A stretch of DNA of 64,000 nucleotides from Nitrospirota bacterium (lineage in GTDB: Bacteria > Nitrospirota > UBA9217), in the NCBI GenBank assembly GCA_963737155.1, contig CAVTRN010000001.1, positions 1,408,001 through 1,472,000 of the forward strand, written 5' to 3'. The notes below the pieces were generated by a model. The model worked only from the letters and a program-made list of their open reading frames with translations, had not been told where the DNA came from and searched no databases. Positions 1-64,000 of the stretch are shown here, piece by piece. Both the position numbers and the translations under genes were made by a program. The first letter of the stretch is position 1. Every line of letters begins with the position of its first letter.

Positions 1-1518
1 GCTTTTGCGGATGTTAAGACGGTCGGCGAACAACTCATGGATGTCGGCTTCGCGATCAGCTATGACGATGAGTGTCGTGTTGGGACAACGCGCCTGGACC
101 GCAGAGACGGTTCGATAGCTTTTCAGCCATTTGAAGCTCTCTTTTTCTTCAATGGGTTTGCTGTGGCGCTCGTATTTTTTCCCGGCTTCCTCTTCATCAC
201 GCGCCCAGCACTGGACATCAAGCAGGCCGAGCGGAGTTCCCTCCGGCGTAAACGCCATGGTGTCATGCAGCAGCAGCCCGACACTGGTATTTTGGGTGTT
301 ATTGATGGGGCCAAGTCCGAGGGTCTGGGGATGGTTCGTGTAATTCAGGCTGGTTGTGTCCTGCACAACAAGAACGACATTCTGTGCACGCACACGCTGT
401 TCGGTCATCGCGATGTGCGGCGCCAGAATAGCGCTCAAATTGACGTTGTCGTTGTCGAAGAACCGATAGGCCGCTTTGGCGGCGGCCGCTCCGGAGCAAG
501 ACTGGGGAATATTGGCCGTGGGCATCGCGAAAAAAGACCCGCCCAGTTGCATCAGCCGATTCACCAGCCTCTTGTCGCCCAACACTGCATCCCCGAACTC
601 CTCCTCGGTCCAGTCGGCGGGTTCTCGCACCGGCGCTTGAGAACGGATGGAAACTGTTCCGTCCGGCAGCGAGCACAACGTCGTTTTCCAGTCATCACAG
701 AGGGGGAACAGATAGACGTCCTTGGTCGCGGTTCCCGTTCCCTGACGGCCGCGCCCCGTGGTGGCGCCTATGTGGTTCCAGTTGGCGGCGCGATAGCAGG
801 AACCCGTAAACCGGCCGCGCTCGATGAAGGTTTCAAGCAATGCAGGCCGATACGAATACCGCGCCTGCCAATCGTCGGCGAGTCGTTTCGAACACTGGGA
901 AAGAACGTGCGAGGCCAAGCCTGGCACCTTGACCATGGGCGGAATCAGGAACCGGCTGTTGTTGACGACGCGTTGCAGAGTGTGTTTGCGTGCTTCTTCA
1001 CTCCAGCCGATGAACTCATCCCGGCAACGCACCCGCCAGGCCGAGGCGCTGAAGCTCAATCCGCCAAGCCAACCAAAACGCTCGTTCCAAACCAGGTAGC
1101 GAAGTTGCGCACCGCAGAGCGGACCGCTGCGCAAATAGTGATACTTATCGAGCAAGGCATTCCATATCCGAGAGTTTTTGCTGGCGGCGCTGCTGATGGG
1201 GATAATTTCCACGGGGCCAAGCTCCGCAAGAGAGCACTCCACGGGAAAAAGCGATGGAAGGTCCGATGGACGGGGGCGGCGTGAGTGAAATGCATAGTCG
1301 CCGCAGTCCTGCAGTTTAATCAGATTACGGCGGTGAAGTTCCAACAATGCTTTGCGACAACTAACCTCGCGGAATTTGCCGTTGGGACTTCGCCAGTTCA
1401 TCCACTCACAGACACGCCTAGAAAGCTGGCGGCGCGATATGCCGGGTTCAGTCTGAATGGTTTCGGTGATCTTTGCCATAAGCGGTTTGTTAAATTCCAA
1501 ATGGAATAGGGTTATCAT
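1..1518 (-). CDS. IS4-family (Tn5/IS50-like) transposase with N-terminal DUF4338-like domain; runs off window start
   Basis: Manual minus-strand translation from ATG 1518: MITLFHLEFNK..ISRRQLSRRVCEWMNWRSPNGK..VVNNSRFLI..GSCYRAANW (DUF4338-like), then WTEEEFGDAVLGDKRL..AAYRFFDN..VQDTTSLNY..LHDTMAFTPEG..EKESFKW..ADREADIHELF (Tn5-type DNA-binding and DDE motifs). Absent from the ORF track, apparently because it has no stop codon in the window. Confidence 0.9.
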   Translation of the reverse strand, partial: MITLFHLEFNKPLMAKITETIQTEPGISRRQLSRRVCEWMNWRSPNGKFREVSCRKALLELHRRNLIKLQDCGDYAFHSRRPRPSDLPSLFPVECSLAELGPVEIIPISSAASKNSRIWNALLDKYHYLRSGPLCGAQLRYLVWNERFGWLGGLSFSASAWRVRCRDEFIGWSEEARKHTLQRVVNNSRFLIPPMVKVPGLASHVLSQCSKRLADDWQARYSYRPALLETFIERGRFTGSCYRAANWNHIGATTGRGRQGTGTATKDVYLFPLCDDWKTTLCSLPDGTVSIRSQAPVREPADWTEEEFGDAVLGDKRLVNRLMQLGGSFFAMPTANIPQSCSGAAAAKAAYRFFDNDNVNLSAILAPHIAMTEQRVRAQNVVLVVQDTTSLNYTNHPQTLGLGPINNTQNTSVGLLLHDTMAFTPEGTPLGLLDVQCWARDEEEAGKKYERHSKPIEEKESFKWLKSYRTVSAVQARCPNTTLIVIADREADIHELFADRLNIRKS

Positions 1519-1578
1519 GCCGCCAATTATACAGGCGGATGAGCCTTGTGTTCAGTAAAAAATGTGTCCAAACTCCAG
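1..1578 (-). mobile_element. IS4-family insertion sequence (partial) with terminal repeat at 1561-1578
   Basis: Minus strand from 1578 reads CTGGAGTTTGGACACATT, resembling Tn5/IS50 ends (CTG...ACACA), 60 bp upstream of the transposase ATG. Confidence 0.75.
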
Positions 1579-1868
1579 CGACTCTTCAGGGGGATATAAG
1601 GTGCTGGTTGAGAAGCAATCAAATACAATCTTAACAATAGAAATTAGACAGTAGCCAAAAGCACTAAATATCTTCTTTCACCGTTGGCAATCTCTGTAAG
1701 AGCTTTATGGACGTCCTTGTCTCCTGAGCTGACTCCCGTTTCTTTTTACGCAAGAAATCCTGAAAGCATTCTACTCGCCACTTGGCAAAAAATTATTTCC
1801 AGAAAATATCCTGTGAAAGTATTGGTTTCGGACCACACTGTCTCATTGCAGGGAGGATTTAAATCTGC

Positions 1869-1898
1869 TTGACAAAGGCAACATGCCCCGTATAAAAT
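1869..1898 (+). promoter_or_regulatory. sigma70-type promoter for cysS
   Basis: TTGACA at 1869, 18-bp spacer, TAAAAT at 1893. Confidence 0.55.
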
Positions 1899-1947
1899 TA
1901 AAGTTCTGTTCGTGCAACAATAATTGAATTGAGGGTATTATCATACT

Positions 1948-3423
1948 ATGATAAAATTGTACAACACACTAACAGGGAAAAAAGAGAAGTTCGTTCCTCT
2001 ACAGCCGGGCAAAGTAACCATGTATGCCTGCGGCGTGACGGTCTACGATTTTTCCCACCTCGGACATGCGCGCGGCGCCGTGGCTTTCGATTTGATCCAG
2101 CGTTACTTCCGGCGCAAGGGTTTTGAAGTGAAGTATGTGCGGAATTTCACCGATGTCGACGACAAGATAATCAACCGTGCGAAGGAAGAAGCCATTACCG
2201 CCGCCGAAGTTGCCCGCAAATACATCGATGCCTACCAGGAGGACATGAAACGCCTCGGTGTGGGCAGGGCTGATGTGGAGCCCAAGGCAACAGAGCACAT
2301 CACGGAAATGCTCGAAGTCATCAAGGGACTCTTGGAAAAAAGTCACGCCTATGTGGTTGACGGAGACGTATATTTCCGCGTGTCGAGTTTCAAAGAGTAC
2401 GGCAAACTCTCAAAGCGTAATCTCGAGGACCTGAAGGCGGGCGCGAGAGTGGAAGTCGACGAGCGAAAACAGGATCCCCTTGATTTTGCTCTCTGGAAAG
2501 CATCGAAACCGGGAGAACCTGCCTGGATCAGTCCGTGGGGGAGTGGAAGGCCGGGTTGGCACATTGAATGTACCGCCATGGGCTTAAAGCACTTAGGTGA
2601 GACATTCGATATCCACGCGGGTGGCAAGGATCTTATCTTTCCGCATCATGAAAACGAGCTTGCCCAGAGTGAGGCCTATACGGGCAAGAAGTTTGTAAAT
2701 TACTGGCTCCATAACGGATTCGTGAACATCAACGAAGAGAAGATGTCGAAGTCGCTGGGCAACTTTTTCACGATTCGCGACATTCTCAACCAGTACGATG
2801 CGGAAGTAGTCCGTCTGTTTCTCCTCTCAACCCATTATAGAAGTCCAATTGATTTTTCCGACGCCAACCTGAAGGACGCGCGAGCCGGTCTTGATCGTTT
2901 CTATACGATGAAGGAGGGGATCCTTAAAGTTCTCGCTGGAAGTGCCTCCCCTACGGTTAAGCCGAATGAAGTGATCGAGGCCGGAGACCGGCCGCTTTAT
3001 GAGAAGATCGCAAACCTTCCTCGATTCTTTGAGGAAGCGATGGATGATGATTTCAACACTGCTTTTGCCATCGGCCTCATTTATGATCTCGTCCGCGATA
3101 TAAACAAGTTTCTCGCCGAAGTGGACAAAAAGAACCAGGACGGCGCCTATTACATCCTTTCTAAAGCCGCGATCGCTTTTGACGATGTCGGTAAGACTTT
3201 AGGGCTTTTTACCCGCAGTCCCGAGGAATGGTTCAGGGAAGGAAGGTTGGCGGATAGAAAAGTCACGCTTTCGGTGGAGCGCATTGAAGAGCTAATCCAC
3301 CTCCGGAATGAGGCCCGTGCGCGCAAAGACTGGCCTGAAGCGGACCGTGTCCGCAAGATTCTCGATGATGGCGGAGTGGAGTTATTTGATCGGCCTGATG
3401 GTACAGTATGGAAGCCGAAATGA
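1948..3423 (+). CDS. cysS: cysteine--tRNA ligase
   Basis: YACGVTVYD, HLGH (HIGH), GRPGWHIEC, FPHHENE, KMSKS motifs. Confidence 0.98.
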   Translation: MIKLYNTLTGKKEKFVPLQPGKVTMYACGVTVYDFSHLGHARGAVAFDLIQRYFRRKGFEVKYVRNFTDVDDKIINRAKEEAITAAEVARKYIDAYQEDMKRLGVGRADVEPKATEHITEMLEVIKGLLEKSHAYVVDGDVYFRVSSFKEYGKLSKRNLEDLKAGARVEVDERKQDPLDFALWKASKPGEPAWISPWGSGRPGWHIECTAMGLKHLGETFDIHAGGKDLIFPHHENELAQSEAYTGKKFVNYWLHNGFVNINEEKMSKSLGNFFTIRDILNQYDAEVVRLFLLSTHYRSPIDFSDANLKDARAGLDRFYTMKEGILKVLAGSASPTVKPNEVIEAGDRPLYEKIANLPRFFEEAMDDDFNTAFAIGLIYDLVRDINKFLAEVDKKNQDGAYYILSKAAIAFDDVGKTLGLFTRSPEEWFREGRLADRKVTLSVERIEELIHLRNEARARKDWPEADRVRKILDDGGVELFDRPDGTVWKPK

Positions 3424-3575
3424 CCCTTCCTTTGGGCACGAGGCCTTAAGAACGAGGGGCGCGCATATATTGCTGATACTCCGAGAGCTTGAGTCGTTTT
3501 TCTAGCTGGTTCGAGAAATCCCTTGCTGTCCTTGTCATTGTATTTTCCACGTGTCATGTATCATCGCCCTACTCT

Positions 3576-4322
3576 ATGCAAAAAGAAAAAATAATCGGGA
3601 TCAATCCCATACGGGAAGCGCTCAGAGCAGGACGCCCCATCCAACGGCTTCTGATTGCCGAGCAGCGGAAGATGGACCGGGATGTTGCGGAGATCATCCG
3701 TATTGCCAGGGAGAAGGGGATAGAGATAAGAATCGTCACCCGGGATGCTCTGAACAGGGAATCTCAGAATTCCCGTCATCAGGGGGTGATCGCCATGGCA
3801 TCGGCGCGCACCTACGCAACACTTGAGGATATTATGCAGATACCGGCGCATCGCGGCGCACAGCCGCTGTTCCTTATTTTGGACGGCGTTGAAGATCCCC
3901 GGAATCTAGGCGCCATACTGAGGACGGCAGAAGCGGCAGGGGTGCATGGTGTGATAATCCCTGAACGACGGGCGGTCGGGCTCACGGAAACCGTCGCAAA
4001 AACCGCCGCCGGAGCATTGGAGTATGTACCGGTGGTCAAAGTGGTGAATATCGTAAATACCCTCGGGGAACTGAAAAAAGCAGGCATGTGGGTGACCGGC
4101 GCGGAGGCCGGTAGTGAGTTGGTCTACTGGGACGCGGACTTTGCGCGGCCGACGGCGCTGGTGCTCGGTGGCGAAGATAAAGGCGTGCGCAGACTGGTCA
4201 AAGAGCACTGTGACTACCTCGTGTCTCTGCCGCTTATGGGGCAGATAAGCTCCTTGAACGTTTCGGTGGTGGCGGGAACTCTGCTGTATGAAGTGTTGCG
4301 CCAGCGCAGGGGTATACGGTAA
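3576..4322 (+). CDS. rlmB: 23S rRNA (G2251-2'-O)-methyltransferase RlmB/TrmH family
   Basis: LDGVEDPRNLGAILRTA, GGEDKG, SLNVSV SPOUT motifs; ATG 3576 is the likely start; conserved position after cysS. Confidence 0.93.
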   Translation: MQKEKIIGINPIREALRAGRPIQRLLIAEQRKMDRDVAEIIRIAREKGIEIRIVTRDALNRESQNSRHQGVIAMASARTYATLEDIMQIPAHRGAQPLFLILDGVEDPRNLGAILRTAEAAGVHGVIIPERRAVGLTETVAKTAAGALEYVPVVKVVNIVNTLGELKKAGMWVTGAEAGSELVYWDADFARPTALVLGGEDKGVRRLVKEHCDYLVSLPLMGQISSLNVSVVAGTLLYEVLRQRRGIR

Positions 4323-4396
4323 AGAGTTCCCATAAAACGGACATCAGCATGGAAACACATCTATTTCTAAACATCTAACTACCTAATCTTTTTTAC

Positions 4397-4426
4397 TTGA
4401 CAAGTCAATACGCAATCTCTTATAAT
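4397..4426 (+). promoter_or_regulatory. sigma70 promoter of the tRNA-tuf operon
   Basis: TTGACA-N18-TATAAT. Confidence 0.75.
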
Positions 4427-4540
4427 TACAGTTCTTTGGCGCGGCAGAACAAACACGCACAAATTAAGCATTATTAACAAATGAGCAGCATGATCCGGAT
4501 AGGAACATGCATGTACGGCGTGGTATTTTCAGAGGGTTCT

Positions 4541-4616
4541 GCCACCGTAACTCAGTTGGTAGAGTAGCTGATTTGTAATCAGCCTGTCGGGGGTTCGAGT
4601 CCCTTCGGTGGCTCCA
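4541..4616 (+). tRNA. tRNA-Thr(TGT)
   Basis: Cloverleaf; anticodon arm GCTGA-TTTGTAA-TCAGC; GGTTCGAGT T-loop; encoded CCA. Confidence 0.97.
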
Positions 4617-4721
4617 TTTTCTGGCAACCTTATTCGAGAAGCAGGTTTTGAAAGCGGTTCCCGAACATTTTTTGTAGTGGTGTAGGTGCAGTTCTAGAAC
4701 GGCTGAAGTATTGAAGTTCCC

Positions 4722-4807
4722 GGGGAGGTGCCCGAGTGGCCAAAGGGAACAGACTGTAAATCTGTCGGCGTCAGCCTACGGAGGTTCGAAACCTCCCCTC
4801 CCCACCA
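4722..4807 (+). tRNA. tRNA-Tyr(GTA)
   Basis: GGGGAGG/CCTCCCC acceptor stem, ACAGA-CTGTAAA-TCTGT anticodon arm, long variable arm, CCA. Confidence 0.97.
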
Positions 4808-4890
4808 ATTGTAAATAAGGATCGAGGATTGATCGCGGAGTGCGGATTTGGAAGCGGGAAATCTGTAAGCCGTAATCCGATATCGAAAAA

Positions 4891-4967
4891 GCGGGAATAG
4901 CTCAGCTGGCTAGAGCGCAAGCCTTCCAAGCTTGGGGTCGCGGGTTCGAATCCCGTTTCCCGCTCCA
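4891..4967 (+). tRNA. tRNA-Gly(TCC)
   Basis: GCGGGAA acceptor stem, CAAGC-CTTCCAA-GCTTG anticodon arm, CCA. Confidence 0.97.
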
Positions 4968-5062
4968 GTTTCTAGAGTTGTGAGTCTATAAAGTTTTTTG
5001 AGTTCATCGGATTCGACTCAATGAACCCTCGAGATTCGTAACTCAACAAACTCAGAAAATCC

Positions 5063-5138
5063 GCCCATGTAGCTCAGTTGGTAGAGCACATCCTTGGTAA
5101 GGATGAGGTCAGCGGTTCAATCCCGCTCATGGGCTCCA
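5063..5138 (+). tRNA. tRNA-Thr(GGT)
   Basis: GCCCATG acceptor stem, CATCC-TTGGTAA-GGATG anticodon arm, CCA. Confidence 0.97.
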
Positions 5139-5221
5139 GACAATTAGTTATTCAGGTCTGTTTAGTAATTTTTTGTACGGGCCAATCGCAATCTTTCACT
5201 TCGCGGCAGGAGGGGTAAAGT

Positions 5222-6421
5222 ATGGCAAAGGCAAAATTTGAGAGGACAAAACCTCATGTGAACGTGGGAACCATTGGCCACGTGGACCACGGCAAAACGA
5301 CCTTGACGGCCGCCATCACGAAGGTGCTCTCCTTCAAGAACATGGCGAGCTTTGTATCCTATGACAACATCGACAAGGCGCCGGAAGAACGGGAACGCGG
5401 CATCACAATCGCCACGGCGCATGTTGAATACTCGACAGAGAACCGGCACTATGCCCACGTCGACTGTCCCGGCCATGCCGATTACGTGAAGAACATGATC
5501 ACGGGGGCGGCGCAGATGGACGGAGCGATCCTGGTGGTATCTGCCGCCGACGGTCCGATGCCCCAGACCCGCGAGCACATTCTTCTCGCCCGTCAGGTAG
5601 GCGTGCCCTATATCGTCGTCTACATGAACAAAGTAGATATGGTGGACGACCCCGAGCTGATCGAACTCGTCGAGCTCGAGATCCGGGAGCTTCTATCCAA
5701 GTACCAGTTCCCAGGGGACAAGACCCCCATTGTCAAGGGAAGCGCCCTGAAGGCGCTCCAGAGCGACAGTAAGGACGTCAACGCGCCTGAGTACAAGAGC
5801 ATCCTGGAGCTGATGGCGGCTGTGGATAGCTACATACCCCAGCCGAAGCGCGACGTCGATAAGCCCTATCTGATGCCGATTGAAGACGTGTTCTCTATCG
5901 CAGGCCGCGGTACGGTGGTGACGGGCAGGATCGAGCGCGGCATCGTGAAGGTTAGCGACGAAATTGAGATTGTCGGAATCAAGCCGACGCAGAAGACGGT
6001 AGTGACGGGCGTGGAGATGTTCCGGAAGCTTCTGGACCGGGGCGAAGCGGGCGACAATGTCGGCGTGCTTCTCCGCGGTACCAAGAAGGAAGACGTGGAG
6101 CGCGGGATGGTTTTGGCGAAGCCGGGCAGCATCACGCCACATACGAAATTCAAGGCTGAGGCGTATATTCTCACGAAGGAAGAAGGTGGCCGACACACGC
6201 CGTTCTTCAACGGCTATCGTCCGCAGTTCTATTTCCGGACGACGGACGTGACGGGCGTGGTAAAGCTTGCCGAGGGAGTGGAGATGGTGATGCCGGGCGA
6301 CAACATGACCTGCAGCGTCGAACTCATCACCCCGATCGCCATGGACCAGGGCCTGCGCTTCGCCATCCGTGAAGGCGGCAGGACCGTGGGCGCCGGCGTT
6401 ATCACCGAAGTGATCGAGTAA
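5222..6421 (+). CDS. tuf: elongation factor Tu (copy 1)
   Basis: [28 protein letters not shown]. Confidence 0.99.
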
Positions 6422-6490
6422 AAAATTGCAGGCAGCAGATGTCTTTGTCGCGCGATTATCAAATTGAAGGGGTGAAGAGAGGCTACTACC

Positions 6491-6643
6491 ATGCGGGAAA
6501 TCGTACTTCTCGCTTGCGGTGAATGCAAGCGTAAAAATTATTCCACGATAAAGAATAAAAGAAACACACCGGACAAACTCAATCTGGATAAATATTGCAG
6601 ATTCTGTCGCAAACATACGGTGCACAAGGAAACAAAGGCGTAA
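6491..6643 (+). CDS. rpmG: 50S ribosomal protein L33 (Zn-binding type)
   Basis: Manual translation [50 protein letters not shown]; too short for the ORF track. Confidence 0.97.
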
Positions 6644-6677
6644 CTTGAAAGTGCAGGGTGCTGCGGGGTTAGGACAC

Positions 6678-6753
6678 AGGCCAGTAGCTCTAATGGTAGA
6701 GCTCCGGACTCCAAATCCGGCTGCTGGGGGTTCGAGTCCCTCCTGGCCTGCCA
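6678..6753 (+). tRNA. tRNA-Trp(CCA)
   Basis: AGGCCAG/CTGGCCT acceptor stem, CCGGA-CTCCAAA-TCCGG anticodon arm, CCA. Confidence 0.97.
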
Positions 6754-6789
6754 TTTTTCTTCAGAATCTTGTGCAGGGAGAGGCTTGGT

Positions 6790-6975
6790 ATGTTTAAAAA
6801 GTTGATGGTATTCTTTCAAGAGGTGATGCTCGAACTCAAGAAAGTCGTGTTTCCGACAAAGAAGGAGGTCATAGGTTCTACCTGGGTGGTAATTTTCACC
6901 GTGCTTGTATGCGCCTTTTTTCTGGGACTGGTAGATTTTGGGCTGGGAAGACTTATGACCCTTGCCTTTAAATAA
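6790..6975 (+). CDS. secE: preprotein translocase subunit SecE
   Basis: ELKKVVFPTKKE motif plus one TM helix; between tRNA-Trp and nusG. Confidence 0.95.
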   Translation: MFKKLMVFFQEVMLELKKVVFPTKKEVIGSTWVVIFTVLVCAFFLGLVDFGLGRLMTLAFK

Positions 6976-6983
6976 AGATTATT

Positions 6984-7529
6984 ATGGCGATGAACTGGTA
7001 TGTAGTCCATACGTATGCGGGATTTGAGAACAAGGTGAAGGCCGGCATTCTCGAAACGGTGTCCAAGTTGGGCCTTACAGACAAAATCGGGCAGATACTT
7101 GTCCCCACTGAAGAAGTTTTGTCTATCAAAGCCGGGAAAAAACGCAAGTCGCAGCGAAAATTCTTCCCCGGCTACATCCTCGTTGAGATGGAGATGGACG
7201 ACAACTCTTGGCATATCATCAAGGAAACGCCGAAGGTGACCGGATTTGTTGGGGGAAGTACGAATCCGACACCGCTTTCCGAAGACGAAATCAAGATGAT
7301 TTTGAAGCAGACTGAGGAGGGGGCCGTTGCCCCGACGCAGCCCAAACATGCATATCAGAAGGGTGACCGTGTAAGAGTGATAGACGGCCCGTTCAGCAGT
7401 TTCATCGGGACGGTTGAAGACGTCAACCCCGCCCACGGAAGACTCCGGGTCATGGTAAGCATCTTTGGCCGCTCAACGCCGGTGGAACTAGAATTTCTGC
7501 AAGTCGAACGGGAAAAAGAAACCAAATAA
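6984..7529 (+). CDS. nusG: transcription termination/antitermination factor NusG
   Basis: [20 protein letters not shown] motif [18 protein letters not shown]. Confidence 0.98.
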
Positions 7530-7574
7530 AAATTCGGAATTAAATAGTGTAAACACACACACAGGAGTTTATAA

Positions 7575-8000
7575 ATGGCTAAAGAAATTACAGCAAAAAT
7601 CAAGCTTCAGGTTCCGGCAGGGAAGGCCAACCCGGCACCGCCGGTCGGTCCAGCTCTCGGCCAGCATGGCGTGAATATCATGGAATTCTGTAAGGCTTTC
7701 AACGCAAAGACCCAGAAAATGGGCGACACCATAGTTCCCGTAATCATCTCGGTGTATTCGGACCGGTCCTTCACCTTCATTACAAAGACGCCCCCGGCTG
7801 CAGAACTTCTAAAGAAGGCAGCCGGAATCGTCAAGGGTTCTGGCATCCCGAACAAGGACAAGGTTGGCAAGGTGACCAAAGCCCAGATAAGGGAAATCGC
7901 CCAGACAAAGCTCCCGGACCTCAATGCCGCAAGTGTGGAATCAGCCATGCGCATGATCGAGGGCTCAGCAAAGAGCATGGGCCTGGATGTGGTAGATTAA
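7575..8000 (+). CDS. rplK: 50S ribosomal protein L11
   Basis: [18 protein letters not shown]. Confidence 0.99.
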
Positions 8001-8097
8001 TTGTTCAAAATTCATGATTCAATATTTAAAACACGGAAAACTTGTATTTCACTTTTTAGTTTTGAGTATTCACTATTGAATTATTCTTAATATTTAT

Positions 8098-8128
8098 GCG
8101 GGAGGCTGACAACAGCCGTTTGGACCGC
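8098..8128 (+). promoter_or_regulatory. L1-binding autoregulatory RNA before rplA
   Basis: GCGGGAG-GCTG..CAGCC..GGACCGC stem with GGAG internal loop, directly before the rplA RBS. Confidence 0.6.
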
Positions 8129-8139
8129 AAGGAGAAACC

Positions 8140-8841
8140 ATGTCAGGTAAAAAATATAAAGCAGTGGCAGCACTGGTTGATCAGACAAAACAGTATGGTG
8201 TGGAAGAGGCCGTAGGTCTGGCCAAGAAAACAGCGAGGACCAAATTCGACGAGACCGTCGATCTCGCCGTTAGACTGGGGGTAGACCCCAAACAGGCTGA
8301 TCAGATGGTTCGGGGAACTATTGTCCTTCCGCATGGAACTGGGAAAAAAGTCAAGATTTTAGTGTTTGCAAAGGGTGAAAAAGACAAGGAAGCGCGCGAT
8401 GCCGGGGCCGATTATGTTGGCGCCGAGGATCTTGCCGAGAAAATTCAAAAAGAAGGCTGGACTGATTTCGACACCGTGGTCGCGACACCTGACATCATGG
8501 GGCTGGTTGGACGGCTCGGTAAGGTGCTCGGTCCCCGCGGGTTGATGCCTAATCCCAAGACCGGAACTGTTACCTTCGACGTGGCCAAAGCTATTAAGGA
8601 GATCAGGGCTGGTAAAGTCGAGTATCGCGTTGAGAAGGCCGGCATTGTCCATGTGCCGGTTGGCAAGTCTTCTTTCGATGAGACCAAATTGATCGACAAT
8701 GCCAAAGCTGTGCTCGAATCCATTTTGAAGGCAAAGCCTTCCTCCAGTAAAGGCAAATATCTCAGGAGTGCAACGGTTTCGACCACTATGGGACCGGGCG
8801 TCAAAATCGATCTTGACGAGATTGAAAAGATAGCTGGGTAG
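8140..8841 (+). CDS. rplA: 50S ribosomal protein L1
   Basis: [27 protein letters not shown]. Confidence 0.99.
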
Positions 8842-8882
8842 TAATTTTTTGAAAAGGTCGGCCCCTTAATTCCGGGGTGCGG

Positions 8883-8955
8883 TCCGAGACAGCAGGCACC
8901 GAGGTTCAGTATCATAAAATCGCGGTTTAATTCCGAAAAGGGGCCTGCCGAGACC
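8883..8955 (+). promoter_or_regulatory. L10 leader RNA
   Basis: CCGAGACAGCAGG...TTAA...CCTGCCGAG signature upstream of rplJ. Confidence 0.75.
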
Positions 8956-9047
8956 CGGGTCAGAAAAGACAGTAGAGCTTACTAGCTGCTTTCTTTCGAG
9001 ATTCCTGGGCTGGTCATCGGGAACTCTTGAAAGAAAGGAGGACTGCA

Positions 9048-9560
9048 TTGAATAAAGTAGAAAAAAAAGAAGCGATAGATGAGCTTCATGAGAAGTTTGC
9101 CCGTGCGAAGACCGCGGTGATTACCGGCTACTCCGGGATCAATGTGGAGCAAATCACGGAGCTTCGCTCCAAGTTGCGCAAAGCGCAGGTGGAGTACAGA
9201 GTCGTGAAGAATACCTTGGCGCGGAAGGCCGCGGAAGGCACCGGACTCGAGCCGTTGAAGGACTACTTTGTCGGGCCGGTGGGCATTGCGCTCGGATATG
9301 ACGACGTGGTTGCGCCGGCGAAGGTACTCTCTGATTTCAGCAAGACACAGGTCAAGCTGCTGCTCAAGGTTGGCGTGCTTGACGGAAAACTTCTTAAGCA
9401 GGCAGATATCAAGGCGCTTGCCAATCTGCCGTCGCTGAACACACTTCGCGGAAAAATTGTCGGGCTTCTCCAAGCGCCGCCGTCCAGGATTGTCGGTGTG
9501 CTTGCAGCTCCGGGCGGTCAGATCGCCAGGGTCCTGAAGGCAAAAGCCGATAAGGGGTAA
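9048..9560 (+). CDS. rplJ: 50S ribosomal protein L10
   Basis: VVKNTLA, LPSL motifs; TTG start after AGGAGG. Confidence 0.97.
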   Translation: MNKVEKKEAIDELHEKFARAKTAVITGYSGINVEQITELRSKLRKAQVEYRVVKNTLARKAAEGTGLEPLKDYFVGPVGIALGYDDVVAPAKVLSDFSKTQVKLLLKVGVLDGKLLKQADIKALANLPSLNTLRGKIVGLLQAPPSRIVGVLAAPGGQIARVLKAKADKG

Positions 9561-9634
9561 CTTGAAATATACATGCCCGTCCAGCGGGTACGTGTTACAA
9601 AAATTTTTTAACCATTCTCAGGAGGAATTGAAAC

Positions 9635-10012
9635 ATGGCAGATTTAGCGAAGATTGTTGACGAGTTAAGCAGCTTGACCGTTCTGGAAGCTGCGGAATTG
9701 AGCAAGAAACTTGAAGAGAAGTGGGGCGTGTCGGCAGCGGCGCCCGTGGCTGTTGCAGCCGCAGGCGCAGCAGGCGGGGCAGCGGCAGCGGTGGAAGAAA
9801 AGACCGCATTCGATGTGATTCTGGCAAGCGCCGGCGCGCAGAAAATCAATGTGATCAAAGTGGTCCGCGAGCTCACAGGTTTGGGCCTCAAGGAAGCAAA
9901 AGACCTGGTTGAAGGCGCTCCCAAACCGGTGAAGACCGGAGTCTCAAAAGAAGATGCCGAAGGTATGAAGAAGAAGCTGACCGACGCAGGCGCAACCGTC
10001 GAGGTCAAGTAA
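9635..10012 (+). CDS. rplL: 50S ribosomal protein L7/L12
   Basis: Ala-rich hinge, [16 protein letters not shown]. Confidence 0.99.
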
Positions 10013-10040
10013 TAAAACATCATAAAGAGCAATAGTGGTC

Positions 10041-10085
10041 AAGTCCTTGCCCTCCGGTGTTAGCCCGGAGGGCAGAGGACTTTTT
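10041..10085 (+). terminator. rplL-rpoB terminator/attenuator
   Basis: AAGTCCTTGCCCTCCGG-loop-CCGGAGGGCAGAGGACTTTTT. Confidence 0.7.
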
Positions 10086-10238
10086 GCGTTTATGGATACT
10101 GGTTGCGGTTTCGTTGGTTCGGTATGCAAATTAACGGCTGTTAAGTGCAAGTGAAAAATGTACCTCAGGCTGAAGAAGTCCACGGAACCGGTGTTGTCGT
10201 CTGCATTTTTCATTTAATGCTGTATGAGGGGTGCGAAT

Positions 10239-13200
10239 ATGTCAAAGGAAAAAAGAGAACTTGTCCGCGTCAGAAAGGATTTTTCCAGGATCCCAACGAT
10301 TCTGGAGATTCCCGATCTCATCGAGATCCAAAAAAAATCCTATGATTCTTTTCTCCAGAAGGACGTTGCGTCCGACAAGAGAAAAGATATGGGATTGCAG
10401 GCGGCCTTCAAGAGCGTATACCCCATCTATGATTTCAACGAAACCGCCATGGTGGATTACCTCGGCTATTCGTTGGGTGATCCGAAGTATAGCATCTGGG
10501 AGTGCCTGCAGCGTGGGGCTACTTATGCCGCGCCTTTGAAAATTAAAACCCGCTTGGTTTTCTTTGAAAAGGACGAGCAGGCGGCAACCAAGCGAGTGAA
10601 GGACATCAAGGAGCAGGAGGTGTATGTTGGTGACCTTCCTCTCATGACCGATACCGGGACGTTCATCGTGAACGGGACCGAGCGCGTTGTGGTGAGTCAG
10701 CTCCATCGTTCTCCAGGGGCATTCTTCACCCACGACAAGGGCAGGACCCACGCGAGCGGCAAGATCCTCTACTCGGCCCGCATTATTCCGTACCGCGGTT
10801 CGTGGCTTGACTTTGAATTCGACGTTAAGGACATCGTGTATGTGCGGATCGACCGCCGCCGGAAAATTCCGGCTACGATCCTTCTCAAGGCCTTCGGGTA
10901 TTCGAATGAAGATCTGCTCCGTATGTACTATCCCATTGAAGACATCCGGATCAAGAAGGACGGCTTTTCAAGAGGGATTCATGCCGATGTACTGGCGGGC
11001 CTTAAGGCTCCCATTACCATCTCCGACAAGAATACCCGCGAGCAGATTGTAAAAGAAGGCGCCAAGATCACTCGCGTAGCCATCAAGAAAATGGAGGCAG
11101 CTGGCATCACCGAAATTCCCATGCCCCGTGAAGAACTGATCGACCGTGTCGTTCTCCGTGACGTGATTGATCCCGAAACGGGTGAAGTGCTGCTGCCGGC
11201 TAACGAAAAGATCACTGAAGCCTTCCTGACCCAGATCGCCTCCACCAAGGTGGAAAAGATGGAAGTCATCTACATGGATGGCATACACGTAATCGGTGCC
11301 ATCCGTGATACGCTTCTCTCCGACAAAGTGCAGACATCGGACGAGGCGCTACTGGAGATCTACCGTAAAATGCGCCCCGGCGAACCGCCGACGATCGATA
11401 TGGCACGGAACCTTTTCTCGGGTATGTTCTTCAACACCAAGCGCTACGATCTCTCCCCGGTCGGCAGGCTCAAGTTGAACAAGAAGCTCAAACTCGACAT
11501 TCAGATCGACAAAACCACACTGACGGCTCAGGATGTTGTAGAGGTAATCCGTTACCTCGTCAACCTCCGGACCGGCAGGGGTGAAGTAGACGATATTGAC
11601 CATCTCGGCAACCGTCGTGTGCGGTCCGTGGGCGAGCTTCTGGAGAACCAGATCCGCGTCGGTTTGGCACGCATGGAGCGGGCAATCAAGGAGCGCATGA
11701 GCCTCCAGGACATCGACACGCTCATGCCCCATGACATTATCAATCCCAAGCCGGTGATCGCCGCCATTAAAGAGTTCTTTGGATCAAGCCAGCTTTCCCA
11801 ATTTATGGACCAGACGAATCCTCTTGCGGAGATCACCCACAAACGCAGGCTTTCGGCCCTGGGGCCCGGCGGGCTGACACGAGAACGAGCGGGTTTCGAG
11901 GTGCGCGATGTGCACACCACACATTACGGCAGAATCTGCCCTATCGAGACGCCGGAAGGTCCGAACATAGGTCTGATCGTTTCTCTTGCGACCTATGCGC
12001 GGGTGAACGACTACGGGTTTATCGAGGCGCCATACCGGGAGGTCAAGGCCGCCAAGGTCACCGATGAAATAGAATATCTTTCCGCAGTGGACGGCGAGAA
12101 TTTTGTGGTAGCCCAGGCGAATACACCTATTGACGGCCGCGGCAAGATCGCCGTGGACAGCGTGTCAGCCCGCGTAGGCGGCGAGTTCAAACTAGTGAGC
12201 GCCGAGGAAGTGCAGTACATGGACGTTTCGCCGAAACAGATTGTGTCGGTCTCGGCGGCGCTAATTCCGTTCCTCGAGAATGATGATGCGAACCGGGCTC
12301 TCATGGGATCCAACATGCAGCGCCAGGCGGTTCCCCTGCTTCGGCCCCAGGCTCCAGTGGTCGGCACAGGCATGGAGCGCGTCGCTGCTCGCGACTCAGG
12401 AGCAATTGTCTCGGTCAGACGTGACGGCATCGTCGAAGGCGTGGATTCAACCCGCATTACCGTGAAAGGCGAGGATGCTAAGGGTCGGACGGTCATTGAT
12501 ACCTATCCGCTGACTAAGTTTTACCGATCGAACCAGAACACCTGCATGAATCAGAAGCCGATTGTGCGGATCAGCGACAAGGTGAAAAAAGGGCAGGTCA
12601 TCGCTGATGGGCCGGCAACAGACTTGGGCGAACTCGCACTAGGCCAGAACGTACTCGTGTCCTTCATGCCCTGGAGCGGCTACAACTACGAAGACGCCAT
12701 CATAATCAGTGAAAAGCTTGTGAAGGAAGACCGGTATACATCGATTCACATCGAAGAGTTCGAGATTGAGGCTCGCGACACGAAGCTTGGTAAGGAAGAA
12801 ATCACTCGTGATATCCCTAACCTCGGTGAAGAAACGCTTAGAAATCTCGACGAAAACGGTATCATCCGTATCGGAGCGGAGGTCATGCCTGGCGATATTC
12901 TCATCGGCAAGGTGACCCCAAAAGGCGAGACGCAGCTTACCCCGGAAGAAAAGCTCCTGCGGGCCATTTTCGGCGAAAAAGCCGGTGACGTCCGGGACGC
13001 TTCGCTTTACACTCCTCCGGGCATCGAAGGCACCGTTATTGACGTCAAGGTTTTCTCGCGCAAGGGTGAGGACAAGAACGAACGCCTAAAAACTCAGGAG
13101 AGCGAGGAGATCGCGCGGCTCCAGAAGGAATATCAGGACGAGGTGCGCGCAGCCAAGGAAGACAAGTATAAACGCATCAGGAGAATCCTGAGCGGCAAGA

Positions 13201-14231
13201 CCGCCGCTGACAAGATTGTGAACTCCAAGACCGGCAAGACCGAGTTGGCCAAGGGAAAGAAGATCAACGCAGAGATTCTCGACAAGCTGCCCGAGAAGGA
13301 TCTTGCTAAAATCAAGGTCGAATCCGAGGACTATCCCGCCAAGCTTCAGGAGATACTCGACAATTCGGAGAATCAACTCGGCATCCTTGAGTCGATTTAT
13401 GACGAGAAGATCGGTAGGCTGAAGCGCGGCGACGACCTGCCGCCCGGCGTGGTCAAACTCGTAAAGGTTTATGTGGCCATGAAACGTAAGCTTTCAGTCG
13501 GAGACAAGATGGCCGGCCGTCATGGAAACAAGGGTGTGGTTTCCCGGATCGTGCCGGAGGAAGACATGCCTTACCTTCCCGACGGCACGCCTGTCGAGAT
13601 CGTTTTAAACCCGCTTGGGGTGCCGTCTCGAATGAACGTGGGACAGATCCTTGAAACGCATCTGGGCTGGGCCGCCAAAGCCCTCGGTCTACACGTGGCA
13701 ACGCCGGTGTTCGATGGCGCTTCAGAAGATCGCATCAAGACAATGCTGAAGGAAGCGAAGCTGCCGCCGACTGGCCAGTCCCAGCTCTTTGACGGCCGAT
13801 CCGGTGAGCCCTTCGACAAGCCGGTTACCGTCGGATATATGTACATGCTGAAGCTGCATCATCTGGTCGACGATAAGTTGCACGCACGTTCCATCGGTCC
13901 TTATTCGCTTGTAACGCAGCAGCCGCTGGGCGGCAAAGCCCAGTTCGGCGGCCAGCGGCTCGGCGAAATGGAAGTCTGGGCGCTGCAGGCCTATGGAGCC
14001 GCATACTGTTTGCAGGAATTCCTGACGGTAAAATCCGATGACGTGTCTGGACGCGCCAAGATCTATGAAGCCATTGTGAAGGGCGAAAATACTCTTGAAC
14101 CGGGTCTGCCCGAATCGTTCTATGTGCTGATCAAGGAACTCCAGAGTCTCTGCCTCGACGTCGAGCTTATTGAGAGGAAAAACGAGAAAGAACGGGTAAT
14201 AGGACTTGAAAAGATATCTTCTGCGCGGTAG
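10239..14231 (+). CDS. rpoB: RNA polymerase beta subunit
   Basis: [34 protein letters not shown]. Confidence 0.99.
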
Positions 14232-14352
14232 CAGTTTTATCGTGGGCAAGGAATCAGTCCTTTGTAGACTGACGGCGTATGGTATATGAAGCAAGCAGGC
14301 CGGATGAAAGATTAGGATATGAGGACGCAGTCCTCTCCTATGGAGGTACACT

Positions 14353-17300
14353 GTGGAAGAGAAACAGTTATCAGAAAATAAAGCCAGAGCAGAGGTAATG
14401 AGTCTCTTTGAAAAACCGAAGGATATCAGCTTTGATGCCATGAGGATTAAAATTGCTTCGCCGGACCGGATTAAAGAATGGTCTTTTGGCGAGGTCAAGA
14501 AGCCGGAGACCATCAATTACCGCTCCTTCAAACCGGAGCGCGATGGTCTTTTTTGCGCCAAGATATTCGGTCCCATCAAGGACTGGGAATGTCTCTGCGG
14601 AAAATACAAAAGGATGAAACACCGCGGTATTGTCTGCGACAAGTGTGGCGTTGAAGTCATCCAGTCCAAAGTGCGGCGCGAGCGCATGGGGCACATCGAG
14701 CTTTCCTCACCCGTTGCCCATATCTGGTTCCTTAAGGGGCTTCCGAGCCGTATTGGTACATTGCTTGATATGACACTTCGGCAGCTTGAGAAGGTACTCT
14801 ATTTTGAAGGGTATGTTGTGGTCGAGCCCGGCGATACGCCGCTTAAACACAAAGAGCTTTTGACCGAGGAAAAGTTCCGCAAAGCTCAGCAGGAGTACGG
14901 TATCAGCGCCTTTAAGGCGGGGATGGGCGCCGAAGCGATCCGGGAAATGCTTAAAGCTGTCGATCTTGAGGTGGAGTCGGAAGATATCCGAAAGAAGATC
15001 GAGACCGCGACTTCCATGGCCACGAAGAAAAAACTGACCAAACGCCTCAAGGTCATTGAAGCGTTTCGTAAATCGGGCAATAAACCGGAGTGGATGATTC
15101 TCGACGTTATCCCGGTGATTCCGCCGGAGTTGCGCCCGCTCGTCCCGCTCGAAGGTGGCCGGTTCGCCACATCGGACCTGAACGACCTCTACCGCAGGGT
15201 TATCAACAGGAACAACAGGCTTCATCGTCTTGAAGAGCTTAAAGCGCCGTCCGTCATTATCCGGAATGAAAAGCGAATGTTGCAGGAGGCGGTGGACGCG
15301 CTCTTCGATAATGGCAGGCGGGGACGTGTTCTGCGTGGGCCGAATAAGCGTCCGCTCAAGTCACTCTCAGATATGCTCAAGGGCAAACAGGGACGTTTCC
15401 GCCAAAATCTTCTCGGAAAGCGCGTTGATTATTCCGGCCGTTCCGTGATCGTCGTTGGACCCGACCTCAAGCTCCATCAATGCGGCCTGCCGAAGAAGAT
15501 GGCGCTAGAGCTGTTCAAGCCTTTTATCTTCAATAAACTTGAAGAGAAGGGCTATGCAACGACAATCAAGAGCGCCAAGAAAATGATTGAGCGCGAGCGG
15601 CCCGAGGTGTGGGACGTACTCGAAGAGGTTATCCAGGAACACCCAGTTCTCCTGAACCGCGCCCCAACCCTTCACAGGCTAGGCATCCAGGCCTTTGATC
15701 CGATCCTAGTTGAAGGCAAGGCTATCCGTCTTCATCCTCTCGTGTGCGCAGCGTTCAACGCTGACTTCGACGGCGATCAGATGGCCGTACACATCCCACT
15801 TTCGGTCGAGGCACAGCTAGAAGCACGCGTCCTCATGCTTTCAGTGAATAACGTCCTTTCGCCGGCGAACGGAAGGCCAATCACGGTTCCTTCTCAGGAT
15901 ATCGTGCTCGGCTGCTATTATCTGACCAAAAGCCGTTCTGGAGTTCTCGGCGAGGGGAAAATATTCTCCAGTAAAGATGAAGTGCGTATCGCTTTTGATC
16001 AGAACGTGGCTGACATCCATGCCCACATCCGGGTCCGCATCAACGGCAAGATCGAAGAAACGACCGTCGGCCGGGTTCTCTTCAGCGATATTCTGCCTGA
16101 AGGCATGTCCTTCTCTTCGGTCAACAAGGAAATGACCAAGAAGGAGCTAGCAAAACTCATTGACGAGTGTTACCGAAAGCTGGGTCTCAGACGCACGGTC
16201 GTACTGATCGACGACTTGAAGGAAATGGGTTTCAAGTTTGCCACCCGCGCCGGGATCTCCATCTGCATTTCTGACATGCATATCCCGAGCAAGAAACAGA
16301 AGTTTATAGATCAGGCTCAGAAGGAAGTCATGGAAATCCACCATCAGTATACCGAGGGTCTCATTACGAATGGCGAGCGTTATAACAAGGAAATTGACAT
16401 TTGGGCAAACGTGACCGAAAAGATAGCAGATGAAATGATGGCTGAACTCGGCATGGAAGCCGTTGAGCTGGGGGGGGCCAAGAAGTCGGAACTCCAGGAG
16501 GCCAGATCCTTCAACAACATCTTTATGATGGCCGACTCGGGTGCGCGCGGTAGCACACAGCAGATCAGGCAGCTTGCGGGCATGCGCGGTCTTATGGCAA
16601 AACCGTCTGGTGAAATCATCGAGACGCCGATTACGGCAAACTTCCGCGAAGGCCTTACCGTGCTGCAGTACTTTATTTCGACCCACGGCGCGCGCAAGGG
16701 TCTTGCCGACACTGCGCTAAAGACCGCAAACTCCGGTTACCTGACGAGACGTCTCGTCGATGTGGCGCAGGATGTAATCATCACCCAGGTCGATTGCGGT
16801 ACGACGGACGGCATCATCGTCGGATCTCTCGTTGAAGGCGGGGAAATTATCGAACCTCTGTCCGAGCGTCTTCTCGGCCGTGTTGCCGCAGAGGACGTCA
16901 AGGATCCAATCACGAAAGAGGTAATTGTCCCGACTAAGAAGGAAATCAACGAGGAACTCGTCAAGCGCGTTGATGAGGCGGGAATAGATCGCATCAAGAT
17001 CCGTTCCGTGCTGACCTGCCAGTCCCTGCGCGGCGTCTGCAAAATGTGTTATGGCAGAGACCTCGGCCGTGGCAAACTCGTAGATATCGGCGAGGCAATC
17101 GGCATCATCGCGGCCCAGTCCATCGGTGAACCGGGTACACAGCTGACGATGAGAACGTTTCACATCGGCGGTACTGCCAGCAAGGTTGTTGAGCAGACCG
17201 TGCTTGAGGCGAAGAATGCCGGCGTCATTAAATACCTCAACCTGAACACGGTGAAAAACAAGGAAGGCGATTACGTCGTCATGTCCCGCAGCGGCAACGT

Positions 17301-18498
17301 AGCTATCTACGATGAAACGGGGCGTGAAAGGGAAAAATATGCGATTATCTACGGCGCCCGGCTTAAGGTTCAGGACGGCCAGAAGGTTGATGTCGGTCAA
17401 AGGCTTGTGGAGTGGGATCCCTATTCATTGCCGATTCTCACTGAAATCGGCGGCAAGATCGCTTTTGGCGATATCATCGAAGGTGTGACCATGCGTGAGG
17501 AAGTGGATGAAGTCACCGGGCTGTCCCGGAAGGTGATTATCGACTATCCGAACCAGAACCTGCGGCCGCGCATCTCTATCAAGGACCAGCACGGGAAAAC
17601 CGCCAGACTGCCCGGCTCCAACGTCGTCGCACGCTATCTTTTGCCTGCGGGCGCCCACATCCTCGTGGACAAGGGCGATGAAATTTTCCCCGGTGATATC
17701 CTGGTCAAGATCCCTCGTGAAACTACGAAAACCAAGGACATAACGGGCGGTCTCCCGAGGGTGGCTGAACTCTTCGAAGCAAGAAAACCGAAGGAGCAGG
17801 CCATCATCAGTGAAATCGACGGTACCGTGGAATTCGGCGGTTTCGTGAAGGGCATGCGCCGTATTCTGGTGAAAGATGGTATGGGGAACGAAAAGGAGTA
17901 CCTCATCCCCAAGGGCAAGCATGTGAATGTGCACGAGGGTGACTGGGTTACCGCCGGTGAACCACTTATGGACGGCCCCGTGGATCCTCACGATATTCTC
18001 AATGTGCTCGGACCGAAGGAACTGCAGAAGTACCTTGTCGACGAAGTACAGCAGGTCTATCGCCTCCAAGGCGTGAGCATCAACGACAAGCATATCGAGG
18101 TCATCGTGCGCCAGATGCTTCGCAAGGTCCGGATTGAAGATGCCGGCGATTCGTCTTTCCTGATCGGTGAGCAGGTGGACCGCTTCTCATTCGCGAGGGA
18201 GAACGAGGCGGTGATCGCCAGAGGCAGCAAGCCTGCCACGGCACGGCCCATTCTTCTAGGTATCACCAAGGCGTCGCTCACTACGGACAGCTTCATCTCC
18301 GCGGCTTCATTTCAGGAAACCACACGAGTGCTGACGGAAGCAGCCATCACTGGAGCGGTGGACGATCTTGTAGGATTGAAAGAGAACGTGATTATGGGAA
18401 GGCTGATTCCGGCAGGGACCGGGATGACTGAGTACCGAAATACTTATGTGGTTGTCGACGAAGATCCTGGGCAGACGGTGGAAGAAAGTCTTAGTTAG
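14353..18498 (+). CDS. rpoC: RNA polymerase beta' subunit
   Basis: [10 protein letters not shown] catalytic motif, N-terminal Zn finger, SAASFQET. Confidence 0.99.
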
Positions 18499-18612
18499 CC
18501 AAATATCCTGGGTAACATTGCGTTAACCGGTGTAGTAATGCCCCTTGGAAAGCGTATTATCGGAAGAGATTGTTGACGCCAAAAAATATGAGCTAAATGA
18601 TCCAAAAAAAGC

Positions 18613-18641
18613 TTGACAAATTAGTCTTATACCGATATAAT
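18613..18641 (+). promoter_or_regulatory. str operon sigma70 promoter
   Basis: Perfect TTGACA-N17-TATAAT. Confidence 0.85.
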
Positions 18642-18705
18642 TACCGGGTTTTGACTCAATGTTTTTAAAAAACTACTATTTATTTGTTTTTAAGGAGTAA
18701 TTCTC

Positions 18706-19077
18706 GTGCCGACCATTAGTCAATTGGTAAGAAAAGGCAGAACTCTTGCCGCAAGCAAGACCAAGAGTCCCGCACTCAAGAGCTGCCCTCAGAAGCGAGG
18801 GGTCTGTATCAGGGTTTACACAACGACCCCGAAGAAACCAAACTCGGCGCTCAGAAAAGTTGCCAGGGTGAGGCTGACAAACGGCATGGAAGTTACTACG
18901 TACATCCCGGGCGTTGGCCACAATCTGCAGGAACACTCGATTGTTCTCATTCGCGGCGGGAGAGTAAAGGATCTTCCTGGTGTCCGGTACCATATTGTGC
19001 GAGGCACGCTTGATACGGTGGGGGTCGCAAACCGCAAACAAGGTCGTTCCAAGTATGGAGCGAAGAGACCGAAGTAG
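18706..19077 (+). CDS. rpsL: 30S ribosomal protein S12
   Basis: [21 protein letters not shown]. Confidence 0.99.
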
Positions 19078-19138
19078 CGGTTAGACGCTGGCTAAAAAAT
19101 CCCGCTTAGGCGGCGATGATATTAAGAAAAGGTAAGCT

Positions 19139-19609
19139 ATGCCGAGAAAAACAGTTATTGTAAAAAGAGAAACGCTGCCGGATCCGAAATACAACAGCAA
19201 AATGCTGGCGAAATTTGTGAACGTGCTTATGCGAAAGGGCAAGAAAAGTACGGCTGAGGCGATCTGCTATAAGGCCTTGGAACGTATTCAGACGAAAACC
19301 AACAGCGATCCGATTGCTATTTTCAAGAAGGCCGTCGAGAATCTCAAGCCGACCCTTGAAGTGAAGTCCCGTCGGGTCGGTGGTGCCTCCTACCAGGTGC
19401 CCATCGAGGTCAAGCAGCCGCGCAGGCTTTCACTCGCATATCGGTGGCTGCGTCTCTATGCTTCGCAGCGGCCTGAAAAATCTATGGTGGACAAGCTCGC
19501 CGGAGAAATTCTTGACGCATCGAACAACACGGGGGCCGCTGTTAAAAAGAGGGAAGATGTGCACCGGATGGCAGAGGCAAACAAGGCCTTCGCTCATTTT
19601 CGCTGGTAA
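19139..19609 (+). CDS. rpsG: 30S ribosomal protein S7
   Basis: [21 protein letters not shown]. Confidence 0.99.
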
Positions 19610-19636
19610 GGTGTTCATGTTGGAGTGGAGGTAGCA

Positions 19637-21727
19637 GTGGCTAGGCAGTATTCTCTGGAAAATACACGCAACATCGGTATCATGGCTCATATCGACGCCG
19701 GCAAAACGACGACGACCGAGCGTATTCTTTACTATACCGGTGTTTCTTATAAAATCGGCGAAGTGCACGATGGCACCGCAGTCATGGACTGGATGGTGCA
19801 GGAGCAGGAGCGCGGCATCACGATCACGTCCGCAGCCACGACCTGCTTCTGGCGGGACAAACGCATCAATATCATTGATACGCCCGGTCACGTGGATTTC
19901 ACCATTGAAGTGGAACGTTCGCTCCGCGTATTAGATGGCGCTGTCGCGGCGTTCGACTCTGTTAGTGGTGTTGAGCCCCAGTCCGAGACGGTCTGGCATC
20001 AGGCTGATAAGTATCAGGTCCCGCGTATTGCCTTCATGAACAAAATGGACCGCATCGGCGCGGACTTCTATATGAGCGTCCAGTCCATGATCGACCGGCT
20101 TGGTGCGAATGCTGTGCCGATCCAGATCCCGATTGGCGCGGAGGACAAGTTCCGTGGTTGCATTGACCTGGTGAAAATGAAGGCGGTTCTATTCGACGAT
20201 GAGACTCTCGGATCAAAATATGTTATCGAAGAGATTCCTGCGGACCTTATGGTCAGAGCGAAAGAGTATCGCGAAAAAATGATCGAGAAGATCGCAGATG
20301 CCGATGATGTGGTGATGGAAAAATTCCTGAACGGAGAGCAGCCGACGGAAGCCGAGATCATGCTGGCGATCCGTAAAGGTACGATCGCCATGAATATTTT
20401 CCCGGTTATTTGCGGGTCGGCGTTCAAGAATAAGGGCGTACAGCTGCTGCTCGATGCTGTCGTGGATTATCTTCCGTCGCCGCTGGACATCCCTCCGGTA
20501 AAGGGAATAAACGCTAAAGGAGAAGAAGTCACCCGTATGACCTCCGATAGTGAACCCTTTGCAGCCGTGGCTTTCAAGATCATGACCGATCCTTTCGTAG
20601 GCCAGCTCACCTTCGTCAGGGTTTACTCCGGGACGCTGCATTCCGGCTCTTATGTGTATAACTCCAGCAAGGGGCAGCGTGAACGCATAGGCAGGCTACT
20701 CAAGATGCATGCGAACAAACGTGAAGAGATCCAGGAGATATATGCCGGCGACATCTGTGCGGCTGTGGGACTGAAGACTACACTTACAGGACACACCTTG
20801 TGTGATGAGAGCAAGCCTGTTATTCTGGAGGCTATGACCTTCCCCGAGCCGGTTATTTCTGTGGCTATCGAGCCAAAAACAAAGGCCGATCAGGAAAGGC
20901 TCGGGTTATCGCTCCAGAAGCTGATGCAGGAGGATCCTTCGTTCCGCGTGTTCACTGACCAGGAAACTGGCCAGACCATTATCTCGGGGATGGGCGAACT
21001 TCATCTTGAGATTATTGTCGATCGCCTGATGCGTGAGTTCAAGGTTGACGCTAATGTGGGCAAGCCCCAGGTGGCGTACCGTGAGACGATTAAGAAAAAA
21101 GTCGTTGCAGAAGGCAAGTTCATACGTCAGTCCGGCGGACGCGGTCAATACGGCCACGTAGTCCTCGAGCTTGAACCGCAGGAGCCGGGAAAAGGTTTTG
21201 AGTTCGTGAACAAGACCGTTGGCGGTTCAGTGCCCAAGGAATATGTTGGACCTACTCAGAAGGGGATAGAAGAAGCCATGGAGAGCGGCGTACTCGCTGG
21301 GTATCCGGTGGTTGATCTTAAAATCACGCTCATTGACGGATCGTATCATGACGTCGACTCCTCGGAAATGGCATTCAAAATAGCCGGTTCCATGGGATTT
21401 AAGGAAGGCGCAGCGAAAGCTAACCCTACGTTGCTTGAGCCTATTATGGCTGTTGAAGTTGTATGTGCCGAGGAGTATATGGGAGATATCATCGGCGACC
21501 TCAGTTCCCGCCGCGGCCGAGTCCAGGGTATGAACATGAGGGGTGCTGGCAGGGTCATAACCGCTCAGGTGCCGCTTTCGGAAATGTTCGGTTATGCAAC
21601 TGACATCCGATCCAAAACACAGGGCAGGGCTACCTATACCATGCAGTTCGCACATTATGAAGAAGTGCCGAAAAACATCTCGGAGCAGATCATTGCTAAG
21701 GTAAAAGGCGAAGCGGTCAAGAAATAA
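19637..21727 (+). CDS. fusA: elongation factor G
   Basis: [24 protein letters not shown]; GTG start after GGAGG. Confidence 0.99.
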
Positions 21728-21780
21728 TCATTCTTTAACTATTACATTCGATTTACACTTCCCAACAGGAGGCGGATAGT

Positions 21781-22980
21781 ATGGCAAAGGCAAAATTTGA
21801 GAGGACAAAACCTCATGTGAACGTGGGAACCATTGGCCACGTGGACCACGGCAAAACGACCTTGACGGCCGCCATCACGAAGGTGCTCTCCTTCAAGAAC
21901 ATGGCGAGCTTTGTATCCTATGACAACATCGACAAGGCGCCGGAAGAACGGGAACGCGGCATCACAATCGCCACGGCGCATGTTGAATACTCGACAGAGA
22001 ACCGGCACTATGCCCACGTCGACTGTCCCGGCCATGCCGATTACGTGAAGAACATGATCACGGGGGCGGCGCAGATGGACGGAGCGATCCTGGTGGTATC
22101 TGCCGCCGACGGTCCGATGCCCCAGACCCGCGAGCACATTCTTCTCGCCCGTCAGGTAGGCGTGCCCTATATCGTCGTCTACATGAACAAAGTAGATATG
22201 GTGGACGACCCCGAGCTGATCGAACTCGTCGAGCTCGAGATCCGGGAGCTTCTATCCAAGTACCAGTTCCCAGGGGACAAGACCCCCATTGTCAAGGGAA
22301 GCGCCCTGAAGGCGCTCCAGAGCGACAGTAAGGACGTCAACGCGCCTGAGTACAAGAGCATCCTGGAGCTGATGGCGGCTGTGGATAGCTACATACCCCA
22401 GCCGAAGCGCGACGTCGATAAGCCCTATCTGATGCCGATTGAAGACGTGTTCTCTATCGCAGGCCGCGGTACGGTGGTGACGGGCAGGATCGAGCGCGGC
22501 ATCGTGAAGGTTAGCGACGAAATTGAGATTGTCGGAATCAAGCCGACGCAGAAGACGGTAGTGACGGGCGTGGAGATGTTCCGGAAGCTTCTGGACCGGG
22601 GCGAAGCGGGCGACAATGTCGGCGTGCTTCTCCGCGGTACCAAGAAGGAAGACGTGGAGCGCGGGATGGTTTTGGCGAAGCCGGGCAGCATCACGCCACA
22701 TACGAAATTCAAGGCTGAGGCGTATATTCTCACGAAGGAAGAAGGTGGCCGACACACGCCGTTCTTCAACGGCTATCGTCCGCAGTTCTATTTCCGGACG
22801 ACGGACGTGACGGGCGTGGTAAAGCTTGCCGAGGGAGTGGAGATGGTGATGCCGGGCGACAACATGACCTGCAGCGTCGAACTCATCACCCCGATCGCCA
22901 TGGACCAGGGCCTGCGCTTCGCCATCCGTGAAGGCGGCAGGACCGTGGGCGCCGGCGTTATCACCGAAGTGATCGAGTAA
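21781..22980 (+). CDS. tuf: elongation factor Tu (copy 2)
   Basis: Protein identical to 5222..6421. Confidence 0.99.
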
Positions 22981-22999
22981 GAGAGGGAAGGGACAGCAC

Positions 23000-23305
23000 G
23001 TGACACAGAAGATCAGGATACGTCTAAAAGGGTATGACCATAGACTGCTCGACCAGTCTGCAGTTGAGATCATGGATACGGCCAAGAGGACTGGAGCAAA
23101 AGTGTCCGGGCCGATTCCCCTCCCCACCAAAATCAATCGGTGGACCGTGCTCCGCTCTCCCCACGTGGACAAAAAGTCCCGCGAGCAGTTTGAGATCAGG
23201 ACGCATAAGAGACTGATGGATATTTTAGATCCTACCCCGCAGACCGTGGATGCGCTCATGAAGCTTGATCTGGCTGCAGGTGTTGATGTGGAGATTAAGC
23301 TATAG
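23000..23305 (+). CDS. rpsJ: 30S ribosomal protein S10
   Basis: [24 protein letters not shown]. Confidence 0.99.
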
Positions 23306-23364
23306 TTCTAAGAAGGATTTGATTGCGCAGAATCTCGGGTCGTATGCGGATGAAGGGACAGGCA

Positions 23365-23979
23365 ATGAGCAAGGGAATTATCGGAAAAAAAATAGGCATG
23401 AGCCAGCATTACCGCAGCGGAGAACTTATTCCGGTTACTGTGATTCAGGCAGGCCCCTGTACCGTGGTGCAAAAGAAAACCGTGGGAAAAGAAGGCTATG
23501 ACGCCGTTCAGCTTGCGTTTAATGAAGAGAAAAAGAAAGGCCGCGTAACGAAGGCCATGGCAGGCCACTTCCAGAAGGCAAATGTCCAATCGCACCGGTT
23601 TCTTCGTGAGTTCCGCACGGCAGAATTTGAGCAGGGCCAGGCGGTAACCGTGGATATTTTCCAAAAAGGCGAGCGGATTTCCGTGAGCGGAGTGAGCAAA
23701 GGTAAGGGATTCGCCGGCGTTATGAAACGGCATCGGTTTGCCGGTGGCCCCGGAGGCCATGGCTCCATGTTCAATAGGGCTCCCGGATCCATAGGCGCCA
23801 GTGCTTATCCGTCGCGGGTCATGCCGGGGAAAAAACTTCCCGGACATATGGGTGATGTGAACGTAACGCTGAAAAATATTGAAGTTATTGATGTACGGCC
23901 GGATCAGAATCTGCTATTCGTTCGCGGCGCAGTCCCGGGTGGAAAAAATGGGCTCGTCCTTTTATATAAAGCCGACTAA
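23365..23979 (+). CDS. rplC: 50S ribosomal protein L3
   Basis: GKKIGMSQ, SKGKGFAG, APGSIG. Confidence 0.98.
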   Translation: MSKGIIGKKIGMSQHYRSGELIPVTVIQAGPCTVVQKKTVGKEGYDAVQLAFNEEKKKGRVTKAMAGHFQKANVQSHRFLREFRTAEFEQGQAVTVDIFQKGERISVSGVSKGKGFAGVMKRHRFAGGPGGHGSMFNRAPGSIGASAYPSRVMPGKKLPGHMGDVNVTLKNIEVIDVRPDQNLLFVRGAVPGGKNGLVLLYKAD

Positions 23980-24004
23980 TACCAAGAAGTCGAGGAAATA
24001 GACT

Positions 24005-24628
24005 ATGCCGTCAGTCTCAATGGTTGACCAGAATAATAAGAAAGTCAAGGATGTGGAACTTCCCAGCCTGTTCTCCGCGGAAGTGCGTCCCTATCTTCTG
24101 CATGCCGCTGTGGTGAATCAGCTTGCGAACAAGAGGGCCGGCACCGCGGCGACTAAGAACAAAGCGCTGGTAAGCGGAGGCGGGAAAAAACCTTTTAAGC
24201 AAAAAGGGACGGGCAGAGCCCGTGCGGGAAGCAACCGTTCTCCGCTCTGGCGTCATGGTGGAACTATTTTCGGCCCGATGCCGAGAGATTATTCTTATGC
24301 TCTTCCCAAAAAAGTAAAACGAGCCGCATTGTTAGATGCCATTGCATCAAAAGTCACGGATAATCGGCTTATTCTCGTCGACAGCCTAGAGCTTGCTGAG
24401 CCCAAGACCAAGCTTATGTCGACGTTGCTCGAAAATCTTGGAGTGCAGGAAAATGCCATCGTGCTTATTTCCGCGGACAACAGAAACCTACGTCTTGCTT
24501 CCAGGAACATTCCGTCTGTAAAAGTTCTCAGGATGGGCAACATGAACGTCTATGATCTGCTTAAATACCGGTACCTTATTACGACGCAGGACGCATTGAA
24601 TGCGATGCAGGAGGTATACGGAAAATGA
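24005..24628 (+). CDS. rplD: 50S ribosomal protein L4
   Basis: KPFKQKGTGRARAG. Confidence 0.98.
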   Translation: MPSVSMVDQNNKKVKDVELPSLFSAEVRPYLLHAAVVNQLANKRAGTAATKNKALVSGGGKKPFKQKGTGRARAGSNRSPLWRHGGTIFGPMPRDYSYALPKKVKRAALLDAIASKVTDNRLILVDSLELAEPKTKLMSTLLENLGVQENAIVLISADNRNLRLASRNIPSVKVLRMGNMNVYDLLKYRYLITTQDALNAMQEVYGK

Positions 24629-24918
24629 TGTTAGATATGTATGATATCATCCGCGTGCCACGTATAACTGAAAAAGGTGCGCGGCTCAAGGAAAAAAATA
24701 ATGTTTTGACCTTTGAAGTCAGGGTTAACGCCAACAAGGTGCAGGTGAGAAAGGCAATAGAAGAAATATTCAAGGTCAAGGTTGCAGACGTTACCACAGT
24801 TAAAAATGCAGGCAAGAACAAGCGTGTTGGAAACCGGTTGGGCCGGAGGTCTGACTGGAAGAAAGCATACGTGACGTTGAAGCCTGGTGAAAAGATCGCT
24901 ATATTTGAGGGTGCATAA
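24625..24918 (+). CDS. rplW: 50S ribosomal protein L23
   Basis: PRITEK, WKKAYVTL. Confidence 0.98.
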   Translation: MMLDMYDIIRVPRITEKGARLKEKNNVLTFEVRVNANKVQVRKAIEEIFKVKVADVTTVKNAGKNKRVGNRLGRRSDWKKAYVTLKPGEKIAIFEGA

Positions 24919-25746
24919 ATGCCGGTAAAGAGCTATAACCCAACATCTCCGGGAAGACGGTTTCAGACGACCTCGACATTCGAAGAGGTAACGCGCAGCA
25001 CGCCGGAGAAATCGCTGCTCGTAAAGATAAGCGAAAGCGGCGGAAGAAACAACCGCGGTAAGGTCACTGTCCGTTACCGGGGCGGCTGGCACAAGAAAAA
25101 ATACCGGGTGATTGACTTCCGACGTGAAAAAGTCGACGTGCCTGCAAGGGTTGCAGAAATTGAGTATGATCCAAACAGGTCTGCTCGTATCGCCCTCCTT
25201 CATTATGCAGACGGTGAAAAGCGATATATCATCGCTCCACTCGGTTTGAAAGTCGGCGACAGCGTTCTGTCAGGCCCTAATGCCGATATCAAAACGGGAA
25301 ATGCACTTCCGATGACCGCAATTCCGGTCGGCACTATCCTCCATAATGTGGAGCTTAAGAAGGGCGCAGGCGGACAACTCGGGAGGAGCGCTGGTGCATC
25401 GGTGCAGCTTCTGGCACGTGAGGGTGAATATGCTACCTTGAGATTAAACTCCGGAGAAGTTCGCAGAGTCCGTTCGGAGTGTATGGCAACTATCGGTCAG
25501 GTAGGGAACTTGGATCATGAGAACGTTAGCATCGGAAAGGCCGGAAGAGCACGCTGGATGGGAATGCGGCCTCGGGTGCGCGGAGTGGCAAAAAACCCCG
25601 TTGACCATCCTCTCGGAGGCGGCGAAGGTAAGTCATCGGGCGGAAGACCGGGTTGTTCGCCATGGGGACTGCCTGACGGAACGAAAACGCGGAAAAACAA
25701 ATCGACGACGAAATTCATTGTTTCACGAAGAACAAAGAGCAGATAA
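24919..25746 (+). CDS. rplB: 50S ribosomal protein L2
   Basis: [24 protein letters not shown]. Confidence 0.99.
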
Positions 25747-25767
25747 ACAAATAAGCGGAGGAATACG

Positions 25768-26058
25768 GTGCCGAGATCAGTTAAAAAGGGGCCTTTTATC
25801 GATGAGAGCCTCATGAAAAAAGTTGAAGCTATGAACGCATCCGGTGATAAGAAAATTGTGAAGACCTGGTCACGGAGATCGACGATTACACCTGAATTTG
25901 TCGGCCACACTATGGCTGTACATAACGGCAAAAAGTTTATCCCCGTCTATGTCACCGAAAACATGGTCGGACATAAATTAGGAGAGTTTTCGCAAACTCG
26001 GACGTTCAAAGCGCACGGTGGATCAAAATCCGCGGAAAAGGCAAGTGCTCCGAAGTAG
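25768..26058 (+). CDS. rpsS: 30S ribosomal protein S19
   Basis: [17 protein letters not shown]. Confidence 0.99.
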
Positions 26059-26096
26059 AAAACGGATCGCCCCGTTACGAGAAAGAGGATGGTCAG

Positions 26097-26426
26097 ATGG
26101 AAGCAAGCGCAACAGTAAGGCATATACGCATTACGCCGCGCAAGGCGCGACAAGTGATAGATCTTATCCGCGGGAAAATGGTGGGTGATGCCATCAATAT
26201 TCTCACCTTTACTCCACTCCACGCAGCACGGATTGTCAAGAAGCTTCTCGATTCGGCTGTCGCGAATGCCGAGCAGAAGAAAGTGGGAGATTTGGATACG
26301 CTCAAGGTTACCAAGGCGTTTGTAAACCAGGGTGTAACCATGAAACGGATGAGGGCGCGGGCTATGGGCCGTGGTAACGTGATCAAGAAGAGGACCAGCC
26401 ATATTACGCTGGTGCTTTCAGTATAG
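26097..26426 (+). CDS. rplV: 50S ribosomal protein L22
   Basis: PRKARQV, RARAMGR, TSHIT. Confidence 0.98.
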
Positions 26427-26445
26427 GTTCAATAACGGAGGCATC

Positions 26446-27090
26446 ATGGGACAGAAGGTACATCCGATCGGGCTGAGGCTCGGGATAATAAAGACGTGGG
26501 ATTCACGCTGGTTTTCTCAGAAGAACTATGCAGCTCTCCTGCATGAGGATATCAAGATCCGCAAGATTGTGAAAGAGCGCCTCATGCATGCAGGAGTTGC
26601 AAAAGTGGAAATCGAACGGGCTGGCCAAAAGGCCAAAATTAACATTCACACAGCACGGCCGGGGATCATCATTGGCAAAAAAGGTGCCGAGGTAGATAAG
26701 CTGAAAAAAGATCTCGAGGCAATGACCGGAAAGCAGATATATATTAATATTCAGGAAATCAGGCGCCCAGAACTGGATGCCCAGCTCGTAGCCGAGAACA
26801 TCGCTTTACAGCTGGAGCGCCGGATCGCATTCCGCAGAGCCATGAAAAAAGCTGTAACCTCGGCTCTTCGTCTCGGCGCCCAGGGCATCAAGATTAACTG
26901 TGCGGGTAGGTTGGCCGGTGCGGAAATTGCGCGGACTGAGTGGTACCGCGAGGGACGGGTTCCCCTTCATACGCTGCGTGCTGATATCAATTACGGATTT
27001 TTCGAGGCAAAAACAACGATGGGGCAGATTGGCGTTAAGGTCTGGATCTACCGGGGTGATATTCTTCAGCAGCCGACGAGCGCGGCATAA
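26446..27090 (+). CDS. rpsC: 30S ribosomal protein S3
   Basis: [19 protein letters not shown]. Confidence 0.99.
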
Positions 27091-27125
27091 GCGACCGTAT
27101 TACGAGCGATTAAAGGACTTTAATC

Positions 27126-27542
27126 ATGTTAGCACCTAAACGAGTTAAACACCGAAAGATGCACAAGGGAAGAATGACGGGTACGGCTTACCGCGGCGCC
27201 GAGGTGAGCTACGGCGAGTTTGGCCTTAAGGTACTAGAGCCGGGCTGGATTACCAGTCGGCAGATTGAGGCAGCCCGTATCGCGATGACACGTTACGTAA
27301 AACGCGGTGGCAAGATCTGGATTCGCATATTCCCCGACAAACCGATTACGAAAAAGCCGGCAGAAACCCGCATGGGAAAGGGCAAGGGAGCTCCTGAGTA
27401 TTGGGTAGCGGTGGTTAAGCCCGGTCGGGTACTCTATGAGATGGGTGGTGTCGACGAGTCGGTAGCAAGAGAAGCATTCCGCCTGGCGGCATATAAGCTA
27501 CCGATTGCGACGAAGTTTGTCTCACGGGAGGCTGAAATATGA
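27126..27542 (+). CDS. rplP: 50S ribosomal protein L16
   Basis: [16 protein letters not shown]. Confidence 0.99.
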
Positions 27543-27739
27543 AGACGCGTGCGCGAGAATTACGGGACTTGTCGAACGATGAATTGCAGGCAAAAGCTGT
27601 TGACCTCAAAAAGGAGCTGTTCAACCTCAGGGTCCAGCAGGCCATGGGACAGATTGAAAATCCGATGCGGTTGAGAACGCTGCGAAAAGATATCGCAAAA
27701 GCAAAAACAGTCTTAAAGGAAAAACATGGAAGAGTCTAA
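27539..27739 (+). CDS. rpmC: 50S ribosomal protein L29
   Basis: ELFNLR, RKDIAK; operon position. Confidence 0.97.
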
Positions 27740-27983
27740 GAAGAGAAAAGCCTACATCGGGCAGGTTATCAGCGATAAAATGGACAAAACAGTCGTACTG
27801 GCGGTCACGAGACGTATTGCTCATTCTCGGTACGGTAAGACCGTTAAGCGCACTACCAAGTTCAAGGCTCATGATGAAAAGAATGAGTGCAAGGTCGGTG
27901 ATGTAGTTCGGTTCATTGAGACCCGGCCCCTGTCAAAGGAAAAACGGTGGAAGGTGCTTGAGATCGTTGAGAAAGCAAATTAA
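27726..27983 (+). CDS. rpsQ: 30S ribosomal protein S17
   Basis: SDKMDKT, AHDE, ETRPLSK. Confidence 0.98.
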
Positions 27984-28020
27984 ATACCAGGGACGAGAAA
28001 TCTTCGCAGAGGATTGAGAT

Positions 28021-28389
28021 ATGATTCAGCAGCAGACAGTATTGGACGTAGCCGATAATTCCGGCGCAAAAAAAGTGATGTGTATAAAAGTGCTAGGTGG
28101 CACGCGCAAGCGTTATGCTACCTTGGGCGATGTAATCGTGGTTGCCATCAAGATGGCGATTCCCGAAGGGCAGGTAAAAAAAGGCACCGTTGCAAAAGCG
28201 GTGGTTGTCCGCACGACCAAAGAGGTGCGACGGCAGGACGGCTCGTATATAAAGTTTGATCGGAACGCCGCGGTATTGATAAACAACGCGAATGAGCCGA
28301 TCGGGACGCGCATCTTTGGCCCCGTTGCTCGGGAACTCCGCAGGAAGAACTTTATGAAAATTATATCGCTGGCGCCTGAAGTGCTTTAA
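28021..28389 (+). CDS. rplN: 50S ribosomal protein L14
   Basis: [23 protein letters not shown]. Confidence 0.99.
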
Positions 28390-28432
28390 AGCGACCTCCA
28401 GAAACAGCTGAGGGAAAGCAGGAATTCAGAAT

Positions 28433-28744
28433 ATGCAGATAAAGAAAAATGACAACGTACTGGTGATAGCTGGCAAGGAAAAAGGGAAAAGGGGCAGAGT
28501 CATCGCTGTATACCCGACAACGAACAGACTTCTTGTCGAGAAACTAAACATGATTAAGCGGCACACGCGACCCAACCAGCAGGTCAGGCAGGGGGGGATT
28601 ATGGAAATGGAGAACCCTCTTTCTGTATCGAACGTGCAGTTGATTTGTTCGAAATGCGATAAACCTACTGCTGTTTCTCGTAAAGACCAAGGCGATGGTT
28701 CGCGTGCAAGAGTATGTAAAAAATGCAGCGAAGTCATCGATTAA
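28433..28744 (+). CDS. rplX: 50S ribosomal protein L24
   Basis: KOW motif [14 protein letters not shown]. Confidence 0.98.
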
Positions 28745-28802
28745 GCTGATCCTCCGTTTCCGTGATTCAATATTGAGAACTGTAAAACAGGATAATAGAA
28801 CA

Positions 28803-29510
28803 ATGGCAGATAAAAAAGACAAAACGAAAGAGACAGAAAGCGGAGAGCAGAAAAAAACCGCATCCAAGACGCAAAAGGCAGGCGCAAAAGCAAAGGGCAC
28901 CGCAACCACAGCAAAAAAGGAAGCGGCAGCCGGGGAGGGCAGCAAGAAAATCGCTCCCGAACCAATTCCGACCCCTCGGCTGAAGACGCGGTATCATGAA
29001 GTTGCGGTTCCTGCGCTGATGAAGGAGTTCCAGTACAAGAACCCTATGCAAGCGCCGAAACTTGTCAAGATTGTGCTAAATATCGGTATGGGAGAGGCGA
29101 TTTCCAATGCGAAATCCCTGGACCACGCCGCTGAAGAAATGGCAAAGATATCGGGTCAGCGGCCGGTAATCACCCGTGCCAAAAAATCTATAGCAACCTT
29201 CAAACTAAGAGAGGGTATGCCGATCGGCTGCATGGTTACTCTCCGGCGTGAGCGCATGTATGAGTTCCTCGATCGCTTTATCAGCGCCGCACTTCCCCGC
29301 ATCAGAGACTTTAAGGGCATCTCATCAAAATCCTTTGACGGCAGAGGCAATTACTCGTTAGGGATCAAGGAACAGGTTATTTTTCCAGAGATAGAAATTG
29401 ACAAGGTTGATTCGGTTCATGGCATGGATATTGTAATTGTTACGACGGCGAAAACCGACGAGGAGGGCCGGGCATTGCTCGGTCATCTGGGCATGCCGTA
29501 CCGGAAGTAG
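28803..29510 (+). CDS. rplE: 50S ribosomal protein L5 with N-terminal K/A/T-rich extension
   Basis: [17 protein letters not shown]; about 55 low-complexity residues precede the core. Confidence 0.96.
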
Positions 29511-29539
29511 TCCGGGCAACCGGACGTCATGGAGGAACG

Positions 29540-29725
29540 ATGGCAAAGAAGTCGTTGATAGCTAAAGCGCAGAGACCTGCTAAGTTCAAAGTACGGAACT
29601 ACCACCGATGTCCGTTGTGCGGACGGTCACGGGGATATCTGCGCAAGTTCGATATGTGCAGGATTTGCTTCAGAAACAGGGCGCTTCGTGGAGAGATTCC
29701 GGGCGTGATTAAGGCGAGCTGGTAA
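29540..29725 (+). CDS. rpsN: 30S ribosomal protein S14 (Zn type)
   Basis: RCPLCGR..CRICFR, 61 aa. Confidence 0.98.
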
Positions 29726-29744
29726 CTAAAAGGGGTTTGAATCA

Positions 29745-30140
29745 ATGATGACCGATCCAATCGCGGATATGCTGACGCGTATTCGCAATGCAAGTAAGGC
29801 AAAGCATGAGAAAGTCGATATTCCCTCTTCGAAGATGAAGATCGAGATTGCGAAGATCCTCAAGGATGAGGGATACGTGAAGAACGTAAAGCTGGTAAAA
29901 GACCGCAGGCAGGGTCTGATTCGAGTATACCTGAAGTACACCGAGGATGAATTGCCCGTTATTCAGGGCATTAAGCGGGTCAGCAGACCGGGATGCCGAG
30001 TTTATGCGGGCAACGATGCGATCCCCAAGGTATTGGCTGGACTCGGGACTGCGATCCTGTCCACTCCGAAAGGGATTCAGACCGGCAAGCAGGCGAAGAA
30101 GGACAACGTTGGCGGTGAAGTTCTATGCCATGTGTGGTAG
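29745..30140 (+). CDS. rpsH: 30S ribosomal protein S8
   Basis: [18 protein letters not shown]. Confidence 0.99.
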
Positions 30141-30185
30141 TTTCAAAGCAGTGATTTCGTCCTCTCGAAGAGGGTAGGAGCTGTC

Positions 30186-30734
30186 ATGTCAAGGGTTGGA
30201 AAAAAACCGATTGAGATTCCATCTGGTGTCGAGACCAAGCTCGAGACCGGCAAGATTACAGTGAAGGGTCCTCTGGGCGAGATGAGCCAGGATGTGAATC
30301 CGAAGCTGACAATCAAGAAGGAAAATAATCAGCTGTTCGTGGAGCGTCCGACGAACCAGAAAATGTATCGAGAGTTGCACGGTATGACGCGGAACCTGAT
30401 CGCCAATATGGTAACCGGCGTGAGTAAGGGTTATGAAAAGACCCTAGAAATTTCCGGAGTCGGTTTTAAAGCCGCCGCTCAGGGAACGAACCTGATGCTT
30501 ACACTCGGGTTTTCTCATCCCATCGTTTATCCGCTGCCAAAGAGCATTAAGGCTACGGTAGATGCAAAACAGACGCAGGTCACATTGAAAGGTGTGGACA
30601 AACAGCTCGTCGGTCAGATTGCCGCGAATCTCAGGAGTTTGAAAAAACCGGAACCTTATAAGGGGAAGGGTATCAAGTACAGCACTGAGGTCATTCATCG
30701 CAAGGAAGGCAAAGCAGGCAAGGGCGGAAAATAG
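30186..30734 (+). CDS. rplF: 50S ribosomal protein L6
   Basis: MSRVGK, PEPYKGKGI. Confidence 0.99.
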   Translation: MSRVGKKPIEIPSGVETKLETGKITVKGPLGEMSQDVNPKLTIKKENNQLFVERPTNQKMYRELHGMTRNLIANMVTGVSKGYEKTLEISGVGFKAAAQGTNLMLTLGFSHPIVYPLPKSIKATVDAKQTQVTLKGVDKQLVGQIAANLRSLKKPEPYKGKGIKYSTEVIHRKEGKAGKGGK

Positions 30735-30779
30735 AAACCGGTCTGAATTTCAGAATCGTATAGAGCAGGAGAGAAGAGC

Positions 30780-31142
30780 GTGGCACAGAGTAAACTGAAG
30801 TCGAGGCAAAGACGGCACGAAAGAGTCAGGGCGAAGGTTCGTGGCACGACAAGTAAACCAAGACTGAGCGTGTTCAAGAGCCTGAGCCATATCTACGCAC
30901 AGCTTATTGATGATACCACGGGGAAGACACTGGTTACGGCGTCCACAACCGAAAAAGCGGTTAGTTCTGGCTTGAAGCACGGGGGTAATGTTGCGGCGGC
31001 CAAAAAAGTTGGCGTAAGCATTGCCGAACGGGCGATAGGGAAGGATATTAAAGTAGTCGTGTTTGACCGAGGCGGCTACAAATATCACGGATGCGTCAAG
31101 GCGCTGGCTGATGCGGCGCGTGAAGCAGGTCTCAGATTCTAG
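30780..31142 (+). CDS. rplR: 50S ribosomal protein L18
   Basis: [18 protein letters not shown]. Confidence 0.98.
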
Positions 31143-31169
31143 TGGCACCATTTATTACCGGAGGCGGCA

Positions 31170-31682
31170 TTGGCAGAGCGATACAATAATAAAGAGACGG
31201 AAGAAGGCGATGGCCTGAAAGATAAACTGGTTTATCTGAACCGTGTGGCCAAGGTGGTGAAGGGCGGAAAAAGATTCAATTTTAGCGCCCTAGTTGTCGT
31301 AGGCGATGGTAAGGGCAAGATCGGTGTTGGCAAAGGCAAAGCGGCTGAGGCGCCGGTAGCCATTAAAAAAGCCGTGGAGCGGGCAAAAAAGAACATGGTT
31401 CTTGTTTCCCTTAAAGGTGACACCATTCCCCATGAAGTGCTTGGGCATTACGGTGCGGGAAGGGTGTTGCTCAAGCCAGCCTCGGAAGGCACGGGGTTGA
31501 TTGCAGGTGGCGCCAGCAGATCGGTGCTAGAGGTTGTAGGCGTGCGGAATGTGCTGTGCAAATCTCTTGGTTCGAGCAATCCTCATAACGTTGTCAGCGC
31601 TACGATTAACGGGCTCACCAGACTTCGGAGCGCCGCCCAGGTTGCATTGCTCAGGGGCAAACCCGTGGAGGAGTTGATTTAA
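31170..31682 (+). CDS. rpsE: 30S ribosomal protein S5
   Basis: [19 protein letters not shown]. Confidence 0.99.
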
Positions 31683-31683
31683 C

Positions 31684-31884
31684 ATGGCGAAGACAGACGG
31701 AAAAAAGCTGAAAATTACCCTTGTGAAAAGCGGTATCGCCCGTCCGGGGAAGCACAAGGTTGTGTTAATTGGTCTGGGTTTGAAGAAATTAAATAAGTCC
31801 GTAATTCGTCTGGATACTCCTGAAATTCGCGGCATGATCAATAAAGTGAGCCATCTCATCCATGTTGAGGAAGCAAAAAACTAA
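31684..31884 (+). CDS. rpmD: 50S ribosomal protein L30
   Basis: [17 protein letters not shown]. Confidence 0.97.
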
Positions 31885-31914
31885 CCATACGATTCGAACG
31901 CAGGATTGCCTATT

Positions 31915-32355
31915 ATGAGATTAGAAGAGCTGAAACCCGCAAAAGGGGCGACAAAAAAAAGAAAGAGGGTCGGCAGGGGGCCGGGCTCAGGTGCAGGTAA
32001 GACCGCATCCAAAGGCCATAAGGGTCAGAAAGCCCGATCTGGAGGCGTGAAAGGTGCCGGCTTTGAAGGCGGTCAGATGCCTTTGCAGCGCAGGATCCCC
32101 AAACGGGGATTCACAAATATCTTTCGCAAGGAATACGCAATTGTGAACCTGTCAGAGCTTGAGAAAATCGGCGGGACCGACCCGGTAACACCTGAAATGC
32201 TTGTACAGAAGGGCCTAATTAAGGACTTGAAAACAGGGGTCAAGATTCTCGGCATGGGTGAACTGAAATCCAAGCTGACTGTCCGTGCCCATAAGTTCAG
32301 CAAAAGCGCTCTGGATAAAATTCAGGCGGCTGGCGGCAAGGCTGAGGTGATTTAA
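31915..32355 (+). CDS. rplO: 50S ribosomal protein L15
   Basis: [15 protein letters not shown]. Confidence 0.98.
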
Positions 32356-32358
32356 CCC

Positions 32359-33657
32359 TTGTTCACTGGCCTGAAAAACATATTCAATATACCAGAACTT
32401 CGGAAGCGCATTATCTTTACGCTCTTGATGTTGGCTGTATATCGTATTGGCGCCCATATCCCCACGCCTGGCGTCAAAGGGGAAGCGCTCAGTCAATTTC
32501 TGCACCAGTCCGCAGCCGGGCTGATGGGTTTTTTTGACATGTTTTCCGGTGGAGCTTTGTCGAGAGTCACGATATTTGCTCTCGGGATTATGCCCTACAT
32601 CACGGCCTCCATTGTGCTGCAGCTTCTGACTGTGGTGATGCCTCGTCTTCAGGCGTTAGCGAAGGAAGGGGAGGCTGGCCGCAAGAAGATTACCGAGTAT
32701 ACGCGATATGGAACAGTTCTCATCTCCGGATTTCAGTCGTTCTGGATGGCAGTCGGAATAGAAAAGATGGGTGGCGGTGCATTTGTTGAGTCGACCGGAT
32801 GGTCGTTCCGCATTCTCACCATGATTACGCTAACCGCGGGAACGACGTTCATCATGTGGCTTGGAGAGCAGATAACCGAGCGCGGGATCGGAAATGGCAT
32901 ATCCCTGATAATTTTCGCAGGCATTGTTTCTGGCTTCCCCCGTGCGGTTAGCAACACCTTAGGCTTGGTAAGCGCGGGTGAAATTGCCTATTTCATGGTC
33001 TTTATCATTATTGCATTAATTATCGCAGTTGTTGCAGCGATCATCGTGATGGAGCGCGGGCAGAGGAAAATTGCGGTGCAATATGCTCAGAGGATGGTGG
33101 GGAGAAAAATTTACAAAGGACAAAGCACGCATCTCCCCCTCAAGATCAACTCCTCGGGGGTTATTCCTCCCATCTTCGCATCTTCAATCCTGCTTTTCCC
33201 AGCTACTATAGCGGGCTTTGTTCAGGTACCGTGGCTTCATTGGTTTGCACTGCAGCTTTCACCCGGGAAACTGCTCTATACCCTGGTATATGTGGTTATG
33301 ATTATCGGGTTCTCCTATTTCTATACCGCTATCGTGTTTAATCCGGTTGATATCGCGGATAATTTGAAAAAATACGGTGGTTTCATCCCGGGGATCAGGC
33401 CAGGGAAGAAGACCTCCGACTATCTATTTCGTGTTTTGAACCGCATAACACTTGGCGGCGCACTGTATCTTGCCGCAGTATGCGTTTTGCCCGATATATT
33501 TTATAAGTTTCTCAATGTGCCGTTTTATTTCGGAGGGACATCGCTTCTCATTGTCATCGGTGTGGCTCTCGATACGGTTTCGCAGATTGAGTCACACTTA
33601 ATTCAAAGACACTACGGAGGTTTTCTGAAGGGCAGCGTTGTTAAAGGGAGACGTTAA
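32359..33657 (+). CDS. secY: preprotein translocase subunit SecY
   Basis: LGIMPYITASI, GIGNGISL, IPGIRPG, FGGTSLLI. Confidence 0.99.
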   Translation: MFTGLKNIFNIPELRKRIIFTLLMLAVYRIGAHIPTPGVKGEALSQFLHQSAAGLMGFFDMFSGGALSRVTIFALGIMPYITASIVLQLLTVVMPRLQALAKEGEAGRKKITEYTRYGTVLISGFQSFWMAVGIEKMGGGAFVESTGWSFRILTMITLTAGTTFIMWLGEQITERGIGNGISLIIFAGIVSGFPRAVSNTLGLVSAGEIAYFMVFIIIALIIAVVAAIIVMERGQRKIAVQYAQRMVGRKIYKGQSTHLPLKINSSGVIPPIFASSILLFPATIAGFVQVPWLHWFALQLSPGKLLYTLVYVVMIIGFSYFYTAIVFNPVDIADNLKKYGGFIPGIRPGKKTSDYLFRVLNRITLGGALYLAAVCVLPDIFYKFLNVPFYFGGTSLLIVIGVALDTVSQIESHLIQRHYGGFLKGSVVKGRR

Positions 33658-33672
33658 TGACTAGGAGTTGCC

Positions 33673-34422
33673 ATGATTATTCTCAAGTCCCTTCAGGAGA
33701 TCGAAAAGATACGGAAAGCGTGTTTAATAGTATCGGATGTTCTTGACCGTATTCGCGAGCATGTTCGGCCCGGTATCAGTACTCAGGCTCTTGATGAAAT
33801 TGCCGAGGGGCAGATTCTGATCGCAGGTGCAAAGCCGGCTTTCAAAGGATACCGCGGGTACACGAAGACGCTTTGTACATCGATAAACAGCGAGGTTATT
33901 CACGGAATACCTGCGAAAGAAGTTGTCCTTAAAGCGGGGGATATCGTAAGCATCGATGTAGGAGCAATCGTAGATGGATTCTACGGCGATGCCGCCGTTA
34001 CGATACCAGTAGGAATTATTTCAAAAGAAGCTGAACGGCTTATCAGGGTAACCGAAGAGTCTCTTTACCGCGGCATTGATCAGGCAAGAACAGGCAAGAG
34101 GCTGTATGATATCTCCTACGCTGTTCAAAGTCATGTTGAGGCTCACGGGTATTCGATAGTTCGAGAATATGTTGGGCATGGGATCGGTCGGAATCTCCAT
34201 GAAGACCCCCAGATCCCGAACTTTGGTTCTCAAAATCAGGGGCCAAGGTTAAAGTCTGGGATGGTTCTTGCGGTGGAACCGATGGTAAACGCTGGTGGCA
34301 GTGCAACAGTTGTTAAAGATGATGGTTGGACGGCCGTAACGTCAGATGGTAGCCTTTCCGCTCACTTTGAACATACTATCGCGATTATGCCGGATGGCCC
34401 CTGGATACTGACAAAGAAGTAA
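33673..34422 (+). CDS. map: type I methionine aminopeptidase
   Basis: HGIP, GHGIG, SAHFEHT. Confidence 0.98.
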   Translation: MIILKSLQEIEKIRKACLIVSDVLDRIREHVRPGISTQALDEIAEGQILIAGAKPAFKGYRGYTKTLCTSINSEVIHGIPAKEVVLKAGDIVSIDVGAIVDGFYGDAAVTIPVGIISKEAERLIRVTEESLYRGIDQARTGKRLYDISYAVQSHVEAHGYSIVREYVGHGIGRNLHEDPQIPNFGSQNQGPRLKSGMVLAVEPMVNAGGSATVVKDDGWTAVTSDGSLSAHFEHTIAIMPDGPWILTKK

Positions 34423-34459
34423 ACGGCAATAAGGCAAAGATGCAAAGAACCGAGAGGAT

Positions 34460-34678
34460 ATGGCGAAAGAAGATTCTATAGAGGTTCAGGGTACTGTATT
34501 GGAAACGCTTCCTAACGCAATGTTTCGCGTGGAAATGGAAAACGGGCATAAAATACTGGCGCATATATCAGGGAAAATGCGCATGCATTTTATTAAAATT
34601 CTTCCAGGAGACAAGGTAACGGTTGAACTTACTCCCTATGATCTGACTAGAGGCAGGATTACTTATCGTTTTAAATAG
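34460..34678 (+). CDS. infA: translation initiation factor IF-1
   Basis: [23 protein letters not shown]. Confidence 0.99.
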
Positions 34679-34741
34679 AGCTCCTCTAGTATCAATGCAA
34701 GATTGATTTTAATAATCTCAAGGAAACGGAAGTAACAAAAC

Positions 34742-34855
34742 ATGAAAGTTCGTTCATCAGTACGAAAAATTTGCCCAAAATGCTCTATTATTCGTCGCAA
34801 AGGCATTGTGCGCGTTATTTGTGAGAACTCTCGCCACAAGCAGCGGCAGGGATAA
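34742..34855 (+). CDS. rpmJ: 50S ribosomal protein L36
   Basis: Manual translation [37 protein letters not shown]. Confidence 0.97.
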
Positions 34856-34956
34856 TTTTAGAGGACCGAGTAGGGACTGTTTGATGGGGGCTCCAGCTGC
34901 AAGAGGGTTGCATATAAAGTGTAGCCAGCCTAAAACCATGGACTTGAGGAGGAAAT

Positions 34957-35349
34957 GTGGCACGAATTGCCGGGGTAGATCTCCCCAAAGATAAAAAAAT
35001 CGAGATAGCGCTTACGTATATTTACGGCATCGGGCCGACATCCGCCAAGAAAATTCTTGCGGAATCAGGAATAGACCTAAATATAAAGAGCAGCAATCTG
35101 ACCGAATCTGACATCGTTAAAATCCGTGCAATTCTGGATCGCGATTATACGATAGAGGGTGACCTCCGCAGAGATGTGACGATGCACATAAAACGTTTGA
35201 TGGACATCGGCAGCTACAGGGGGTTGAGGCATCGTAAAGGTTTGCCGGCCCGTGGCCAGCGCACAAAAACGAATGCCAGAACGAGAAAAGGCCCAAAGAA
35301 GTCGGCAATGTCTGGAAGGGGCAAGAAAAAAGGTTTGTCAAAGGTATAA
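34957..35349 (+). CDS. rpsM: 30S ribosomal protein S13
   Basis: [24 protein letters not shown]. Confidence 0.99.
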
Positions 35350-35419
35350 CGCCGACAAGGGCTGACGCCGCTGTCGCATGAGATTTCTGGACAACCGGTG
35401 TCTCTCATAAGGAGGAATA

Positions 35420-35794
35420 ATGGCTAAGAAGGGCAAAGAAAGAAAGAACGTGGCCAGTGGAGTAGCACATATCCATGCTTCGTTTAACAATACGATTGTA
35501 ACGATTACGGATACCGCAGGGAATGTTATTACTTGGTCTAGTTCCGGGAACAAGGGCTTCAAGGGGTCTCGAAAGAGTACGCCCTTTGCATCACAGTTGG
35601 CTGCAGAAGCGGCTGCCAAGAAAGCCATGGAACACGGTATGAAGCAGGTTGAGGTCTACGTCAAGGGACCGGGGACAGGTAGAGAGTCGGCAATTCGTTC
35701 AATTCAGGCTGCTGGGCTTGAAATTGTTGCGATCAAGGATGTTACTCCGATTCCCCACAATGGGTGCAGGCCGCCGAAGCGGAGACGGGTATAG
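35420..35794 (+). CDS. rpsK: 30S ribosomal protein S11
   Basis: [18 protein letters not shown]. Confidence 0.99.
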
Positions 35795-35829
35795 TTTCTT
35801 GGAACTGGGTTTAACACAGGAGGAATCAC

Positions 35830-36459
35830 GTGGCACGGTATATTGGATCAGTTTGTAAGCTCTGCAGAAGGGAGGGCTTGAAGCTCTTTCTGAAGGCTGA
35901 GCGTTGTTATACGGATAAATGCGGTATCACTCGCAGGAGCTATCCTCCCGGCCAGCATGGCCAGGCGCGCATCAAACAATCTGAGTACAGCTTGCAGCTG
36001 AGAGAAAAGCAGAAAATCAGACGGGTGTATGGAGTACTTGAGCGTCAATTCCGCGGCTATTTTGAAAAGGCTGAACGGATGAAAGGCGTTACCGGAGAAA
36101 ATCTGCTGCAGCTCCTTGAACGGAGGATTGATAACGTTGTTCAGAGAATGGGCTTTTCCGGCTCTAAAAAAGAAGCTCGACAGCTCGTACGCCACGGCCA
36201 TATTCTGATCAACGGAAAAAAAGTTAATATTCCGTCTTATCTGTTAAAGGCGGGCGACGTGGTTGAGCTTCGTGAAAAAAGCAGGGGGATTGCGCAGATT
36301 CAACAGACCCTTGCAGCCGTGGAGAAGCGAGGCTTCCCTTCTTGGCTGGAAATCGACAAAGCGCAGTTCAGAGGAAAGGTTTTATCCTTACCGGTCAGGG
36401 ATGAAAGCACGATGCCGACCGTTAAGGAACAGCTTGTCGTCGAACTCTATTCGAAATAA
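35830..36459 (+). CDS. rpsD: 30S ribosomal protein S4
   Basis: [21 protein letters not shown]. Confidence 0.99.
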
Positions 36460-36565
36460 TTTTATTTTGATGCTGAGAACGGCACTGAGGACTGCGTGAG
36501 TGCCATTATAATAGGCATTCCTTGCTCTTTTTATAAATAGTTTTTCACTCCGTTCTGGAGGACCC

Positions 36566-37588
36566 ATGCTCAAAAAAGCCAAAGATTTTCAGATGCCTAA
36601 AAAACTTCAATATGATCCGAAAAAAACAAGCGACACCTATGGAAAATTCACGGCCGAGCCTCTAGAGCGTGGTTTTGGAACTACTCTGGGCAACTCCCTA
36701 CGCCGGGTTCTTCTCTCCTCCCTTGAGGGATCTGCTATCACCTCACTGAAAATAGCGGGAGTTCAACACGAGTTCTCGAGTATTCCGGGTGTGATCGAAG
36801 ATACGACGGATCTGATCTTAAACCTCAAGGAGGTCAGACTCAAACTTCATACGGATAAGCCCAAGACTCTGATCCTCAGGTCCAAGGGGCCGGGAGAAGT
36901 TACAGCAAAAGACATAGAAGCGGATGCGGAAGTAGAAATTTTGAATCCTGATCTCCACCTTGCGACGATCGATAAAAATGGTAAACTTGAGCTTGAGATG
37001 CGGGCACGTCGTGGTCGAGGATACGTTGCATCGGATAGAAACAAGGAACCCGGTCAGGCCATTGGGGTTATTCCGATCGATTCCATTTTTTCACCAATAC
37101 GCAAAGTGAATTTCAAGGTTGAAAACGCCCGCGTCGGCCAGGATACCGATTATGACAAGCTTGTTCTCGATGTCTGGACAGACGGAAGCATCAAGCCTGA
37201 TGATGCCGTTGCCCACGCTGCAAAACTGCTGAAGGATCACCTTTCGATCTTCATTCATTTGCCCGAGGAAGAAGAGGACCTCCCGGTCATGGAAGAAGAG
37301 ATCAAGAAAGTCCCTTCGTTCAATGAAAATCTTCTGCGCAGCGTGAATGAACTTGAGCTTTCTGTGCGGGCGGCAAACTGTCTCAAAAATGCAGGGATTG
37401 AAACCATTGCCGAAATGGTACAAAAGACCGAAAGTGAAATGCTCAAAACCAAGAATTTCGGAAGAAAGTCATTAAACGAAATAAAAGAGATTCTTGCAGA
37501 GATGGGGCTTTCATTGGGCATGAAGGTCGACGATAAAATCGTCTCTGAGGCCAGGCGGCTGTTGGCGGAAAAACCGAGTGAAGCATAA
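36566..37588 (+). CDS. rpoA: RNA polymerase alpha subunit
   Basis: [33 protein letters not shown]. Confidence 0.99.
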
Positions 37589-37625
37589 TATAACCTAATA
37601 ACATAATATTGGCAGGGACAACAAA

Positions 37626-38048
37626 ATGAGACATGGATGCGCAGGCAGACAATTTGGTAGAAACTCAGGGCATCGCAAGGCTTTGCTCCGAATGCTCGTA
37701 ACAGCGTTACTGAAAAATGAAAAAATTGAAACCACGACGGCCAAAGCAAAAGAAATAAGGCCTTTGGCGGAAAAAATGATTACCCTCGCGAAGAGGGGGG
37801 ATCTACATGCACGTCGTCAGGCTCTGAGCTTTATTCAGGATGACTCCGTTGTAAGCAGCCTGTTTGCACAGATTGGTCCACGGTTTTCATCCCGTGCCGG
37901 AGGCTATACACGCATTGTTCCGACTCGCAATAGGCCTGGTGATGCGGCTCCAATGGCAGTAATCGAATTGGTTCAGAGGGAAAAAATTGAAGCTGAGGGC
38001 ACAAAGCCCAAGGGGAAGACTAAAGCAGACAAGACAGCGGCTGCATAA
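37626..38048 (+). CDS. rplQ: 50S ribosomal protein L17
   Basis: [17 protein letters not shown]. Confidence 0.99.
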
Positions 38049-38114
38049 TTCTAAAATTCCATTTGGCTGTCAATTCGAACAGGTTGTTTCTGTGCGGTTT
38101 AGCCGCTAATATAT

Positions 38115-38166
38115 AATGCAATTAAAAGAGGCAAGAGCGTAAGCTCTTGCCTCTTTTAATTGCATT
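38115..38166. terminator. bidirectional intrinsic terminator ending the alpha operon
   Basis: Perfect 24-bp inverted repeat AATGCAATTAAAAGAGGCAAGAGC-GTAA-GCTCTTGCCTCTTTTAATTGCATT. Confidence 0.85.
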
Positions 38167-38451
38167 TGCAGGCAATTTCTTTTGTGTTAAAGACACAAGA
38201 TCAGCCGATAGAAGTGGGAGGGGCATTTATAATGGGATCGCCGGTTATGGAACTCCGTCTTTATTCCAGAGGCAGATACTGACTTCCGGCTCGATCGGGT
38301 ATTGACGAAGTCACGCAGGATGAGGAACATCTTGACGGTACCCCCTCTTGGTCATGCCGGTTGAGAGTGCAGGAAAGACTAAATGGTCTATAGTATCTTC
38401 TGAGCATAAAAAAAAATAATTTAGGCGTCTTCCTTGTTTTGAGATTACTGC

Positions 38452-40012
38452 GTGGCTGGTGAAAAAATTATCGTAGTTGACGATGAGGATATAATCAGGG
38501 ATCTCTGTAACCATATTCTGAGTTCGGAAGGATATATGGTTACAACGGTAGAAAACGGGGAAAAGGCTCTCGATGAGCTCACACGTGCACCGGCGGACCT
38601 TTTGATCACGGATATCGCAATACCGGGAATGGAAGGGTTGGAGCTTTTCGAACGCGTCAAGGATCGGAACCTCGAACTCGTCACAATTTTCATCACGGGA
38701 CATGGTTCGCTGGATATCGCCATCGAGTCCCTCATGCGCGGGGTGGACGGCTTCGTATTGAAGCCATTCAACCAGGAAGAGCTGCTCGGCACTGTCAGCC
38801 GGGCGATCAGCAGGAGCAAGCTGAAAAATGAGAACATCAGGCTCAAAGCGTTGATTCCACTTTTTGAAATCAGCAGACTTCTGGTTACCGAGATCGATCT
38901 CGCTATCACCTGTTTAAGATCATAACTGAGGTGCTGGTGCAGGAATTTGCTGTGGATCGCGTTTCCCTGATGCTCATGGATGAGGTGAGCGGAAATCTCC
39001 TGATCCGCGCTTCCCATGGCTTACCGACGGAGATGGCGCTGAAAGCACGGCGAAAAATCGGAGAGGGCGTGGCAGGGTTGGTGCTCAAGCAACGTAAATC
39101 TTTGATCATCTCGGAAGGAAAGCATCCGGATCGGGAGGTGATGGACGTCATCAACCGCGAGGACATGCCGGCATCATCCATGTCAGTACCGCTTATCGGC
39201 AAAAATAAAAATTTTGGCGTGCTCAACTTAAGCAAGTTTTCGGGATCTCCCTTTACGGCAAGCGATCTACAGATTGTACTGATACTGTCAAGTCAGGTAG
39301 TTACTGCCATGGAGAACGCTGCGCTCTATGAAGACCAAAGGGAAAGCTATTTCAGAACAGTTCAAGCCCTCGTTGCCGCCGTCGAAGCAAAGGACCTTAA
39401 ACTCGCTGGCACTCGACGAATGTTACCAGATACGCCGTGGCGATCGCCCGGGATATGGGTATGAGTCCGACGCAGCTTGAGGAAATACATGTTGCCTCGA
39501 TTCTCCACGATATAGGCAAGATCGGCATCAGTGAGTTGATAATCGGTAAGCCGGGACGCCTCAGCCAAGAGGAGTTCGACATTATGAAAGACCATCCGGC
39601 TCATGGACTTCGAATTTTTGAGCCCATCGGTTTTTCAGTGTCTATTACGAGCGCGATCTTTCAACATCATGAACGCTATGACGGCAAGGGATACCCCCAG
39701 GGGCTTGTCGGCGACCACATTTCACCGGCTGCGAGAATTCTGAACGTGGCAGACACCATCGATGCGATGGTCTCCGAACGGCCCTATCGTGGGAGAATAT
39801 CCAGCCAGGAAGTTCTTCTGGAACTGGAGCGGGAAGCAGAGAGACAGTTCGATCCTCTCGTTGTTGAATCGGCGAAAATACTGATCGAAAAAGGCCTTTT
39901 AAAACTCGGGATGCATCCCTATTACCAGTCCGCCAGACTTGAAAGAACGGGGAGAAATGGGGAAAAAAACAGCACAGCAATAGCTCTAAAGGCAACATTG
40001 TGCGGATGGTAA
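38452..40012 (+). pseudogene. REC-GAF-HD-GYP c-di-GMP phosphodiesterase, split by two frameshifts
   Basis: REC (IIVVDDE, LLITDI, ITGHG, KPF); shift near 38905 (HLFKIITEVLVQEF resumes in another frame); GAF; shift near 39398 (KD-x-TRWHSTNVTRYA); HDIGKI and HHERYDGKGYP. Confidence 0.85.
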
Positions 40013-40370
40013 GGCAGAAGACGTCCTTCGTGTCCACACAGCGGGAAGAGAAACCTGCGAAGTCCCATCCGAGCGTCGAAACGAGCGGTAACGGTTACAT
40101 TGATATGCTCCACTACCTCGTCAATAGCGTAAAGACAGAGATCATATCACTGGATTGAGACAGCTGGATAAGAGTTTTCAACGCTGCGATCGAAAGGCTT
40201 TTTGGTCTGCCGCGCATGATGGTGATTGGTAGGCATATAAATGAAATTGGCCGAATGATGGATTCTGATGATCATGGTCGCCATGCAGCTTTGTGAGAGG
40301 ATTTGCAATGCTATATGGGCTGTGGGAGCCGAGCTTTACCTTGATTTTGGTCTTATTACTCAACCCGGAA
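40006..40370 (+). pseudogene. PAS-domain protein remnant
   Basis: Translation LVNSVKTEIISLD*DSWIRVFNAAIERLFGLPRMMVIGRHINEI with in-frame stops; 3' end approximate. Confidence 0.6.
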
Positions 40371-40946
40371 ATTGAACTTCCATGCGTTACGCGGCTATCC
40401 TATCAGCAGTATGGCTTGGTCCGTTAACACGGTTTTATACGTTTTCTCCTGTTGCTTGGTGTCTGAACGCATAGTTTGTTAGAACATAATGCCATATAAT
40501 ATAACAAATTATCGGGCGACAAAGCCCCTTAGGCGTGGCTAAAATCCCGTTGCTTTCATCCGCAAGCCGACTATTACGGCGTCGACAATAAATTGCTTTA
40601 TCGGACTTCTTACTTCTGGTTGGGGATTTTAATAATGAGAATGTCAGAAGTCTCGTCTTACGTACTGTCATCCTAAAAATGGCGTTGATGCGATGTTTCT
40701 CATAACATCAATAGGATGCTTTTAATTTTTCGTTAATCCGTTGGGTAAGCATTTAAACTGCGCAACAGTTGCCACGATTTACGGCAATGTCTTATTTTTT
40801 TGATGACCATTTCGGTTTTGCTGCCGAATTTAGGTTTCCTACGCCAATGCAGCTCGCTGTCTGGAAGCCCGCAAAGGCCCCCCTGAAGCAATAGTTGCGC
40901 ACGATGGTAACTCTCCTGGCACAATTCAGTAAACAGCAGAAAACGC

Positions 40947-40975
40947 TTGACTAAAGGATGTTACTTTGATATATT
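40947..40975 (+). promoter_or_regulatory. candidate sigma70 promoter upstream of the porin
   Basis: TTGACT-N17-TATATT with extended -10 TGn. Confidence 0.5.
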
Positions 40976-41414
40976 CGACTCAAGTTAGTGCTCTAAAACA
41001 CCTGCAATAGCAATTCTTTTTTTTCTCGAATAACAGTAGCAGTTTGTAATAGTGGCAGATGCAAGCGATTTATACTATCTATGATTACCACTTGCAGACC
41101 TACATATCATCAAGGTTACTGCATCCCCGAAGAGAAGGAACATGCTCCTGCCTTGCGCTCTCTCTCGGGACCTTTCGCAGAAGTTGAACATTTTGCCTTA
41201 AAATTAAGAGTTGACAGCAGTTCATTATTTGATGTTGGGTCTCGTTACTTCTGTCACAACCGGTTCCGTCACATTATATCTAAAGAGAGGGGGGGTGTCG
41301 CGAACTCATAAAATTTTGTTTCATAAGAATTGCTGCTGTGTTTTTCGTAAATAACCTAGGTCATGACGTGTTCCGCTGTAGATCGGAACGAATCTATTTT
41401 AGGGAGGATAAACG

Positions 41415-42770
41415 ATGAAGAAGCTTCTCGTAGTTTTTGTTGTACTGACAATGGTTTGCTTCAGCTCAATGGCATTTGCTGACATGTCAGATGTTTCAGT
41501 AACTGTCGACGGTAGCGTACAAATCCGAAGCAGGGATTTTGAAAACCTCAATTTCGATAAGTTTAATGATGCGGGTACTACCCGCGACACGCAAGAGAGA
41601 ATCATGCTTGATGTGAATGCCAAGGCGGGTGATGATGTTAAGGGTAAAATTTCGCTTTGGAACGACTGGGAAGACTGGGGCAACTTAGAATCTGCAGAAG
41701 GTACTGGCTTTGGTAGTCCTGCAAAATCAGGAATAGATGTTAATTCCTTCGGTTTTCGTGAAGCATGGATGAATTTCAATGTACCCGGCATCCCGGTAAA
41801 TGTTACAGCGGGCCATCAGCTTCTTCAGCTTGGTAATGGCTGGTTCCTTCGCAATAAGCATTACGGTGATGATGCGTGGGTAGTTGCTAATGTGACGGGA
41901 CCTAATACTGTAGCTGCTGTTAATATAAAGGCCGCTGAGATATCAACTCATAGCTCTGATCAAGCTATCGATGGCTACGCTCTTCTCGACGTCTTCAAGT
42001 TGGCGGATAACATGACAGTTGGTGCTGATCTGACAAGTGTGTTGGACCGTGCTAACTCATTGGGATTGGGAGGCGCTGGGGCCCCCGGATCAGTAGCTCT
42101 CTATAATCTTGGCTTGAATTTTAATGGGACCCTTGGCCCCTTGGTATTGTCAGCACAGGTTGACGGTCAAGCCGGAAAAACAGACACTGCGCTGGGTGCG
42201 AGTTTCGAGGGCAACGAAGTCGTAATTCAGGGTAAGGTGCCGATTGATCCTCTTACGATTAGATTCACCGCTGCACGTGGTTCGGGCGACAACGGTATCG
42301 GATCGACCACTCCAAGAAGGGACCCGAATTACGAGGGCATGCAGACCCTCCTGGATATAGATCCGCACTACACCTTCCTTTACGAGTATAAGATTCCCAC
42401 TGCTGCAGGAGCTGCCAACTACTTTGGCGGGGTACACACAGGGTTTGAGAATACTACAGCACTTAGCCTGGGCGCTCAATTTGCTGCTTCTAAATCTGTG
42501 AACTTCGGTATAGATGTATGGTGGTTGCAAGCAACGGAAGCAGCAAACGTAGCAAACTTAGTCGGTACGGGTGCGAGTGCTATAAATGGCGGACTTTCGC
42601 ATAATATCGGGTGGGAAGAAGATATTAACCTTAATTGGCAGCTCTATAATAACCTCTCATGGAACTGGGTGGCTGGCTACTTCACGCCAGGAAATGTCTA
42701 TCAGAGTCATAATGGCGCTAATGCTGATGCGGCATACGGCCTCCAGGGTGTACTTGCCCTAACATTCTAA
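41415..42770 (+). CDS. outer-membrane beta-barrel porin (alginate-export/OmpJ-like)
   Basis: Signal peptide ending AFA, FREAW..GHQLLQLG motif, alternating beta strands, C-terminal Phe, strong RBS GGAGG. Confidence 0.8.
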   Translation: MKKLLVVFVVLTMVCFSSMAFADMSDVSVTVDGSVQIRSRDFENLNFDKFNDAGTTRDTQERIMLDVNAKAGDDVKGKISLWNDWEDWGNLESAEGTGFGSPAKSGIDVNSFGFREAWMNFNVPGIPVNVTAGHQLLQLGNGWFLRNKHYGDDAWVVANVTGPNTVAAVNIKAAEISTHSSDQAIDGYALLDVFKLADNMTVGADLTSVLDRANSLGLGGAGAPGSVALYNLGLNFNGTLGPLVLSAQVDGQAGKTDTALGASFEGNEVVIQGKVPIDPLTIRFTAARGSGDNGIGSTTPRRDPNYEGMQTLLDIDPHYTFLYEYKIPTAAGAANYFGGVHTGFENTTALSLGAQFAASKSVNFGIDVWWLQATEAANVANLVGTGASAINGGLSHNIGWEEDINLNWQLYNNLSWNWVAGYFTPGNVYQSHNGANADAAYGLQGVLALTF

Positions 42771-42799
42771 GCTCGGTTTTCTGTATTTTTTTCTGATTG

Positions 42800-42835
42800 A
42801 AAAACCCCCGGAGGAGAAATCCTCCGGGGGTTTTT
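42800..42835 (+). terminator. intrinsic terminator after the porin
   Basis: AAAAACCCCCGGAGGA-GAAA-TCCTCCGGGGGTTTTT. Confidence 0.9.
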
Positions 42836-43190
42836 GGTTACGGAATTCAAAAAGGAGACGCCCGCCTTGGCCTTATCGATCCTGCACTATCCTTTTTCAC
42901 GATTATTAGCGCCACTCTACCGCAAATCCGCATTCCGGGCTTGGCCCGAAATGCATTTTTCCCTTATGGTTTTGCATCCCTGCTTTCGCAAGAATGATGT
43001 ACTGAGACGTGTACAGATTGCGAGACCATTCATAATCCCAAATAAGTGATAAGTTAATTTGATAGGATAATTAGACTTGAGACGTGCGATTTAATGTGAT
43101 AGTATACAACACTTCGTTGGAATACATCATATCTGATCGTTCAATTTGCTCCAAATATTGGAATCGTTAGGAAAGCAAAGGGTAGGGGGC

Positions 43191-45518
43191 ATGGATCGTG
43201 ACAGCTGGCAGAATTATCAGGATCTGATCAACTGCATCCCTGATCCGGTCATTATTATCGATAATGGCTGCCGCATCACCATGGTCAACGATGCCCTGCT
43301 TGAAATGCAGGAAGATTCCCGCGAAAATCTTATAGGCAATTCCTGTCATAAAGTCCTTCATCACCAGGACCTCCCCTGTCAGATGTCCGAATGCGGTTGC
43401 CCCTTCAAGGAAGTTCTCAGCTCAGGGAAGCCGCTCAAGCTGACCCACCGCCATTTTTCGAAGCAGCGGAAAGAAGTCCTTGTGGAGCTGGTGGCTTCTC
43501 CGATCAAAAGCAGCGACGGCGCAATAGTCGGGATGCTCGAGTTAATACGTGATGTCACCATCAGTGCGCGACTTGAAGAGAAGAGCAGACAGTCGCTCGC
43601 ATTTCTAACAAGTGTTCTCGAAGGCATCGGTGAAGGCGTTGTGGTGGTGGACAGAGACTATCGCATCCTCTCTGCAAACAAGGGTTACCTCAATCAAGTG
43701 GGAAGTGTGCATGAGCATGTCGTGGGAAGGCATTGTTATGAAGTATCGCACCACTTTGCATCTCTCTGCAGTGGGAGCAAGCATGATTGTCCGGTGCGTG
43801 TCGTGTTTGAAACAGGCCGTCCAGAGAAGGCCATGCATGTACACTATGACCAACAAGGCAGGGAAATCTACGTTGAATGCCATGCCTATCCTATTGAGGA
43901 CTCGTCAGGCCAGGTCATCAGCGCTATCGAGACCCTGAATGATGTTACCGAGCGCGTGCAGCTGGAGTGGATGCTCAAGGAGTCTGAAGAAAAGTACCGA
44001 GACCTGTATGATAATGCGCCGGACGGATATTATTCTCTTGCTGAGAATGGCCTCATTGTTGAAGTGAACAAAACTTTTCTGGACATGCTCGGCTATCGCC
44101 GTGACGCAGTTGTTCGGAAACTGTTTATTGAAGAACTGTTGTCCGAAGACAGCATCCAGATATGCCACAAAATATTTCCGGAGCTAAAAAAGACTGGCAG
44201 GATAGAGCACTTGGAATTGACTCTGGTGAGGAAAGATGGATCGTTACTGCCGATTATGATGAATGCCTCGGCTTTATATGGAGAAGAAGGCAACTTTTTC
44301 ATGAGCCGGTCGGTGGTTCGGGATATATCAGAACGGAAAAAGGCCGATGAAGATAAACGAAAACTTCGGGAGCAGCTGTATCAGTCGCAGAAATTGGAAG
44401 CACTCGGGACGCTTGCGGGAGGGATCGCCCATGACTTCAATAACCTACTGGCATCCATCCTCGGCTACTCTGCCCTTGCAAAGGTGGATTTAAACGACGG
44501 AGATCCGTTGTATCGCCACATCGAGATCATAGAGAATGCGTCGCTGCGTGCGTCGGAACTGACCGAGCAGCTGCTTGCTTTCGCAAAAGGCGGGAAATAC
44601 GATGCAAAGCCCAATGATGTCAATATCATTGTGGGAGATGTAGCCGCGCTCCTAGTACGCACAATCGGCAAAAATATCACGCTGAATGTCAATACTGACA
44701 AAAATCTCCGGCCTGCTATCTGCGATGCTGGCCAGATCCATCAGGCTATTCTGAATCTGAGCATCAATGGACGCGATTCCATGCCTCAGGGCGGGAAGCT
44801 TACCATCCGGACGGAAAACGTCCGGATGGATATAACAGACGTACAGTATCTCGTCGATGTCCCGCCGGGCGATTATGTCCGCATATCCGTGTCCGACACC
44901 GGCGCAGGAATGGATCGCCAGACCCAACAGCATATGTTCGAGCCTTTCTTTACCACCAAGGAAAAGGGAACCGGTTTGGGACTGGCTCTCGTGTACGGCA
45001 TCATTAAAAAGCACAACGGGTTTATTCAGGTATGCAGCGAACCAGGACGTGGATCGCTGTTTGAAGTGAACCTCATTGCCTGCACCGACGAGTATGTTTG
45101 TACGGAAAAGGGGGATAGAATGGAACTACCTCGCGGCACCGGGACGATCCTGGTAGTGGATGACGAGCCGCTTGTCATGCAACTTGCCAGAGATATCTTG
45201 AAACGCTTCGGTTACAGTGTGCTGACCGCGGGTTGCGGAGAGGAAGCCGTGGCGCTTTATCGGCAGCAGCCCGGGGAGATTAAGGCTGTCGTACTTGACA
45301 TCGTTATGCCCGGCATGGATGGGAGGGAAGTTTTTCGGCAGCTTCGTAACGTTAATCCCCATGTTACTGTCATTATTTCAAGCGGGCACAGTCATGACAG
45401 TGATGCCGACGATCTGCTGATGCAGGGCGTAGCCGGTTTTGTGCAGAAACCCTATCGGATTGCCGATCTTCTCCATGTGGTGAAAGACGCAGTGGAGGGA
45501 GCGAACAGGGGCAAGTAG
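43191..45518 (+). CDS. hybrid sensor histidine kinase (3 PAS, HisKA, HATPase, REC)
   Basis: GGIAHDFNNLL, NLSINGRD, DTGAG, FFTTK, GTGLGL, ILVVDDE..DIVMP; start could be 43146. Confidence 0.93.
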   Translation: MDRDSWQNYQDLINCIPDPVIIIDNGCRITMVNDALLEMQEDSRENLIGNSCHKVLHHQDLPCQMSECGCPFKEVLSSGKPLKLTHRHFSKQRKEVLVELVASPIKSSDGAIVGMLELIRDVTISARLEEKSRQSLAFLTSVLEGIGEGVVVVDRDYRILSANKGYLNQVGSVHEHVVGRHCYEVSHHFASLCSGSKHDCPVRVVFETGRPEKAMHVHYDQQGREIYVECHAYPIEDSSGQVISAIETLNDVTERVQLEWMLKESEEKYRDLYDNAPDGYYSLAENGLIVEVNKTFLDMLGYRRDAVVRKLFIEELLSEDSIQICHKIFPELKKTGRIEHLELTLVRKDGSLLPIMMNASALYGEEGNFFMSRSVVRDISERKKADEDKRKLREQLYQSQKLEALGTLAGGIAHDFNNLLASILGYSALAKVDLNDGDPLYRHIEIIENASLRASELTEQLLAFAKGGKYDAKPNDVNIIVGDVAALLVRTIGKNITLNVNTDKNLRPAICDAGQIHQAILNLSINGRDSMPQGGKLTIRTENVRMDITDVQYLVDVPPGDYVRISVSDTGAGMDRQTQQHMFEPFFTTKEKGTGLGLALVYGIIKKHNGFIQVCSEPGRGSLFEVNLIACTDEYVCTEKGDRMELPRGTGTILVVDDEPLVMQLARDILKRFGYSVLTAGCGEEAVALYRQQPGEIKAVVLDIVMPGMDGREVFRQLRNVNPHVTVIISSGHSHDSDADDLLMQGVAGFVQKPYRIADLLHVVKDAVEGANRGK

Positions 45519-45598
45519 CAAAGATATTGTTCACAGATTCTTCTACGCTTCCGAGGTTTTTCCATGCTTCTTGTCATATGTCTCTTGCCTTTTTTTAC

Positions 45599-45849
45599 CG
45601 AAACATCCCGAGAAAGCCCCTGCTTTTAGCCATGGGGAAGAATGCGGTAACTTAGCAACTACAGGACTTACTTATGTGATATAGTTGGTGCTTAAATGTC
45701 CAGTAAAGTAAAAATGCAATCTTTTATCCATGAGTCTCGCCTTGTAGCGACTTCCAAAGACTACCGGATGCTCAATATCCGTCCGTTGCTGCCAGGCGAT
45801 TGCTAGTACTGCCGTTAGAACCCTTGGCCTTAGACATGGGACGGTTCAG
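45599..45849 (+). mobile_element. non-autonomous IS200/IS605 derivative (PATE-like) with a 5' tnpB fragment
   Basis: Target TTAC (45595-98); guide AAAG plus hairpin CCCCTGCTTTTAGCCATGGGG; ORF from 45696 MSSKVKMQSFIHESRLV resembles a TnpB N-terminus; right end GAAC, degenerate hairpin, TCAG. Confidence 0.8.
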
Positions 45850-46697
45850 GGATTCTGTAATTTCGCGGCTTTTACAACGTGTTTTAACAGAACCCGCGTG
45901 GTTACAGTACCGACGCCGCCGGGTACGGGTGTAATGGAGCCCGCAACTTCCTTGGCAGGCTCGGTGTCAACATCGCCGAAGAGCTTATCTCCCTCCACGT
46001 TAATACCGACATCCATGACCGTTGCACCGTTTTTAATGTAGTCTTTCGTGATCATCCTAGCCTTCCCGATGGCGGCCACCAGGATGTCGGCGCGGCGGCA
46101 GACGCCGGGAAGGTCCTGCGTACGGGAATGACACACCGTGACCGTGGCGTTTTCGCCCAGTAGCAGCATGGACATGGGCTTGCCCACGACCATTGAGCGA
46201 CCGATGACTACGGCTTCTTTTCCACTCATTGGAACCTGATAGAAGCGTAGGATTTCCATCACCGCCTGTGGCGTTGCGGGCGGGAATCCAGTCATGTCTC
46301 CGGCCATGATTTTGCCGGCATTCACCGGGTTAAAGCAGTCAACATCCTTTTCCGGCGCAAGAATGTGCTTGACAACCTCCTCAGTGATCTGCTTAGGGAA
46401 GGGGCGCATGACAATAATGCCGCTGATGTTTCTGTCCGCGTTTCGCTCTTTCAATATCCTGACGAAATCATTCTGGCTCGTTGTGCCGGGTAGCTGTTCG
46501 ATTTCGCAGGCGATCCCGTTTTTCTCAGCCATCTTTTTCGCGCTATTCGCGTAGGTGACTGAATCGGCTGCTTCTCCCACGATCATGATCCTGAGCGCCG
46601 GATTGACGCCTTTCGCCTTGAGTTCCTGCACGTCTTTCTGGATGTCCTGGTCCATTTTCTGAGCCACTTCTTTACCGGTTAATAGTTTTGCTGGCAT
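45846..46697 (-). CDS. folD: methylenetetrahydrofolate dehydrogenase FolD (probably monofunctional)
   Basis: KDVD, GRSMVVGKP, DVGIN, TPVPGGVG. Confidence 0.96.
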   Translation of the reverse strand: MPAKLLTGKEVAQKMDQDIQKDVQELKAKGVNPALRIMIVGEAADSVTYANSAKKMAEKNGIACEIEQLPGTTSQNDFVRILKERNADRNISGIIVMRPFPKQITEEVVKHILAPEKDVDCFNPVNAGKIMAGDMTGFPPATPQAVMEILRFYQVPMSGKEAVVIGRSMVVGKPMSMLLLGENATVTVCHSRTQDLPGVCRRADILVAAIGKARMITKDYIKNGATVMDVGINVEGDKLFGDVDTEPAKEVAGSITPVPGGVGTVTTRVLLKHVVKAAKLQNP

Positions 46698-46814
46698 GGA
46701 TGCTCCTTATTTGTAGTAAGAGGATCAAGTATCATGGACCAAGTGGCACGGGAAAGAGGAGACGCATGAAAAGAAAGTACTTCCTTATCCCCTGTTGTTC
46801 GATCCTTGTATTGT

Positions 46815-47453
46815 TTATCCCATCTTTTTATACGTCGTTGCCATCACTGATTTTTCAAGGGCTGCAACCCGTGCGAGAACATATTCCATGCGGGACCAGG
46901 TTGCATTGTTATAGGATTCGTCTTTGATGCTGTTTACATTGATTTTAACATTTAGCGCTGCACTCTGAGCGCAGGCCTGGGCCAGAAGCACGGCGACGCC
47001 GGCATCGCTCACCGCGGCAACATTGCCGATATCAGCGGCGCGCTCTGCGAGTTTGGCCACATCGAGGGACTTCAGGCCGATCTCGAGGGGGACCTGGCAG
47101 GCTTTTTTGAGGGCCTCCTGCATTTTAGCGGTGCGGGCCGCCTTTTCTGCGTCTGTGTTCTTCGGCATTTTATACACTTCCGAGAGGGCGCCGTATGCCT
47201 CCGTATCCTTCTGGATCAGCTCTTGCATTTCTCCGCGAAGTTTTTCCGATTCCGTCAGGAGAGCCTCGATTTGCGGTTGAACATCCTTGTACTTTTCCTT
47301 TCCGAGCGTCAGGTTTGACACCATGCTGACGAGCGCCGCCCCGAGCGATCCAGTAAGTGCAGCCACGCTTCCACCACCCGGCTCGGGTGATTTACTTGCC
47401 AGCTTATCCATGAAATGCCGTAAAGGTTGATCGATATACACAGCTACCTCCAA
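46815..47453 (-). CDS. fchA: cyclodeaminase/cyclohydrolase family protein (FchA-like methenyl-THF cyclohydrolase)
   Basis: PEPGGGSVAAL, LVSMV, SDAGVA, LNVKIN (FTCD C-terminal family); adjacent to folD. Confidence 0.85.
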   Translation of the reverse strand: MEVAVYIDQPLRHFMDKLASKSPEPGGGSVAALTGSLGAALVSMVSNLTLGKEKYKDVQPQIEALLTESEKLRGEMQELIQKDTEAYGALSEVYKMPKNTDAEKAARTAKMQEALKKACQVPLEIGLKSLDVAKLAERAADIGNVAAVSDAGVAVLLAQACAQSAALNVKINVNSIKDESYNNATWSRMEYVLARVAALEKSVMATTYKKMG

Positions 47454-47696
47454 GTTTTGTTAAGTGATGTGGGATAAAAAGAATAATGAAAGAGCGATAT
47501 TTTGTCAATAAAAAATTTCGAGTCTGTTCATTTCGGCAAAAACTTCAAGGAACCAGCGGAAGGCTAATTATAATTAGATTCACTTATAGTCGCAATTTGA
47601 GAATAAATCAATCAGAAAATATTAAACTTTCTCTTGACTCTATTTGGCGAGCTTTGGTATTATAAAGATTGCCGATCGAGGGGGATTGTAACGTTC

Positions 47697-48413
47697 ATGG
47701 ATATTTCACACGGATTAACGTTCTCTGTCTTGTTATTTTCGTCGTTTATGGGACTTATCTCCTTCGCTTCTCCTTGTATACTGCCACTGATACCTTCCTA
47801 TGTATCATATATTACCGGGATCAGCTATGATGAGCTCGTAAGCCGCGAATCGCGTAAGCGCAACATGAACATAACCCTGCTGCACTCGCTTGCATTCGTC
47901 GCCGGTTTCACGATCATCTTTGTGCTGCTCGGAGCGACAGCAAGTCTAGCTGGTAGCGTCCTTTTCCGGCATCTCGATGTCATACGGATTGCCGGCGGCA
48001 TTCTTATCATTATCATGGGCATATTCGTCATGGACGTCGTAAATATTCCCTTTCTGCAGCGCGAGGCTAAGCTGCATCTGAAGACGCGTCCCGTGGGGTT
48101 CGTGGGAACACTCATTGTGGGGATGATTTTTGGGGCGGGCTGGACTCCCTGCACGGGTCCCTTCCTGGGATCGGTTCTTGCGCTGGCCATGGAAACAGAT
48201 ACCATGGGTAGAGGAATGGCGCTTCTTACATTTTATTCGCTTGGCCTGGGAATCCCCTTTATTGTTTCAGCCATTGCGATCAGCGCTTTCCTGTCTTCGT
48301 TCAACAGGCTGAAAAAACATTTTAAAATCATTAAAATAGTGAGTGGCGCTGTTCTGATCGTAATGGGCGTGCTCCTCATCATGGATAAAATGACGATCCT
48401 GATAATTCATTAG
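47697..48413 (+). CDS. ccdA: cytochrome c biogenesis protein CcdA (DsbD TM domain)
   Basis: SFASPCILPLIPSY and GWTPCTGP redox Cys motifs; multiple TM helices. Confidence 0.92.
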   Translation: MDISHGLTFSVLLFSSFMGLISFASPCILPLIPSYVSYITGISYDELVSRESRKRNMNITLLHSLAFVAGFTIIFVLLGATASLAGSVLFRHLDVIRIAGGILIIIMGIFVMDVVNIPFLQREAKLHLKTRPVGFVGTLIVGMIFGAGWTPCTGPFLGSVLALAMETDTMGRGMALLTFYSLGLGIPFIVSAIAISAFLSSFNRLKKHFKIIKIVSGAVLIVMGVLLIMDKMTILIIH

Positions 48414-48437
48414 AAATTCTAGGGGAAGAAGGAAATT

Positions 48438-48860
48438 ATGCCAGCAGACGGTTTGGATGTATTAAAAGACAAGGATGCGCCTCTCTACACAATGGGTGTT
48501 GCCGCCAAGCTCGTGGGAACCACAGCCCAGACCCTACGGCTTTACGAGAAACATGGATTGATCCTCCCGACGCGGGAGCGCAGGAACCGGCTGTATACAG
48601 AGAACGATATCAAATGGTTAAGATGCATCCGCGAGCTGATTCATTCCAAGAAAATCAGTATCGAAGGCATCAAGAAACTACTCGATTACGCCCCCTGCTG
48701 GGAGATCAAGGACTGTCCTGATGAACGCCGGGTTGTCTGCACGGCTTTCACTGACAAGGGCAAACCCTGCTGGGAAACAACCCGGTGCCGCATGGAAAAT
48801 GACTGTTCTACCTGCGTTGTATTCCTGAAGAACGAGAAAAAAGCGACAAAGAAGCAATAA
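48438..48860 (+). CDS. MerR-family regulator with Cys-rich (two CW motifs) C-terminal domain
   Basis: YTMGVAAKLVG..QTLRLYEKHGLI..NRLY HTH; tail CWEIKDC..C..PCWE..C..CSTC. Confidence 0.88.
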   Translation: MPADGLDVLKDKDAPLYTMGVAAKLVGTTAQTLRLYEKHGLILPTRERRNRLYTENDIKWLRCIRELIHSKKISIEGIKKLLDYAPCWEIKDCPDERRVVCTAFTDKGKPCWETTRCRMENDCSTCVVFLKNEKKATKKQ

Positions 48861-48912
48861 TAGCTGTTCAAATCGCTTGAAAACTGTTTTTAGACGGTTT
48901 GTATTACAATTT

Positions 48913-49587
48913 TCAAGGATGCTCCTCCACCCAGACCTCTCCTGTTGGCGTTGTTTCCTTCTTCCAGATAGGGGTAATCCTCTTTAACTCATCAATGCAG
49001 AAACGGCAAGCTTTGAATGCCTCGTCACGGTGGGCCGCGGCAACGGCGATCAGCACGATATCCTCCCCCACCGGAATCGTTCCAATGCGATGCACGATCG
49101 TCACATCGATCACCCCGAAGTCTGAGATTGCCTGGGTCCTGATCTCAGACAATTTCTTTTCCGCCATGCCCGGATAATGTTCGAACTCTAGCTTCGTGAC
49201 CTCTTTGCCCTTCGATACATCCCTCGTTGTGCCGATGAAGTTGACGAGTGCGCCGATGGAGGTCGAAGACCTCTTAAGCGATTCTACTTCCTGTTCGAGC
49301 GAGAAGGGTTTTTGCTGAATACGGATGCGACCGGACGTTTCATTTCCTCCTGCAAAAGGTGGCATAAGCGCAATCTCATCGCCGTCCTTGACAAGGGCGT
49401 TGTACTTGACGAACTCCTGGTTCACCGAGACCATGATGGCGCACGAGGTAAGGATATCTGATAAGACGGGAAGTTCCCCAGACACCTGACGGAGGAGGTC
49501 TGATACAGCCTCAGTTTTGCCCGGGAGTTGGATTTCACCTGTGCCAGCTTTGTCTTTCAGTATGGCGAATAGTTTGATAGTGATCAT
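48913..49587 (-). CDS. fused MoaD-MoaE molybdopterin synthase (MoaX-like)
   Basis: MoaD (IKLFA..VNQEF..DGDEIALMPPFAGG) in frame with MoaE (GALVNFIGTTR, HRIG, AAHR, IDELK..PIWKKE). Confidence 0.92.
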   Translation of the reverse strand: MITIKLFAILKDKAGTGEIQLPGKTEAVSDLLRQVSGELPVLSDILTSCAIMVSVNQEFVKYNALVKDGDEIALMPPFAGGNETSGRIRIQQKPFSLEQEVESLKRSSTSIGALVNFIGTTRDVSKGKEVTKLEFEHYPGMAEKKLSEIRTQAISDFGVIDVTIVHRIGTIPVGEDIVLIAVAAAHRDEAFKACRFCIDELKRITPIWKKETTPTGEVWVEEHP

Positions 49588-49719
49588 CTGGTTTTTAACC
49601 TCACTTACAGAGATGCAGGACGGAGATCACACCGGCTCACGATAGGGAGAGCGCCTGAATAATTTTCACAAAGAAGGTATCACCGTTATTTCCGAAATGC
49701 CAGGAACGACCCCGTTCAC

Positions 49720-49906
49720 GATCTCCATGGCCCCTTTTACGGTCTGAACAAGATTCGGGATAAGAGCAGGTCTTTGTGTGAGCTGGACTTCGAATTGCTG
49801 CCACGAACTCTGCACACCGTTTCGGATCGGTACGAGTCAATTGTAAATTAAAATGGGTCAGGCCAGCCACTAAACTGAGTACTGCGAGCAGTATCCAACC
49901 GATCAT
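49720..49906 (-). pseudogene. lemA: LemA family 5' remnant
   Basis: MIGWILLAVLSLVAGLT, then after a frameshift [43 protein letters not shown] (LemA signature LIPNLVxTVKG). Confidence 0.8.
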
Positions 49907-49971
49907 ATGCATTAATTGGAAATTCATTCATTCGTTTGCAAAAATGCTGATATTATAGATCAATCAAGATA

Positions 49972-50811
49972 TCATTCTCCGGCAAGGAGCGGCTTATCAG
50001 AATGTGCAAAAACTCCCCTCGATTCCGCCTCCACGAAGAGCCTGTGGATTGCGCGCAATCCTTCCGCACCCAAATCCAGAGAAAAATCATTTACGTAGAG
50101 ATCGATGTGACTTTTCATCACCGCTTTATCCATTTCCTGACTATGCTGCTTGCAATAATCCATGACTTCGTCGAGATGCGTCCGGGCATAGTTAAGACTT
50201 TCTTGTACAGCGGCCTCGACCCGGAGAAGCAAGTCCCGGCCGAGGGAGCGCCTTCCCAGAATTCCGCCGAGCGGAATTGGGAGTCCTGAGTAGTCTTCCC
50301 ACCATTTGCCAAGATCGAGCAGATTCGCGAGATTGTACAGAGGATAGGTGAAACGACTTTCATGAATTATGAGCCCCGCCTGAACTTCTCCACTTGATAC
50401 CGCATTCATTATTTTATCAAAGGTCATGATGCGTACCGAGGAGATCGAAGGATCAAACAAGCGAAGAAGGAGATAGGCTGTCGTGAGCTTGCCGGGGATC
50501 GCAATGACACCGTGTTTGAGATCGGCAATACGGGTTCCCGGTTTACCGACAATGAGCGGACCGCAACCCCTGCCGAGCGCGCTGCCGGAACGAAGGAGAG
50601 CATAGCGCGTTCGCAAATGACCAAGAGCATGGTACGAAATTTTTGTGATGTCCAGCGCGCCGTCGAGTGCCATCTGGTTCAGCGTCTCGACATCTTCAAG
50701 CTGTTCGCGAAAGGCAACCCCCGGGATTACGACCTTCCCGTGGATGAGCGCATGAAAGATGAACGTATCGTTCGGGCAGGGAGAATAGCCGATGGTAATG
50801 GTCTGCGTCAT
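49972..50811 (-). CDS. mqnD: 1,4-dihydroxy-6-naphthoate synthase
   Basis: GYSPCPNDTFIF, GRGCGPL, IHESRFTY, LPIPLG, HIDLYVN. Confidence 0.95.
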   Translation of the reverse strand: MTQTITIGYSPCPNDTFIFHALIHGKVVIPGVAFREQLEDVETLNQMALDGALDITKISYHALGHLRTRYALLRSGSALGRGCGPLIVGKPGTRIADLKHGVIAIPGKLTTAYLLLRLFDPSISSVRIMTFDKIMNAVSSGEVQAGLIIHESRFTYPLYNLANLLDLGKWWEDYSGLPIPLGGILGRRSLGRDLLLRVEAAVQESLNYARTHLDEVMDYCKQHSQEMDKAVMKSHIDLYVNDFSLDLGAEGLRAIHRLFVEAESRGVFAHSDKPLLAGE

Positions 50812-51536
50812 GAAGCCCAGCCCTCCACTATGAACCGGACAGCCTGCTGCACAGCCAGTGCCGCCTTGGGTGTGTCCCAATTCCGGATATCGCGGTCTTC
50901 CACGATGTTCGAAATTCCGCGAACCTCGATCCAGGGAATCCCGTGCAGTGCAGCAACATGGGCCGCAGCTGCGCCTTCCATATTTTCGCACAACCCATGA
51001 TAGAGGTTCTCCAGATCTCGTGCTCGCGCGGAGGTCCCGGTGCAGGTAGAAAGGGTGACGAAGGTTCCGATATGCACCTCCTGTGCTAAGGTTTGCCGGT
51101 GGGAGACGAGTGTCTTGAGCGCATGCTTCAACGGAGCTTCCGCGGCTGGATAGGTTGTGTATATAACCGACGTGGCTGTCTGAAGGAGTGGAATGCCAAT
51201 GAACTTAGTATCCTTGAACCCGTCGAGAGTTAGCACGCCTTCATCGCCGGCGATTTCTTCCTTTGCGAGAGCAACATCGCCGATCTTCGCTCCTGAAGAG
51301 GGATAAGCGCCGCCAATGCCGAAGATGATCAGTGTTTCCGGTTTGTATTGCGCCAAGAGCGTTGCGGCATGGGCTGCGTTGACCTTTCCCATTCCACCGG
51401 CGCAGACGATAACACGCTGTCCAGCGATTATCCCTGCAATGATCGACTTGGAGCCCGCCGTTTTGGTCTCAGACGCCGACACCGATGCTAAGATGTGCTC
51501 GACTTCGGCTCGGACGGAGCAGAGGAGGGCTATCAT
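50808..51536 (-). CDS. mqnB: futalosine hydrolase
   Basis: GMGKVNAA, GIGGAY, ENMEGAA, EVRGISNIVEDRD; 4-bp overlap with mqnD. Confidence 0.92.
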   Translation of the reverse strand: MIALLCSVRAEVEHILASVSASETKTAGSKSIIAGIIAGQRVIVCAGGMGKVNAAHAATLLAQYKPETLIIFGIGGAYPSSGAKIGDVALAKEEIAGDEGVLTLDGFKDTKFIGIPLLQTATSVIYTTYPAAEAPLKHALKTLVSHRQTLAQEVHIGTFVTLSTCTGTSARARDLENLYHGLCENMEGAAAAHVAALHGIPWIEVRGISNIVEDRDIRNWDTPKAALAVQQAVRFIVEGWAS

Positions 51537-51783
51537 GTAAGATTCCCCTATATCTATTTGAAAAATTATGATTTAAAATGTTTTATGCCAAGTTCAGAGA
51601 GACTATAACCAGTATGTAAAACATTGGATTACTCTAAAAATACTCTTAAATATACCACAGTTTTAATTGCACTTCCATGGCAAATTTGTTATCATAGGCG
51701 CGATTTTAAAGGATTTTCCGAGTGAACCCTTTTTCCATTCAAGGGAGCGGCGTAGAGGGATGTCGCATTACTGGAGGGGGAAG

Positions 51784-52995
51784 ATGTTAAGATTTTTAAC
51801 AGCGGGAGAATCCCATGGCGAATTGCTGATGGGGATTATAGAAGGTATGCCTGCCGGTCTTCTTATCCGGGTCACCGATATAGACCGCGATCTTAGCCGA
51901 CGGCAAGCAGGCTACGGTCGCGGAAACCGCATGAAAATCGAAAAGGACTCAGTAAAGATTTATACCGGCGTGCGATGGGGAAAAACGCTTGGTGGCCCCA
52001 TCGGCTTGATGATCAGGAATAAGGATTGGGAAAACTGGCGCGATAAGATGTCCCCAGATCCGATGTTTCTGAATTCCGCTGACCCGGTCACCCGTCCTCG
52101 TCCGGGCCATGCTGACTTGGCGGGCGTTCTCAAATATGGCATGACTGACATCCGAAATATCCTCGAACGCTCGAGCGCAAGGGAGACGGCCATGCGTGTG
52201 GCAATCGGCGCCGTGGCAAAGCGGCTGCTTGACGAGTTTGGTATTGATGTGGTGAGCCATGTCCTTAGTATTGACGGCGTTTTCGCCAAAGTACCCAAGC
52301 TATCGGTTGCTGATCTTAAAAAACGCGTTGAGGCCTCCGAACTGCGGTGTGTTGACACCGAGGCGGAAAAACGGATGATGCGGCGGATTGATGAGACAAA
52401 GTTGGCCGGTGATTCACTGGGCGGTGTGTTTGAAGTGATCATCAGTGGTGTGCCAGCTGGACTCGGCAGTCATTCTCACTGGGACCGGAAACTGGACGGC
52501 AGGCTTGCGGCGGCGCTTATGAGTATCCAGGCCATCAAAGGCGTGGAGATCGGTGCGGGCTTTGGAGCGGCAAACCGCCCAGGCTCGATGGTGCACGATG
52601 AAATTTTCTGGAACAGGAAAGATGGCTTTTACCGGAAGACTAATATGGCCGGCGGGATTGAGGGTGGTATCAGCAACGGGGAGATCATTACGCTCCGCTC
52701 CGCCATGAAGCCCATCCCTACGCTCATGAAGCCTCTCCGCTCTGTTGACTTGACAACCAGAAAACCTTTCAAAGCGAGCGTCGAACGATCGGATGTCTGC
52801 GCCGTGCCCGCGGCCGGAGTAGTTGCCGAGTCAACGGTTGCCTTTGAGGTCGCATCGGCCATGATCGAGAAGTTCGGCGGCGATAATATTGACGAAATGA
52901 AGAGGAACTACCACGGGTACCTGACGCACCTCAAGGCTCGAATGGGCGTGGAGGAGGAGCAGGGGAAGAGGTTGAAGTCGGCAGGCAAAAGATAG
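51784..52995 (+). CDS. aroC: chorismate synthase
   Basis: TAGESHG, PRPGHAD, RSSARET, MKPIPT. Confidence 0.98.
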   Translation: MLRFLTAGESHGELLMGIIEGMPAGLLIRVTDIDRDLSRRQAGYGRGNRMKIEKDSVKIYTGVRWGKTLGGPIGLMIRNKDWENWRDKMSPDPMFLNSADPVTRPRPGHADLAGVLKYGMTDIRNILERSSARETAMRVAIGAVAKRLLDEFGIDVVSHVLSIDGVFAKVPKLSVADLKKRVEASELRCVDTEAEKRMMRRIDETKLAGDSLGGVFEVIISGVPAGLGSHSHWDRKLDGRLAAALMSIQAIKGVEIGAGFGAANRPGSMVHDEIFWNRKDGFYRKTNMAGGIEGGISNGEIITLRSAMKPIPTLMKPLRSVDLTTRKPFKASVERSDVCAVPAAGVVAESTVAFEVASAMIEKFGGDNIDEMKRNYHGYLTHLKARMGVEEEQGKRLKSAGKR

Positions 52996-53069
52996 AAAAA
53001 ATTCTGGACGCCGGGCTGCACTGATATTTATTACCTTCCTCTGATTCCTCCGAGGCGAAACTAAGAACT

Positions 53070-53585
53070 ATGTTCAAGAACATCATTCTAACGGGGTTCA
53101 TGGGCGTCGGCAAAACAAGCGTTGGTATGCGATTGGCGAAGGATATAGGATTTTCCTTCGTAGACACCGACGATCTCATCGAGGCTGATCAGAAGATGAC
53201 CATCACCGAAATTTTCGCGAAACTTGGCGAGCACCACTTCCGTGATATCGAGTCTGGGATCATTCAACGGGTTATGGTTGGTGAAAACCAGGTTATCTCA
53301 ACCGGCGGCGGTGCCATGATCCGGGACGGAAACCGGGCAGCATTCAAGAAAGCAGGCCTTGTGGTCTGCCTGTCTGCCCGGCCCGAGGTGATCTACAAGC
53401 GCATCAGGCTTGAGACACATCGTCCCCTGCTCCAGACACCGGACCCCCTGGCAAAGATCAAGGAAATGCTCGACAGCCGCGCTGCATTTTATGCTCAGGC
53501 CGATGTGACCATCGATACTTCGGAAAAATCCATCGACGATATAATCCTCAGGATTAAAGAGAGAATTAAGCATGCATACTGTTAA
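53070..53585 (+). CDS. aroK: shikimate kinase
   Basis: GFMGVGKTS, STGGG, RPLL. Confidence 0.97.
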   Translation: MFKNIILTGFMGVGKTSVGMRLAKDIGFSFVDTDDLIEADQKMTITEIFAKLGEHHFRDIESGIIQRVMVGENQVISTGGGAMIRDGNRAAFKKAGLVVCLSARPEVIYKRIRLETHRPLLQTPDPLAKIKEMLDSRAAFYAQADVTIDTSEKSIDDIILRIKERIKHAYC

Positions 53586-54654
53586 TGTAGACCTCGGCGA
53601 GAGGAGTTACTATATTGCTCTTGGGGTCAGTCTGGATCAGTCTGGTGCGGAGCTGCAAGGGTTTGGATTCGGCAGAAAAATGGCCGTGGTTACGAATCCC
53701 TCGGTCAAGAAGCTTTACGGGCAGCGTGTGGTGGACAGTCTCAAGGCCGCGGGTTTCCTCGTCATGTCCATCGAAATCCCTGACGGCGAAAAATTCAAAA
53801 CACTTGACTGGGCCAACTCGATCTATTCAGCGCTCCTTATCAATAGCTTCGACCGTAAATCGGCGCTTGTCGCGCTCGGCGGTGGTGTGATCGGCGACAT
53901 CACCGGTTTTGCGGCAGCCACATTTATGCGCGGAGTGCCATTTGTACAGATACCTACAACACTCCTTGCCATGGTCGACAGCAGCGTCGGCGGCAAGACC
54001 GGCGTGAACCATCCCTTGGGGAAGAACATGATAGGCGCGTTTTACCAGCCGAAAAAGGTAATCATGGACCTCGACGTGCTCAAGTCGCTGCCGAAGGAGG
54101 AATTTCTCGCCGGCATGGCCGAAGTCATCAAGTATGGCATCATTCGGGATGCGTCATTTTTCGACTATCTCGACATTAACCGGGAGAAAATTCTTTCTCT
54201 CGATCCTTGCGTGTTGGAGCATATCGTACGGCGGTCCTGCGAGATCAAGGCGGAAATAGTGAGCAAGGACGAGCGCGAAGGCGGTCTCCGTGCTATCCTT
54301 AATTTCGGCCATACCGTGGCGCATGCCGTTGAGACAGCCGAGAACTATTCGTTGAGCCATGGTCATGCCGTTGCCATCGGGATGGTCTACGCTGCGCAAC
54401 TAGCGCACAAAAACGGTCTCTGCGACGGTTCGGTGCCCGAGCGGGTGAAGAAACTTCTCGCATCCTATGGTTTGCCGATCAGTCTTTCGGCGCTCAGCAG
54501 GAAGCCCACGATAGCCGAACTCATAGGTGCTATGCAGGTGGACAAGAAGGCGGAAGACGGGAAAGTGAAGTTCGTCTTACCGACTAAGATTGGTGCAGTG
54601 GTTATTACGAAGGACTGGGAAGAACAACACCTATTGGAGCTGATTTCAGAGTAG
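53572..54654 (+). CDS. aroB: 3-dehydroquinate synthase
   Basis: LGGGVIGD, VDSSVGGKTG, LNFGHT. Confidence 0.98.
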   Translation: MHTVNVDLGERSYYIALGVSLDQSGAELQGFGFGRKMAVVTNPSVKKLYGQRVVDSLKAAGFLVMSIEIPDGEKFKTLDWANSIYSALLINSFDRKSALVALGGGVIGDITGFAAATFMRGVPFVQIPTTLLAMVDSSVGGKTGVNHPLGKNMIGAFYQPKKVIMDLDVLKSLPKEEFLAGMAEVIKYGIIRDASFFDYLDINREKILSLDPCVLEHIVRRSCEIKAEIVSKDEREGGLRAILNFGHTVAHAVETAENYSLSHGHAVAIGMVYAAQLAHKNGLCDGSVPERVKKLLASYGLPISLSALSRKPTIAELIGAMQVDKKAEDGKVKFVLPTKIGAVVITKDWEEQHLLELISE

Positions 54655-54834
54655 CAGGCGTCGGTATAAGGAGGGAGTCGTTAGCGAATATCTCTGGCAC
54701 TACCCGTTCTGTAACAAGGATGAGACCGTGACCGAGTAAGGCAAGCACGGCGCTTTTGCCAATCTGATTCTCGAAAACTCAGATGATACAACCTCCTAGG
54801 TTTCTAGGGGGTTCTCAACTGTTCAATCGTTAAT

Positions 54835-55109
54835 CACTGCTGTCCAAAATAGACTTAAATAGCCATTGTGGTCAAAAAAGCACCTTGATTTTATTAATGA
54901 TGATACAGCACCCTGTATCGAGGTTCCTTTATGGTTCAGTATGCTGTCCAATATATCGAAGGACGCTCAAACTGTTTGTTTTCGCGATGATAAAGCAATT
55001 TTATCTGCAAAACAAGGGGTTTAGAGCTGTATTAAACAATCGATAAAGCCTGGGGCTCCGTTTAAGTCAAAATGCTGTCTAAAACAAAAAGCTATTTTGG
55101 ACAAGAGTG
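54835..55109. mobile_element. 275-bp MITE
   Basis: 18-bp TIRs CACTGCTGTCCAAAATAG / CTATTTTGGACAAGAGTG (16/18); 9-bp TSD ATCGTTAAT / ATTGTTAAT (8/9); no ORF. Confidence 0.85.
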
Positions 55110-55196
55110 ATTGTTAATTGTATATTAGCAACTTTTATGATATATTATTTGCAGCGTAATTTAAAAATAAGGGCTAAGCATCAGTAATCTAACAAC

Positions 55197-56902
55197 TTGA
55201 GTCCACAAAAAGTGTCGAATAAGAAAAGAACCAAAAATAAGAATGTTGGTGGAAAAGACACCCTGTCATTCACTGCAAATATATTTCTGGATGATCATTC
55301 CTACCCGGAAATAAAGACCTCTCTTTATGCCATCCTCGACAATATGGGCATCTTGTATGGCCGTATAAAGAGGACTCTGTTCAAAGACTGCATTCGCTCC
55401 GGCAAAAAACAACAGAATTAAAGAACGAATACCTGTCAACGTACAAGATCACTGCACGGCAGTACAATGCAGTCCGCTATGACCTGGACGGGAATATCAA
55501 GGCGGTAACGGAAATCAACAAGCTCAGAATCCTGGATCTTGAAGAGAAAATAATATCGGTAAAAAAGTGGATTGCAAACAATGAGTCAAGAATACTCAAA
55601 ATAACGGATGATGTGAGTATCCCAAGCACTGAAAAAAAGATCCAGGCAAAGGAGCTTCAGTATCGTGTTGATAATAAGAAACGAAAGCTTGCTTCTTTGG
55701 AGCAAAAGCTTTCCAAGCTCAGGGAAGATCAGAAAAACCGGCGGGTAAGGATTTGTTTCGGGTCAAACAAGATATTCAGAAAACAATTTTCCCTGGAGGA
55801 AAACGGGTACAAGAGCCACAATGAATGGCTCCTGGACTGGAAAAGGTCTCGCAATAACACTTTCTTTTGCCTTGGCTCGAAGGACGAATCGGGCGGGAAC
55901 CAAACGTGCACCCTGAAGTCCGATGGGACGATGAGATTAAGGGTCCCTGATTGTATGAAGGACAAATACGGGCAATCCATTATAATTCCCCGCATAAAAT
56001 ATCCCTATGGTCAGGAACATATCGAAACGGCCCTTCAGGCCGGAATAGCGATTTCTCACAGGTTTACCAGGGGCGAGAAGGGCTGGTACCTGCACACGAC
56101 GGTAGATATTCCAAAGGCAAAAACAGTTACTTACAAGCCAAAGGAAATCGGGTCTATCGGAGTGGACGTCAATGAAAAAGAAATCGCGGTTAGCGAGACC
56201 GACCGGTACGGGAATTATGTCAGGAGCATAACATATCCATCCTGCGTTAAGGATTTGCGTACTGAACAGACAGAAGCAATGTATAGCGATATCTGCAAGT
56301 CCATCGTGGACCGGGCAGCCAAGACGGGAAAACCTATATCCCACGAAGAACTCGATTTTAGCAAGAAGAAAGCTTCCTTAAAAGAGCAGGGCGTTACTTA
56401 CGCAAGGATGCTTTCCGGTTTCGCCTACGGAACCTTCCTCACCCTGCTGGATAGAAGGGCGGCAAAACATGGCGTTTCCGTGCTCCCGGTCAACCCTGCT
56501 TTCACCACGACCATAGGGAAATTTAATTACGTGGACCGCTATGGTATTACGTCGCATGAAGCTGCGGCGCTGGCCATCGCGAGACGCTCTCAACATTTCA
56601 GTGAAAGGCCTGATTCCGCCAGAATCGCGCCTCCCGTACCTGCAAGGAATCGGGGGGTGCATATCTGGAGCATTTGGAGAAGGCTGAAGACGAGACAGGC
56701 GGGCGGTAGCATTAGCCTGACCGGCTCAAGGCGGTCCTTACAGGACTCCTCAGGTTGCGCTGAACCACAAACGAAATTTACATCAACGAAGACAGCGCAA
56801 TCCATGCGGCCACCTCTTGCTACAATAAAGAGTGTGCACCGCCGCATGGGATCCCAATTCAAAAATCACGGGACTTGGGTGAATCAGAGGCATGCGCCCT
56901 GA
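55197..56902 (+). pseudogene. tnpB: TnpB-related RNA-guided nuclease (about 568 aa) with one -1 frameshift at an A6 run near 55404-55409
   Basis: The frames join as ..SGKK-TTELKNEYLSTYKITARQYNAV..; ICFGSNK, GSKDESGGNQ, RuvC-I IGVDVN, RuvC-II SHEELDF, VNPAFTT, RYGITSHEAAALAIARR. Confidence 0.82.
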
Positions 56903-57213
56903 CGTTAACCGGCAGCAGCACTGTTCGGCTGCCGTCCTAGTATGTGGAAATAAAATACTATGGTTTCAGGAACGGTTGAACAATAAGATCAGGGTGATAA
57001 AGCGCCAAGCCTATGGTTATCGAGATGAAGGATATCTTTGTCTCAAAATTCTGACCTGTATGTTGTCTTACATTTGGCCAAAAACGGCTTAAATTTACCC
57101 ACAAGTATTGCAAAAGATCCACAATATTTTGTCATAAAAGGCAAGGCAGGGAACGCTTCCCTGTTTTACTTTTATTCTGGATGTTTCCTCAACAATTTGC
57201 TACTCTACTGCCC

Positions 57214-58500
57214 ATGTTGATACGCACCTCCGCTTCGCGCAATCCCTGGTCCTTCCTTCCCACGCTTTACTTCGCCGAGGGCCTGCCGTATGTACTTATC
57301 AATACGGTGTCCGTTATCCTGTACAAGCGCATGGGCATCGATAACGCAGACATTGCCTTTTGGACAAGCTGGCTTTATCTTCCATGGGTCATCAAGATGT
57401 TTTGGGGCCCCTTTGTGGACGTATATTCCACCAAACGAAAGTGGATCCTTGCCACGCAAACGGCGATGAGCCTCTGTATGTTGCTCATCGCCGTTTCACT
57501 CAGGTCCGATGAGTTCTTTTATCTGTCCCTAGCAGCTTTCCTTGCAGGCGCATTCGTCTCCGCGACCAATGACATTGCTACGGACGGGTTCTACATGCTT
57601 GCGTTGCCGGAAAAAGAGCAAGCCCTCTTTGTGGGACTGCGGGCGGGTTTCTACCGGCTAGCAATGATCTTCGGTACGGGTTTCCTGGTCTATGTCGCTG
57701 GTATGCTCGAGATGTCGAGCGGCAATATCTCCTGGAGCTGGTCGATGGTCATGGTATTATCGGGGGTGATATTTGCCGCCGTAGCCGTATATCACAATTT
57801 TTTACTACCCTTTCCTGCAAGAGACGGCCGCCGAACTGCTGTTGAGAAGGACAACGAATCGTCCTTTGGAGAGGTCATTCGCGCTTACTTCAGACAGGAA
57901 AAGATCGGCGTCATGCTGGCATTCATTCTGTTCTACCGCTTGGGCGAAGCAATGCTCCTGAAACTGGTTTCACCTTTCCTGCTTGATCAAGGCAGTGCAG
58001 GGGGGCTTGGGCTCACGACTGAGGAGGTCGGGCTGGTTTACGGGACAATAGGCGTTGTTTGCCTGGTAAGTGGTGGTATCCTCGGAGGTTGGCTTATAGC
58101 GCGGTTCGGTTTCAGGCGGTGCGTCTGGCCCATGGTGGTCATCATGCATCTACCGGACCTCTTGTTCGTGTATATGGCTTATGCGCAGCCCGGAATTGGC
58201 TTTGTCTATCCTCTAGTGGCGCTGGAGCAGTTTGGATACGGTCTGGGCTTCACGGTGTTTACGGTTTACCTCATGTACTCAGCAACGGGTAAATATAAAA
58301 CATCGCATTATGCCATCTCAACAGGGATTATGGCGCTTGGTATGATGTTGCCGGGGTTTATAAGCGGTTGGCTCCAACAGTCGCTAGGGTACAGAAGTTT
58401 TTTCATCATCGTCTGCTTCTTGACCATTCCCGGCATGCTGACCATCCCGTTTCTTCCTAAAGACCGCTTGGAAATGTCGAAAGAAGTGCCAGAATCGTAA
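57214..58500 (+). CDS. ampG: AmpG-family MFS muropeptide transporter
   Basis: LYFAEGLPY, LPWVIKMFWGPFVD, SATNDIATDGFY; hydrophobicity pattern of an MFS transporter. Confidence 0.88.
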   Translation: MLIRTSASRNPWSFLPTLYFAEGLPYVLINTVSVILYKRMGIDNADIAFWTSWLYLPWVIKMFWGPFVDVYSTKRKWILATQTAMSLCMLLIAVSLRSDEFFYLSLAAFLAGAFVSATNDIATDGFYMLALPEKEQALFVGLRAGFYRLAMIFGTGFLVYVAGMLEMSSGNISWSWSMVMVLSGVIFAAVAVYHNFLLPFPARDGRRTAVEKDNESSFGEVIRAYFRQEKIGVMLAFILFYRLGEAMLLKLVSPFLLDQGSAGGLGLTTEEVGLVYGTIGVVCLVSGGILGGWLIARFGFRRCVWPMVVIMHLPDLLFVYMAYAQPGIGFVYPLVALEQFGYGLGFTVFTVYLMYSATGKYKTSHYAISTGIMALGMMLPGFISGWLQQSLGYRSFFIIVCFLTIPGMLTIPFLPKDRLEMSKEVPES

Positions 58501-58511
58501 CCTCAAGAGAA

Positions 58512-59144
58512 ATGAACTCTCTCGCCACTAAACCGTAAGAACGATTGTAGCGGGGGTTTCAAGGTTCCCGACGGAGGCGACCTGGAGGCATTTGCCCTCA
58601 TACTGTCTTACTTCCATCTCCCCGCGCGTGACTTCGGACCGTTCCGGCCCTAGTTGCTGCTTTTTCTTTAACCGCATGGCACGCGTTGTTTGCATTACAG
58701 CAATCTCGCCGGCAACCAGCATCTGGGTTCCCCTGTTTTTGACAGAGCGGGATGCATTAAAGTCGGCGTTTGCTGCAAATCCGCAGCGTTGGCATTCGAA
58801 TATCGCCTGAGATTGGAGATTATTAAGGTGAGTGTGCAAACGGTTCGAACACGCCTACGACGTGCCGTGTGGCGGGACGACTATGACGAGCTTGTTTTCT
58901 CTTCTGGCTATGTAGGCGAGGCGGTGAGCAGCTTTATATTGCCCCAGAGGACTCCAAAATCGTTTTATTGAGGCCTGACTTGGCGGCAGCTCCGTTGGGA
59001 AGGCATGTACTGGTACCATTTTCCGCTAGTTTAGGTTCCGGTGCTTTGGTTATGTTCTCGCCTTTAAGATCCTCTAATACAATGCTCTGCATCGGAATCT
59101 ATATATCCCCCCTCTGGGAGACGGGGTTTTTTTCGACATGGATG
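58512..59144 (-). mobile_element. internally deleted IS605/IS1341 element retaining the 3' part of tnpB
   Basis: Minus strand: TTAT target, guide AAAA plus hairpin CCCCGTCTCCCAGAGGGGGG; right end GAAA, hairpin, TCAT. Confidence 0.8.
58528..59092 (-). pseudogene. tnpB: tnpB C-terminal remnant
   Basis: IVLEDLKGENITKAPEPK..LPNGAAAKSGLNKTIL (RuvC-II), frameshifts, then FECQRCGFAANADFNASRSV (Zn knuckle/RuvC-III). Confidence 0.85.
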
Positions 59145-59244
59145 ATAAAATTGTCTCTATGTCTGGGGAGACAATGTAAATAATAAGAGCTTAACACAAA
59201 TAGAAATGCGGATATCATAGTGGATAGACGGCGTGTGGATGCAG

Positions 59245-59745
59245 TTAATCCTTCGTATCTATCGATTTTCCTTCTGAGAGGTCTTCAATTTTTCTGGCTT
59301 CCGCAGCCTTGGTTAACAGTTCTCCACGACTTTGCATCGCCTTTTCTGCCGCATCAGGGTCCTTCTTGAGTTCATAACTCGCTACAAGTGCTTCGTAATA
59401 ATGGGCCTCCTCGGTATAACTTCGCGATCGACGCAGAACTCCTTCCTTGAGCTGCGACTCCTCCTTGATAATTCGCTGCAACACTGCAATGGCATCATCT
59501 GGCCTGTTTTCCGAATTATATGCCACGGCTAGCCGGTAATCGAGGAACCGCAGCTGGCTTTCAAGGATCGCGGCATATAAAGGGTCCTGCTTCGCTCGTG
59601 TATTGTCTTTCGAATGTGCGAGATCAGCTCTCTCTGCTGCTATGATGGCGCTTTCCGGCTTTGATGGTTCTTTTATCAAAAAGAGGACCAGAAAAACCGC
59701 AGCGACGAGGATAAAAAACGCGATTATTTTGATATGTGGTTTCAA
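59245..59745 (-). CDS. membrane-anchored hypothetical protein with TPR-like helices
   Basis: N-terminal TM helix; YRLAVAYNSENRPDDAIAVLQ TPR-like segment. Confidence 0.65.
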   Translation of the reverse strand: MKPHIKIIAFFILVAAVFLVLFLIKEPSKPESAIIAAERADLAHSKDNTRAKQDPLYAAILESQLRFLDYRLAVAYNSENRPDDAIAVLQRIIKEESQLKEGVLRRSRSYTEEAHYYEALVASYELKKDPDAAEKAMQSRGELLTKAAEARKIEDLSEGKSIDTKD

Positions 59746-60199
59746 GGGAAGACGTCCTTACGCTCGCCAGGGCGAACAGGATAGGAGTTTAAGATCAGGC
59801 TATATGATGAAAAAGATAATACAACATAAAGGAAAAGGCAAGGGAAAAGCAACATCCCGAAGGTTGCGGAGTTTTATATTTTATGATAATACTATCGAGG
59901 ATGATGGTCAGGTTGCGGAGAATTCGTTATTCATTAAAGGGGCTCCTCAGCAGAATCTGTGGATAAAAAATCAGCATTTAAGGAAAAGTCTCGCATTCCG
60001 GCATAACCATTATGCTAATTTATAGTTGCATTGACGTCACATTTGCCATTGCTGTCTTTATTCATCGTTGCTTACAACGCAGGTGATAAATCTCACTGTG
60101 ACATTTATTAGCCTATTCGCTAGTGATGAGATCTTGCAATCACGCGTAATTACAGAACAAATACGGAATCGTAATCTAAAAAATATCCACAGATTCAGC

Positions 60200-60640
60200 G
60201 GAGGAGGCATTAAAGGCATCTGGCCGTTTCAACCAGTACCTTGCGAAGGGTCCAGCTCATGCGAAGCACTCCTTGAATTTGCTTTCAGTCCATACGAACT
60301 CGTCCCTGATCAAGATTGATTTTATTTGATTATTTTTATTCTGGAAAAGCTGGATGTTGCCGATGTAGATTGCCTCATCGTCGGGTTTGACCTCAAGCCG
60401 TTAAAACTGTCAAGTTTGTCTTTCTTGAAATCCCTAAGTTGTCTCCCGCCATACAGGACAAAAATGTTTCTGAACTCCCACGACTTGTACGTTTTAAGCT
60501 TCCGATCCCCCTCCTGAAGCTACGGATGCAGTTTGATTCGGTCGAAATTTAACGCTTTGGCCGGCCACCACGTTCATGATGCTTGTCACTTGCTGCACCG
60601 AACCTCTGGAAAGGCCTGCGCCCGCTTCGAGCATATCATG
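60200..60640 (-). pseudogene. possible decayed hypothetical gene
   Basis: Protein-like fragments in shifting frames (LEVKPDDEAIYIGNIQLFQNKNNQIKSILIRDEF); family not recognised; boundaries approximate. Confidence 0.3.
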
Positions 60641-60685
60641 CTGAATAAAGCTGATTAATTGTGTGCGCATCATTTGCAGCCCCGC

Positions 60686-61159
60686 CTATTCAACGATCGT
60701 CACCACCATGCCCGCCCCCTGTCCCGCGATCCTTCCTGCGACTGTGCCGAGTACATTCTTCGGTGAGTGATGGGATCTCCCTACGACGATGGCCCGGCAG
60801 TTGCTGTCCTTTGCCTCTTCGAGGATACTGTCGGCAACATCCGTCGAGTCGGACACAAATTTCGTCCGGATTCTTGCGGTCGGCATCCCCTTTGCGGTAA
60901 GCGTATTCACGGCCTTGCTAAACAGCGGTTCTATCTTGGCCTTCTGAGCGAGAAGCCATTTATCCACGACCTTAGATCGATCCTGCTTCTCATCATCGGA
61001 CAGGATATGTCCCTCATCCCAGAAAATCGCGGGAAGGTTCGGGAGCACATGCACGAGGCTGACTTCCAAATCGTCGTCAAGGCCGAATTGCTGTGCTACA
61101 TATTCAACCGCTTTCATGGCGCTCTGTGATTCATCCAATGCTATCAGCATCTTTGTCAT
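60686..61159 (-). CDS. universal stress protein (UspA family)
   Basis: KMLIALDESQSAMKAVEY, LVHV, ILEEA..IVVGRS..LGTVA. Confidence 0.9.
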   Translation of the reverse strand: MTKMLIALDESQSAMKAVEYVAQQFGLDDDLEVSLVHVLPNLPAIFWDEGHILSDDEKQDRSKVVDKWLLAQKAKIEPLFSKAVNTLTAKGMPTARIRTKFVSDSTDVADSILEEAKDSNCRAIVVGRSHHSPKNVLGTVAGRIAGQGAGMVVTIVE

Positions 61160-61306
61160 TTTTCTTCCTCCAGGGTACTTTTATTGTAGCGTCGGATCAG
61201 GGCCGATAGTCGCGGCTGTCGCCCGAAAACACCATATATAATGAGGATAATATATCCTGAGGGAAAAGGCAAGGGCGGTTCTGGAAAAAAAAGAAGGGGA
61301 AAACCG

Positions 61307-61657
61307 TTAATATGTGCCGTCACCCTGAATCGATCGCACGAACTGCTCCGCAAGCCGTCCGTTCCTGCCCCCAGCAGCAAGGGCCCACTGGATCGCGAGT
61401 CGCTCAAGCTTGTTCCCGTCCATGCGGACGCCATACTTCGTAGCGTAGGATGTGACTATCTCCAGGTAGGTATCCTCGGAAAAGTGGTAAAAGCCAAAGC
61501 GCAGGCCGAAACGATCCACAAGCGAGATCTTCTCCTCCACCGTATCGGAAGGCCGAATCTCGTCGCTGTCATTGTCCGAGAACCTCGTGGTGATCAGATG
61601 TTTCCGATTCGATGTTGCATAGAACAGTACGTTTGCCGGGATTTGTTCCAGACCGCC
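61307..61657 (-). pseudogene. 3' half of a DUF815-family AAA+ ATPase gene, interrupted by the transposon
   Basis: GGLEQIPANVLFYATSNRKHLI..DTVEEKISLVDRFGL..YLEIV..GRNGRLAEQF; the family match stops abruptly at the TGT transposon end. Confidence 0.88.
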
Positions 61658-61848
61658 TGTCACAAACAATAATAAAAGAGACTGATAGTAATTTTATATT
61701 TTAATTAACCTATTGTAAATATGAATTAAAATAATTAACCATATCCTTGCCAATACAAAAATAATACATTATATAATTAAACTATAACATAATATAACGA
61801 TACAACATTTAATATTAACAATATATATTGATAACAAGTTGCAGTAAG

Positions 61849-61877
61849 TTGACAATAATATTATTTTCATTTATAAT
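61849..61877 (+). promoter_or_regulatory. tnsA promoter
   Basis: Perfect TTGACA-N17-TATAAT; the ATG begins 7 nt after the -10. Confidence 0.75.
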
Positions 61878-61883
61878 TAAATC

Positions 61884-62558
61884 ATGCCAGCACGCAAAAT
61901 ACGCAGAAATTACAGGTCGGTAACTGGAATTTTCCCCAGCATATTCAAAAATGGTCGGGGTGTCGCTTACGAGTCCCCTTTGGAGAGGGATTTTTTTACT
62001 CTATTGGAGTTCGATGATAATGTGAAAACATATGAGGAGCAACCAGTGAAGATACTTCATAAGAAGGGTCGAAAAACGATACCCTATTACCCCGATTGTC
62101 TCATTACTTACATACCCGAAATAAAGCGAAAGGATCTTCTCCTGGATGTCAAGGATACGGACACTATTGAGAAAACTAAAGATGATTACGAATATAGGCG
62201 TGATGTCGTCGCGCGTTACGCAGAAGAACACGGACAAGATTATGCAGTTTTTACAGAGAAGGAAATCCGGACAGTGTACCTTAAAAACGTGAAGTTTCTC
62301 TATCGCTTCGCTCGTGCTCCACAGAATCTCAATGAAGTGCAAATGATGATCAAGGGCAGCGGGGTTGCTGGTGCGCTTCTTGCCGTAAACGAACTTCTTG
62401 CAAAGTTGACACCGGACAAGAAGCGACAAATGGAAATACTACCTTCAATTTGGCATCTTGTGTGTATCAAAAAGATATCTACGAACTTAGACGATAAAGA
62501 ACTAAATATGAAATCCATCCTGAATGTAACCAATGATACGCGACAACGGCAGAGATGA
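61884..62558 (+). CDS. tnsA: Tn7-like transposase endonuclease subunit TnsA
   Basis: RKIRRNYRSVTG, ESPLERDF, EEQP, YYPD..DVK (PD-(D/E)xK), TEKEIR, C-terminal IWHLV. Confidence 0.92.
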   Translation: MPARKIRRNYRSVTGIFPSIFKNGRGVAYESPLERDFFTLLEFDDNVKTYEEQPVKILHKKGRKTIPYYPDCLITYIPEIKRKDLLLDVKDTDTIEKTKDDYEYRRDVVARYAEEHGQDYAVFTEKEIRTVYLKNVKFLYRFARAPQNLNEVQMMIKGSGVAGALLAVNELLAKLTPDKKRQMEILPSIWHLVCIKKISTNLDDKELNMKSILNVTNDTRQRQR

Positions 62559-62756
62559 CGAAAAAAAAGACAGTACATGGTAAGCGCTTCTCGGTGTGAC
62601 TGTTTGGTACTAATCGGCAGTAACAGATTAGCATATCCCGTTTTGACTGTGTTCGCCGATCCGTGGAGCAAATCGTCAGGATAGATATGGCTTACATCGA
62701 AAGGCGCTAAATGCTGCGGTTGATACTCAGTAGATAGTCGTTCCTGAGGTTATAAT

Positions 62757-64000
62757 ATGGGCTTAGTATCCTTCACACCTGGAAGTATAGTTTATTCGGG
62801 AAAAGACCGTTATGAGGTAGTGGCAACATCTGATCTCAAGAACGTTTTGGTCAAAAAATCGGACACAGGCGAGAATAAAATCCTACCCGTTGCTTCCTTG
62901 AGATCTACTCCCGAAGAGGATAGCCCAGCAGACAGCGGAATCAGTACTGTTGGGCACATCGATGACAAACTATGGGCATTAGCTCTTTGGCGTCAAGAAG
63001 TGATTAAACCTCTTTTGAAGAATGGACGCACCAAAAGTGAGGTTATCGCACGTGCGAAACATTTTGAAGTCAGTCCGGTAACTGTCTACCGATGGATTGC
63101 CGATTTTGAGACTACAGGCACTACCAGCGCCTTGGTTCCGAAATACGATCAGCGTGGAGGCAGCGGAAAAACCAGATTTAACAAAAATGGGGAAGAAATT
63201 ATCAGTGCAACCTTGACAAAACTTTACCTTAACAAACAACAGTTGAAACCCACGAAAGTATACGATGAAATAAAAAGACTTTTTTCTCTCGCCAAGCTTA
63301 CCCCACCTCACATGAATACGATGATTAACAGAATCAAAACGTTTTCTAACAGGGAAGTGGCGGCGGCCCGTAAAGGCAAAAAATGGAGTCAAGACCACTT
63401 TGAGGAAAAAACAGGGCATTATCCAGGAGGCAAGTATCCGCTTGATGTCATACAGATCGATCACACCATGCTTGATGTCCATATTGTTGATGAGAAGCAC
63501 CGCGAGGTATTAGACCGTCCATGGCTCACGGTCGCAATCGATGTATTCTCGAGGGTGATCGTTGGTTTCTATATATACCCGGACCATCCAAGCTATTTCT
63601 CTGTGTCCCAATGCCTCGCCAATGCGTTTCTACCAAAAGACAAGTTTTTAAGATCAGTCAATGTCGAGGGCAACTGGGATGTCTGGGGCCGACCTTTTTC
63701 GATCTTCGCCGATAACGCCTGGGAGTTTCAGGGGGTCAATCTTAAGAGAGTATGCGCTGAATACGATACAATTCTTGAATGGCGACCAGTGAAGCACCCG
63801 GAATACGGCGGACATATTGAGCGCCTTTGCGGTACGCTTAACAATGAGATACATAGCCTGCCAGGAACGACATTTTCTAACATCCAAGCTAAAGGACAGG
63901 CGTATAACTCAGAGAAAGAAGCTGTAATGACAATCGCCGAACTTGAACATTGGTTCACTGATCTCGTAGTAAACACTTATCACAAAAGACCTCATTCAGG
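62757..64000 (+). CDS. tnsB: Tn7-like DDE transposase TnsB (TniA), runs off window end
   Basis: Manual translation MGLVSFTPG..SPVTVYRWI (HTH)..PLDVIQIDHT..RPWLTVAIDVFSR..ADNAWEF..YGGHIERLCGT..LPGTTFSN..YHKRPHS; not in the ORF track. Confidence 0.93.
   Translation, partial: MGLVSFTPGSIVYSGKDRYEVVATSDLKNVLVKKSDTGENKILPVASLRSTPEEDSPADSGISTVGHIDDKLWALALWRQEVIKPLLKNGRTKSEVIARAKHFEVSPVTVYRWIADFETTGTTSALVPKYDQRGGSGKTRFNKNGEEIISATLTKLYLNKQQLKPTKVYDEIKRLFSLAKLTPPHMNTMINRIKTFSNREVAAARKGKKWSQDHFEEKTGHYPGGKYPLDVIQIDHTMLDVHIVDEKHREVLDRPWLTVAIDVFSRVIVGFYIYPDHPSYFSVSQCLANAFLPKDKFLRSVNVEGNWDVWGRPFSIFADNAWEFQGVNLKRVCAEYDTILEWRPVKHPEYGGHIERLCGTLNNEIHSLPGTTFSNIQAKGQAYNSEKEAVMTIAELEHWFTDLVVNTYHKRPHS

What the first reader, a model, noticed from the sequence alone, without database searches (positions are those of the whole stretch)
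54749..57120. Triple-nested mobile element: MITE inside an IS607-like tnpB element inside an ISL3 relic
Seen: ISL3-like IRs at 54749 and 57120. A degenerate CTA GGT TTC (LGF) at 54796 and LNNKIRVIKRQAYG at 56976 look like two halves of the ISL3 motif LGFVEGLNNKIR, split at a GG by the 2.16-kb tnpB element. A 275-bp MITE with TIRs and a 9-bp TSD lies 23 bp inside that element's left end. Known: IS607 elements integrate at GG without a TSD. Inference: three successive insertions, the last probably disabling the tnpB element's left end.
Basis: partly seen in the sequence, partly recalled or inferred. Interest (0 to 1): 0.7.

Follow-up and report, generated by a model that had tools for sequence, protein, structure and literature searches.

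The report
Three nested transposon remnants beside aroB
A small non-coding transposon sits inside a tnpB-only IS607-type element, which sits inside the leftover tail of an ISL3 transposase gene; this is an ordinary pile-up of decayed mobile DNA, and the proposed left ISL3 end is really a broken host gene.

Summary
The nesting is real, but one boundary is wrong.

**Inner layer.** 54835-55109 is a 275-bp MITE with 18-nt inverted ends and a 9-bp duplication (8 of 9). Its ends match an IS4-family IS in this genome.

**Middle layer.** 54812-56975 is an IS607-family element that carries only a tnpB-like gene.
- Four other full copies give the same ends, and a fifth gives the same right end. All lack the MITE.
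- It has GG at both ends, no duplication and no inverted ends.
- 66%-identical relatives in the same genome have homologous ends and carry an IS607 serine transposase.

**Outer layer.** Only about 170 bp of the 3' end of an ISL3 element survive, split at a G-run by the middle element. The right inverted repeat, ending at 57120, is genuine.

**What is wrong.** The claimed left repeat at 54749 is codons 24-27 of a decayed host gene. That gene is intact in one congener. A deletion fused this host remnant to the ISL3 tail.

**Natural empty sites.** Metagenome contigs show the relic without the IS607-type element, and the same left-end lineage without the MITE.

This tnpB copy has a 1-bp frameshift, A6 where all 5 other copies have A7.

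**Unexplained.** Both close copies of this MITE sit at the homologous position in two diverged IS607-family left ends.

Ordinary overall.

The parts
54680..54786 (+). Remnant (first ~36 codons) of a host gene for a 230-aa protein with CxxC motifs. Its start codon reads GTT instead of GTG, a Cys codon has become Tyr, and there is a TAA at 54737-54739.
   Evidence: Aligns in register with G028 L041:2031-2723 and, as far as 54749, with the end of a G036 contig. No Pfam family matched the G028 protein.
54787..54811 (+). Left piece of the ISL3 transposase 3' fragment. It reads N L L G F * G, ending in the G-run used as the target. The left limit is approximate.
   Evidence: Similar to the contiguous relic C2:903700-903724. 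Anchored score reached by 1 of 3000 random 29-mers. An unanchored local test was not significant, 264 of 2000. Contiguous with 56978 onward in X2 record 4.
54812..56975 (+). IS607-family tnpB-only element, 2164 bp (1880 bp without the MITE and one duplicated 9-mer). It has GG at both ends, no inverted ends and no target duplication.
   Evidence: Other copies at 96-98% identity. Ends shown. Homologous ends in the 2379-bp tnpA+tnpB relatives. Empty site in X2 record 4.
54826..54834 (.). Left copy of the 9-bp target duplication of the MITE (ATCGTTAAT).
   Evidence: X2 record 5 carries this 9-mer once.
54835..55109 (.). 275-bp MITE of an IS4-family group. Inverted ends at 54835-54852 and 55092-55109.
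   Evidence: The ends match a 1377-bp IS with a PF01609 transposase and a perfect 9-bp duplication.
55110..55118 (.). Right copy of the 9-bp target duplication (ATTGTTAAT).
55197..56902 (+). tnpB-like gene broken by a 1-bp deletion in an A-run at 55404-55409. Frame 0 stops at 55419-55421 and the rest reads in the -1 frame.
   Evidence: 5 of 5 other copies have A7 and open frames of 564-568 codons. Family and fold evidence.
56866..56975 (+). Conserved right end of the element, downstream of the stop codon. It includes a predicted hairpin (CGGCAGC...GCTGCCG).
   Evidence: Conserved across 16 aligned right ends, including diverged solo fragments. No Rfam match.
56976..57120 (+). Right piece of the ISL3 3' fragment. 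It holds the transposase C-terminus (LNNKIRVIKRQAYGYRDEGYLCLKILTCML...) and the right inverted repeat ending GATCC at 57120.

Best explanation
This is a graveyard of three unrelated transposons plus one deletion, built in the following order.

1. An ISL3-family element inserted in the AT-rich spacer upstream of the AmpG-like transporter gene, with its right end at 57120.
2. A deletion removed the 5' ~1.2 kb of that ISL3 together with the 3' ~590 bp of the neighbouring host gene. This left about 36 decayed host codons fused to about 170 bp of ISL3 tail.
3. A tnpB-only IS607-family element integrated at a GG inside a five-G run in that tail. The inferred mechanism is exchange by a serine recombinase supplied in trans by the full tnpA+tnpB relatives that share its ends. 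It made no duplication.
4. A 275-bp MITE, mobilised by an IS4-family DDE transposase, was inserted 23 bp inside the left end and duplicated 9 bp.

The resident tnpB also carries a 1-bp frameshift. The copy is therefore probably dead twice over, with a broken gene and a split left end.

Shown: all boundaries, the order of steps 2 to 4, and the family assignments. Inferred: trans-mobilisation, loss of mobility, and the way the deletion arose.
For: **Middle element**
- Other copies define its ends.
- G-runs of 3 to 5 precede TTCTC at 5 of 5 left junctions. The element ends in ACGG in 6 of 6 copies, and the next base is T in 5 of 6.
- No duplication is visible in the flanks.
- The 2379-bp relatives (8 full copies) have homologous ends and a TnpA scoring 197.8 bits on NF033518.
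- IS607 is described as lacking inverted repeats and duplications, inserting at (G)GG, with GG at its termini (PMC6188088, passages read).

**Empty sites**
- X2 record 4 runs from 54650-54813 straight into 30 of 30 letters identical to window 56978-57007.
- X2 record 5 joins 54829 to 55114 in a different flank.
- X1 record 2 bridges 54769-55148 with 0 differences.

**MITE**
-.

**Host remnant and deletion**
-.

**ISL3 tail**
-.

**tnpB-like protein**
- NF040570 partial match, E 4.6e-12.
- 353 homologues, several named IS605 OrfB or TnpB-related by their sources.
- AlphaFold model with pLDDT 80.2. Best Foldseek matches are Cas12f, Cas12k, Cas12m, TnpB and Fanzor2.

**Frameshift**
-.
Against: - The ISL3 origin of the ~25 nt left of the insertion rests on one related relic and a short motif. 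An unanchored local test was not significant, 264 of 2000 shuffles. Similarity to the two congener ISL3 genes at DNA level was not above chance, 1410 and 1422 of 3000.
- The tnpB-like protein is below the curated cut-offs of every family model: 45.9 bits against 100 for NF040570, and 15.7 against 26.3 for PF07282.
- No tnpA lies in this element, so trans-mobilisation is inference.
- The A6 run could be a homopolymer assembly error. The only near-identical run (X1) has no contig over 55172-55432.
- X1 may be the sample the genome came from, so it is not independent.
- The 5' ~350 bp of this copy holds 28 of its 38 differences from the siblings. Its history therefore includes recombination not captured by a simple three-step story.
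Confidence: 0.85

Rival explanations
1. One reading: the outer layer is a complete miniature ISL3 derivative bounded by inverted repeats at 54749 and 57120.
For: GGCGCTTTTGCC at 54749 resembles the reverse complement of the right end, GGATCTTTTGC.
Against: The stretch is in-register coding sequence of a host gene in G028 (G036 aligns only up to 54749, where its contig ends). The match score is reached by 632 of 25,530 tiles of the window. No relative of 54749-54811 exists elsewhere in the genome. Real repeats of related ISL3 elements carry a TGAGTGGGTAA core that is absent on the left. The flanks do not form an 8-bp duplication.
Confidence: 0.03
2. The MITE was already in the left end when the tnpB element arrived here, so the composite transposed as a unit.
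For: The left ~350 bp of this copy is much more diverged from its siblings than the rest, 28 of 38 differences. The duplication is imperfect, which suggests an old insertion. A second IS607-family copy carries the MITE at the homologous position.
Against: None of the 5 other copies carries the MITE. A left end of the same lineage without the MITE exists in X2. The two MITE-bearing left ends duplicate their own, different 9-mers, which argues for separate insertions. The insertion separates the terminal 23 bp from the rest of the left end.
Confidence: 0.12
3. The ~25 nt left of the tnpB element are not ISL3-derived. The deletion endpoint and the insertion point coincide, and the 'LGF' is chance.
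For: The local alignment test was not significant. There is no DNA-level similarity to the congener ISL3 genes in that short piece.
Against: X2 record 4 shows the piece contiguous with the ISL3 tail before the insertion. The anchored similarity to the C2 relic was reached by 1 of 3000 random 29-mers. Host homology stops near 54786: beyond it I counted 6 of 24 colinear matches by eye from the sequences.
Confidence: 0.07

Closest known systems
IS607 family (IS607 of Helicobacter pylori and relatives; serine-recombinase TnpA plus TnpB)
   Same: GG at both termini. Insertion at a (G)GG target. No inverted ends and no target duplication. A tnpB-type gene followed by a conserved right end. Relatives in the same genome with homologous ends encode an IS607-family TnpA (PMC6188088, passages read).
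   Different: This copy and its 5 siblings have no tnpA, so they are non-autonomous. Their TnpB-like protein is long (563 aa), lacks the Cys4 zinc finger, and has no conserved acidic residue where RuvC-III is expected. That resembles the zinc-finger-less RIIIr-4 clade described in PMC10691335 (passages read). Membership of that clade was not tested.
ISL3 family insertion sequences
   Same: The C-terminal transposase motif (S)LGF(V)EGLNNKIRVI..AYG.RDE.YL.LK, and a right inverted repeat GGATC....GC......TGTGGGTAA, as in full elements of congeners G032 and G035.
   Different: Only about 170 bp remain. There is no left end, no 8-bp duplication and no catalytic domain, and there is a stop codon and a 3-bp gap relative to the related relic.
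IS4-family ISs and their MITEs (DDE_Tnp_1, 9-bp duplications)
   Same: Terminal inverted repeats, a 9-bp duplication, and no open frame above 53 codons. The ends match a 1377-bp IS with a PF01609 transposase and a perfect 9-bp duplication.
   Different: Both full-length partners found in this genome have in-frame stops. Only two close MITE copies exist, and both lie in IS607-family left ends.

Membership tests
IS607 family | Serine-recombinase TnpA with an N-terminal DNA-binding domain | tested here: not met
   No such gene lies within 54812-56975 or in the sibling copy examined. It is present in the 66%-identical relatives: NF033518 197.8 bits, cut-off 110; PF00239 E 3.6e-18. The window element is therefore a non-autonomous derivative.
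IS607 family | No terminal inverted repeats and no target-site duplication | tested here: met
   The ends GGTTCTCAAC... and ...CAGGAACGG are not inverted copies. The only 12-nt inverted pair near the ends (I13) runs into the flank. The flanks of 6 copies show no duplication. The empty site in X2 has no extra bases.
IS607 family | GG at both termini and a GG (preferably GGG) target | tested here: met
   5 of 5 left junctions have at least 3 G before TTCTC, and 6 of 6 right ends finish in ACGG. 8 of 8 full relatives end the same way. The empty site reads a five-G run followed by TTGAAC.
IS607 family | Short directly repeated motifs at both ends that bind TnpA | tested here: inconclusive
   By eye, ACT(A)TGKTY-like words occur near both ends. 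No binding data and no statistical test.
TnpB / Cas12 RuvC nucleases | Match to curated TnpB models above cut-off | tested here: not met
   NF040570 45.9 bits against 100. TIGR01766 25.9 against 32. PF07282 15.7 against 26.3.
TnpB / Cas12 RuvC nucleases | TnpB/Cas12-like fold | tested here: met
   Model pLDDT 80.2, pTM 0.69. Foldseek top matches: Cas12f 8hr5_A at E 4.3e-8, ISFba1 TnpB at 1.4e-4, ISDra2 TnpB at 1.1e-3, Fanzor2 at 1.5e-4. TM-scores are low, 0.3-0.5.
TnpB / Cas12 RuvC nucleases | RuvC D-E-D triad and Cys4 zinc finger | tested here: inconclusive
   D319 and E379 are invariant in 39 sequences. No invariant acidic residue follows, only a nearly invariant H449 and an invariant AA..R. 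There is no Cys4 motif. The catalytic state cannot be decided from sequence.
ISL3 family | DDE_Tnp_ISL3 transposase | tested here: inconclusive
   Only the last 27 profile positions match, at 22.2 bits against a cut-off of 23. 73.5% identity over 34 aa to a congener transposase that scores E 2.7e-71 on PF01610.
ISL3 family | Two terminal inverted repeats and an 8-bp duplication | tested here: not met
   The right repeat is present. The left 'repeat' is host coding sequence. The flanks GCAAGCAC and ACAATATT do not match.
MITE of an IS4-family group | Inverted ends shared with a transposase-bearing IS, a duplication of that family's length, no coding capacity, and an empty site | tested here: met
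   (15 of 18 end positions shared). (PF01609, E 8.4e-21). 9-bp duplications in 3 of 3 MITE copies and in the IS. Empty sites.

The most novel reading that the evidence does not exclude
The IS4-type MITE, or the transposase that moves it, selects one particular subterminal position of IS607-family left ends. Both close copies of this MITE lie at the exactly homologous nucleotide, immediately 5' of TGTATA and 23-25 bp from the terminus, in two left ends whose elements are only about 66% identical. Each duplicates its own host's 9-mer. This would be a transposon that homes to, and probably cripples, another transposon's recombination site. The cue might be a DNA shape or a TnpA-bound complex rather than sequence.
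Probability: 0.2. Interest if true: 0.5.

Novelty: new member of a known kind. Interest (0 to 1): 0.25.

Why it matters
The main value is annotation.
- A stretch that looks like an ISL3 inverted repeat is in fact a dead host gene.
- The aroB to AmpG-like spacer has lost a gene through IS-associated deletion.

The locus also gives clean ends, and natural filled and empty sites, for a non-autonomous IS607-family element. That element carries a zinc-finger-less TnpB-like protein and has autonomous relatives in the same genome. This makes it a convenient pair for testing trans-mobilisation and guide-RNA function.

The repeated MITE hit at one left-end position is a small, testable oddity. Nothing here changes what is known about these families.

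Tried and rejected
- **Programmed -1 frameshift at the A-run.** Rejected. 5 of 5 other copies have one more A and a single open frame.
- **Right ISL3 end at 57139 instead of 57120.** Suggested by BLAST homology with the C2 relic running to 57139. Rejected. Congener elements end at GATCC, and 57129-57139 aligns with host spacer in G036 and G028.
- **Left flank of the insertion mimicking the element's right end.** CTAGGTTTCTAGG against CTATGGTTTCAGG gave a spurious in-frame tblastn extension. The other copies' flanks show no such likeness, so I treat it as chance.
- **Sequence preference as the reason for the double MITE hit.** 113 distinct metagenome flanks give only a weak AT-rich consensus, A..T...AT. 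The two sites score at the 99th and 91st percentile of genome 9-mers. 1 of 118 flanks has TGTATA nearby. This is too weak to explain the same nucleotide twice.
- **Searches that found nothing.** Rfam found nothing in 54600-57300. A sequence search of solved structures gave no meaningful hit. The first gapped metagenome pattern found nothing. The MITE was found in 1 of 63 other genomes of the family, and only as a 43-bp end.
- **L163.** Its flank looked like an IS607 left end but showed no further likeness.
- **Read coverage.** X1 gives no contig over 55172-55432, so the frameshift could not be checked.

Full report
**Setting.** The finding lies between aroB and an AmpG-family-like MFS transporter gene.
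- aroB spans 53572-54654 and matches TIGR01357 at 406 bits, cut-off 305.
- The transporter gene spans 57181-58500 and matches TIGR00901 at 193 bits, below its cut-off of 350.
- The window is G000:C1:1408001-1472000, in a 4.84-Mb genome of two contigs.

**Middle layer: ends.**
- BLAST of 54700-57200 against the genome gave five other hits at 96-98% identity. All started at window 55114 (one at 55165) and ended at 56975-56979.
- Printing the junctions showed that four of them continue leftwards as GGGTTCTCA(A/G)CTGGTCAAGCT before TTAATTGTATATTAGC. The window reads GGTTCTCAACTGTTCAATCGTTAAT, then 275 bp, then ATTGTTAATTGTATATTAGC.
- The right end is ...CAGGAACGG in 6 of 6 copies.
- The flanks are unrelated and show no duplication. 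Three to five G precede TTCTC at 5 of 5 left junctions. T follows the final GG in 5 of 6 copies.

**Middle layer: family.**
- About 66%-identical relatives are 2379-bp elements with 8 full copies and many fragments.
- In one of them (L012) a 188-aa ORF precedes and overlaps a 487-aa homologue of the window protein.
- That ORF matches NF033518 'IS607 family transposase' (E 1.2e-58, 197.8 bits, cut-off 110) and Pfam Resolvase (E 3.6e-18).
- Their ends are homologous to those of the window element. The left end reads GGGTGGAATACTGTTAATATTTATATTGTATAAT, and the last ~70 bp are nearly identical.
- All of this fits. The window element is a non-autonomous, tnpB-only member whose ends could be served by the relatives' TnpA. 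That last step is inference.

**The tnpB-like protein.**
- The window gene is split. Frame 0 (55197-55421) stops after GKKQQN and the rest reads in the -1 frame.
- The alignment shows A6 in the window against A7 in 5 of 5 other copies, which have open frames of 564-568 codons. The intact sibling ORF is 563 aa.
- Curated models match only locally and below cut-off: NF040570 at E 4.6e-12 and 45.9 of 100 bits, and PF07282 at 15.7 of 26.3 bits.
- 353 homologues were found. Those with names are called IS605 OrfB or TnpB-related.
- In a 39-sequence alignment D319 and E379 are invariant. No acidic residue is invariant further on, and there is no Cys4 zinc finger.
- An AlphaFold model scored pLDDT 80.2 and pTM 0.69, with residues 497-563 disordered.
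- The model is most similar to Cas12f, Cas12k, Cas12m, TnpB and Fanzor2 structures. The best E-value is 4.3e-8 and the TM-scores are low.
- PMC10691335 (passages read) describes a major TnpB clade, RIIIr-4, with a rearranged RuvC-III and no zinc finger. This is a likely home, but I did not test it.

**Inner layer.**
- The repeat finder gave arms at 54832-54852 and 55092-55112, 21 nt and 90% complementary.
- Set against the uninterrupted siblings, the insert is 54835-55109 with 9-mers ATCGTTAAT and ATTGTTAAT on either side.
- An end search allowing 3 mismatches found 12 sites in the genome.
- A 1377-bp element at C1:965141-966517 has matching ends (15 of 18), a perfect 9-bp duplication ATTCAAAAT, and a transposase interrupted by stops.
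- A second copy of that element has a PF01609 DDE domain (E 8.4e-21) and one in-frame stop.
- Further MITE copies lie at C2:2807460-2807717 (88-90% identical) and C2:466624-466898 (more diverged), each with an imperfect 9-bp duplication.

**Outer layer: what holds.**
- The ORF 56892-57092 matches the end of PF01610 at E 1.4e-4 and 22.2 bits, just under the cut-off of 23.
- A second relic at C2:903721-903890 is 84% identical. It reads TCCTTGGTATTATTGAGGGG directly before TTGAAC, where the window reads TCCTAGGTTTCTAGGGGG, then the IS607-type element, then TTGAAC.
- Full ISL3 elements in congeners G032 and G035 read ...SLGFVEGLNNKIRVIQRRAYGLRDEEYLRLKVLT... Their repeats GGATCAAGTRCA...TGAGTGGGTAA align with the window's right end finishing at 57120.
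- The left piece is short. An anchored comparison with the C2 relic was reached by 1 of 3000 random 29-mers. An unanchored local test was not significant (264 of 2000), and the congener genes gave nothing at DNA level.

**Outer layer: what fails.**
- The left 'IR' at 54749 has no relative in the genome.
- It matches the right repeat no better than 632 of 25,530 window tiles do.
- In congener G028 the sequence after aroB is a 230-aa gene starting VSEYLWHCPFCNRDETVTDEGKRASFADLSVENADG. The window aligns with it in register from 54680 to about 54786, and GGCGCTTTTGCC falls on the codons for (K)RASFA. G036 aligns only up to 54749, where its contig ends.
- In the window this gene has GTT for the start codon, Tyr for a Cys, and a TAA at 54737-54739.
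- In G028 both flanks lie on one contig, with 764 bp between them that hold the rest of that gene.
- Window 57129-57139 aligns with the spacer upstream of the transporter in G036 and G028.
- So a deletion joined host codon ~36 to the last ~170 bp of the ISL3.

**Natural empty sites.** Contigs of three soil-metagenome runs were laid on 54650-55500.
- X1 record 2 (380 nt, no differences) bridges 54769-55148. X1 may be the source sample.
- X2 record 4 (589 nt, 8 differences) covers 54650-54813. It then continues with 30 letters identical to window 56978-57007. This is the host-remnant/ISL3 relic without the IS607-type element.
- X2 record 5 (510 nt) has a different left flank and joins 54829 to 55114. 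This is a left end of the window's lineage without the MITE, carrying ATCGTTAAT once.
- Together these fix the order as deletion, then IS607-type insertion, then MITE.

**Loose ends.**
- 28 of the 38 differences between this copy and its siblings lie in 55113-55460.
- Its left end resembles that of a ~330-bp ORF-less derivative at C1:1616xxx. The copy is therefore a mosaic.
- The second close MITE copy lies at the homologous position, directly 5' of TGTATA, in the left end of a decayed 2379-bp relative. It duplicates that element's own 9-mer.
- The MITE's 18-nt end occurs in at least 121 metagenome loci. The 113 distinct flanks give only a weak AT-rich preference. That does not explain two hits at one nucleotide, so this remains unexplained, with n = 2.

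**Verdict.** This is a real triple nest of known element types with one mis-called boundary. It is ordinary biology and useful for annotation.

Noticed in passing
window 54680-54786; L041:2031-2723 (G028): A 230-aa protein gene with two CxxC-type motifs and no Pfam match lies downstream of aroB in one congener (in a second its parts lie at two contig ends). In this genome it survives only as a ~36-codon pseudogene, the rest having been lost with the ISL3 5' part.
   Followed up: partly
window 58509-59107 (minus-strand ORF 58528-58839): This is another repeated segment, with 4 megablast hits elsewhere in the genome. It carries the C-terminal piece of a canonical zinc-finger TnpB (PF07282, E 1.8e-4, below cut-off). 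The transporter gene is therefore flanked by IS debris on both sides.
   Followed up: no
window 56866-56975 and 15 other right ends: The last ~110 nt of the IS607-type right end are conserved even in diverged solo fragments scattered over the genome. They contain a predicted hairpin and a TAGTAT...ATACTA pairing with apparent compensatory variants. This may be a guide-RNA scaffold or TnpA sites. Rfam has no match.
   Followed up: partly
L013 (G000:C1:1616400-1617200), about 230-555: A ~330-bp ORF-less derivative has a left and a right end of the IS607-type family. Its left end is of the same lineage as the window copy.
   Followed up: partly
L011 (G000:C2:2804500-2808200): A decayed 2379-bp-family IS607 copy lacks most of tnpA. 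It carries the same MITE at the homologous left-end position.
   Followed up: partly
L014 (G000:C2:657000-660800): A 560-bp IS200-like element (PF01797, E 3.5e-45; about 9 near-identical copies in the genome) is inserted ~170 bp inside an end fragment of the IS4-type group. This is a further nested insertion.
   Followed up: partly
own genome: PF01610 gave 24 matches in the genome, 16 of them full-length, falling into at least six ISL3 lineages. One lineage is flanked on both sides by the palindrome AAATATTT, suggesting a specific 8-bp target.
   Followed up: partly
window 5194-6421 and 21752-22980; 59941-60208: Further segments of the window have near-identical copies elsewhere in the genome. 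I did not examine them.
   Followed up: no

Follow-up and report, generated by a model that had tools for sequence, protein, structure and literature searches.

A large Tn7-like element in a DUF815 ATPase gene of a Nitrospirota bacterium: probably inserted once, at a place that is no dedicated landing site

With TnsD, the TnsABC proteins of E. coli Tn7 direct insertion to attTn7, downstream of glmS, and with TnsE they direct it to replicating DNA. The window examined here, a stretch of 64,000 nucleotides from a Nitrospirota bacterium (contig C1 of genome G000, positions 1408001–1472000), ends within a Tn7-like transposon that interrupts a gene encoding a DUF815 AAA+ ATPase. The question raised by this locus is whether the gene is a landing site to which the element is dedicated, as the earlier note on this DNA had proposed, or was entered on a single occasion. 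On the sequence comparisons presented below, DUF815 is probably not a dedicated attachment site.

Borders of the element and its insertion site

The transposon is 97,143 bp long (C1 1469658–1566800), and only its first 2.3 kb are covered by the window. Its tnsA-proximal terminus begins at window position 61658 with TGTCAC (TGTCACAAAC...); the opposite terminus, ...TGACA, is found 97,143 bp onward, outside the window. The sequence CCGCC is present at both ends, at C1 1469653–1469657 (window 61653–61657) and at C1 1566801–1566805, the far junction reading ...CTATGACA, then CCGCC, then GTCCATGATCG. TGT...ACA termini with a 5-bp target-site duplication, a hallmark of Tn7-like elements, are present.

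The two halves of the DUF815 gene lie one on each side of the element. The 3' half, which extends from the Gly-Gly codons as far as the stop codon, occupies window positions 61307–61657 on the reverse strand and matches positions 132–247 of the 249-position Pfam profile PF05673 (E = 1.7e-41). The 5' half runs from C1 1566806 to about 1567294, positions 3–138 of the profile being matched by C1 1566791–1567198 (reverse strand). In silico excision of the element together with one CCGCC yields a single open DUF815 frame, ...KTIMDGG followed by LEQIPANVLFYATSNR..., and the insertion point is at the Gly-Gly codons of this chromosomal gene. The empty site was found in a genome of the same genus (G087), where the left flank ends at position 6344 of locus L061 and the right flank takes over at 6345; CCGCC is present once, and the genes on either side are conserved. 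The presence of the same CCGCC site in G087 indicates conservation of the site in this genus.

The sequence claims of the earlier note, a TGT end at 61658 followed by tnsA and tnsB, antiparallel to a DUF815 ATPase, thus hold. The duplication that it predicted was recovered as a second CCGCC at the far end and as a single copy in G087, and the far end that it anticipated, ...ACA followed by CCGCC and the 5' half of DUF815, was found from C1 1566800 onward. The split at the Gly-Gly codons had also been read correctly; the motif had not, as it is not LEGG but ...MDGG followed by LEQ... in the gene direction.

In a 1,786-nt contig from another metagenome run (X2), homology to the element starts exactly at 61658 and extends inward, with 93.5% identity over 61658–62609, and 834 nt of unrelated flank begin exactly at the terminus, which is thereby fixed independently. 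The 30-nt flank of this contig had no match in G000 and contained no readable gene. Homology to another relative, P0067, begins at the far terminus. The first 31 nt of the tnsA-proximal end are similar, by eye, to the end of the element L023 of genome G170. The far end aligns, also by eye, without gaps to the far end of that element, and its two ATTGCAACT units are placed, by the same visual comparison, like two ATGAGACT units there. Tn7-like elements have TnsB-binding repeats arrayed at both ends; the k-mers that the two ends have in common here do not exceed shuffles.

Transposition genes, cargo and likeness to known systems

The heteromeric transposase required of a Tn7-like element is encoded by a TnsA-type endonuclease gene and a DDE-type tnsB. 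An AT-rich end of 226 bp (61658–61883, forward strand), covered by the homology to the X2 contig, leads up to tnsA (61884–62558, forward strand), whose product of 224 residues is the endonuclease subunit and matches Tn7_TnsA-like_N (E = 1.6e-7) and Tn7_Tnp_TnsA_C (E = 2e-6); its match to NCBIfam TnsA_like scores below the cut-off. The window contains codons 1–414 of the 652 codons of tnsB (62757–64000, forward strand), which ends at C1 1472715. The full protein matches HTH_28, rve (weakly) and Mu-transpos_C, and its residues D235, D319 and E355, a candidate catalytic triad, are invariant in all 14 relatives. The operon also brings together an AAA+ regulator and a TniQ-family protein, as in other Tn7-like elements: tnsC (C1 1472699–1473607) encodes a 302-residue protein of the TniB type (PF05621, E = 4.5e-68), and tniQ is short (C1 1473699–1474796, plus an in-frame upstream extension; PF06527, E = 7.2e-19). 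The gene order beside this end is tnsA-tnsB-tnsC-tniQ, and ORFs of 136 and 96 residues and a gene for an HNH protein follow. In two independent assemblies, tniQ of this lineage has no in-frame start codon.

An ORF for a TnsE-like protein of 574 residues (C1 1564848–1566572) begins some 230 bp in from the far terminus and is encoded on the strand opposite to tnsA. Homologues in G170 (40% identical) and G343 (38% identical) are likewise on the opposite strand, 15–35 kb from tnsA. When the profile of this family was compared with the PDB, the chains of Tn7 TnsE were the sole matches (E = 0.02–0.6), and Pfam TnsE_C was reached by 11 of 60 family members, with a best E of 2.3e-9. The presence of a TniQ-family and a TnsE-like protein provides two potential target pathways.

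Cargo makes up the remaining 90 kb or so. It comprises restriction systems, PD-T4-3, a dCTP deaminase, a ubiquitin-like E1/E2/JAB set, NACHT, HepT, two Rhs toxins and copies of host IS.

The element shares with Tn6022/AbaR-type transposons, as these are described in PMC10293859 and PMC11014353, the order of the four operon genes next to one end and a short TniQ (365–397 residues here, 369 there). Also shared are TGT ends, a 5-bp duplication, insertion at Gly codons inside an AAA+ gene, and a distant TnsE-like gene near the other end on the opposite strand, an arrangement that PMC10293859 gives for the remote TnsE homologue of Tn6022. The difference lies in targeting. Tn6022-type elements insert in comM at a conserved site near Walker B and carry TnsF (orf3/tniE), a protein with zinc fingers and an inactive tyrosine-recombinase fold, in an operon with tniQ, whereas the target here is DUF815 and TnsF was not found by a search of low sensitivity.

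With Tn7 of E. coli the element has in common the TnsA/TnsB heteromer, an AAA+ TnsC-type regulator, TniQ-family and TnsE-like proteins and the 5-bp duplication. It differs in its short TnsC of the TniB type, in its tnsE outside the operon, in that it disrupts a gene whereas Tn7 inserts downstream of one, and in a TniQ that lacks the extended C-terminal DNA-binding portion of TnsD described in PMC10293859. CRISPR-associated transposons carry cas effector genes and a CRISPR array, and no Cas family was found among the 86 ORFs of the element scanned against Pfam.

Other selectors were sought. The best TnsF match in the whole genome was no better than E = 0.6 in a tblastn search with a single query, TnsF of L028, a search of low sensitivity. 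Neither a TnsD-size protein nor a CxxC-rich ORF besides TniQ was found in the element. As TnsF, a TnsD-size protein and cas genes were not found, there is no selector with evident new specificity. The earlier note had expected one beyond the window, where only the short TniQ and the TnsE-like protein were found; of the downstream genes that it listed, tnsC and tniQ are in place, and tnsF and cas genes were not found. The host genome lacks comM, according to both tblastn and PF01078.

Relatives and their insertion sites

Sixteen loci with related TniQ were fetched (6, then 10 more). Ten are flanked by comM (L052 by a 27-residue remnant only), four are elsewhere, and in two the end is missing. 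The comM fragment was confirmed by Pfam on all four comM flanks submitted, each cut at profile position 91–93. TniQ of G000 is 34–40% identical to those of the comM-flanked L026–L028. In a tree of TnsB and TnsC, G000 and L043 group with L023 (support 99), inside the comM-flanked rows. Judged by these comparisons, the element is a member of a Nitrospirota branch without TnsF, nested among comM-inserting Tn6022-like elements. The kinship with Tn6022 suspected in the earlier note is borne out by the comM flanks, the nesting in the tree, the short TniQ and the TnsE-like gene at the far end.

TnsF was not seen beside tniQ in nine of the ten comM-flanked relatives fetched, which is worth setting against the published view of TnsF as the reader of comM. 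The far end of one comM-flanked relative, L055, was not found within its locus.

The nearest genomic relative, L023 (TniQ 48% identical), sits in a gene for a YgaP-like membrane protein, in a genome where DUF815 and comM are both intact. DUF815 is intact as well in G343, which also contains an element. P0067, on a 7.8-kb contig, is 79% identical to the tail obtained by reading through the far end, and its remainder is the end of NhaA (profile positions 315–369 of 374); its element thus adjoins nhaA at the 3' end. Among relatives on long contigs the closest is L043 (TnsB 90% identical), whose tnsA end is unreadable, as its contig starts inside tnsB. Close relatives also include P0002 (TniQ 78% identical), on a contig of 16.4 kb, and P0004, on one of 48 kb. 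L024 and L025 share 84% identity from the target fragment to the end of tniQ and occupy the same codon of SAM methyltransferase genes; the two target genes have an identity of only 59% and unrelated surroundings. This methyltransferase site is the only non-comM target seen twice among the relatives. L024/L025, L023 and the P0067 element have the same set of modules with TnsE-like homologues and similar ends, and TnsF was not found in them. A TniQ search of 64 host-family genomes returned G170 alone and a metagenome scan L043 alone, and none was found in viral contigs or by a single-protein TnsB scan of genome contigs.

Recurrence at DUF815 was looked for in several ways. The gene is present in 106 of 401 Nitrospirota genomes, and no second insertion of the same kind was found among the 401. 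Of the other partial matches in this set, that in G103 is a break between contigs (16-nt overlap), that in G224 lies at the edge of a contig, that in G209 reflects a different IS some 8 codons upstream, and that in G164 is one short match. A scan of 185,579 species genomes for the junction pattern TGACA, 0–6 nt, GG-L-E..P..N.LFYAT, which is blind to ends other than TGACA and to diverged orthologues, gave no match. Short C-terminal fragments of DUF815 numbered 37, and none of the 18 inspected begins at the junction. In metagenome runs X1 and X3, a DUF815 gene of roughly 90% identity is continuous across the insertion site, and no relative among those fetched through TniQ shares the DUF815 codon. 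None of the papers searched names both DUF815 and Tn7; such sites may be listed in the locus tables that supplement PMC10293859 and PMC8649781.

Single insertion or dedicated site

As its closest relatives are at other places, the element was probably inserted once in DUF815, which would not be a new dedicated landing site. The earlier note had accepted insertion of relatives at unrelated sites as evidence against its proposal, and this is what was observed for those with readable flanks: the flank of X2 is unrelated, P0067 is at nhaA and L023 is in the YgaP-like gene. We favour, with somewhat better than even confidence, a one-off insertion by a TnsF-less sub-lineage without a fixed chromosomal site. 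The element entered the Gly-Gly codons of DUF815 and duplicated CCGCC; by analogy with the family, the heteromeric transposase would have inserted it by cut-and-paste. The relatives suggest that the route was probably a pathway of the TnsE-like kind, TnsABC acting without a target selector, or TniQ acting with low specificity. The locus would then be a Tn7-like defence island of very large size that entered a conserved, apparently dispensable gene on one occasion.

Against this reading, the other sites of the relatives could be products of a TnsE-like pathway, for example on plasmids. The position of the DUF815 insertion also weighs against it: the insertion is not near the replication terminus inferred from GC skew, unlike the preference of TnsE-directed Tn7 events for the terminus reported in PMC4678854. 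By the same skew, replication starts around C1 0.74 Mb, and at the insertion site the fork runs toward higher coordinates.

It is unlikely, though not negligibly so, that DUF815 is a dedicated site, reached by a comM-type lineage retargeted to another AAA+ gene. TniQ, alone or with an unrecognised partner, would bind the block encoding LFYATSNR and insert about 25 bp off in one orientation. DUF815 is conserved, also at the CCGCC site within the genus, and apparently dispensable, and looks like a designed Tn7-type site. The 23–58 bp beside the tnsA-proximal end encode NVLFYATSNRKH, the least variable block among the homologues seen, a layout similar to the use of glmS by TnsD and of comM by TnsF. 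The geometry is also comM-like, with the tnsA end against the 3' part of the gene, antisense, at Gly codons and with the conserved block adjacent. The host has no comM, the sister element in G170 leaves an intact comM unused, and the methyltransferase pair L024/L025 shows site-specific retargeting within the clade. On the other side, no search found a recurrence, the closest relatives with readable flanks (X2, P0067, L023) are located elsewhere, the intact DUF815 genes of G170 and G343 are unused by their elements, and TniQ is short, with no DNA-binding accessory such as TnsF found. Were DUF815 to prove a true attachment site, the Tn7 repertoire would gain a protein-guided target, and a compact selector would be indicated. 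The broader proposition, that the TnsF-less Nitrospirota branch repeatedly evolved protein-guided specificities (from comM to methyltransferase, DUF815 and others) by means of a short TniQ, that of G000 reading the LFYATSNR-coding block, is quite unlikely; if true, nature would have produced a whole series of retargeted Tn7 selectors that are compact and need neither TnsD-size domains nor TnsF or Cas proteins.

Much less probable is that comM specificity was kept and that, in a host without comM, DUF815 was used because it resembles the comM site (GGCGGTC..., as in L026). The last 7 nt of the flank, GACCGCC, are those of the comM flank of L026, and by eye 15 of 27 right-aligned positions match. 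However, when the genome with its restored site was ranked by a weight matrix built from eight comM flanks, the DUF815 site came only 14,224th of 9.48 million positions with a 30-nt window, and 989,853rd with a 66-nt window; moreover, the sites of the nearest relatives have no likeness to comM, and comM of G170 is intact and empty.

It is hardly credible that the region, bounded by the tnsA end and an unrelated TGT...ACA end, represents two or more elements or a rearrangement: although its ends have little in common beyond TGTCA(C/T)A, with shared 7- to 9-mers not above the level of shuffles, and although two identical inverted IS copies and an intact DUF815 paralogue lie inside, the two 5-bp duplications match each other, excision restores the DUF815 frame exactly, the G087 flanks are exactly contiguous, the far end has the TnsE-like gene of the family, a terminus at the start of P0067 homology and a gap-free alignment (by eye) to that of G170, the GC content is 0.438 over the whole element versus 0.495 in the rest of the genome, and the Pfam scan of the 86 ORFs revealed a single tnsABC set.

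Borders of the element and the empty site

The Tn7-like element occupies positions 1469658–1566800 of the host contig C1 (97,143 bp, TGT...ACA ends) and splits the gene of a DUF815 AAA+ ATPase. The window itself spans C1 1408001–1472000. Its AT-rich near end starts at window position 61658 (TGTCACAAAC...), next to the C-terminal half of the ATPase (window 61307–61657, minus strand; PF05673, E 1.7e-41, profile positions 132–247). The N-terminal half (profile positions 3–138), located by a family search of the whole genome, lies 97 kb away on the same contig and strand (C1 1566791–1567198). The near junction reads ...CCAGACCGCC followed by TGTCAC..., and the far junction ...CTATGACA followed by CCGCC and GTCCATGATCG, exactly as the earlier note had predicted for the far end (an ACA terminus, CCGCC and the other DUF815 half).

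A 5-bp duplication, CCGCC, bounds the element. When the element and one CCGCC were removed in silico, a single open DUF815 frame was obtained, ...KTIMDGG being continued by LEQIPANVLFYATSNR... In G087, a genome of the same genus, both flanks are joined to the base (between positions 6344 and 6345 of locus L061) with one CCGCC, and the neighbouring genes on either side match those of the host. This confirms the insertion and fixes its borders exactly.

Transposition genes and kinship with Tn6022

The gene content was established by a Pfam scan of the 86 ORFs of the element. The transposition genes are tnsA (window 61884–62558), tnsB (652 aa, from window 62757 and continuing past the window end), a TniB-type tnsC (302 aa, E 4.5e-68) and a short tniQ (an open frame of 397 codons, or 365 aa if read from the first start codon listed). 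TnsB has the candidate DDE residues D235, D319 and E355, which are unchanged in all 14 relatives compared. After tniQ come two ORFs of 136 and 96 aa and one for an HNH protein. Reading downstream, as the earlier note had proposed, thus gave tnsC and tniQ; past tniQ, no TnsD-size, Cas or TnsF-like protein was found among the 86 ORFs. TniQ is the only CxxC-rich ORF product found inside the element, and a tblastn search of the genome with a single TnsF query (from relative L028, 492 aa) yielded no match with an E below 0.6.

The start region of tniQ (C1 1473600–1473720) encodes the conserved N-terminal TniQ motif (..RLRPENSELLSSWLARTIYGH) in the reading frame, although neither an ATG nor a GTG lies upstream in that frame; the sole ATG sits on a run of four G and is shifted by one base. 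The layout is identical in an independently assembled, 90%-related metagenome contig (L043 2540–2670), whose upstream stretch differs by synonymous changes. As far as the sequence goes, this points to a -1 slip or to a non-canonical start.

The final gene ahead of the far end lies on the strand opposite to tnsA and is an ORF of 574 aa that by itself matches nothing in Pfam or NCBIfam. Its family comprises 137 clusters in a library of 1.84 billion proteins. The homologues in the related elements of genomes G170 (40% identical) and G343 (38%) also lie on the opposite strand, 15–35 kb from tnsA. In the PDB, the only matches to a profile of 60 family members were Tn7 TnsE chains; these matches were weak (E 0.02–0.6) and aligned to the C-terminal domain. 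Of the 60 members, 11 reached Pfam TnsE_C (best E 2.3e-9). Given this placement and these matches, the ORF is read as a putative remote TnsE homologue. Passages on Tn6022 in two publications describe a TnsE placed as in the element (PMC10293859; PMC11014353).

Two scans of species genomes with TniQ alignments yielded 16 distinct relatives. The 3' part of comM lies at the tnsA end in ten of them (L026, L027, L028 and L052–L058; in L052 only as a 27-residue remnant), and all four comM flanks submitted to Pfam have the Mg_chelatase profile truncated at position 91–93. Four relatives are inserted outside comM, within a YgaP-like membrane-protein gene (L023), within a SAM methyltransferase gene (L024, L025) or downstream of a gene's stop codon (L060); the contigs of L051 and L059 lack the element end. 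In a TnsB+TnsC tree of 14 rows (quick search, with SH-aLRT as the sole support measure; a single C. concisus copy retained, L027, L056, L051 and L059 omitted), the element groups with L043 (89% identical) and next with L023 (support 99), and this group is nested among comM-flanked rows. A further non-comM pair, L024 and L025, stands next to L026 and L052, which are comM-flanked (support 98).

The description of the element as Tn6022-like therefore holds for kinship, given its place in the tree, but two defining features of Tn6022 were not seen, the comM target and TnsF: comM is absent from the host genome, which is 100% complete, and TnsF was not found. The element is a new, very large Tn7-like member of a branch related to Tn6022.

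Among the ten comM-flanked relatives, only L028 has a TnsF-like ORF after tniQ (492 aa, zinc-ribbon rich). None was found in the other nine by ORF listing and tblastn with one TnsF query, over at most 10 kb of sequence past tniQ; two of these loci, L027 and L056 from C. concisus, stop some 0.1 kb beyond where tniQ matches and so could not show one. If true, comM targeting would be possible without the published accessory protein. In L043, the closest relative, an insertion of 2.5 kb carrying ORFs of 527 and 248 aa breaks tniQ (L043 3438–6004), and the cargo is unrelated to that of the element studied here.

Recurrence at DUF815 and the route of insertion

The earlier note took DUF815 for a candidate new attachment site. 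Its account of the borders was borne out, as was part of its interpretation, the kinship; as far as the data go, relatives are found elsewhere, which by the note's own standard speaks against a dedicated site, and the element probably marks no new attachment site. DUF815 is present in 106 of 401 Nitrospirota genomes, and a split of this kind was seen only in the host. Incomplete matches elsewhere include a contig break, with 16 nt of overlap, in G103, the edge of a contig in G224 and one short match in G164; in G103 and G224 the gene runs uninterrupted across the insertion site. A degenerate pattern joining a TGACA end to Gly-Gly-Leu-Glu...LFYAT coding had no match in 185,579 species genomes. 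None of 18 inspected short DUF815 fragments, out of 37 in a collection of 5.8 billion proteins, begins at the junction, and none of the 16 TniQ relatives has a DUF815 flank.

Within the sub-lineage, the four readable insertions are in four different places. The frame read from DUF815 into the far end finishes with 78 element-encoded residues, which match one foreign protein, P0067 (79% identical); the homology starts at the assigned far terminus, and the remainder of P0067 is the final stretch of an NhaA antiporter (profile positions 315–369 of 374). Contigs of four metagenome runs were compared with window 61000–64000 at a likeness of at least 85. A 1,786-nt contig of run X2 is 93.5% identical across 61658–62609, its homology ending exactly at 61658; the preceding 834 nt do not fit DUF815, and the last 30 nt of this flank have no match in the host genome. 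Runs X1 and X3 contain a DUF815 gene, about 90% identical and continuous across the site, that comes from relatives and not from the strain itself. The elements of G170 and G343 leave the DUF815 genes of their genomes intact and unused, and in G170 an intact comM is likewise left empty.

A dedicated site in DUF815 is thus unlikely, though several features speak for it. The target is a conserved, apparently dispensable gene entered at invariant Gly codons, the tnsA end adjoins its 3' part in antisense as in all comM cases, and the 23–58 bp beside that end encode the least variable protein block, NVLFYATSNRKH. Site-specific retargeting does occur in the clade: L024 and L025 share 84% identity over the stretch running from the target fragment to tniQ inclusive, their target genes are 59% identical, and their neighbourhoods and cargo are unrelated. 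Off-site relatives could also stem from a second, TnsE-like pathway. Use of DUF815 as a comM look-alike has little in its favour: GACCGCC at the junction is common to the DUF815 flank and L026, but when scored with a matrix built from eight comM flanks, the site comes 14,224th among 9.48 million positions for a 30-nt window and 989,853rd for a 66-nt window.

Beyond the structure, the duplication and the exact empty site, which are observed, we infer that the insertion occurred by a route not dedicated to the site, which may have been TnsE-like, untargeted TnsABC or low-specificity TniQ. From family knowledge, TnsA and TnsB would cut the element out and join it to target DNA cleaved with a 5-bp stagger, and the TniB-type TnsC would couple them to a target signal, coming from the TniQ adaptor or the TnsE-like protein. 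Tn7 TnsE is described as reading lagging-strand replication structures (PMC4678854), and untargeted TnsABC transposition of Tn6022 is reported at low level (PMC11014353). No paper pairing 'DUF815' with 'Tn7', and no earlier report of this insertion site, was found in the literature searched; supplementary locus tables, outside the search, may list such sites.

Close to the site, the breaks in G103 (end of L038, start of L039) and G224 (start of L041), both of the same genus, fall inside DUF815, 16–55 nt upstream, and may reflect chance or strain heterogeneity. In G209, of the same family, DUF815 is cut about eight codons upstream by a different, TnpB-type IS (L040, C6 about 387100).

Cargo and neighbouring DNA

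The cargo forms an island of defence and competition genes. It includes an Mrr-type nuclease, a type IIG restriction-modification protein, PD-T4-3 (E 2e-103), a dCTP deaminase (E 2e-80), an E1/E2/JAB ubiquitin-like set, a CapP-like protein with an HTH partner, NACHT, HepT and two Rhs toxins, together with several IS elements. The element as a whole has a GC content of 0.438, the remainder of the genome one of 0.495.

Of the 11 genomic copies of a 1,524-bp Mutator/IS256-type IS, two lie inside the element (C1 1506362–1507885 and 1560998–1562521); they are inverted relative to each other and 100% identical, and one copy splits a cargo TonB-dependent receptor gene. The 53 kb between the pair could be open to inversion.

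A second, intact DUF815 gene is found in the cargo (C1 1551492–1552286, minus strand), about 42% identical to the interrupted gene over the shared part. A deaminase (306 aa), a 132-aa ORF, this gene and a 150-aa ORF follow one another on one strand, and a NACHT protein adjoins. The other Nitrospirota genomes listed with full-length DUF815 have one copy each. The cargo gene might either compensate for the split one or be part of a defence operon.

Outside the element, 2.5 kb left of the interrupted gene, a 103-aa ORF (window 58528–58839, minus strand) carries CxxC motifs, and its C-terminal part looks like that of TnpB (..CQRCGFAANADFNASRSVKNRG..).
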